From a virus (taxonomy: Duplodnaviria > Caudoviricetes), in the IMG/VR virus record IMGVR_UViG_3300042363_001587, positions 1-24,247 of that record: a stretch of 24,247 bases of DNA. One strand, written 5' to 3'. The position numbers and the translations under genes were made by a program. The notes below the pieces were generated by a model. It had not been told where the DNA came from and ran no database searches. It saw only the letters and a list, made by a program, of their open reading frames with translations. Shown piece after piece: positions 1 to 24,247 of the stretch. Positions within the stretch are counted from its first letter, which is position 1, and the number at the start of each line of letters is the position of its first letter.

Positions 1-831
1 CGCGGCTGCGGTGCCGAGCAGACTGGCGGCGAACGCCTCATCGAAGGCCTTGGCGGCGCGATCGAGCGCTTCCTTCGACTTGTTCGCTTCGCGCGTCGTC
101 TTCTCGATGCTATCAGCAGTCGCGACAATCGGCTGCCCTGCGAGTCCGCGGCTCGCCGCCGGGGCATTCTTGGGATCAGTCAGCGCCTTGAAGTAGCGGT
201 CGTACTCCGCGTTCAGCTCGTTGAGCTTCTTTTTCTCTTCGATGATGGCGGACTGCCGTTCGCGGTAGAATCGTGACGACTTTCCGACGGCACTGGCTTC
301 GTCCGTGAGCTGCCTGATGCGCTCACGAATGGCGCTACGACCGTCGGTGAAGCCCTCGCCAGCGGTCCCACGCTCGATTTCCTGTAGGCGCTTGGTGATG
401 GTGGCGAAATCCGCCGCATTCACCAGCCGCTTGATGTCGTCCTCCATCGCCTTCGTGGCCTCGGCAGCCTTCTCCTTTGCCTGGAGAAACAGCGCCACGA
501 TGGACGAGGCGACGATCGCGGTACCGGAGACGAGCTTGCCGCCGGGACCGAGCAGATCCGCGAAGTTGCCCACGGCGCTTCCCAGCGCGAGTACGCGAGC
601 AGAGCCTTCAGCCTCCATGGCGTAGAGCGCCTGAGTGATTGAGGCCACGCCTTTGGCCGCTTTCTCAGACTGCTTGACCAGCACGTCGGTCGACCCGGCG
701 ACCTTCTGGTTGGCTGTCTCTGCAGCCTTCGTCGTTTCTTGTACCCGTACCTTGACCTTCTCCAACGCCGCGACGGCACCGTTGGCATCACCGGTGATCT
801 GCGCGGAGAACTCCGTAGTACGACTGCTCAC
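1..831 (-). CDS. Tail tape measure protein, N-terminal part (runs off window)
   Basis: Absent from the ORF track because there is no stop in the window. The GTG at 831 overlaps the upstream TGA (GTGA). It reads MSSRTTEFSAQITGDANGAVAALEKVKVRVQETTKAAETANQK..., Ala/Lys/Glu-rich and helical with a hydrophobic stretch, and follows the tail tube and chaperone genes. Confidence 0.8.
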   Translation of the reverse strand, partial: MSSRTTEFSAQITGDANGAVAALEKVKVRVQETTKAAETANQKVAGSTDVLVKQSEKAAKGVASITQALYAMEAEGSARVLALGSAVGNFADLLGPGGKLVSGTAIVASSIVALFLQAKEKAAEATKAMEDDIKRLVNAADFATITKRLQEIERGTAGEGFTDGRSAIRERIRQLTDEASAVGKSSRFYRERQSAIIEEKKKLNELNAEYDRYFKALTDPKNAPAASRGLAGQPIVATADSIEKTTREANKSKEALDRAAKAFDEAFAASLLGTAAA

Positions 832-1712
832 GAGGCGCCCTCTCGGCGCTTCGCCTTGGCATTCGCCTCAGCCACGCGCTGCGCTTCAGCGGCTGCGACA
901 GCGGCGGCCATGGCCTCGGGAAAGCTCCACCGACGCATGAGATGGCTCGGGGGGACGCCGTGCTCGCTGGCGTAGCCGCTCAGGAAACCTGAAAGCGACA
1001 GACGTGAGCGCTCGGTGCGCTCCTCGTCTGGCATGGCGGCGGCCATGATCGCGACGGCTTCGAAGTGCAGTTTGCGATGCGCCACGAAGATGGCGAGGTA
1101 GTCTTCCGGGAGCAGGTGCTCCGTGAACTCCGGTGGATCGATCACCCCCTCGGATGGGAAGGGTAGGCCCACACCCTCCGTCAAGAGAATCCACGCCCAC
1201 GTGCGGCACGCCATGCCCTGCGTCAGGGCCGTGAGGCCGCGTAGCTCCTCGTCGGGTGCACCCTGCGTGTCAGCGAGCTCAGTGACGAGGCGAGCGACAG
1301 GTCGCATGATGGCATCCAAGGAGTCAAGCCACGACAGCGCCCAGGCGCTCTTCGGATAGACCAGTCGATCACCAATCGAAAGCGTGACCGAGACGGGCTG
1401 CCGAGCGGCCGCCGCGCGCACCGTGTTTTCGAGCAAGGTGGCGTCTGGGGCCTGGGCGCTGCTCGATGCCTCCAAACGGCCCGCGAATCGCGTCAGCTGC
1501 GCGAAACAGGCGATCCACCCGTCGAACCCGATAAGCCCGTTTTCCGGGCCGCCTGGCCACACCGCCGCGAGCTCCTCGGCCGTCGCAAGCTGCTGGCCAA
1601 GGAGCTGCTCGCGAAGGGCGTTGCACCGGGTGCGCAACGCCTTCGCGGTGTACTGCCGAGTCGTGCGTCGGCCGTTGGGCCGACGCCGCGAATCCTCGTG
1701 CGGTGTGATCAC
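828..1712 (-). CDS. Putative tail assembly chaperone (gpG/GT position), ~294 aa
   Basis: Lies between tail tube and tape measure. Start re-called at GTG 1712, just after the tail tube stop at 1726. The C-terminus GFLSGYASEHGVPPSHLMRRWSFPE resembles gpT-type tails. Function is from synteny. Confidence 0.55.
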   Translation of the reverse strand: MITPHEDSRRRPNGRRTTRQYTAKALRTRCNALREQLLGQQLATAEELAAVWPGGPENGLIGFDGWIACFAQLTRFAGRLEASSSAQAPDATLLENTVRAAAARQPVSVTLSIGDRLVYPKSAWALSWLDSLDAIMRPVARLVTELADTQGAPDEELRGLTALTQGMACRTWAWILLTEGVGLPFPSEGVIDPPEFTEHLLPEDYLAIFVAHRKLHFEAVAIMAAAMPDEERTERSRLSLSGFLSGYASEHGVPPSHLMRRWSFPEAMAAAVAAAEAQRVAEANAKAKRREGAS

Positions 1713-1725
1713 AGGTCGGAGCCGC

Positions 1726-2475
1726 TTAGGTGTCCGACACCCAAAACACGATGTCCGTGAACTTGACGGACACGCCCCACACCGTCGGGCTGCCCTTGCC
1801 GACGAACTGCGCCGAGACATTCACCTCGGGGAAGCAGTTCATGATGTCGGCGTTGAGCGTCTTGCCGGAGACGAGCAGGCCCTTCGCACGGAGGCAGAAG
1901 TTCGCCGCGGAGCCGATGGTGCTGCGCCCGATGAGCAGGCGATACGGATCAGCGGTGGTGCCGTTGCCCTTGATCGCGTCCTCATCTGCGCCGTACGCTG
2001 TGGCGATGTTGCGCAGCGACGACTCACGCAGCGAGAACGAGAACTGCTGCTCCGGCGTGTCGCCGTCGATGTACGCGATGGCGGCGCGAGAGTTGGCCGC
2101 GCCAATGCCTGTCTTCGAGGCGGCCGTCGTGAACGTGCCGCCAGCATCTTCGATGAACCCGAGGTCCTGGCGGGTGACCTTCTTGATCGCCGCGCCGGCC
2201 GGCTGGGCGAGCATGAACGGACGCAGCACAGGAATCGGCGCCGACGAACCCGGCTTGGTGCCCAGTTGGTTGAGCTCGAGCCCGCCCGCGCCGTCGACGA
2301 AGACGTAGTCGCTGCTGGCGAACGAAGCGAACGCCGTCACGGTCACGGCCGCGGCGTCGGCAGTAATCGGCGCGGAGATCGTGTCCAGCACCGGCGTGGT
2401 GGTCGGGATGTAGAACTTCTCAATCGATCGCAGGAACCGGGCAAGCTCGGCTCCGTTGTTGAGGCGCTGGCTCAT
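1726..2475 (-). CDS. Major tail (tube) protein, siphovirus type
   Basis: 249 aa, beta-rich, with DLGFIEDAGGTFT and FSFSLRESS motifs typical of tail tube proteins; expected position. Confidence 0.7.
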   Translation of the reverse strand: MSQRLNNGAELARFLRSIEKFYIPTTTPVLDTISAPITADAAAVTVTAFASFASSDYVFVDGAGGLELNQLGTKPGSSAPIPVLRPFMLAQPAGAAIKKVTRQDLGFIEDAGGTFTTAASKTGIGAANSRAAIAYIDGDTPEQQFSFSLRESSLRNIATAYGADEDAIKGNGTTADPYRLLIGRSTIGSAANFCLRAKGLLVSGKTLNADIMNCFPEVNVSAQFVGKGSPTVWGVSVKFTDIVFWVSDT

Positions 2476-2478
2476 GGG

Positions 2479-3033
2479 TCAGGTCTCCGGGGCGCCGAGC
2501 GCCCACGTATCTGTGGCGGTAAAGGGGATCACGAGCGCCAATGCGACTTGGCCGGATCCCGGAACGGGTTCCTGTGTCAGCAGCGACAGCTGCGACGGCA
2601 GGCTGAAGTACTGTCCTTCGAGCTGCAGGCCATCGGTGCGAAGCGTGCGGAACGCCGTGTTCAGGCAGGACCGAACCGCGCGCATGATGCGGTGTGCGGC
2701 GGCCAGAGCGCCCGCATTCTGTCCGTCCGTCGCAACGCCCACGAGGAGCACCACGATGGTGGCCGTGTCTTCCACCGGATCACTCGACATCGGCGATCCG
2801 GCGATCTGCAGCTCTTCACCGACGTTGATCTGCAGGGCCCAGAGATCGGGTATGACGCCTTCCACCGGTGCGGCTCGTGCGACCCAGTCTTCATCGACGG
2901 CGTTGAACACGGCCACTTCCGGCGGCTCGGCGTCGCTCTCACGCCGCGGGACGAGCACCCGCAACGCATTGACGCCGTTCTCCGAGTCCGCGAGGACCTC
3001 CGCCACCCAGCGAGGCAGGGCAGGGGCGATCAT
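2479..3033 (-). CDS. Putative tail terminator / neck protein (gpU position)
   Basis: 184 aa, ATGA-coupled to the upstream gene, immediately before the tail tube gene. Synteny only. Confidence 0.5.
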   Translation of the reverse strand: MIAPALPRWVAEVLADSENGVNALRVLVPRRESDAEPPEVAVFNAVDEDWVARAAPVEGVIPDLWALQINVGEELQIAGSPMSSDPVEDTATIVVLLVGVATDGQNAGALAAAHRIMRAVRSCLNTAFRTLRTDGLQLEGQYFSLPSQLSLLTQEPVPGSGQVALALVIPFTATDTWALGAPET

Positions 3034-3350
3034 GCGCGCTTGACCTGCAGGACGTAGAAGTCGAAGAGCGATGTCGGACGTGCGAGCGGTTGATCAATCA
3101 CGTACGACACACCGCGCGAGGGGATCGAGACCGTGAGGCCCATCACCGTGGCCAGCCCAGCAAACGCCCCGCGCTTCACCTTGAGTACAAGCCGCTGCGA
3201 CTGCGTCGTCTGCCCGGCGGTCTCCTGCTCGAGCACGACGTCGTCCAGCAGCCCACGCTTCACGGTGGGCGCTGCGGTGATCTCCAGATCCTCGCCGAAG
3301 TCGTCGAGGATCTGGTCTGCGTCACCAGGCTGAAACGGAGAAGGGCTCAC
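3030..3350 (-). CDS. Putative head-closure / head-tail joining protein (FII-like), ~106 aa
   Basis: Start re-called at GTG 3350, just after the capsid stop at 3365. MSPSPFQPGDADQILDDFGEDLEIT...YVIDQP is a small beta protein in the FII position. Confidence 0.6.
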   Translation of the reverse strand: MSPSPFQPGDADQILDDFGEDLEITAAPTVKRGLLDDVVLEQETAGQTTQSQRLVLKVKRGAFAGLATVMGLTVSIPSRGVSYVIDQPLARPTSLFDFYVLQVKRA

Positions 3351-3364
3351 GGTCTCGCGTCTGC

Positions 3365-4651
3365 TTAGGAGGCGTTCAGCACCTTGAGGACACCGCACGC
3401 GTTGACGCGGCGCGGTACCACGAGCGGAGCCGACTGCGACATGATCCAGCGCACTGACGGGTCCGGCGTCACCCACGACTTCGGGAAGATCTCCAGCGCC
3501 TGCATGCCGGCTTCTTCGTCCTGAATCGCGCCCTGATGTTGCACGCCTTCGATCGCACCGACGCAGAGGGCATGGCCGCCCGCCATCGTATTCGTTTCGG
3601 TGCCGTTCGCCGCCGTGAAGAAGCCGGTGTACAGCCAAATGCGATAGCCGCCGTACGCGCCCTTGTACTGCAACCCTTCGGCGACAGGCTCCATCGACAT
3701 GATTGTGCCGGCGTCGTACTTCGGCAGCTCGAGGTCTCGCTCGACTTTCTTGTTCTTGCGGAACGCCTTCCACGCAGCGGCATCAAGGATTACGTCAAGG
3801 ATCGGCGCGCCAGCGAGTTCGACTGTCGTCTCCGACAGATCGTCGAGGTTGTCCATCGGGTTCGAAGTGGTCTCCGACCAGCGGTTCCCACCTGTGAGGT
3901 TGTTGGCGACCGCGCTCGCCTCAAGCCGGGCACTCCGGCCGAAGTTCACCACGGTGCTCGGGTACTTGTCGCCGACGACTGTCACGCGGCCGCTGAACAG
4001 CGCTTCAAACGCCATCGCTTCCTTGCGGCGCATAATGCGGTCCATCTGATCCTGCAGCTCGTTCGCGAGCGCGAGATCGCGGCGCTGCTCCGGGCTCAGA
4101 CTGCCCCCGATCGCTTCGCCCATGCTGCGACGGAGCGCGCGGTCGGGCGTCCATCGAGCTTTCTCCTTGACGTAGGCCGGGGTGAAGGTCTCGACGCGCT
4201 GGCCGCGCATTTCCTTGACGGGTGCTTCGACCAGGGGATGCACGAACGGCGCAAGGAACCGCTGGCCTTCGTCGATGTCGAAGTGGATATACTCGTCCTG
4301 CGACTGCGTTGTGGTGCCGAAGAACGCATTCAGCAGGCCGGTGTTCGGCCGCTTGAGGTTTTCGAGAACGCTGAGCAGGGTGTTCGTGGTGAACGGCCCG
4401 ACGGACCCGACGAACAGCACGGGGGCGATCGGAAGCTCGGTGGCCACCGGCGCCAGCGCCGCCGGGGCAGTGAGGAGCGACAGCAGGCCGACGATGATCG
4501 CGAGGACGAGCAGCGGCACCAGCATCAGCAGCGAGAAAGCGCTGAAGAGGTTCGGGAGCGGCGCCGGATAGACCGGCATGGAGGCGCCGAGGGGCGCCCC
4601 GTTGAGAGTGGCGCCGAACACGCCGTGGATCTTGCGGAGCAGGATGCGCAT
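3365..4651 (-). CDS. Major capsid protein E (lambda gpE family) with N-terminal hydrophobic extension
   Basis: From residue ~86, FTTNTLL...LLNAFF, LAPFVHP, FTPAYVKEK, FPKSW and QSAPLVVP are recognisable gpE-family motifs. AGGAG precedes the ATG at 4651. Confidence 0.92.
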   Translation of the reverse strand: MRILLRKIHGVFGATLNGAPLGASMPVYPAPLPNLFSAFSLLMLVPLLVLAIIVGLLSLLTAPAALAPVATELPIAPVLFVGSVGPFTTNTLLSVLENLKRPNTGLLNAFFGTTTQSQDEYIHFDIDEGQRFLAPFVHPLVEAPVKEMRGQRVETFTPAYVKEKARWTPDRALRRSMGEAIGGSLSPEQRRDLALANELQDQMDRIMRRKEAMAFEALFSGRVTVVGDKYPSTVVNFGRSARLEASAVANNLTGGNRWSETTSNPMDNLDDLSETTVELAGAPILDVILDAAAWKAFRKNKKVERDLELPKYDAGTIMSMEPVAEGLQYKGAYGGYRIWLYTGFFTAANGTETNTMAGGHALCVGAIEGVQHQGAIQDEEAGMQALEIFPKSWVTPDPSVRWIMSQSAPLVVPRRVNACGVLKVLNAS

Positions 4652-4685
4652 GACTGAGTGATCTCCTGTGATGGCCTAGCGACGC

Positions 4686-5333
4686 TTACGCGTTGCCGAC
4701 GGGGATGAGGTGAATGCCGCGCGTGCGGAGCACGTCCCGCGCACCCGCGACCGTCAGGCCAGCCCCGATCGACAGCTGGTTTTCGCCGAACTCGCCGCGC
4801 TCATAGACGAGCACTTCGGTGGCCGCCGCCGTGGCATCCGCCGCCATCGCGACGATGCCGTGCGGACGGCTTGACCCGTCGGTCGCCGCGGCTGCGCAGC
4901 GGAGCACCGCGCCCGTTGCGGCGACGGTGATGGTGAACGCGTCACCGGCGACGAAGTCCGTCGCGCCGTCCGCGATGGTGAACACCACCGGGCCGGTCGC
5001 GGGCGTGCCGACATTCACGCGGCCGATGATCACGCCGTCCGGATCTTCAATCGCGAACGTGCCGCCGTTGGCGGCCGGTTCGATGCACACCGCGCGGTAA
5101 ACACCCGCGCGAGCATTGGTGCCGAGCGAGAGCGTGCCGATCGTGCCGTTGCCGGTGTTGCCGGCCACCGCCGCACCGACCGGCGTGGCGCTGAGCACGA
5201 GGCCGACGATGGCGCCCAGCGCCAGCGTGCCGGTGGCGAGGGTGAACTTTCGGGTTTCGACGGGCAGGTAGCCTGCAATCAGCGGAGCGCGCTGCTCCGT
5301 CGCGGAGCGGTACGAGGCGAGGGGACTGGTCAT
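4686..5333 (-). CDS. Head decoration protein (gpD-like) with inserted beta domain
   Basis: PLIAG, GAIVG, DGS..PHGI, VYERGEF and LRTRGIHL motifs; lies between protease and capsid; GGAG RBS. Confidence 0.85.
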   Translation of the reverse strand: MTSPLASYRSATEQRAPLIAGYLPVETRKFTLATGTLALGAIVGLVLSATPVGAAVAGNTGNGTIGTLSLGTNARAGVYRAVCIEPAANGGTFAIEDPDGVIIGRVNVGTPATGPVVFTIADGATDFVAGDAFTITVAATGAVLRCAAAATDGSSRPHGIVAMAADATAAATEVLVYERGEFGENQLSIGAGLTVAGARDVLRTRGIHLIPVGNA

Positions 5334-5357
5334 GATGGTCTCCGTGTGGGAGCGCGG

Positions 5358-6047
5358 TTAGCCGCGCGGCTTGCGGGCAACTGCCCGCGGGTTGAACAGC
5401 GCCGTGGTGGCGAGGATGCGTTCTGCGTCGCTCAGCCGACCACCGGCGTCCGCGATCGCGCTTACGCCACCGTTCTGTGTGAGATCGGCTTCGTCGCCGG
5501 CCAGCTGGCTGAGGCCAGCCGCACGGACACCCGTTACCTTGCCAGTGAGAAGGCGATGCGCGGCGGCTTCGGGAGTGCAGCTCGGATCGTTGACCATGGT
5601 GATCAGCGACTCCAGCGACGCCTTCGAAGCCAGCGCCAGAATGCCGGAGATGCGCTTCCGCTCTGCGGTGCGTGCCGCCGTCAGCGCCTTCTGGAATGCC
5701 GACGGCTTTGCACGGCGGGCCGTGGTCTCCTCTTCGTCGGCCTGGTCTTCGCTGGCGGTATTCTCTTCATCGTCCGCCACGTCATCGCTGGCGTCGGCGT
5801 TCTCCTCATCAGCCGGCCCAGCCGTCGCGACCTCGAGCTCGTCTTCGGCGAGCCACGCATACGCGTCTTCGCCGTCGCCTACACGCACCTGATAGAACGA
5901 GCCGTCGCGCACCTCAACGACGGTGCCGATGTCTCCCTCGGCGATGCCAACATCGCGCGTGACGAGTGAACGCACTTCCGCGTTCGCCTCGAACGCAGCC
6001 GCTACTGCTGCGGCTCGCTTTGCGCCGATCCGCTTCAGTCGCGGCAT
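5358..6047 (-). CDS. Nested in-frame scaffold protein (Nu3-like), ~229 aa
   Basis: AAAGAGGAGCCC-ATG lies in frame inside the protease gene, after the catalytic domain. The product has an acidic linker and AERKRISGIL, as in lambda C/Nu3-type scaffolds. Confidence 0.65.
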   Translation of the reverse strand: MPRLKRIGAKRAAAVAAAFEANAEVRSLVTRDVGIAEGDIGTVVEVRDGSFYQVRVGDGEDAYAWLAEDELEVATAGPADEENADASDDVADDEENTASEDQADEEETTARRAKPSAFQKALTAARTAERKRISGILALASKASLESLITMVNDPSCTPEAAAHRLLTGKVTGVRAAGLSQLAGDEADLTQNGGVSAIADAGGRLSDAERILATTALFNPRAVARKPRG

Positions 6048-7004
6048 GGGCTCCTCTTTGGTTAGTGCGGCACGTGCCGCCGTGGTGTTTTCGCCGCTCT
6101 GATCATCTGCAGAGCTGCGCCAAGTGCCGCCCGCCAACTCGGCGTGCAGCGACTCGTAGGTGCCGACGCGATCCGCGAGACCGGCGCTTACCGCACGAGC
6201 GCCAACAAGGACCGCGCCTTGGCCAAACCGCGCGTCGACATCGTCGCGGGATACCCCGCGGTACTCCGCCACTGTGTTCAGAAACACATCGGCGATGTCA
6301 TCGACCATCTGCTGCCACGCACGTCGTCCTTCGTCATCGACCGGTGGACGATTCTTCTCCGGCGTCTGCGAGCTAGTGATGACGATCTCGCGCAGTCCGT
6401 AGTTCTCGAGGTACTTCGCGGTGTCCAGATACGCGACCTGTGCACCGAGACAGCCGACAATGGCTGTTTCTGCACAGACGATCTCGTCGCACGCGGACGC
6501 GAGCCAATAGGCGGCACTGCACGCGTCTCCCTCGACAAACGCCACGATTGGCTTCTGCCCTCGTGCGGCGCGCAGAATGCGTGCGAGCTCCTGGCATCCG
6601 TTGACGTGACCCCCGGGGGAGTCGAGCGTGAGGATCAGTGCCTTGATGCCGGGGTCACTCAACGCCTGTGTGATCTCGTTCGCGAGTACATCGTAGCTGT
6701 CGTACCACCACGACAAGAACGAGGAACTGGAGACGAGCGGGCCGTAGATTCGGATCTGCCCAACGCCGTTCCTCGTCGTGAGCCGAAACGAGTACTCGAC
6801 AGATTCTTCTGTCTCACCGGACACCGCTTCGGTCGTACGCGACACCGATTCCACCGGCGTCGTCATGAAGCGTTCTGCGTCTGCGAGTACGCGCTCAAGG
6901 CCAGCGGGAGAGATTCCCCATGGCTGGCCGAGCACCGCTCCTGCCACCTTCTGCCGCTGCACGCGGCGTGCTTGGCGACGTGGTGCTGTGCTATTCCTTG
7001 GCAT
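5358..7004 (-). CDS. S49 (SppA-like) prohead protease, lambda gpC-like, ~548 aa
   Basis: LDSPGG and ACSAAYWLASACDEI motifs. Start re-called at ATG 7004, which has a GAGGAG RBS and overlaps the portal end. Confidence 0.9.
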   Translation of the reverse strand: MPRNSTAPRRQARRVQRQKVAGAVLGQPWGISPAGLERVLADAERFMTTPVESVSRTTEAVSGETEESVEYSFRLTTRNGVGQIRIYGPLVSSSSFLSWWYDSYDVLANEITQALSDPGIKALILTLDSPGGHVNGCQELARILRAARGQKPIVAFVEGDACSAAYWLASACDEIVCAETAIVGCLGAQVAYLDTAKYLENYGLREIVITSSQTPEKNRPPVDDEGRRAWQQMVDDIADVFLNTVAEYRGVSRDDVDARFGQGAVLVGARAVSAGLADRVGTYESLHAELAGGTWRSSADDQSGENTTAARAALTKEEPMPRLKRIGAKRAAAVAAAFEANAEVRSLVTRDVGIAEGDIGTVVEVRDGSFYQVRVGDGEDAYAWLAEDELEVATAGPADEENADASDDVADDEENTASEDQADEEETTARRAKPSAFQKALTAARTAERKRISGILALASKASLESLITMVNDPSCTPEAAAHRLLTGKVTGVRAAGLSQLAGDEADLTQNGGVSAIADAGGRLSDAERILATTALFNPRAVARKPRG

Positions 7005-8589
7005 CGGTCTCCTCGGTTGTCCCTTCCGGCGGCGTTTCGTTGTCGTCTGTCGGGACCGTGGCCCCGCGGCCAGCCGTGATGATCTCCGTCGGCGCGAGTC
7101 CATCCGCCACACGGCGATTCTTCTCGCGCACGAGCTGCTCGTGCACAGCCTCCCACGACTGCCCTGTGAGCTGCGGCGCCTCCAACGCTCGAGTAGAGAA
7201 CCCGGCGTCGACGCGTAGAATCGCGGCGTTCACTTCCTTGAGCGGATCGAGCTGCGTTACAGTCGGGCCGGCCCACATCGCACCGAGGTAAGCCATGCGC
7301 GTCATCGGATCTTCGAGGAAGCCCGGCGCCACGAGAAGACCGCGCTGCACGGCTTCCCAGATGATCCACTCGTAGATCGGCTGACAGAACGTCTCAACGA
7401 GCCAGTCTTGCTGCGCATCGAATGCGCGCCACGCTTCCTGCAATGCGGCGCGAGACGCCGAATAGGACGAGTTGAATTGCTTCAGGAGCAGCTCGCGCGG
7501 GATGCCGAGCGCGACGCCCATGAACGTCGAAATGGAGCTCACGAAGGGATCGAACTGCGCGTTCGGCCGCCCGGGGTTCGCGATGCTGATGTCGTCACCC
7601 GCCGGCAGTTCAACGACCGCACCTTGTCCGAGCTTCACATTGTCGCCGGCGCCGATCGGCAGCGTGTCGGCGTCCTCAAGATCCGCCAGACTCTTGCCGT
7701 CTTCGACGCTACCGGTGCGCTTGATGAATACGGTGAAGAACGAGGCGATCACCGCTGCAGCAAGCTCGGAGTCAGTGAAGCGATCCAGCTGCTTCAGCTG
7801 ACGAATGACCGGTGCGAGATACGGCACACCACGCGTCTGATTCACACGCTGCTGCTCGATGATGTGCAACACCATCGGCAGGCCGCTGCGCGACCCATAG
7901 GCCGGCACGAAGTCGTACTTCGGGAATCCCTGCCCGAAGCCGGCTTCGCTTGGATGGTGACTCGCGATGTAGAAGCCGGTGGCCGCGCCGTACTGATCCA
8001 GAACGATCCCGTCGCGGAGCGTTGGGGTGTTCATGTGCCCCGTCGGATTGCCGACACGATCCGCCTCAAGCAGCTGAATCTTCAGCGCGAGGACATCACC
8101 CGCCCGAGGTACATATCGGCGCAAGGCGAACGCATCGCCGCCAGAGAGGACGGAGCGGAGGGCCAGTCGCTGCATCTGCGGGAAGGAGTTCCTTCCGGCG
8201 ACGTCGAATCGCTTGGAGTAGGCAACCGCCTTTACGATGCGCATCGCATCGCGCTGCCATGCAGACGCTTCCTGCTCTGTCAGGCCGAGATAGTCTCGGT
8301 CGATCTGCGGCGTGGGGAGGAGGCCTCCCCCGACCACGTTGTCCAGCCGAGTGAGAAGAGCGCCCGTCGCCAAGGGCGCATTGCGCTCGAGGTCTCGGGT
8401 GCGTGCCCTGAGCGCTGGCAGGTCACCGAGGATGTCTTGATCCGGGGATCCCAACCCGGGCAGCCACGCCATCAGCTCGCGGACATCAGTGCGGGCGCCC
8501 TCGTAGCCACCGCGGCCGAAGAATGCCCGTGCTTTCGGCTTCTTCGCCTGCTGCAGGCGAGGCAGTGCAGCGCGGGTGTGGCGCTTCAC
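6991..8589 (-). CDS. Portal protein, lambda gpB family, ~532 aa
   Basis: YEGA, LRARTRDLERN, QTRGVP.LAP, YSASRA and LDPLKE motifs. The GTG at 8589 overlaps the gpW stop. Confidence 0.95.
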   Translation of the reverse strand: MKRHTRAALPRLQQAKKPKARAFFGRGGYEGARTDVRELMAWLPGLGSPDQDILGDLPALRARTRDLERNAPLATGALLTRLDNVVGGGLLPTPQIDRDYLGLTEQEASAWQRDAMRIVKAVAYSKRFDVAGRNSFPQMQRLALRSVLSGGDAFALRRYVPRAGDVLALKIQLLEADRVGNPTGHMNTPTLRDGIVLDQYGAATGFYIASHHPSEAGFGQGFPKYDFVPAYGSRSGLPMVLHIIEQQRVNQTRGVPYLAPVIRQLKQLDRFTDSELAAAVIASFFTVFIKRTGSVEDGKSLADLEDADTLPIGAGDNVKLGQGAVVELPAGDDISIANPGRPNAQFDPFVSSISTFMGVALGIPRELLLKQFNSSYSASRAALQEAWRAFDAQQDWLVETFCQPIYEWIIWEAVQRGLLVAPGFLEDPMTRMAYLGAMWAGPTVTQLDPLKEVNAAILRVDAGFSTRALEAPQLTGQSWEAVHEQLVREKNRRVADGLAPTEIITAGRGATVPTDDNETPPEGTTEETDAKE

Positions 8590-8816
8590 CGGTGGACCAC
8601 GCCGTAAATGCGAGTGCGCGTGCCGCGAACCAGGCGAGCCAGCTCGTCGGCGTAGTCCTTCTCCAGCTCGCGAAGGCTCTTGAGATCCGCACGAGTCATC
8701 GCGCGACCTTCGGCGGAATACGCCTGGCCACCGGAGACGATGCGGCGGATGGCATCTCGAACGGACGCAACGTCCGTTTCGAGTTCTGCGATGCGGGCTG
8801 CGCGAGTAGTGGTCAC
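8586..8816 (-). CDS. Head completion protein, gpW-like
   Basis: 76 aa with GGQAYSAEGRAMTRADLKSL; directly upstream of portal. Confidence 0.8.
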   Translation of the reverse strand: MTTTRAARIAELETDVASVRDAIRRIVSGGQAYSAEGRAMTRADLKSLRELEKDYADELARLVRGTRTRIYGVVHR

Positions 8817-8859
8817 ACGCGCACACTAGGAACGCAACCAGACTTACGCCTTCTGACTG

Positions 8860-8969
8860 GTTGTCGTTTTTACAACACCCCCCTTAAAAGGGGGCAAAAA
8901 CCGTCGGTCGCTTTATAGATGGGATTGGCACGAGTTTCCGAAGTGTTGTCGTTTTCACAACACCCCCCT
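8860..8969. repeat. Two 25-bp direct repeats, each containing a palindrome (operator-like)
   Basis: GTTGTCGTTTTTACAACACCCCCCT at 8860-8884 and GTTGTCGTTTTCACAACACCCCCCT at 8945-8969 are 24/25 identical with an 85-bp period. Each contains GTTGT-N7-ACAAC. They sit in an AT-rich gap. Confidence 0.85.
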
Positions 8970-9323
8970 GCTCACGACTCGCGGACGTACGCGCCGCCCC
9001 GCTCCAGAGAGCTGCGAATCATCCACGGAACTGTCCGAATCGTCACTTCGGGCACACTCATGGCGCGAGAGGGGAACCCTGAGAAGCGCAGGGCCACCGT
9101 GCTGCGCGGTGCGGCAGAGGTATCCCTGCTCGACGAGACTAGTGAGTGCCCGCGAGACGGCAGCTCGATCAAGGTCCAAGTGCTGCTCGATGACCAGCAG
9201 TTTCAGGACACGCGCTTCGACGACGTCGAGATACTCGATGGCCGCCCGAAAGACCTGCAGCTCGCGCGGGCTCACCTTCGTATCGCTCAGAATCTGACGA
9301 AAGATCGGGATCTCGAACTGCAT
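8955..9323 (-). CDS. Winged-helix DNA-binding protein, 122 aa, with terminase-like C-terminal tail
   Basis: The ATG at 9323 overlaps the terminase TGA (TGATG). IEQHLDLDRAAVSRALTSLVEQGYL is an HTH pattern. The protein ends RPRVVSRGVL. Confidence 0.75.
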   Translation of the reverse strand: MQFEIPIFRQILSDTKVSPRELQVFRAAIEYLDVVEARVLKLLVIEQHLDLDRAAVSRALTSLVEQGYLCRTAQHGGPALLRVPLSRHECARSDDSDSSVDDSQLSGAGRRVRPRVVSRGVL

Positions 9324-11287
9324 CAGTACACGCCCTTCGAGACGACACGAGGGCGGGTGCGTGAGCGAGGCGGTGCTTGTGACGCGGTGACGGCATGAGG
9401 AGGACTGGTCAGCACACTGACCACCTCTGCCGATTCCGCCGCTGCGAGTTTTGCGAGATCCTGCAGAACACGGCTGCCTAGCGAGACTAGAGCCGCATAC
9501 GCGTACACCGTGGTGTCTAGTACTTCGTTGGCAAGATCCTTCGCCTTCTTTCGCCATACGCGAATCGGGCGCCGATTCCGGTACTCTGTCTTCAGCTCCT
9601 CTGCCGTGAGCTGCAGGAAGAACGCGGCATCGAGCCCCGCCGGGAAGTTCACGAATTCGGGGCCGCGCTCCTTTACGATCAGCCGTCCGAAGAACATGTC
9701 CTTTACCGTGTCGATGCCGACGATTCGGGAGCGGATGTTCTTGCCGCTCCGACGTCGCGTCTCCTTCGGTGGATCTGCGATCACCGGTCGCCCGCGGCCT
9801 TCCTTACCCTGAATCGGGATCACCTTCGCGCCGTTTGGGCCCACGAAGCGTCGTGCGAAGCGATGCACGTGTCCGGTCTGGTACTTCGCATCGATGCACG
9901 TGGCCGCGATATAGCGAGATCTTCCCGCCTCGTCGGTGAAGCCTTGCTGTAGGTACGCGCTGACCTCGCGCCACGTCTTCTCGAGCGCTGGGTCGCCTTC
10001 GATGATCTTCCAATCGATGACCCATGACTGCTCGCCGGCGCCGAATCCCCAGACGGTGAGGTGCACGCTGTCACCTTGCACGTCGCCGCCACAGGTGAGA
10101 AGACGGACGCCCTTCGGGACCTGAGCGCGGTACACCTCTGCACGCTGCTGCAGGAAGCTCGAGCTGACCGCCGAAGACTTCTCAGCATAAGGCAGTCCGC
10201 AGATGTTGTTGACGAAGGTGCGCATCTTCGCCGGCGAGCGCACCGCTCTGGAGAAGCGCTGGGCGATACGCGTCCACGAGATCAGCGGCGAGATGAACGC
10301 GGGAATGTGAAATCCCTCAGCAAGCCGACCGGCATGACGCGGCCGCCATTCACCTTTCGCGAGCATTCTGCTCTTCTCCCACTCGCTGATCAGGCATGCG
10401 CATTCCTCGCAGACGTACGACACCGTACCGGGTACCACCTCGCCAGCGGAGTCCTTGTCCCAAACAAAACGTGCGTCGCCGCTGCTGTTGTCGTCTCCAT
10501 CCTCCATACCGTCTCGCCAGCGCAGCACCTGCTCGTGCTCGCAGTGAGGGCAGGGCATGTACCAGTCGTTCCATGTCGATCGAGTCAGCTCGTCGTAGAT
10601 GCGAGAAGAGCCGGACACCGTCGGCGTTGATTCGAAGTACTCCTTGTAGTCCCAGAACGTCTCACCACGCGAGCGCGCGAGTTCGATGGGATCACCATCC
10701 TCGCTGAGCTCTGCGATGATGTTGTCCACCTCTGAGAACCAGATGCGCGCTGCAGAGATCGATCGGAGGTCCGACGAGGAGCGGGCCGTCAGGAGGTCCA
10801 GCGTACCGTTGGGGAACTCCTTGTGCGCGATCGCGTCATTTGAGTCACGCAGGCCAGACCGATCGAACAGTCGTGCCAGCCGGGGTGTCTCATCGATCAT
10901 GGGATCGAGACGCGTCATGGACCACCTGCGGAGCAGCTTCTCTGTAGGCCATACCGACAGCATCGGCGCCGGCGCCTCGTCCATGGTCCAGCCCACCCAG
11001 TTCTCGCCGATGGTGGTACCGGCAACCTGGGCGCCCTTCATCACAACAACGGTTTGAATCCGCGGGTCTGTAAGCGCGTCCATGATCCCCTTCAGGTAGG
11101 GGATGCGGTCGTTCCGGAACCGTCCGCCCTCGGAGCTGCTCGAGCTGGGCAGCACGCGATGCTCTTCAGCCCACGCCGCGATTGAGAGCGGCGTGCGCGG
11201 TGCGTATGCCGTCGCCGCCTCACGCTGAACATCGGCGAGCAGCTCCGAGACGCTGGTCTCGTAGGACAGTGCCGGAAGAGCCGTCAT
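9323..11287 (-). CDS. Terminase large subunit, lambda gpA family
   Basis: 654 aa with VMKGAQVAGT (Walker A), ESTPT, MPCPHC...CEEC, GGDVQ and NEVLD motifs. Confidence 0.96.
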   Translation of the reverse strand: MTALPALSYETSVSELLADVQREAATAYAPRTPLSIAAWAEEHRVLPSSSSSEGGRFRNDRIPYLKGIMDALTDPRIQTVVVMKGAQVAGTTIGENWVGWTMDEAPAPMLSVWPTEKLLRRWSMTRLDPMIDETPRLARLFDRSGLRDSNDAIAHKEFPNGTLDLLTARSSSDLRSISAARIWFSEVDNIIAELSEDGDPIELARSRGETFWDYKEYFESTPTVSGSSRIYDELTRSTWNDWYMPCPHCEHEQVLRWRDGMEDGDDNSSGDARFVWDKDSAGEVVPGTVSYVCEECACLISEWEKSRMLAKGEWRPRHAGRLAEGFHIPAFISPLISWTRIAQRFSRAVRSPAKMRTFVNNICGLPYAEKSSAVSSSFLQQRAEVYRAQVPKGVRLLTCGGDVQGDSVHLTVWGFGAGEQSWVIDWKIIEGDPALEKTWREVSAYLQQGFTDEAGRSRYIAATCIDAKYQTGHVHRFARRFVGPNGAKVIPIQGKEGRGRPVIADPPKETRRRSGKNIRSRIVGIDTVKDMFFGRLIVKERGPEFVNFPAGLDAAFFLQLTAEELKTEYRNRRPIRVWRKKAKDLANEVLDTTVYAYAALVSLGSRVLQDLAKLAAAESAEVVSVLTSPPHAVTASQAPPRSRTRPRVVSKGVY

Positions 11288-11850
11288 ACCGAGGCCTCGA
11301 GCTCAGACTGCTCTGCCGTCTCCGTGATGGCGCGCCATGCCTCGGGTAGCCGCAGATCCTTGATCTGATCTTCCGCGATCTCGGAAGCGGCCTGCACGGC
11401 CGCCGCGGTGTCCGGCAGTGAGACCAGCCGGTGAGCAAACCGACGCGGCCCTTGGCGCAACACGTTTGCGAGCTGCGTGTGCAGTGATCGGATCACGCTG
11501 ACTGCTGCACGACGCTCAACGAGCTCGCTGCGCTCCTTCCGAAGCTTCAGCTCCTTCAGCTCGATGTCGGCCAGCTGCTCCCGTTCGTAGAGCTTTTCGG
11601 GTTTGTCCTCCTTTTGCGCGAGCACAGTCTCTCTCCACCACGCGATGAACTTCGGCGCATCGAATTCAGCGGAGACGCCCGGGCGCCCGCGCGATTCGCA
11701 CGGGGCGCCCTGGTCTACCCACTTGGCAATCGTTGGGCGAGTTACGCCAAGCAACGACGCCATTTCCCCGGCATTCACCCGCAGGCGGTTTTGTCCGCCC
11801 GAAGTGGTGCCAGATGCAGCGGGTTCGGCTGGTTGCTTTCCTTTCGCCAC
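11284..11850 (-). CDS. Terminase small subunit, Nu1-like
   Basis: VNAGEMASLLGVTRPTIAKWVDQGAP...FIAWW matches the gpNu1 wHTH and is followed by a coiled coil. ATGA-coupled to the large subunit. Start (GTG 11850) is uncertain. Confidence 0.88.
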   Translation of the reverse strand: MAKGKQPAEPAASGTTSGGQNRLRVNAGEMASLLGVTRPTIAKWVDQGAPCESRGRPGVSAEFDAPKFIAWWRETVLAQKEDKPEKLYEREQLADIELKELKLRKERSELVERRAAVSVIRSLHTQLANVLRQGPRRFAHRLVSLPDTAAAVQAASEIAEDQIKDLRLPEAWRAITETAEQSELEASV

Positions 11851-11859
11851 GCGGATTAC

Positions 11860-11969
11860 AGAGAGGAAACGGGGAAACAAAACAAAAGTGAGAATATTCC
11901 GCGCCGATCACATAGACACTGATCTCGGTCTGCGGCTGCCCGATGGGTGCCCCCCCGGCGGGAGGACCC
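11860..11969 (-). other. Candidate cos site (cosQ-cosN-cosB layout)
   Basis: The minus strand has GGGTCCT (the lambda cosQ heptamer) at 11969-11963, then 21 nt, then GGGCAGCCGCAG within a TCGG...CCGA dyad (11925-11943), then an AT-rich tract up to the small terminase gene. Confidence 0.65.
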
Positions 11970-12016
11970 GCGAGTGGGACGAGACGCGCGGGCGTGGCAC
12001 GGTTTGTGGCGCGAGG

Positions 12017-12202
12017 TCACGCGCGGCTCGGGAGCTGCGGCACGAGCTGGTGATCGACCGCGTGCTGCAGTTCGTCGAGAATGTGCATGAGGTCTGCGCG
12101 TTCGCCGGCACTGAGCTTCAGCAGCGGGGCGTGCTTGAGCGTGTCTCTCCAGCGTCGCGCCTTGCCAGTCACCATTCGCGCCTCTTCTTTCGTGTTGATC
12201 AT
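12017..12202 (-). CDS. Hypothetical phage protein, 61 aa
   Basis: ATGA-coupled to the upstream gene; last ORF before cos. Confidence 0.55.
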   Translation of the reverse strand: MINTKEEARMVTGKARRWRDTLKHAPLLKLSAGERADLMHILDELQHAVDHQLVPQLPSRA

Positions 12203-12738
12203 CGGCTATGCGTTGTTGTGAGTGAGAGACTGCGTGCGCGTATCGAGCTGACCCATGGCTGCGGCTCCCATCCATCGTCCTCGAGGGGCGGAGTAGGCAC
12301 GCGTAACAACCGCTGCCCACGTTCGTCGAACCTCTCCGCCTTCCCCTGACGCTCCAGTCTCAGCACCGCCCATTTGATGGATTTCCATGGGCGGCCCGTG
12401 AGCTCCGACAGATCGCTCATTGACGTGGCACCACGCTCCTCGAGCACCTGAAGGACCAGCTGCGTGACCTGCAGGCGCGTGACGGCTTCCACGCCCTCCG
12501 TAAGCAATCGATCCGTGGGATACCAGTACGCCGTGCGCTTACTGCCCGTCTGTGCCGTTGGCGGACCAAACTCGCGACGCAACAGTCCACGACGGGCTAA
12601 GTCGCTGCAGAACGCCGACAGCGGCTGTACCGCTATCTCCTCGCTCATGTGCGCGGCGATGCGCGATGTTGGTAAACCCGGACGCTTGAGCACGTGAGTC
12701 AGGATCTGTACGGTAACGGTCTGCGACGGCTTCATCAT
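12199..12738 (-). CDS. Tandem winged-helix protein, 179 aa
   Basis: Two wHTH-like units: ILTHVLKRPGLPTSRIA...LARRGLL and VLQVLEERGATSMSDLSELTG...LERQGKA. Coupled at both ends. Confidence 0.65.
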   Translation of the reverse strand: MMKPSQTVTVQILTHVLKRPGLPTSRIAAHMSEEIAVQPLSAFCSDLARRGLLRREFGPPTAQTGSKRTAYWYPTDRLLTEGVEAVTRLQVTQLVLQVLEERGATSMSDLSELTGRPWKSIKWAVLRLERQGKAERFDERGQRLLRVPTPPLEDDGWEPQPWVSSIRARSLSLTTTHSR

Positions 12739-12974
12739 AGCTCATCCTGCTGCAGTGCATTCGAAGCCACGTGCCGAGCTTTCTGTCGGAGCTTCCGTAG
12801 CTGATCGCGTGACTTCTCGTCCAACGTGCCGAGTGTCACTGCGATCTCGTGGATGTTCATCGCCTTCCGCAAGAGCACCGCGGCGCGTTCAATCTCCTGC
12901 ACCAGCTTTCGATCTGCTTTCGCCTGCAGCTGATCTGCCGGATGGATGGAGTCCAGTGACAGCGTCTCAGACAC
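12735..12974 (-). CDS. Hypothetical helical protein, ~79 aa
   Basis: Start re-called at GTG 12974 (GAGG upstream), overlapping the upstream stop; MSETLSLDSIHPADQ... Confidence 0.6.
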   Translation of the reverse strand: MSETLSLDSIHPADQLQAKADRKLVQEIERAAVLLRKAMNIHEIAVTLGTLDEKSRDQLRKLRQKARHVASNALQQDEL

Positions 12975-13626
12975 GGCGCACCTCTGGCGTGAAGGACACC
13001 ACCCACACCCACGGATTCGCGTCCCAGCCAAAGCCACGTGAGGCGTTGAGCGAGTCCCAGAGCCGCCAGTAACAGATACGCGGTGTGAAGAAGTCGCTCG
13101 GCTGCTTTGGCTGCCGTGCGATGTAGTTAGTCTCAGCGCCGTCCAAGCGGCTCTGCCACCGCACACCCTCGGCTCCTACGTCGGAATCACTGATGTTCTG
13201 CAACCGCTCCACGCGCACGTCGGTGATTTCGAGCGTGAGGCGTGAGGCCCAGCGCGGCACGTGGATGGACGGGCGAAACGCGTAGCCTGGGTACTCGCTC
13301 CCTTGGTACGTCAGCTCGTGGTCGAGCGGCCGCTCGTAGCGGACCTTCTGGCCGAACGACATAGCGAATGTCCACCGCTGGCGACCACTCTTCGTAAAAC
13401 CGTCCTTCCACCACTGTCCGTAGAGCCATGCGCTTTCCCGCACCCACAGCCGGTCGCCAGGTACGCCGTACGGGCACGTACTCAGTTCCGGTGCGGCGTC
13501 CGTAGCAAGGCGAGCTACGCGCACCCCGCAGACACTGTGCATAGCAACCCGCCGCGTCTGCGTCTTCGAGCCGTCGAGTAGCGCCCGCATCATCGGGCCG
13601 CTGAACAGAATGGGGCGCTCACGCAT
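12967..13626 (-). CDS. Conserved phage protein, ASCH/PUA-like (MRERPILF...KTQTRR family)
   Basis: RPILFS.PM.RA.L.G.KTQTRR, CPYG.PGDRLWVRE, PSIH.PRWASR, VERLQ.IS and W.ANPWVWV motifs. Confidence 0.85.
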   Translation of the reverse strand: MRERPILFSGPMMRALLDGSKTQTRRVAMHSVCGVRVARLATDAAPELSTCPYGVPGDRLWVRESAWLYGQWWKDGFTKSGRQRWTFAMSFGQKVRYERPLDHELTYQGSEYPGYAFRPSIHVPRWASRLTLEITDVRVERLQNISDSDVGAEGVRWQSRLDGAETNYIARQPKQPSDFFTPRICYWRLWDSLNASRGFGWDANPWVWVVSFTPEVRRV

Positions 13627-13972
13627 CGCTCGCGCCTCCGGTGAGGGCGGGTTCCTGATCCATTCCCCACTGGAGACGCGCTGCTAGCCACGCCAAGTCA
13701 TCGCGCTCCTCGTCAGCTAAGACACGGCCACCGATGGCGATTCGGCGCAGCACAGCTACACAGGACGGCAGAATCCCGTTCGGTGCGCACACTTCAGCGA
13801 ACCGAACGCCACTCCCCCCCGCCTCGGCGCGGGCTTCCAGTGCGCGGACCGCTTCGCATAGCTCCACCACATCTGCCGCCGACACGTTGCCGATGATCTT
13901 CACGTCGGGTTCCCACGCATACGCGCACCGCTCTACCTCGGCGGTAATTCGCTTTACTCGCTCACGGTTCAC
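13619..13972 (-). CDS. Hypothetical phage protein, 117 aa
   Basis: Overlap-coupled at both ends. Confidence 0.6.
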   Translation of the reverse strand: MNRERVKRITAEVERCAYAWEPDVKIIGNVSAADVVELCEAVRALEARAEAGGSGVRFAEVCAPNGILPSCVAVLRRIAIGGRVLADEERDDLAWLAARLQWGMDQEPALTGGASDA

Positions 13973-14316
13973 GGCTGCTGGCCTCGGTGGAAGGCGGCGA
14001 TCTCCTGCTCGTGTGCAAGCACCAGAATTCGAAGACGCTCCGGAACGCTACCCGCTTCCTCGGGAATACCGGCACGATCAAGAATCTGCGAGACCAGCTC
14101 CAGTTCGACGGCCGTATCTTCGAGGTAACGCGCCTCATCGAGCAGGACACGCACGTTCTCGCGCGTGGTTGCGCGGTACCCTGCTCGGATGTACGAGTGC
14201 ATCCGCTTCAAGTCCCACTTGGAGAGGGGGACTTCCTTGTCGCCTTCGCCGGTGATCAGGCGAAGTTGCGTCTCCCTGTACAGCTGAGCCTCTCGGTAGC
14301 GGAGTTCGTTGCTCAT
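13969..14316 (-). CDS. Hypothetical phage protein, ~115 aa
   Basis: Start re-called at ATG 14316 (ATGA overlap, AAGGTG upstream); MSNELRYREAQ... Confidence 0.6.
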   Translation of the reverse strand: MSNELRYREAQLYRETQLRLITGEGDKEVPLSKWDLKRMHSYIRAGYRATTRENVRVLLDEARYLEDTAVELELVSQILDRAGIPEEAGSVPERLRILVLAHEQEIAAFHRGQQP

Positions 14317-14522
14317 GGCTTCACCTTCCGTCCTTTGATACCAGCAAGCTTGCGGCATCGTGAACAGGTTGCCGTTTCGGGGACAAGGGTCCATGACTGA
14401 CCGCGCTGCAGATTGATAGCCTTCGGCTTCTTGTAACAAAGAGCGGAGACTTCACCTTCGTCGTTCATCTTCGACGCGATGTGGTAGACCTTGTGATCGT
14501 AGTAGGGGTCAGCCTTCCGCAT
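14313..14522 (-). CDS. Small putative zinc-binding protein, ~69 aa
   Basis: ATG 14522 with GAGGT RBS; H...LC...TCSRC ligand pattern. Confidence 0.55.
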   Translation of the reverse strand: MRKADPYYDHKVYHIASKMNDEGEVSALCYKKPKAINLQRGQSWTLVPETATCSRCRKLAGIKGRKVKP

Positions 14523-15270
14523 CGTGCACCTCGCTGGCATCTGGCGTCGGCGACTCATGGCTGGGGGTGTAGTTCATGCGACCCGCCTTGCGCTCGTTCT
14601 CCAGATACTCTGGCGTGACCTTTAACACGCTGCCTTTGAACGACGGCGTAACCGGCTTGGTGAAGTCGATAGGCTGTGCGGCACCATCCGTTTCGTCGTG
14701 AAGGCCGGATAGCGGGAGGCCGTAAGGCTGCTGTAGCTTGGCGAGTTTTGAGCGCGAGTTGAATTCAACCATTGAACACAGGCGCCGATACTCGGCGGCA
14801 AACCTCTCTGCGTTACCTTCGTCATCCGATTCAAACGCATGCAGGGTCGAGAGGACTTGCTCGCTTAGGGCAACATGCGCACGTGAGGCCCGATCAAACT
14901 GCGTCCGAAGGAACGAGTCGTAGCGATCCTCCTGCGCGACGGGGTTGGTCGCCATCGCACGATACGCGTACATGGCGGCACGCCACAGCTTTGGCGCGTG
15001 CCACGACGGATTGCTGATGACAGTTCGTGGTGGGTAGTTGCCTTCGACGTACTCCAAAAACATCGGCGGCATTGGCGCGTTAACGAACACCTCCGTCTGC
15101 AGCTCTGCCTGCTTTGTGTCGAGGGTCGTGATGGCATGCTCACGCGTCACCGCGAAGCACTCCGCGAGGCCTCGATGCGTCGCGCGATACTGCGACATCG
15201 GATGTGTCTCCGTTGCCGGTAGTCCGCACCGTGTGCAGACCACCGCTGTTGCTTCCGTCTTACTGTCCAT
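14509..15270 (-). CDS. Hypothetical phage protein, ~253 aa, N-terminal CxxC...H...C
   Basis: ATG 15270 with GGAG RBS; overlaps both neighbours. Confidence 0.6.
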   Translation of the reverse strand: MDSKTEATAVVCTRCGLPATETHPMSQYRATHRGLAECFAVTREHAITTLDTKQAELQTEVFVNAPMPPMFLEYVEGNYPPRTVISNPSWHAPKLWRAAMYAYRAMATNPVAQEDRYDSFLRTQFDRASRAHVALSEQVLSTLHAFESDDEGNAERFAAEYRRLCSMVEFNSRSKLAKLQQPYGLPLSGLHDETDGAAQPIDFTKPVTPSFKGSVLKVTPEYLENERKAGRMNYTPSHESPTPDASEVHDAEG

Positions 15271-15649
15271 AATTTGTCTCCGCTTCCACACGGGGAAGAA
15301 CTAGGGTTCGAAGTTTGGTCTCGTATCGGTCGACTACGCGAAAGGCCGCCTTCTCCGCCGCGCTGTTCGGCTGGCTGTCCACGAGTCGCATCCAGTCATC
15401 CATGGCGCGCAGGTAGGTGATGACCGTCTTTTCCAACGGCGTGCTGCCGTGTCCGTCTGGTTCGTTTCGCGCGAGTGCTTCCACGCAGTGCTTTGCCCGA
15501 CGAATCGCGCCACCGATCACGAGGTCAGGGTCGTGGTCTTCGCGCGCCGGGATGGACATCATCCATTCCCGTTCGCCGCTGCAGAGCGCTGCCACCATGT
15601 CGAGGGCGGCGTCGAGCGCGCCCAAGGTTTCCGAGGCTCGGCTGCTCAC
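15260..15649 (-). CDS. Hypothetical phage protein, 129 aa
   Basis: GTGA-coupled to the upstream gene. Confidence 0.6.
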   Translation of the reverse strand: MSSRASETLGALDAALDMVAALCSGEREWMMSIPAREDHDPDLVIGGAIRRAKHCVEALARNEPDGHGSTPLEKTVITYLRAMDDWMRLVDSQPNSAAEKAAFRVVDRYETKLRTLVLPRVEAETNYGQ

Positions 15650-16413
15650 CGCGCCGTCCGCATCGCGAAGTCGTAGAAGCCGACGTAGTTCGCGCGCAGC
15701 TGTTCCTCGAGGCCACGGTTGAACGTGCCCGCGAGATCGAGGCGCTTCGGGAGCGTGATCCTCGTACGGAAGAACCAGACCGCGTCGTACTCGCTGGTCT
15801 TGCCAACCTGCCGCCGTTCGAAGATGCCGACGTTTTCTTTGACGAAGTAAAACCGCGTGTTCTTCCGGAAGCCGCCGCGCTTCTTGGCTCCGCCTTTGTA
15901 CTGATTGGCGAACTCGTTGCCGCCGGCAATCGCCCGACGCGTCGTCAGACCAATGGCGGCCGGGTAGAGACTCCGCGCAACGCCCTTGGTGGCGCTGCGG
16001 AGCCCAGGTGCTGGGATCGTGAAGCCTCCGACCGCCAGCTCATTCCGCTGCGTGCGATACAACGCGCTCGAGCTGGCCGATCCGCCGTCGTCCTGACGGA
16101 GAATCAAGGCACCGAAGCGCTTGAAGAGATCCGTCCGGGCCGCGACACCACCACCGATGATGCGCAGGGTGGCGTTCGGCTGGCCGCGCCGCGTGTCGGC
16201 TCGGTCCTCGCGCGCAAACCGTACGGCCCGACGAAACTGCGTCCGCGCCGACGCCTGGCGAATCGTCAGGTTGGTGGAGATGTGATCCTGAATGAGCTGC
16301 TGCCGCTCCTCGATCGTGCGATTCTTTGCAAGGTCGAAGGCAAAGACGTGCTGCTTCTGCTGGTTGGTGATGTCACGGAGGATCGGGCGCTCATCGAACT
16401 TGACGCGAAACAT
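15646..16413 (-). CDS. gpZ-like tail completion / neck-family basic protein
   Basis: 255 aa and Arg/Lys-rich, with FA...A.NRT near the N-terminus, GIFERR, and C-terminal AMRTAR. This pattern is typical of gpZ-like proteins found upstream of cos in gpA-type prophages. Confidence 0.55.
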   Translation of the reverse strand: MFRVKFDERPILRDITNQQKQHVFAFDLAKNRTIEERQQLIQDHISTNLTIRQASARTQFRRAVRFAREDRADTRRGQPNATLRIIGGGVAARTDLFKRFGALILRQDDGGSASSSALYRTQRNELAVGGFTIPAPGLRSATKGVARSLYPAAIGLTTRRAIAGGNEFANQYKGGAKKRGGFRKNTRFYFVKENVGIFERRQVGKTSEYDAVWFFRTRITLPKRLDLAGTFNRGLEEQLRANYVGFYDFAMRTAR

Positions 16414-16898
16414 CAGGCGTCCCTCCGAATCCAGAGATCCACCCCGCGCTGCTCGCGGTGCACTGTCTGCGTGGGCAGGCAGAGCAGCTGGAGATGCGCC
16501 GGCGAGTCATCCGCCACGAAGCCTTCTTGCACCAGCACATCGACCGGCCACTTCATGGAGCTGCAGAGCTCCACCATGTCGCGCAGTGACCACAGCCGGA
16601 ACTCGATGCGGACGATGCTCCACTGCTCCCACGGCGTGGCGGGCCGACGCCAGCCGGCCGCGTCGAGGGCAGCGCGCGCACTGCTTTGGTATTCCTGCTG
16701 CTCGAGGTAGTAGAGCGGCATGGCCTTCTTCAGGTACGTCTTGCCGAACTTCCGTGTACGCCGCTTTGCGAGTTCGATCATGGCGTTGAAGGCCGGCGGC
16801 TCGGGCAGGGTGACGCGCACGACGGCGCCCACTTCCACCTCGGGCTGTGTAAGGCGCTCGTATGGCGACGAGGCCGTGCGGTAGCTGCGTGTGTGCAT
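16413..16898 (-). CDS. RusA-like Holliday junction resolvase (divergent)
   Basis: TLPEPPAFN, RD......MK..VD.LV..G...DDS pattern; downstream of the replication genes. Confidence 0.7.
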   Translation of the reverse strand: MHTRSYRTASSPYERLTQPEVEVGAVVRVTLPEPPAFNAMIELAKRRTRKFGKTYLKKAMPLYYLEQQEYQSSARAALDAAGWRRPATPWEQWSIVRIEFRLWSLRDMVELCSSMKWPVDVLVQEGFVADDSPAHLQLLCLPTQTVHREQRGVDLWIRRDA

Positions 16899-17470
16899 CA
16901 GGCGGGTCTCTTGGTCTTGGCGAGACGATCGCTCTCGCGCACGATGCCGATGGCGATGTCAAAGTCTTCGTTGCTGACGCGCCCCTCGCGCACGGCCTGT
17001 GAGGCGGCACCTGGCGCCGCATCGCGGATAAGCACACCCCAGACCTCTTCGGCCAGTTCGCGGCTGCCAAGCGATCGAATAGCCCGGACCGTGAGCTCGT
17101 GGATACGTCCCGGAAGGGTCTTCGGTCGTTGCTCTGTCAGGGTCAGCGGCGGTCGGAAATACTCGAAGTCCACGTTGCGCGCATATCGGCCAAACGCCGC
17201 GATCGTCGGAATGCGCGTCCGTCCCTTTTCGTCGAGCAGCTCCTCGTCACGCAGCCACCGACTAGCCGCATCGATGATGGCGTCGAGCGATACCCCTATC
17301 AGCTTGCCGGCCCACTCGTCGATGTAGGCCAGCTCGGCCTTTGCCGGATCATCTGACGCATTGGGCTGCAGGGAGCCTTTGGGCAGATGGGTGCGGAACT
17401 TCTCGATGGCCACCTTGGTGGCGTTGTGGAGCGGCCAGCTGATCTTCACCTGCGGTCCGGAGTCGCTCAT
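16898..17470 (-). CDS. Putative helicase loader / loader-inhibitor-like protein, ~190 aa
   Basis: ATGA-coupled to the initiator (ATG 17470). EWAGKL.GVSLDAIIDAASRWL...PTIAAF resembles the N-termini of P/G39P-like proteins. Confidence 0.5.
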   Translation of the reverse strand: MSDSGPQVKISWPLHNATKVAIEKFRTHLPKGSLQPNASDDPAKAELAYIDEWAGKLIGVSLDAIIDAASRWLRDEELLDEKGRTRIPTIAAFGRYARNVDFEYFRPPLTLTEQRPKTLPGRIHELTVRAIRSLGSRELAEEVWGVLIRDAAPGAASQAVREGRVSNEDFDIAIGIVRESDRLAKTKRPA

Positions 17471-18585
17471 GCGATTGCCCTCACGTAGTCGATGCCGCGG
17501 CGCTCGCACTCCGCGATGGCCTCGGAATCCCCGTCGCGCGCAAAGGCGACGAGGGCGTGCTGCTCGATCTCGGCACTGCTCGCTGTGTTGGCCTTGGGCG
17601 CGACGCCGGCGCGCGTGCCGTATTGCACCTCTGGCGCCTTCCGCGTCCGCTCAGCCCGCTCAACAAACGTCAGCAGCTGTGCCGGCGAGATGGACTGACC
17701 GGGCGGGTTCGTGTCGAGCATCTCGTCGATGCCTTGGACGACGGCCTCCCACGTGACGGGGCGTCCGCCGCTCGCGCCAAGCCCGTTGGTCCAGCCCTCA
17801 ATGCGCCGCACCCAGTTCACGATGCGGTCTGGGAGTATCCGCTGCTCGTCGAGAAATCGTCCCACCGCGCGGCGTCCCTCGTCGTGCGGGATCAGCGCGA
17901 TCTGGGAGTCGAGGCTTGGCGCCGAGGCCCGCATCCGCTGGCGGTACTGCGTGAGCGACTCGCCTTCGAGTACGGCTTCGCTGGTTTCCGGAGCGTGAGC
18001 GACGACCGCCATCGGCGGCGGGGCGGCGTGGGAAGATCCCTCCCCGTCAGGGGAGGGAGATGGGTATTCAGTTCCAGACACAGATACAGATACAGATACA
18101 GAGCTACCGTTTGGCTGCTCTGCGGCTACCTGTCCGGCTACCTCTGGCGGGTAGCCACTGCTAGCGATTGGCTTACCCGTGGCCTCCTCAGCGGCTACGT
18201 CGTCGCCATCGGTTCGGCTACGCTCTTTGCTACGCTCAGCCTTCGCCTTTCCTCCCGCTGCGCCCTTGATCTTCTGCTGATAGATGAAGGCTGCGCGCTC
18301 CTCACGGACGGCCTCGAGGGTCGGGTTTACTCGGCCTGACCGATCAGCCGTGAGCACGAACAGCGGCTCGAGCTTCAGCCATGCCTTGGCCCACTGCGCC
18401 GGCGTGAGCTTGGTCAGCAGGCGCAGCTCCTTGGGATCGGCAGGAAGCTTCTCCGACAGCCACTGGTGACCAAGCAGCCGGATGTATGTGCCTTCCACCT
18501 CGGCCGACATGGTGGTCACCTGAATCGAGGCGAACCACGTGCCTGGGTAGAACTGAAAGGCCGGCTGACGCTTCGGGGTAGGCAT
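17467..18585 (-). CDS. Phage replication initiator, DUF1376/YdaU-like
   Basis: PAFQFYPGTW, MSAEVEGTYIRLL..QW, LP.D, N..L and GAAGG motifs, then a low-complexity linker, SVSVSVSVS and a C-terminal domain. Confidence 0.85.
   Translation of the reverse strand: MPTPKRQPAFQFYPGTWFASIQVTTMSAEVEGTYIRLLGHQWLSEKLPADPKELRLLTKLTPAQWAKAWLKLEPLFVLTADRSGRVNPTLEAVREERAAFIYQQKIKGAAGGKAKAERSKERSRTDGDDVAAEEATGKPIASSGYPPEVAGQVAAEQPNGSSVSVSVSVSGTEYPSPSPDGEGSSHAAPPPMAVVAHAPETSEAVLEGESLTQYRQRMRASAPSLDSQIALIPHDEGRRAVGRFLDEQRILPDRIVNWVRRIEGWTNGLGASGGRPVTWEAVVQGIDEMLDTNPPGQSISPAQLLTFVERAERTRKAPEVQYGTRAGVAPKANTASSAEIEQHALVAFARDGDSEAIAECERRGIDYVRAIA
18037..18234. repeat. Iteron-like cluster, hexamer tandem repeat and hairpin (putative replication origin)
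   Basis: (CG)GCTAC(C/G) at ~18103, 18123, 18135, 18192, 18215 and 18229, inverted at ~18150. (CAGAYA)x4 at 18075-18098. Perfect 9-bp stem TCCCTCCCC-GTCA-GGGGAGGGA at 18037-18058. Confidence 0.6.
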
Positions 18586-18866
18586 CAGCGTGCACTCCGC
18601 TTCGGCAGGCCGTACTGCTTGGCAAAGGCGGGGCCGCAGCGCGCGCAGAGGTACCGGACCCGGACGGCCGGAGTATCCGCGGCTGATTCAACGCGCGCAT
18701 AGTACTCGCCGCGGATGGCCCCGCCACGCACGTTCGCGGGTGAGAGGCACTCGCGGCCGGCCGCGCAGCCCACGCGGTGTTCGTCGGACATCATGTGCCG
18801 AGGCCCTTCAGGGCAGTCGGCGTCGTCCCGATGATACAGGGCGACCGAGACTTGGCTGCGGCCCAT
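18585..18866 (-). CDS. Cys-rich hypothetical protein, 93 aa
   Basis: TGATG-coupled at both ends; C...C and CARC. Confidence 0.6.
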   Translation of the reverse strand: MGRSQVSVALYHRDDADCPEGPRHMMSDEHRVGCAAGRECLSPANVRGGAIRGEYYARVESAADTPAVRVRYLCARCGPAFAKQYGLPKRSAR

Positions 18867-18988
18867 CAGCGGCCGTCCTCATCGATGGCGTTGGCGAACG
18901 CCCACACGGCCACGAAGATGGCCGCGAACGTCAGGAGCAACACCACGGGGTGGTAGGCGCGGAACGCGGAGACCACGTAGTCAACCAC
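18866..18988 (-). CDS. Small single-pass membrane protein, 40 aa (not in ORF track)
   Basis: GGAGGT RBS then GTG; MVDYVVSAFRAYHPVVLLLTFAAIFVAVWAFANAIDEDGR; the stop overlaps the next ATG. Confidence 0.65.
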   Translation of the reverse strand: MVDYVVSAFRAYHPVVLLLTFAAIFVAVWAFANAIDEDGR

Positions 18989-19151
18989 GGAACACCTCCA
19001 CCGCTTTCAGCACGAGGGCCACGGTGCAGAGCAGGAGGAACCACGCGGAGAGGATCGCCACGACGAGATAGCCATAGCCGTTCCGGTCTCCAGCGGTGGC
19101 CCGTTCACGGGCGATGGCCTCGTCGACGAGGCGCTGATCGGAGTGGCTCAC
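18981..19151 (-). CDS. Small single-pass membrane protein, 56 aa (not in ORF track)
   Basis: GGAGG RBS then GTG; MSHSDQRLVDEAIARERATAGDRNGYGYLVVAILSAWFLLLCTVALVLKAVEVFRG. Confidence 0.65.
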   Translation of the reverse strand: MSHSDQRLVDEAIARERATAGDRNGYGYLVVAILSAWFLLLCTVALVLKAVEVFRG

Positions 19152-19229
19152 GCCATCCTCCGAGCTGCACGTGTGCCCCGGTTTGTGTCCCGCTTTCCGT
19201 TCTGGGAGGGGGTCCCGCTCAGAGGGGAG

Positions 19230-19259
19230 CGCACCCGATTACGATCCGGGTGCGTTTTT
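19230..19259 (+). terminator. Intrinsic terminator-like hairpin, antisense to the phage operon
   Basis: CGCACCCG-9 nt-CGGGTGCG followed by TTTTT. Confidence 0.5.
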
Positions 19260-19304
19260 GCGCTGTCAGAGGGGGAATCGGTTGCTGAGGCTCCAGCCAC
19301 CGGG

Positions 19305-19347
19305 ATGGGGTTCAGGGGGTCGCGGGTTCGAATCCCGCCGTCCCGAC
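19305..19347 (+). pseudogene. 3' half of tRNA-Pro(GGG); att core (probably attR)
   Basis: ATGGGGT (anticodon loop), TCAGG, GGGTC, GCGGG-TTCGAAT-CCCGC (T arm), CGTCCCG-A. There is no D arm upstream. Confidence 0.88.
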
Positions 19348-19469
19348 TGGTAGAAGCGACCATCTGACAAGCACTTGCACGACGCTGCGTCAGACGGTCC
19401 TGAGAGCAAGTCCGACGCAAATTCTGACGCAGTGGACCGGAGCACCCTCTTACACCGGTCGCAGATAGC

Positions 19470-19507
19470 ACAAACGGCCACCCTGTGCGGGTGGCCGTTT
19501 GTCGTTG
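19470..19507. terminator. Strong, probably bidirectional intrinsic terminator
   Basis: Perfect 14-bp stem ACAAACGGCCACCC-TGTGC-GGGTGGCCGTTTGT between the tRNA fragment (+) and the convergent recombinase gene (-). Confidence 0.8.
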
Positions 19508-19546
19508 TGAAAGTCCGGCATGCAGCGGGGAACACGGGCGCCAAGA

Positions 19547-21397
19547 TCAGGGCACCGGCCGACGCGGCACCCCGGTCTTCGGGAACTCGGTGCGCGCGTA
19601 CTCGACGAGCTCCGCCATCGCCTCCAGCGTGCGTAGATCGGAGGAGTTAAGGTACACGCGCGACCGCGTGCTGCCGCCATCGGCCGTGATCGGCTTGGTG
19701 TGGTCCCACAGCCGGTCCAACAGCCGCGAATCGTTCGTCCAGCGATCATACACATCGGCGAACCCGCGGCGCCACCCGCGAAGGGCCCGTCCCTCCTCGT
19801 GGTCGACCCCGAGGGCGCGCTCCAGCTGCTCGTTCCAATCGGCCAAAGTCCGCTTGTTCGCGGGCTTGAGCTTTGCGGCCGGCTTGGCGCGCCCGCGCGC
19901 CAAGCGTCCTTCGGGGAACAACGGGTACGTCGGCGGCGTCGTGACCCGGACGCCCGCGTCCCGGCGCTTCCGCACCTCCTGCAGCGTCTCGCGATACGCG
20001 CGCTCCAGATCGGCGAGGTAGCCGAATCGCAACTCGAAACCAATCGCGCGCTCCTGCGACGGCGCGAGCATCTGCAGTGCCGCGACCTTGGTGCCAAGCG
20101 TACGCTCATCGAGTCCGAGACGGCCCTCATCGTCGATGACGATGAGGTGATGGCGCCAGCACATCAGCATCTGTTCGGAACGGCGCTCGACGCCCAGCCA
20201 CAGCAGCAGTCGATAGCGGGGGTCCACCTCCGGCAGCCGCGCGGTGGGATGCGCCACGAGTTGGGTGCCATCCCACTGGTGCCCGACCAGAAAGGCGTAG
20301 TCGGCGCCGTTGTCGAGGTACCGCGCTTCAAAGTCCGCGTAAACCGTGTGCAAGAGGTTCTGGAGGTACGCCGACGCATCGGCTGCGAGCGGGCGCCAGT
20401 TGATAGCCACGCGACCGGCCCCGCCGGTATCGATGCCGATGTGTACCAGCCCGTTGACGATGCGAATCAGACGACGGGTCACGCGATAGGCCGCGTCCGC
20501 GCTCGAGACGATGGCGATGAGCGTTTGCATTTCAAAGCGCGGATCGCTCAAGAGACGCATGAGCGCGAGACACGTGGGTTGGGGGTAGCGCCCCCGATTC
20601 GGCCGCACGGCGGGCTCCACAATGCCGTGCAGACGCCGCGTATTGATGAGTTGTTGGTTGAGATCTTCGTCCAGCGAGAGGCCGCCGACCGGACGGAAGC
20701 GGGCGTCCTTCTTCGCGGCATAGTTGCACATCGCCCGCACGAGGAGGGCGCACAACACCGGCCACCGCGATGCGGACTGCGCCAGCGCGGCCGCCCCTTC
20801 GGCGGCCCCCTTCCCGGAGAGACCGCAGCATGCGGTATACGCCGCGTGCGTAGCGCTCTTGGCTGCCTTGAGATCACCCGCCATGACGGCGGCGTTCGCC
20901 GCACCAAGCAGGCGGCCCCATTCGTCGACGGTCACGCCGGCGGCCGTGCGCAACATGGCGGAGAGCGCGATGAGGGTGAGGTGCTGACTGCTGAACTCCG
21001 TCAGCGGAAGTCTGAGTGGCACCACCGCGGCGGCTTCGCGCATGGCGCGCAGCCACTCCTTGTCCTGCTCGCTCGAATCCGTCCGCGCCGGGGCCGTGTC
21101 CTTATCGGTCGCGTAGTCGAGCACGTCCATCATGGTCGGCACCGGTTCGGTGCGGAGGGTCAACTGCGTCATCACGAGTTCTTCTCCAAGGCGGAGCGCC
21201 TCGCGAATCGCGAGACGGTCAGGTCGGTGCCGCGCGTCGCGGAGCGACACCGTGAGGGTGAGGCGCTGATACCGGCGCCCTTCGGCGTCCCAGACACGGA
21301 CCTGCGGATAGCGGCCGCGTGGAACCTCCTCGACGACATAGCGACGGCCGTCGGGAGCGTAGGCGGAAAAACGGAGTAAGCGACGAGGACGAGGCAT
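19547..21397 (-). CDS. Divergent tyrosine recombinase / integrase, 616 aa
   Basis: Candidate catalytic set in order: R (LGVERRSEQ), K (GTK), RGWRR for HxxR, H (LWDH) and Y (SRVYL). YPLFP motif. The N-terminus resembles an arm-binding beta domain. The gene points toward the tRNA 3' end. Confidence 0.72.
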   Translation of the reverse strand: MPRPRRLLRFSAYAPDGRRYVVEEVPRGRYPQVRVWDAEGRRYQRLTLTVSLRDARHRPDRLAIREALRLGEELVMTQLTLRTEPVPTMMDVLDYATDKDTAPARTDSSEQDKEWLRAMREAAAVVPLRLPLTEFSSQHLTLIALSAMLRTAAGVTVDEWGRLLGAANAAVMAGDLKAAKSATHAAYTACCGLSGKGAAEGAAALAQSASRWPVLCALLVRAMCNYAAKKDARFRPVGGLSLDEDLNQQLINTRRLHGIVEPAVRPNRGRYPQPTCLALMRLLSDPRFEMQTLIAIVSSADAAYRVTRRLIRIVNGLVHIGIDTGGAGRVAINWRPLAADASAYLQNLLHTVYADFEARYLDNGADYAFLVGHQWDGTQLVAHPTARLPEVDPRYRLLLWLGVERRSEQMLMCWRHHLIVIDDEGRLGLDERTLGTKVAALQMLAPSQERAIGFELRFGYLADLERAYRETLQEVRKRRDAGVRVTTPPTYPLFPEGRLARGRAKPAAKLKPANKRTLADWNEQLERALGVDHEEGRALRGWRRGFADVYDRWTNDSRLLDRLWDHTKPITADGGSTRSRVYLNSSDLRTLEAMAELVEYARTEFPKTGVPRRPVP

Positions 21398-21455
21398 GCG
21401 CGCAGAGGGGCGGCTGGTGGGCGTCGCACCGCGGCAGGCCCGGGGTGCATCGGCC

Positions 21456-22148
21456 TCATGGGATCGCCATTACAGCGGCGAACAGCCTCGAGCCGACCGC
21501 GCAGAGTCCGTCGTAGTCGTCGGGGGGCTCAGGGGCTCTCGGCGCAGCCGCCTGCTCGCCCGGGTCGGCCATCAGGCCCCCTTCTGCGCCGAGCGCCACC
21601 GCGGCCGCGTGGCGCGCTGTCGGGGACGGCAAAGCGTTTAACTCCTGCGCGGAGGCCGGGCGCCCTGGGGGCGTCGCCGACGCCTCCATCTCAACGTGGG
21701 CGTCGGGTGATTGCTCGGCCGGCCCGCTCGCGGGCAGCGGTGCGACGGGTGCCGGTGCGCTGGCCGTCGGGGACTCGTCGCGTGCGCGGGCGCGGGCCAG
21801 CGTCTCGCGGTCGCGTGCCCACCACGACTCGCACGCCTCGGAAGCCAGCCCCCGCAGCGACGTGTCCTCTTGCCGGCGGGCGGGATACGCCGAGTTGTCC
21901 ATCGGCTGCCCAGACTCGGCACCTGTGCGGGGCATCGCGGATACCGGCGGCAGGGCCTCAAGCCGCGCGCTCACCACAAGCAGTACAGACTGGATCAGCG
22001 TCGCCGCGCTCCTTGAGGGCGCCCGCTCGCGAAAGTGCTCCGCCACGCCGTCCACGACCGCCAGCACGTGCGTGAGGGGGAGCGAAACCTCGTCGAGGGG
22101 CACGGTGGTGAACCGTCGGGCGGCATGCGGGGCAAATGCGTTCGTCAT
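21456..22148 (-). CDS. Hypothetical protein, 230 aa, Pro/Ala-rich
   Basis: Fills the gap upstream of the recombinase; folded-looking N-terminus, low-complexity remainder; very high GC. Confidence 0.4.
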   Translation of the reverse strand: MTNAFAPHAARRFTTVPLDEVSLPLTHVLAVVDGVAEHFRERAPSRSAATLIQSVLLVVSARLEALPPVSAMPRTGAESGQPMDNSAYPARRQEDTSLRGLASEACESWWARDRETLARARARDESPTASAPAPVAPLPASGPAEQSPDAHVEMEASATPPGRPASAQELNALPSPTARHAAAVALGAEGGLMADPGEQAAAPRAPEPPDDYDGLCAVGSRLFAAVMAIP

Positions 22149-22222
22149 GCAGGGCAGGCTACGAGTCGCCTGCGGCCCTGTTTACAATGGAACACTAGTT
22201 GGTCAATTTCCGACCTGAGCCA
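22149..22222. promoter_or_regulatory. Divergent intergenic region, possible promoters
   Basis: AT-rich patch with TACAAT (+, 22183-22188) and TTGACC-16 nt-TAAACA (-) between divergent ORFs. Confidence 0.35.
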
Positions 22223-22873
22223 ATGCCGCGACTTCCCCTCTCCCCCGCCGATACGTACCGCCGACAAGACGACGCCTTGCGCCTTCTGGACCTTGGCCAC
22301 GGTGTTCGCGCCGTCGCGCGGACGCTCGGGTGTTCCCCGGCGTCAGTCGTTCGGTGGCGAGATGCGTATGCCGCCGCCAAGGCGGCTGGCGAGACCTCCC
22401 TCCCGCGCCGCTGGGACGTCCACGGGACGGCGGGGGCGCGGTGGGAGGCGACCGCCTCGCAACGTCGCCGTTACGCTGCCCGCCGCGAGGGTAATCGCGA
22501 ATGGCAACGGTGGGATTCATCTGAGGGCCTCGCTGACACGTCGCTCGACCGTTCTCAGCATCCCCAACTCGCCCAGTGGCGACGTGCCTTTCTAACTAAC
22601 CCTGCACCATGGGACGAGAATCCAACGCGGGTCAATCGCGCGCGCGCGAAGCTATCGATGGACGCGCATCGCGTAACGGGGGGCGCTGCGTCTCATTGGA
22701 CGTCGGACGCACTGCACTTGTTGTTCGGTGTCGACTCTTTCGACTACGTGCCGGTTGAGCTCTTTCCCACAGTCGAGGAGCAGGCGCACGTGGTGCGCAC
22801 ACTGTTGGAACGGTCTGCACGCGACGCGGGGTTCGTGCAGGACAGCGATGGGGTCTGGCACCTACCGTCGTAA
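22223..22873 (+). CDS. HTH-domain protein (homeodomain-like / transposase-type HTH at N-terminus)
   Basis: ALRLLDLGHGVRAVARTLGCSPASVVRWRDAY. No DDE domain is recognisable. Start re-called at ATG 22223. Confidence 0.65.
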   Translation: MPRLPLSPADTYRRQDDALRLLDLGHGVRAVARTLGCSPASVVRWRDAYAAAKAAGETSLPRRWDVHGTAGARWEATASQRRRYAARREGNREWQRWDSSEGLADTSLDRSQHPQLAQWRRAFLTNPAPWDENPTRVNRARAKLSMDAHRVTGGAASHWTSDALHLLFGVDSFDYVPVELFPTVEEQAHVVRTLLERSARDAGFVQDSDGVWHLPS

Positions 22874-22910
22874 TGCCCTTGGGCGCGGGGACAGGCGGCG
22901 CGCTCACAGG

Positions 22911-22951
22911 GAGAAAACAACGAGCCCCTGCCAGCGAGCGCCGGCAGGGGC
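22911..22951 (-). terminator. Intrinsic terminator after the sigma-like gene
   Basis: Minus strand GCCCCTGCCGGC-GCTC-GCTGGCAGGGGC followed by TCGTTGTTTTCT; the G.U pair works only on the minus strand. Confidence 0.6.
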
Positions 22952-22970
22952 ACTACGACGATTCGGCGTG

Positions 22971-23699
22971 CTAGGCGGCCATCGAAACCGCCGTGTTCAC
23001 CCCCGCCGCTTCCGCAGCGATGCGCACCGCGACCGCATGTGCGCGGTCAGTGGCTCGCCGATGCAGGCGCTTGGTCGCCAATACGGTGAGCTCCATCATT
23101 TCGGCGGTCGCCACCCACGAACCCTGGGAACCTTGCATCGCCAGCAACACCTGGCGCTCTGGCGGCGTGAGCTCGTGCAACACGGCCGAGATCAGGGCGT
23201 CACGCGCGGCGCGGGGGATCGGCAGCGTGTGGAGGGCCCATGCGGCGGCCACCTGCGCCCCAGCGGACGGCGACGACGGGGACGGGCCATCGTCCTGAGG
23301 ATCCTCGTCGAGCGCGTCGGCGATCACTCGGTCGAGCCAGCGGTCGAAGTCGATGCGGCTTCGGCTCGCGCACTGGGGAAGCGCCGCCATCACACGTTGA
23401 TGGGCCTTCGTGACCAGCGTGGATGCGTCGATCACGTCGGACTTGCTCACGCTGTCCGTTACTGAGGCTGCCGCGTCCTGCGTCACGGGGCAGGTGGTAA
23501 GCCGACGGAGTACCTCATCGACGTGCTTGCGTACGCGATCCGCGATGAACGCTTCGAGTGCGCGCTGTGCTTCGCGCGCTTGCGAGAATGTCGCGCTGCG
23601 CCAAAGCAAGAGCAGCCCGAACGGGCCGATGCCGTTCATGACGAACAGTGCGACCGTCGCCTGTGCCGCACGAACACGATTCATGTTGCGCTTAGCCAT
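22971..23699 (-). CDS. Degenerate ECF-type sigma-70-like protein
   Basis: Region-2-like DASTLVTKAHQRVMAALP...FDRWLDRV and region-4-like LHELTPPERQVLL...SWVATAEMMELTVLATKRLHRRA. GAGGAGG RBS. Confidence 0.6.
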   Translation of the reverse strand: MAKRNMNRVRAAQATVALFVMNGIGPFGLLLLWRSATFSQAREAQRALEAFIADRVRKHVDEVLRRLTTCPVTQDAAASVTDSVSKSDVIDASTLVTKAHQRVMAALPQCASRSRIDFDRWLDRVIADALDEDPQDDGPSPSSPSAGAQVAAAWALHTLPIPRAARDALISAVLHELTPPERQVLLAMQGSQGSWVATAEMMELTVLATKRLHRRATDRAHAVAVRIAAEAAGVNTAVSMAA

Positions 23700-23779
23700 A
23701 GAATCCTCCTCAGGGGGGTAGCCCCGGCCGCGGTGACCGGGGCCCCAGCGTGTGTGGACGGTTTGGGGGGGGCGGGTGC

Positions 23780-24247
23780 CTACGCGGCCGCGCGAGGCTC
23801 GCCTGGAGCGCTGTCGCCGTCAGGGTTCGACGCGGTGGCCGACGCACGCACGCTTTCGAGACGTGGGCCGAGTTCTCGCGGGAGGGTGTCGATCTCTGTC
23901 ACCGACGGGACATTGTCTCGCGCGCGTACGCCGAGTTCTTCGAGTCGGCGCACGACCGGCAGCAGTCGGCTTTCGAGTGACGCGGTGAGCCCGTTGTATG
24001 CGGCCACCGAATCGCTGAGGTGGCGCTGGAGACGGGCCACATGGCCGATCACGACAGACATCCGCTCTAGCGTGTCCGTGCCGAGTTGCTCGATCTCGTC
24101 GGCCCGTCGGTCTCGTCCGTCCTGTCGCCACAGCTGTTCCACCACGCTCAAGGTCACGAGCAGGGTTGTGGGGGTCACCAGGTGAACGCGGCGCGAGGCG
24201 GCGTGCTGTAGAACCTGTGAATCCCGCCGAAGCGCTGCCTCAAGCAC
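23780..24247 (-). CDS. rmuC: RmuC-family protein, C-terminal part (starts outside window)
   Basis: V.LVTPTTLL..L..V...WRQ, AYN....SLESRLLP..RRLEELGV motifs. Confidence 0.8.
   Translation of the reverse strand: MLEAALRRDSQVLQHAASRRVHLVTPTTLLVTLSVVEQLWRQDGRDRRADEIEQLGTDTLERMSVVIGHVARLQRHLSDSVAAYNGLTASLESRLLPVVRRLEELGVRARDNVPSVTEIDTLPRELGPRLESVRASATASNPDGDSAPGEPRAAA

Follow-up and report, generated by a model that had tools for sequence, protein, structure and literature searches.

A hydrophobic, signal-anchor-like leader precedes the lambda gpE-type capsid domain of an uncultured freshwater phage

The delta domain of HK97 gp5 and the propeptide of T4 gp23 are hydrophilic scaffolding domains, the known delta domains being hydrophilic coiled coils, and the N-terminus of an HK97-fold protein faces the procapsid interior. 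According to one published account, the mature HK97 capsid protein begins at Ser104 and the N-arm of lambda gpE builds a sheet together with gpD and the E-loop (PMC5701804). Two other accounts describe T4 heads that are started at YidC on the inner membrane and come free following cleavage by gp21 (PMC9026906; PMC3185693), and one of them describes M13 pVIII as a capsid protein that, until it is assembled, resides in the membrane in the form of a transmembrane helix (PMC3185693). The capsid protein studied here has the same full profile and the same head-gene order as lambda gpE, and differs from it by an 87-residue hydrophobic leader. Our literature searches turned up no account of a tailed-phage capsid protein with a transmembrane or signal-like leader.

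The window, a stretch of 24,247 nucleotides of the Caudoviricetes record IMGVR_UViG_3300042363_001587, comes from an uncultured freshwater phage. Near-identical copies are present in Gemmatimonas genomes, to which the leader-bearing clade is linked. The order of the genes is portal, S49 protease, gpD-like, gpE-like and head-tail attachment (Pfam, PHROG), with portal, protease and decoration protein upstream of the capsid gene as in lambda-type head neighbourhoods.

6991..8826, minus strand: lambda-family portal protein, without a leader (Phage_portal_2, 305.7 bits)
5358..7112, minus strand: gpC-like S49 head maturation protease, long in its C-terminal part (Peptidase_S49, PHROG 53)
4686..5333, minus strand: gpD-like head decoration protein, 215 aa, without a leader (PHROG 49, E 1.2e-10)
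3365..4651, stop codon included, minus strand: major capsid precursor gene (gpE-type), 428 aa (ORF list, Pfam PF03864, PHROG 29)
3368..4390, minus strand: gpE capsid domain (HK97-fold family), residues 88-428 (Pfam; dN/dS 0.03 in a single-pair comparison with the locus L004)

The Peptidase_S49 match of the gpC-like protein reaches 87.1 bits (Pfam cut-off 24.9), in agreement with an earlier sequence-only reading of the window that had assigned the neighbouring head protease to this family, and the gpD-like protein stays under its Pfam cut-off (HDPD, 25.2 bits; cut-off 29.1). Residues 88-423 form a full capsid domain of the lambda gpE type, matching positions 1-328 of the 329 in PF03864 (Phage_cap_E) at 195.5 bits (cut-off 22.9). 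The PHROG 29 major head protein match starts from residue 85 and the alignments start at residue 85-87 in all 30 tblastn rows listed, close to residue 86, near which the onset of gpE similarity had been placed. Among 50,697 phage records, 439 matched the capsid protein by tblastn, every one of them covering at most 80% of the query, and the lambda-type proteins in these records align from residue 85-87 only, which bears out the earlier statement that lambda gpE has no such leader. A search with the capsid protein gave 1664 matches at E<=0.001. Positions 4300-4760 of the window were also found on contigs of four DNA runs with 0-3 differing letters and no indels; the three differences come from contigs of depth 4.5-6.1 and nothing is concluded from them.

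The leader comprises residues 1-87 and precedes the gpE domain. Its parts, together with the signals around its start, are as follows.

4663..4667, minus strand: Shine-Dalgarno-like AGGAG, 11 nt before the ATG (sequence; AGGAG in L004, GGAG in L054)
4610..4651, minus strand: residues 1-14, basic N-motif MRILLRKIHGVFGA, predicted helix, kept in long-form leaders
4550..4609, minus strand: residues 15-34, variable Gly/Ala/Pro linker (dN/dS 1.25 in the same single-pair comparison with L004; in-frame indels)
4472..4549, minus strand: residues 35-60, hydrophobic core LFSAFSLLMLVPLLVLAIIVGLLSLL, predicted transmembrane segment or signal h-region (KD19 2.98)
4427..4471, minus strand: residues 61-75, Ala/Pro-rich, containing APA, ALA and E72, which is the first acidic residue (sequence)
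4418..4420, minus strand: GTG at residue 78, an unlikely start; no other NTG codon lies close to the beginning of the domain
4391..4426, minus strand: residues 76-87, junction motif APVLFVGSVGPF (P-x-L-x-x-G-[TSN]-x-[DGE]-x-F), proposed processing site (alignment)

The N-terminus reads MRILLRK, with R2, R6 and K7 preceding the core, and residues 10-71 contain no D, E, K, R or H. The best 19-residue Kyte-Doolittle window (KD19) is 2.98 at residues 41-60 and at most 1.97 in the other 18 window ORFs scored; the maximum is 1.56 for the portal protein and 1.66 for the gpC-like protease, which has no hydrophobic segment. APA occupies residues 62-64 and is followed by A, and ALA occupies residues 65-67 and is followed by Pro. 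The basic N-terminus, the charge-free stretch, the hydrophobic run of residues 35-60 and the A-x-A motifs that had been picked out before are therefore all present. AF2 placed helices at residues 2-16 (low confidence), 35-42 and 44-60; the alignment had 15 rows and the mean pLDDT was 47, and the model was taken for helix positions only.

Here the capsid reading frame opens 87 codons ahead of the usual start of the family. The ATG at 4651 is the first codon of the 428-aa ORF in the ORF list, and the AGGAG ribosome-binding site noticed previously does stand before it, at 4667-4663 and not at 4651. Upstream of the leader start, AGGTAGG is found in L064 and AAAGGAGA in the L072/L075 lineage, and GGAG-type motifs lie at -7 to -16 ahead of other genes in the same phage. 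GC at the three codon positions is 0.71/0.46/0.94 in the leader frame and 0.63/0.45/0.82 in the body. The gpD stop is 34 nt from the leader ATG and 295 nt from the domain start, and in leaderless loci the spacing from gpD stop to start has a median of 27 nt (15-112, n=58). The canonical family ATG, found in 63 of 64 leaderless loci, is absent from L002, L003, L004 and L064, and window-type genes have no ATG, GTG or TTG 2-8 codons ahead of the domain. With the canonical ATG lost and no usable start nearby, translation from about residue 78-85, which would take the leader out of the protein, does not fit this gene. The NCBI record of a close relative sets the protein start at codon 11 and labels the product 'major capsid protein'.

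Hydrophobic extensions of 45-100 residues occur in 16 of the 120 listed homologues, the other 104 having 4-10 residues, and four of the best 150 representatives of 50% clusters carry a leader. The sequence-only reading would have fallen if the leader frame were not conserved in close relatives; among gpE homologues the frame is kept down to about 41% identity. Two leader types exist among the relatives, the long form and a short, signal-peptide-like form, which has an uncharged core of 15-18 residues and misses the linker (residues 15-34). In all 20 leaders examined there is a hydrophobic core with an N-flank charge of +2 to +5, and in 19 of them the 30 residues past the core are net zero or negative. 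The N-motif MRILLRKIHGVFGA is kept in the window gene, P0001-4, P0012, P0016, P0136 and L054, and P0007/8/10 have the variant MSVQLxKIKGVLGA. At the junction, 13 of 17 main-clade leaders have Gly at -5 and 12 have Leu at -8, and leaderless relatives start with M-(P/A)-D-x-F exactly at this point. In the comparison of the window gene with L004, a single sequence pair with few changes, residues 1-13 show no nonsynonymous and one synonymous change, and dN/dS is 1.25 in the linker, 0.56 in the core, 0.11 in residues 61-87 and 0.03 in the body. Members of the cluster of at least 90% identity (P0129, P0131) differ by in-frame indels in the leader, and P0014 and P0017 lie inside the leader clade and have no leader. 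In a 123-row tree the starred branches force at least three leader changes (0 of 500 shuffles as low), and in a 39-row tree four changes are forced and a single leader clade is rejected (AU test, p 1.8e-40). The trees place leaders at no fewer than three to four separate positions in the gpE family. A leader that is translated, selected and signal-anchor-like is supported by these comparisons.

Among 1513 candidate proteins of near length, a leader-only search returned P0001 alone (E 1e-32), and a stand-alone homologue was found in none of 99 shorter candidates. The leader gave nothing in Pfam except a trivial Phospholamban helix at E 0.2, a PHROG scan of four leaders gave nothing under E 0.017, and ESM Atlas gave no usable feature match for the leader, with every structure neighbour at TM < 0.5. 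No relative was found in a contig search with the single capsid protein, nor any further full-length main-clade leader gene in a metagenome scan. The junction motif and the N-motif occur in no other head protein and nowhere else in the window, G001, L064 or L054.

We favour, with nearly an even chance of its being right, the explanation that the leader directs newly made capsid protein to the inner membrane and is probably removed at the conserved junction before or during maturation. The positive N-flank and the hydrophobic core would form a signal-anchor, which would keep unassembled capsid protein either on the cytoplasmic side of the membrane or with the Sec/YidC machinery; the capsid domain itself would remain cytoplasmic. 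A protease, perhaps the S49 head protease of the phage and otherwise an enzyme of the host, would then expose a mature N-terminus resembling that of leaderless relatives, and the freed N-arm may be needed at the decoration-protein site. Removal of the leader is expected because leaderless relatives start at the junction. A head step at the cytoplasmic membrane face that is ended by proteolysis is likewise described for the T4 prohead (PMC9026906). On the other hand, the membrane contact of T4 is the gp20 portal with YidC and not the capsid protein, and a signal-like leader plays no part in it.

The charge pattern, with a positive N-flank and an acidic C-flank, predicts an N-in/C-out orientation and counts against a cytoplasmic tether; since the capsid domain would then end up in the periplasm, tethering needs stalled or non-canonical insertion. 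The sequence-only reading proposed that procapsids may be tethered to the membrane and released by cleavage. However, a closed shell could not be tethered via its approximately 415 N-termini because they point inward in the HK97 fold, and only subunits or capsomers could be held in this way. The leader is also dispensable for assembly, because P0014 and P0017 do without it. The family of the head protease had been brought in as an argument for the leader, which proved unspecific: S49 gpC-like genes adjoin 47 leaderless relatives (tblastn), and in L072, an independent leader-bearing lineage, the head module is Mu-like and gave no match to gpC. The argument is weak because S49 proteases also adjoin leaderless relatives, and nothing ties the S49 protease to the leader. 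Moreover, the absence of the junction motif from the portal, protease and decoration proteins counts against the favoured explanation. A phage-encoded membrane protease (rhomboid or zinc) was not matched in 20 chosen of the 50 ORFs of the 46.7-kb relative G001.

Alternatively, the leader could be a Sec-type signal, lipoprotein-type in some relatives, inserted N-in/C-out and cut by the host signal peptidase. The released leader or an exported share of the protein would then have a role in the envelope; a membrane-active peptide produced in parallel with the capsid protein could, for instance, time lysis or exclusion. The separate functional peptide put forward in the sequence-only reading would be of this kind; it gained no support, nor was it contradicted. 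We consider this alternative unlikely. The layout of positive n-region, h-region and c-region and the charge asymmetry are found in 20 of 20 leaders and are shared with Sec signal peptides, signal-anchors and M13 pVIII procoat. The short-form cores have a length typical of cleaved signals and are followed by small-x-small motifs (AQAHA, ASARA, GHA), and in the window gene the APA and following A past the core, at residues 62-65, are compatible with small residues at -3 and -1. Yet in Ala-rich, high-GC proteins A-x-A motifs will turn up by chance, 15-30 residues separate any of these sites from the conserved junction that follows, and Pro right after A-x-A is disfavoured at signal peptidase sites. 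Sec h-regions span about 7-15 residues and longer cores act as membrane anchors; by this norm the 26-residue core of the window gene, inside a 37-residue uncharged run, is too long for a typical cleaved signal, whereas the short forms would fit. In lipoprotein signals, the substrates of signal peptidase II, the h-region ends in a lipobox, L-[AS]-[GA]-C; a lipobox-like L-(S/T)-A-C closing the core (LSAC/LTAC) is present in P0007 and L054 only, and the window leader has no Cys. The Tat pathway is not indicated either, as MRILLRK has no adjacent arginines to give an RR in the n-region. The lack of a stand-alone homologue among the 99 candidates also counts against this alternative. Export of the capsid domain is unlikely because the portal, the S49 protease/scaffold and the gpD-like decoration protein have no export signal, and an exported domain could not assemble with them. 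Virions built of pVIII are extruded through the envelope, whereas DNA packaging into the head of a tailed phage takes place in the cytoplasm.

The leader might instead never enter the membrane and work like a delta domain, its helices bundling beneath the capsomers within the procapsid or blocking assembly until the S49 head protease digests it, which we judge improbable. Its position is that of the HK97 delta domain, directly ahead of the N-arm, and the leaderless relatives start at the junction; the T4 gp23 propeptide is likewise an N-terminal extension before the N-arm with a protease encoded nearby. With 87 residues the leader is comparable in length with the delta domain (about 103), the head protease gene lies two genes upstream, and the leader is conserved at the junction but drifts elsewhere. 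However, the composition is unlike that of known delta domains: in place of a hydrophilic domain there are a basic tip, no charge from residue 10 to 71 and a 26-residue hydrophobic core, and with a KD19 of 2.98 this core would be captured by SRP or aggregate. Such a role also gives the conserved positive N-flank nothing to do. Furthermore, the leader has not replaced the scaffold-encoding part of the gpC-like gene, because this open frame is as long in leader-bearing loci (555-623 residues) as in leaderless ones (400-700).

Another explanation with a poor chance is that the gene has two products: most capsid protein would be initiated close to the domain boundary, at the GTG of residue 78 or some other non-ATG codon, and the longer product would be minor or regulatory. 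Besides this GTG, the hydrophobic junction of the relatives always contains Leu, Val and Met codons, and L072/L075 retain an ATG two codons before the domain. Against this, no Shine-Dalgarno-like motif precedes these codons: the 20 nt upstream of the GTG have none, as had been claimed earlier, and nothing stands ahead of the internal ATG of L072/L075, whereas the leader start has such a motif in every lineage. The canonical ATG has been lost in window-type genes and L064, and the dN/dS of 0.11 (single pair, few changes) indicates that the junction is conserved as protein.

That the leader has no function, being an upstream frame left open by chance in GC-rich DNA or an error of gene calling, is very unlikely and already contradicted by the sequence. 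At 65% GC, open frames of such length arise often: in several leaderless loci the frame stays open over 68-129 codons ahead of the start. Antisense shadow ORFs also overlap the capsid gene. Against this, those upstream frames are Arg/Pro-rich and without a start codon, none of the antisense ORFs matches a Pfam family, and the leader has a GC3 of 0.94, its own Shine-Dalgarno motif, a conserved N-motif and junction and in-frame indels, and recurs in separate lineages.

Finally, the membrane-targeting explanation may extend beyond this phage. It is possible, though rather doubtful, that in several unrelated tailed-phage lineages the capsid protein is a membrane-targeted precursor, whose subunits are gathered at the inner membrane by a signal-anchor-like propeptide and released by proteolysis at the junction. 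If this is true, head assembly of tailed phages would include a membrane-dependent step that is absent from the classical lambda, HK97 and P22 models. The finding already bears on annotation, as shown by the NCBI entry of the close relative that begins at codon 11. Tailed-phage heads are the textbook example of cytoplasmic self-assembly, with which a conserved membrane signal on the capsid protein clashes, and a lambda-like module is where it would be least expected. If the leader does reach the membrane, it would represent a new kind of substrate for a head protease or host peptidase, and a new control over where and when capsid subunits become available.

The IMG/VR virus record (24,247 bases; completeness 40% by CheckV estimate) carries a lambda-type head module on the minus strand of the window, with these genes:

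9323-11287, minus strand, large terminase
6991-8826, minus strand, lambda-family portal
5358-7112, minus strand, S49 head protease
4686-5333, minus strand, gpD-like decoration protein
3365-4651, minus strand, leader-bearing gpE-type capsid gene (428 residues)
3030-3368, minus strand, head-tail attachment protein

Pfam Phage_cap_E is matched on residues 88-423 of the capsid protein along profile positions 1-328 of 329 (195.5 bits); therefore the entire gpE domain is present with 87 residues before it, and the body (residues 88-428) is a member of the gpE family with its defining features. The sequence-only reading had described these 87 residues correctly, with the MRILLRK start, no charge from 10 to 71, a hydrophobic core at 35-60 and APA/ALA motifs at 62-67. 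The core has a mean Kyte-Doolittle hydropathy over 19 residues (KD19) of 2.98, against 1.97 for the next highest among the other 18 window ORFs scored. As for the neighboring genes, the decoration protein has 215 residues and matches the 116-position lambda HDPD profile only piecemeal, with residues 58-195 on profile positions 45-101 at 25.2 bits, which is under the 29.1 cut-off. Its homologues in the related loci L064 (212 residues) and L072 (220 residues) are comparably long, so it seems to be a gpD type carrying a large insertion. For the S49 protease, the longest ORF opens with an Arg-rich stretch and shares about 120 nt with the end of the portal gene; the real start is probably further downstream. 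Its C-terminal part contains a very acidic stretch, ADEENADASDDVADDEENTASEDQADEEE.

Five lines of evidence indicate that the leader is translated as part of the capsid protein. Across codon positions 1/2/3, the leader has GC contents of 0.71/0.46/0.94 and the body 0.63/0.45/0.82. The gpD-like stop lies 34 nt from the ATG at 4651 and 295 nt from the domain start, versus a median of 27 nt to the domain start in leaderless relatives (15-112, n=58). The start codon usual in leaderless loci, close before the domain, is missing in the window-type genes and in L064 (details below). A Shine-Dalgarno (SD)-like motif precedes every leader start: AGGAG in the window and locus L004, GGAG in L054, AGGTAGG in L064 and AAAGGAGA in L072/L075. 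The AGGAG had been noted before but placed at 4651; its actual position is 4667-4663, with 11 nt to the ATG downstream, and this spacing fits other genes of this phage, before which GGAG-type motifs begin between -7 and -16. Nei-Gojobori comparison of the window with L004 (93% identical), a single sequence pair with small counts, gave zero nonsynonymous changes in residues 1-13 and dN/dS of 1.25 in 14-34, 0.56 in 35-60, 0.11 in 61-87 and 0.03 in the body. Members of the cluster of at least 90% identity (P0129, P0131) are separated by in-frame indels in residues 14-25. Antisense ORFs across the leader region have zero Pfam family matches, and chance open frames upstream of the leaderless relatives' genes are Arg/Pro-rich and have no start codon. 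The linker after the conserved basic start (residues 15-34; 4550-4609, minus strand) is an in-frame indel hot spot with variants GVFGGT, GVFGAVFGGVFGGT or GVFGATLNGAPLGAS in this cluster, which suggests slippage on the GVFG repeat.

The sequence-only reading had asked for a check of leader conservation among gpE homologues. Among the 120 homologues listed, out of 146 matches in 8000 scored candidates, an extension of 45-100 residues ahead of the domain is present in 16, each time with a hydrophobic core (KD19 1.87-2.95), and the other 104 have just 4-10 residues there. An exhaustive body-only HMMER search found 1664 proteins at E<=0.001, and the best 150 representatives include four with the leader (P0003, P0015, P0136, P0221), one 26-residue non-hydrophobic extension and one duplicated lambda-like protein. 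In the last, P0268 (517 aa), a lambda-like gpE, about 180 residues are duplicated internally in tandem; this has nothing to do with the leader and probably arose as an artefact of assembly or cloning. Among 439 matching records of phages, cultured or deposited, none covers the leader. The long form of the leader has M(R/K)ILLRKIxGxFGA, a variable linker and the core; its short form, MRTALKxL directly joined to a core of 15-18 residues, resembles an ordinary Sec signal peptide. The two forms alternate among close sisters (P0012 long, P0013 short; P0005/6 nested within long forms), a pattern that would be compatible with leaders having been truncated or exchanged repeatedly. The last dozen leader residues are conserved in the 17 main-clade leaders, with Pro at -10 in 8, Leu at -8 in 12 and Gly at -5 in 13, then T/N/S, and leaderless relatives start M-(P/A)-D-x-F exactly at this junction. 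Two further lineages, L072/L075 (31% identity) and P0108, have a basic hydrophobic leader, and the former likewise ends in P-F-M-L-F-G.

In a tree of the capsid body only (123 rows, L072 left out), 16 leader rows and the leaderless P0014 and P0017 form one clade (SH-aLRT 100%), and P0108 and L075 lie outside it, each by leaderless sisters. The starred branches force at least three changes, and as few were seen in 0 of 500 label shuffles. A 39-row subset tree (LG+G4) forces four, and the AU test on it rejects a single leader clade (p 1.8e-40) for a group defined after the first tree was seen. The head module of L072/L075 is Mu-like, containing Mu Gp36 and DUF6582, and no gpC match was found in it. 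The stretch L072:29-3555 combines a gpE-type capsid gene that has its own signal-like leader with genes for a Mu Gp36 homologue, a DUF6582 protein and a gpD-like protein; no S49 gene was found there, and the arrangement resembles a mosaic of head genes of the lambda and Mu types. With regard to host and habitat, cluster member P0127 is named 'major capsid protein [Gemmatimonas sp.]' at NCBI (133-kb contig), the short-leader relative L064 (56% identity) lies within a Gemmatimonadaceae MAG, the L002, L003 and L054 records are classed as proviruses, and near-identical DNA occurs in lake-water and plankton metagenome runs of several studies.

The N-flank is net positive (+2 to +5) in 20 of 20 leaders examined, and in 19 of them the net charge of the 30 residues that follow the core is zero or negative. 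Such a layout is that of signal peptides and type II signal-anchors (positive-inside rule). Its persistence across separate lineages despite sequence drift is, in our view, a sign of selection for recognition by the membrane-targeting machinery. Export of the capsid domain itself is hardly plausible, because leaders and hydrophobic segments are absent from the portal, from the S49 protease, long C-terminal part included, and from the decoration protein, and because the head must be filled from the cytoplasm. Retention of the leader on the mature protein is also unlikely, since leaderless relatives begin at the junction and the N-arm of lambda gpE is engaged in a four-stranded sheet with the gpD N-terminus and an E-loop (PMC5701804). 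We tentatively favor a membrane-targeting propeptide, at somewhat less than even confidence: subunits or capsomers not yet assembled would be held by it at the cytoplasmic face, or at Sec/YidC, and the phage S49 protease, or else a host enzyme, would then cut it off at the conserved junction. The nearest tailed-phage precedent is T4, whose head is started at the inner membrane by contact of the portal with YidC and is released after cleavage by gp21 (PMC9026906; PMC3185693), and filamentous-phage pVIII is a capsid protein waiting in the membrane (PMC3185693). We found no description of a signal-like leader on a tailed-phage capsid protein in open-access PMC papers or bioRxiv preprints.

On the other hand, several points count against tethering. 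The predicted orientation is N-in/C-out, the wrong way for a cytoplasmic passenger, and a closed shell cannot be held through inward-pointing N-termini. Loss of the leader is possible, as P0014 and P0017 demonstrate. The sequence-only reading had appealed to the S49 protease, but nothing ties this enzyme specifically to the leader: gpC-like genes adjoin 47 leaderless loci (tblastn), with open frames of 400-700 residues versus 555-623 in leader-bearing loci. The junction motif was not found in any other head protein, and no rhomboid, M50 or S26 protease was found among 20 ORFs scanned of the 46.7-kb relative genome G001. Therefore, the rivals are real. True Sec or lipoprotein processing, by which the leader or the exported protein acts in the envelope, is unlikely; a lipobox-like L(S/T)AC occurs in P0007 and L054, but the window leader, similar to a signal-anchor, fails the Sec class on core length, has no Cys and is of neither the Tat nor the lipoprotein class. 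We regard as rather improbable a delta-domain-like propeptide without any membrane contact; the composition of the window leader is unlike that of the HK97-type delta domain. An internal start or two isoforms would be quite improbable: ATG occurs 2-8 codons before the domain in 63 of 64 leaderless loci (exception L059), and no ATG, GTG or TTG is found there in L002, L003, L004 or L064. The L054 junction, read directly, has ATG and GTG codons, none with an SD-like motif, and the GTG at residue 78 of the window has none either, as previously noted. Start-site calls for this family are inconsistent across public records; the NCBI start of P0127 is the GTG of codon 11 (409 aa), dropping the conserved MRILLRKIHG motif and retaining the core. 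An extension without function is scarcely credible.

Outside the window, G001 has a 220-aa ORF (28979-29641; L079:8979-9641, plus strand) that opens with a basic tip followed by a hydrophobic helix (KD19 2.06 at residue 7). Its match to VanY D-Ala-D-Ala carboxypeptidase is weak (E 0.0057) and does not reach the cut-off. The ORF may encode an endolysin with a signal anchor (SAR-type), and the 202-aa ORF after it could be part of the lysis cassette. Finally, in the two related long leaders of L054 (3001-3273) and P0007 the core ends in L-T-A-C or L-S-A-C. If this lipobox-like motif is used, the capsid precursor of these phages would be a lipoprotein.

What the first reader, a model, noticed from the sequence alone, without database searches (positions are those of the whole stretch)
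8955..9364. wHTH protein carrying a copy of the terminase C-terminal (prohead-docking) tail
Seen: the terminase ends R-T-R-P-R-V-V-S-K-G-V-Y. The translationally coupled 122-aa wHTH protein just downstream ends R-V-R-P-R-V-V-S-R-G-V-L, after a flexible S/D linker. The shared residues mostly use different codons (CGC/CGT, CCT/CCG, CGT/CGA, GTC/GTG, TCG/AGC, GGC/GGG), so the match is kept at protein level and is not a fresh DNA duplication. Established: the extreme C-terminus of lambda gpA is the prohead-binding determinant, and lambda has no gene between A and W. Inference: this is a DNA-binding protein that also docks on portal/prohead, either a regulator titrated by procapsids (assembly-coupled feedback on head genes) or a packaging competitor or adaptor. 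I do not know of a described system like this.
Basis: partly seen in the sequence, partly recalled or inferred. Interest (0 to 1): 0.85.

Follow-up and report, generated by a model that had tools for sequence, protein, structure and literature searches.

The report
DNA-binder wearing terminase's docking tail
In a group of lambda-like prophages, a small predicted DNA-binding protein encoded right after the DNA-packaging motor ends in the same short peptide as the motor and sits beside conserved control-like DNA, so it likely senses empty capsids and adjusts capsid-gene output.

Summary
Observation confirmed. The 122-aa winged-helix (wHTH) gene overlaps the terL stop and shares 9 of 12 C-terminal residues with TerL; only 3 of the 9 use the same codon, and none of 4,057 control ORF ends exceeds 5 of 12. 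The tail is a family trait: a profile trained on TerL tails alone puts 27 of 46 core homologues above every control end, while the linker is random. 18 of the 20 closest TerLs pair with a tailed wHTH (3 sequenced, 15 by equal contig length); 0 of 85 distant gpA loci carry the gene. New here: three loci keep two repeats 84-85 bp apart and a leaderless-type -10 box at fixed distances from the gpW start. Against: cognate co-variation is not significant (best p about 0.06), one pair disagrees, and 11 of 46 homologues have another tail. Binding to portal or DNA is untested. Best reading (0.45): a head-gene regulator titrated by empty-prohead portals. Hosts are probably Gemmatimonadota; G. aurantiaca encodes a homologue. 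Earlier scan notes report TerL tails borrowed by other proteins on other DNA; no paper found describes this module.

The parts
8955..9323 (-). 122-aa winged-helix protein gene; start overlaps the terL stop (TGATG)
   Evidence: same junction in L003 and L009
9063..9311 (-). wHTH domain, about residues 5-87 (MarR-like; predicted models also resemble RepL / phage O / HTH_36)
   Evidence: AF2 pLDDT 84-95 over residues 11-90; Foldseek; ESM Atlas
8994..9035 (-). low-confidence acidic linker, residues 97-110, not conserved
   Evidence: pLDDT 49-63; 3.1-3.5 bits entropy per column; cognate linker identity 31 of 306
8958..8993 (-). TerL-like C-terminal tail of the wHTH (R-x-x-S-x-G-V-aliphatic)
9323..11287 (-). 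gpA-type large terminase
   Evidence: PF05876, PF20454; phrog_15
9326..9361 (-). TerL C-terminal tail after a variable linker; inferred portal-docking strand
   Evidence: near-invariant in 19 TerLs, including ones about 40% identical
8936..8969 (.). operator-like repeat 1 (palindrome core 8945-8961, centred about -137 from the gpW start; overlaps the wHTH's last codons in this member only)
   Evidence: only two copies in the 46.7-kb near-identical record G001
8851..8884 (.). operator-like repeat 2 (palindrome core 8860-8876, centred about -52)
8910..8921 (-). conserved central box CAWCTATARAGC at -101/-102; role unknown
   Evidence: single forward match in each of 3 records
8823..8828 (-). TAnnnT hexamer 6 nt before the gpW start, no Shine-Dalgarno: leaderless-type promoter, inferred
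   Evidence: gap 6, 6 and 7 nt in window, L003, L009; architecture as in PMC3160421
8586..8816 (-). gpW-like head-tail adaptor with a basic, beta-prone C-arm
   Evidence: phrog_118; tail at the 99.4th percentile of control ends under the TerL-tail profile
6991..8589 (-). lambda-family portal; inferred binding partner
   Evidence: PF05136; lambda gpB 8K38, E 1e-35
11284..11850 (-). gpNu1-like small terminase (start approximate)
   Evidence: PF07471 weak; phrog_57
3030..7007 (-). downstream head genes: S49 protease/scaffold, gpD-like, gpE-like capsid, gpFII-like head closure; no room for gpFI between E and FII
   Evidence: PF14000 found in 0 of 4 partial related records
11940..12035 (.). probable genome end (cos) upstream of terS; weak hint
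   Evidence: in run X5 (depth about 128) one contig stops at 11940 and the next starts at 12035

Best explanation
The gene encodes a winged-helix protein that ends in the same conserved tail as the large terminase and is likely a head-gene regulator that would be drawn off its DNA sites by docking on the portals of empty proheads. Shown: fold class, coupling to terL, protein-level conservation of the tail, co-occurrence with same-tailed TerLs, and fixed-geometry repeats plus a TAnnnT box before gpW in three loci. Inferred: (1) the tail binds the portal clip by beta-strand addition, as the lambda gpW C-arm does and as lambda genetics imply for the gpA C-terminus; (2) the wHTH binds the two repeats (-52 and -136, eight helical turns apart) of a leaderless promoter for gpW-portal-protease-capsid; (3) it is more likely an activator than a repressor, because the sites lie upstream of a poor -35 region; (4) its relaxed tail (aliphatic last residue in 18 of 18 pairs, against Tyr/Trp in 16 of 18 TerLs) binds more weakly than TerL. 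Idle proheads would then soak it up and turn head-gene transcription down, while packaging and gpW capping would release it.
For: Tail beyond chance. A TerL-only profile scores 27 of 46 core homologues above the maximum of 4,227 control ends, and 30 of 46 above the 99th percentile. Last 8 residues of cognate pairs are identical at 90 of 144 positions against 31 of 306 in the linkers. 18 of the 20 closest TerLs have a tailed wHTH partner; 0 of 85 distant gpA loci, 50 with the portal in view, hold the family. The same profile ranks real tails of distant gpA terminases near the top of the controls and the three cognate gpW tails at the 98.3-100th percentile. Lambda precedent: loss of the last five gpA residues abolishes prohead docking (PMC4856287), portal mutations suppress gpA mutations (PMC2366019), and the gpW C-arm augments a portal beta-sheet (PMC10721106). 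Repeats match at 23, 21 and 21 of 24 nt with lags 85, 84, 84 (0 of 200 shuffles each) and keep their distance to the gpW start while the intergenic length varies (138, 150, 166 nt). The repeat sequence differs between the window and L003/L009, as does the recognition helix (n = 3). Only TerL and the wHTH carry the tag at their ends in the window and four related records.
Against: Cognate tails do not co-vary significantly (best p 0.059-0.089 for the last 7-8 residues, 0.11-0.65 for 9-12). In the 577,018-nt pair TerL ends ...SQAWE while the wHTH keeps ...SRGVL, and in two further pairs TerL has Ser where the wHTH has Gly. 11 of 46 core homologues form a clade with a different tail (V/I-V/I-S-E-A), and their loci were not seen. 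15 of 18 pairings rest on equal contig length, not on read DNA. The cis-element rests on three independent loci. The sigma-70 scan found no promoter. Nothing links the wHTH to the repeats except adjacency, and activator versus repressor is a guess.
Confidence: 0.45

Rival explanations
1. Packaging chaperone or adaptor, working like lambda gpFI: the wHTH would grip phage DNA (its two sites lie about 3 kb from the probable cos end, or it binds non-specifically) and tether it to spare portal sites to help the terminase-DNA complex dock.
For: Translational coupling to terL. No gpFI between E and the FII-like gene and PF14000 in 0 of 4 partial records. gpFI is proposed to act through DNA binding while bound to the prohead (PMC4856287). 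A 12-fold portal has more sites than the motor fills (own knowledge).
Against: The repeats are fixed relative to the gpW start and a TAnnnT box, which is promoter geometry. No copy lies in the cos region. The four records are only 33-70% complete, so gpFI absence is soft.
Confidence: 0.2
2. The shared tail addresses a partner other than the portal, for example a host protease (common degron), another host factor, TerS or TerL itself, or a defence sensor for which the wHTH acts as decoy. The wHTH would then be a head-gene regulator controlled together with TerL.
For: No cognate co-variation, and one pair in which the wHTH keeps the old tail while TerL has changed. Basic-then-hydrophobic C-termini resemble protease signals (own knowledge). 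Earlier scan notes describe shared tails on AAA+ modules.
Against: No other tagged C-terminus in the window or four related records and no AAA domain in 0 of 4 records. The tail scores like distant gpA tails and cognate gpW C-arms, which point to the portal.
Confidence: 0.17
3. Placeholder or gate-keeper: the wHTH would occupy portal clip sites on empty proheads and stop gpW from capping them too early, until terminase displaces it; DNA binding would be secondary.
For: gpW, TerL and wHTH tails resemble each other; lambda gpW docks by its C-arm.
Against: Does not explain the conserved recognition helix and wing or the flanking repeats; 85 distant gpA loci manage without the gene.
Confidence: 0.08
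4. Neutral relic of an old insertion that duplicated the terL 3' end.
For: An insertion-duplication is a plausible origin: the gene abuts the terL stop in all three sequenced loci.
Against: The tail is conserved while the adjoining linker is randomised. Third codon positions are diverged (4-6 of 12 identical, against 9-11 of 12 at second positions). The conserved Ser is TCG in TerL and AGC in the wHTH in two loci.
Confidence: 0.03

Closest known systems
Lambda gpA C-terminal prohead-binding domain (passages of PMC4856287 and PMC2366019)
   Same: gpA-type TerL, lambda-family portal, short C-terminal tail after a flexible linker.
   Different: Here a second protein, a wHTH, carries the tail. Portal binding was shown genetically in lambda and is only inferred here.
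Lambda gpW C-arm bound to portal gpB by beta-sheet augmentation (PMC10721106, passages)
   Same: Basic, beta-prone C-terminal arm; electronegative portal bottom; the cognate gpW tails score weakly under the TerL-tail profile.
   Different: gpW is a structural virion protein added after packaging; the wHTH has a DNA-binding fold.
SaPI1 CpmB, which copies the scaffolding protein's C-terminal RIIK motif (PMC5644958, abstract and passages)
   Same: An unrelated protein carries a copy of an assembly protein's C-terminal docking tail and competes for its site.
   Different: CpmB is satellite-encoded, targets capsid protein and changes capsid size. The wHTH is the phage's own, copies TerL and is predicted to bind DNA.
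Lambda gpFI packaging chaperone (PMC4856287, passage)
   Same: Small non-motor protein proposed to link DNA and prohead.
   Different: No sequence relation (PF14000 not matched); gpFI binds the gpE lattice and has no TerL-like tail.
MarR-family and RepL / phage O / HTH_36 winged-helix proteins
   Same: Winged-helix core.
   Different: No long C-terminal MarR dimerisation helices in the model; a disordered linker and the TerL-like tail instead.
Assembly-coupled regulators such as flagellar FlgM (recalled, not searched)
   Same: Logic of the best explanation: the assembly state of a machine removes a regulator.
   Different: FlgM is an exported anti-sigma factor; no homology, different mechanism.

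Membership tests
MarR family | Pfam MarR/MarR_2 score above the curated cut-off | tested here: not met
   26.4 versus 27 bits (MarR_2) and 16.8 versus 24.6 (MarR) for the window protein; 28 of 37 family members match MarR_2 at E <= 0.01
MarR family | Winged-helix DNA-binding core | tested here: met
   AF2 model; best Foldseek match 3bdd, E 4e-4
MarR family | N- and C-terminal helices forming the dimer and ligand pocket | tested here: not met
   Only one short low-confidence helix (89-96), then coil; TM-scores to MarR proteins 0.37-0.47 by query
gpA portal-docking tail (lambda type) | Located at the extreme C-terminus of a gpA-type TerL paired with a lambda-family portal | tested here: met
   near-invariant in 19 TerLs
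gpA portal-docking tail (lambda type) | Physical binding to portal or prohead | not testable with these tools
   needs experiment
gpA portal-docking tail (lambda type) | Specificity tracks the cognate packaging module (wHTH tail follows TerL tail) | tested here: inconclusive
   18 pairs, best p 0.059-0.089; S-to-G shared in L009 and Tyr at -6 shared in one pair; one pair discordant
gpFI packaging chaperone | PF14000 match, gene between E and FII | tested here: not met
Assembly-tail mimics (CpmB type) | Unrelated body carrying the C-terminal docking motif of an assembly protein | tested here: met
Assembly-tail mimics (CpmB type) | Encoded by a satellite against a helper phage | tested here: not met
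   the gene lies inside the phage's own head operon in three loci
Shared-tag AAA+ module (earlier scan notes) | Many unrelated proteins with the tag, plus an AAA+ ATPase | tested here: not met
   only TerL and wHTH tagged; PF00004 in 0 of 4 partial records
Leaderless promoter | TAnnnT about 12 nt upstream of the start codon, no Shine-Dalgarno | tested here: met
   first T at -12, -12, -13 in three loci; PMC3160421
Leaderless promoter | Transcription start mapped at the start codon | not testable with these tools
   needs 5'-end RNA mapping

The most novel reading that the evidence does not exclude
A phage-encoded assembly sensor: a transcription factor that uses a weakened copy of the terminase's portal-docking tail to count idle proheads and feed that count back to the head-gene promoter, matching capsid supply to packaging capacity. 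No such feedback loop turned up in the literature searches.
Probability: 0.4. Interest if true: 0.88.

Novelty: new variant of a known kind. Interest (0 to 1): 0.68.

Why it matters
Late-gene expression in lambda-like phages is usually pictured as open-loop (own knowledge). A DNA-binding protein that docks where terminase docks would give a direct route from capsid assembly to transcription. The family also offers a natural set of about 20 TerL tails, 30 mimic tails and their portals for mapping the terminase-portal interface of gpA-type motors, for which the TerL profile found no solved relative. A homologue in cultured Gemmatimonas aurantiaca may make it testable in vivo.

Tried and rejected
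Co-fold of four portal stem-clip segments (236-400) with the last 31 wHTH residues: no answer, score 0.00 twice, controls not run; no evidence either way. AF2 model of TerL, to see whether its tail packs on its own nuclease domain: submitted, still unfinished at the last poll, no result. Genome-collection scans for the wHTH: 0 of 75 and 0 of 94 candidate stretches confirmed; metagenome scan 0 of 588; clade-II scan of viral contigs 0 of 49; annotated phages no match. My guess that the ...SQAWE TerL pairs with the clade-II wHTH was wrong: it pairs with a type-I tail. Repeats as cos or TerS sites: rejected, no copy near terS and the probable genome end lies upstream of terS. Repeats as structured RNA: no Rfam match, covariation term 0 on three sequences; the left palindrome does not pair in L003/L009. 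Tail explained by overlap with repeat 1: rejected, the repeat lies outside the ORF in L003 and L009. No RNA holder listed. Second read-laying on low-share runs gave only fragments. The wHTH tree was the quick tree only and poorly resolved, so single versus repeated gain of the tail is undecided. The motif scan of viral contigs found only three already known loci.

Full report
Setting. The window is a 24,247-nt virus record with a lambda-like head module on the minus strand: terS, gpA-type terL, the wHTH gene, gpW-like adaptor, lambda-family portal, S49 protease, gpD-like, gpE-like and gpFII-like genes. An RmuC fragment at the right end and the provirus class of three related records point to a prophage. 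The only named homologues come from Gemmatimonas, so the host group is inferred to be Gemmatimonadota.

Observation. TerL ends RTRPRVVSKGVY and the 122-aa wHTH, whose ATG overlaps the terL stop, ends RVRPRVVSRGVL: 9 of 12 identical, 3 of the 9 by the same codon. None of 4,057 distinct control ORF ends exceeds 5 of 12, and no other 12-mer of the window exceeds 6. AF2 gives a confident winged-helix core and a low-confidence linker and tail. Fold and family searches give MarR-like matches below family cut-offs; the Atlas adds RepL, phage O and HTH_36 look-alikes.

The tail is a family trait. Searches gave 27 homologues and 209 representatives, of which 150 were listed; 59 were not seen. I took as core all 27 plus the 31 best (46 distinct), and as outer the other 119. 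A strict pattern classed the core as 29 type I, 11 type II and 6 neither, and the outer set as 3 type I. To avoid circularity I trained a profile on 19 TerL tails only: 27 of 46 core proteins score above the best of 4,227 control ends, 30 of 46 above the 99th percentile, and 4 of 119 outer proteins above the 99th percentile. In 29 proteins picked by eye as ending in register (a circular choice), Arg -8, Ser -5, Gly -3 and Val -2 hold in 28, 24, 25 and 29 of 29 while linker columns are near random. In three sequenced loci second codon positions of the tail agree at 9-11 of 12 and third positions at 4-6 of 12. A neutral relic is therefore very unlikely. The quick tree places type II as one supported clade inside the core and cannot tell one gain of the tail from several.

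It travels with same-tailed terminases. The order terL-TGATG-wHTH-gap-gpW-portal is read directly in the window, L003 and L009. A further 15 TerL-wHTH pairs are inferred from identical longest-contig lengths. Of the 20 closest TerLs, 18 are paired; two are not. The TerL tail stays the same in TerLs only about 40% identical to the window's. None of 85 distant gpA loci, 50 with the portal in view, holds the family. Similarity among TerLs does not predict similarity among wHTH cores (rho 0.09, p 0.31), which suggests module exchange.

Over 18 pairs the last 8 residues agree at 90 of 144 positions against 31 of 306 in the linkers, but cognate pairs beat shuffled pairs only at p 0.059-0.089 (7-8 residues) and 0.11-0.65 (9-12 residues), uncorrected. 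Two pairs share a rare change (Gly at -5 in L009; Tyr at -6). Against this, two pairs have Ser in TerL and Gly in the wHTH, and one TerL ends ...SQAWE beside a wHTH ending ...SRGVL. Power is low because the TerL tail barely varies. One difference is systematic: the last residue is Tyr or Trp in 16 of 18 TerLs and Leu or Val in 18 of 18 wHTHs (one anchored on its motif), which suggests a tuned-down copy.

Why the portal is the likely partner. In lambda, a terminase lacking its last five residues cannot dock on proheads (PMC4856287, passages), and portal mutations suppress gpA mutations (PMC2366019, passages). The gpW C-arm binds portal residues 320-324 by beta-sheet augmentation on an electronegative surface (PMC10721106, passages). 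The window portal is a clear gpB relative. The TerL-tail profile ranks true tails of distant gpA terminases among the best control ends and scores the three cognate gpW tails at the 98.3-100th percentile. Prompted by earlier scan notes on shared tags, I scanned the window and regions of four related records: only TerL and the wHTH end in the tag, and no AAA domain was found (0 of 4). Binding itself is untested.

Between the wHTH and gpW all three loci carry a direct repeat (23, 21, 21 of 24 nt; lags 85, 84, 84; 0 of 200 shuffles each). CAAC boxes sit at -132/-47, -131/-47 and -132/-48 from the gpW start, a CTATAnAG box at -102/-101/-102, and a TAnnnT hexamer 6, 6 and 7 nt before the start, with no Shine-Dalgarno-like word, although the intergenic length varies from 138 to 166 nt. 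This matches leaderless promoters of high-GC bacteria (PMC3160421, passages; that paper does not name Gemmatimonadota in its main text). The window's palindrome occurs only here in the 46.7-kb record G001 and the central box once per record. L003 and L009 share a TGC-N6-GCA core and an STV(S/T)R recognition helix; the window differs in both. The sigma-70 scan finds no consensus promoter, consistent with a poor -35. A probable genome end lies upstream of terS, so the repeats are unlikely to be cos.

Mechanism. I commit to an assembly-sensing regulator (0.45): made together with TerL, binding two in-phase sites upstream of the head-gene promoter, probably activating it, and titrated by free portal sites of unfilled proheads. 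DNA binding, promoter activity, sign of regulation and portal binding are all inferred. Rivals are a gpFI-like DNA-prohead adaptor (0.2; no gpFI found), a different shared partner such as a protease (0.17), a placeholder against early gpW capping (0.08) and a neutral relic (0.03).

Comparison and novelty. The closest described case of a copied assembly tail is SaPI1 CpmB (PMC5644958, abstract and passages), which is satellite-encoded and not DNA-binding. Eight literature searches (listings read) returned no description of a wHTH with a TerL tail or of prohead-dependent control of head genes; the library lacks most subscription papers, including the original lambda genetics, which I saw only as cited. 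No supplements were read. Earlier scan notes, unchecked by me except where stated, report a kinase with a TerL tail between terL and portal and two unlike terminases sharing one tail on other genomes; no note covers this DNA or family. I rate it a new variant of tail mimicry, with a 0.4 chance of being a new kind of feedback circuit.

Noticed in passing
P0009, P0022-24, P0026-28, P0038, P0046, P0047, P0052 (cluster includes G. aurantiaca BAH39292.1): A supported clade of 11 homologues has an insertion before the recognition helix and a different conserved tail (V/I-V/I-S-E-A, often preceded by G), whose GVV part resembles the gpW tails here. Loci could not be fetched.
   Followed up: partly
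P0188 / P0049 (577,018-nt contig, paired by length): TerL tail has changed to ...RVISQAWE while the wHTH keeps the common tail; its portal would be informative.
   Followed up: partly
P0085, P0088, P0079, P0056: Distant wHTHs from the mostly tail-less outer family carry the tail or a piece of it; P0079 has it internally.
   Followed up: partly
window 11963-11969 and 11908-11916; L009 about 2785-2844: Upstream of terS both phages share GGGTCCT and TCTATGTGA motifs, probably cos elements; TCTAT also occurs in the central box before gpW.
   Followed up: no
window 12012-12026: One contig of run X7 has 437 other letters in place of 13 just upstream of the probable cos.
   Followed up: no
window 12199-12738: A second, tandem winged-helix protein (HTH_24 at cut-off; weak Ren-like PHROG) lies just upstream of the packaging genes and could also act on late promoters.
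   Followed up: no
window 19547-21397: 616-aa ORF without Pfam match whose C-terminal part looks by eye like a divergent tyrosine recombinase; near the host RmuC fragment.
   Followed up: no
window 15646-16413: 255-aa ORF with a weak minor-tail-protein match (phrog_1924, E 0.0014) among replication genes, far from the tail module.
   Followed up: no
L012-L090: gpW-like proteins of distant gpA phages often end in R-x-I-R-V/I-T-T-S-K-G/A-F/L, which resembles the TerL tail of this phage group by eye.
   Followed up: partly
window 8880-8910; L003 and L009 equivalents: A weak hairpin with some two-sided changes lies between the central box and repeat 2; possibly a weak terminator or pause site.
   Followed up: partly
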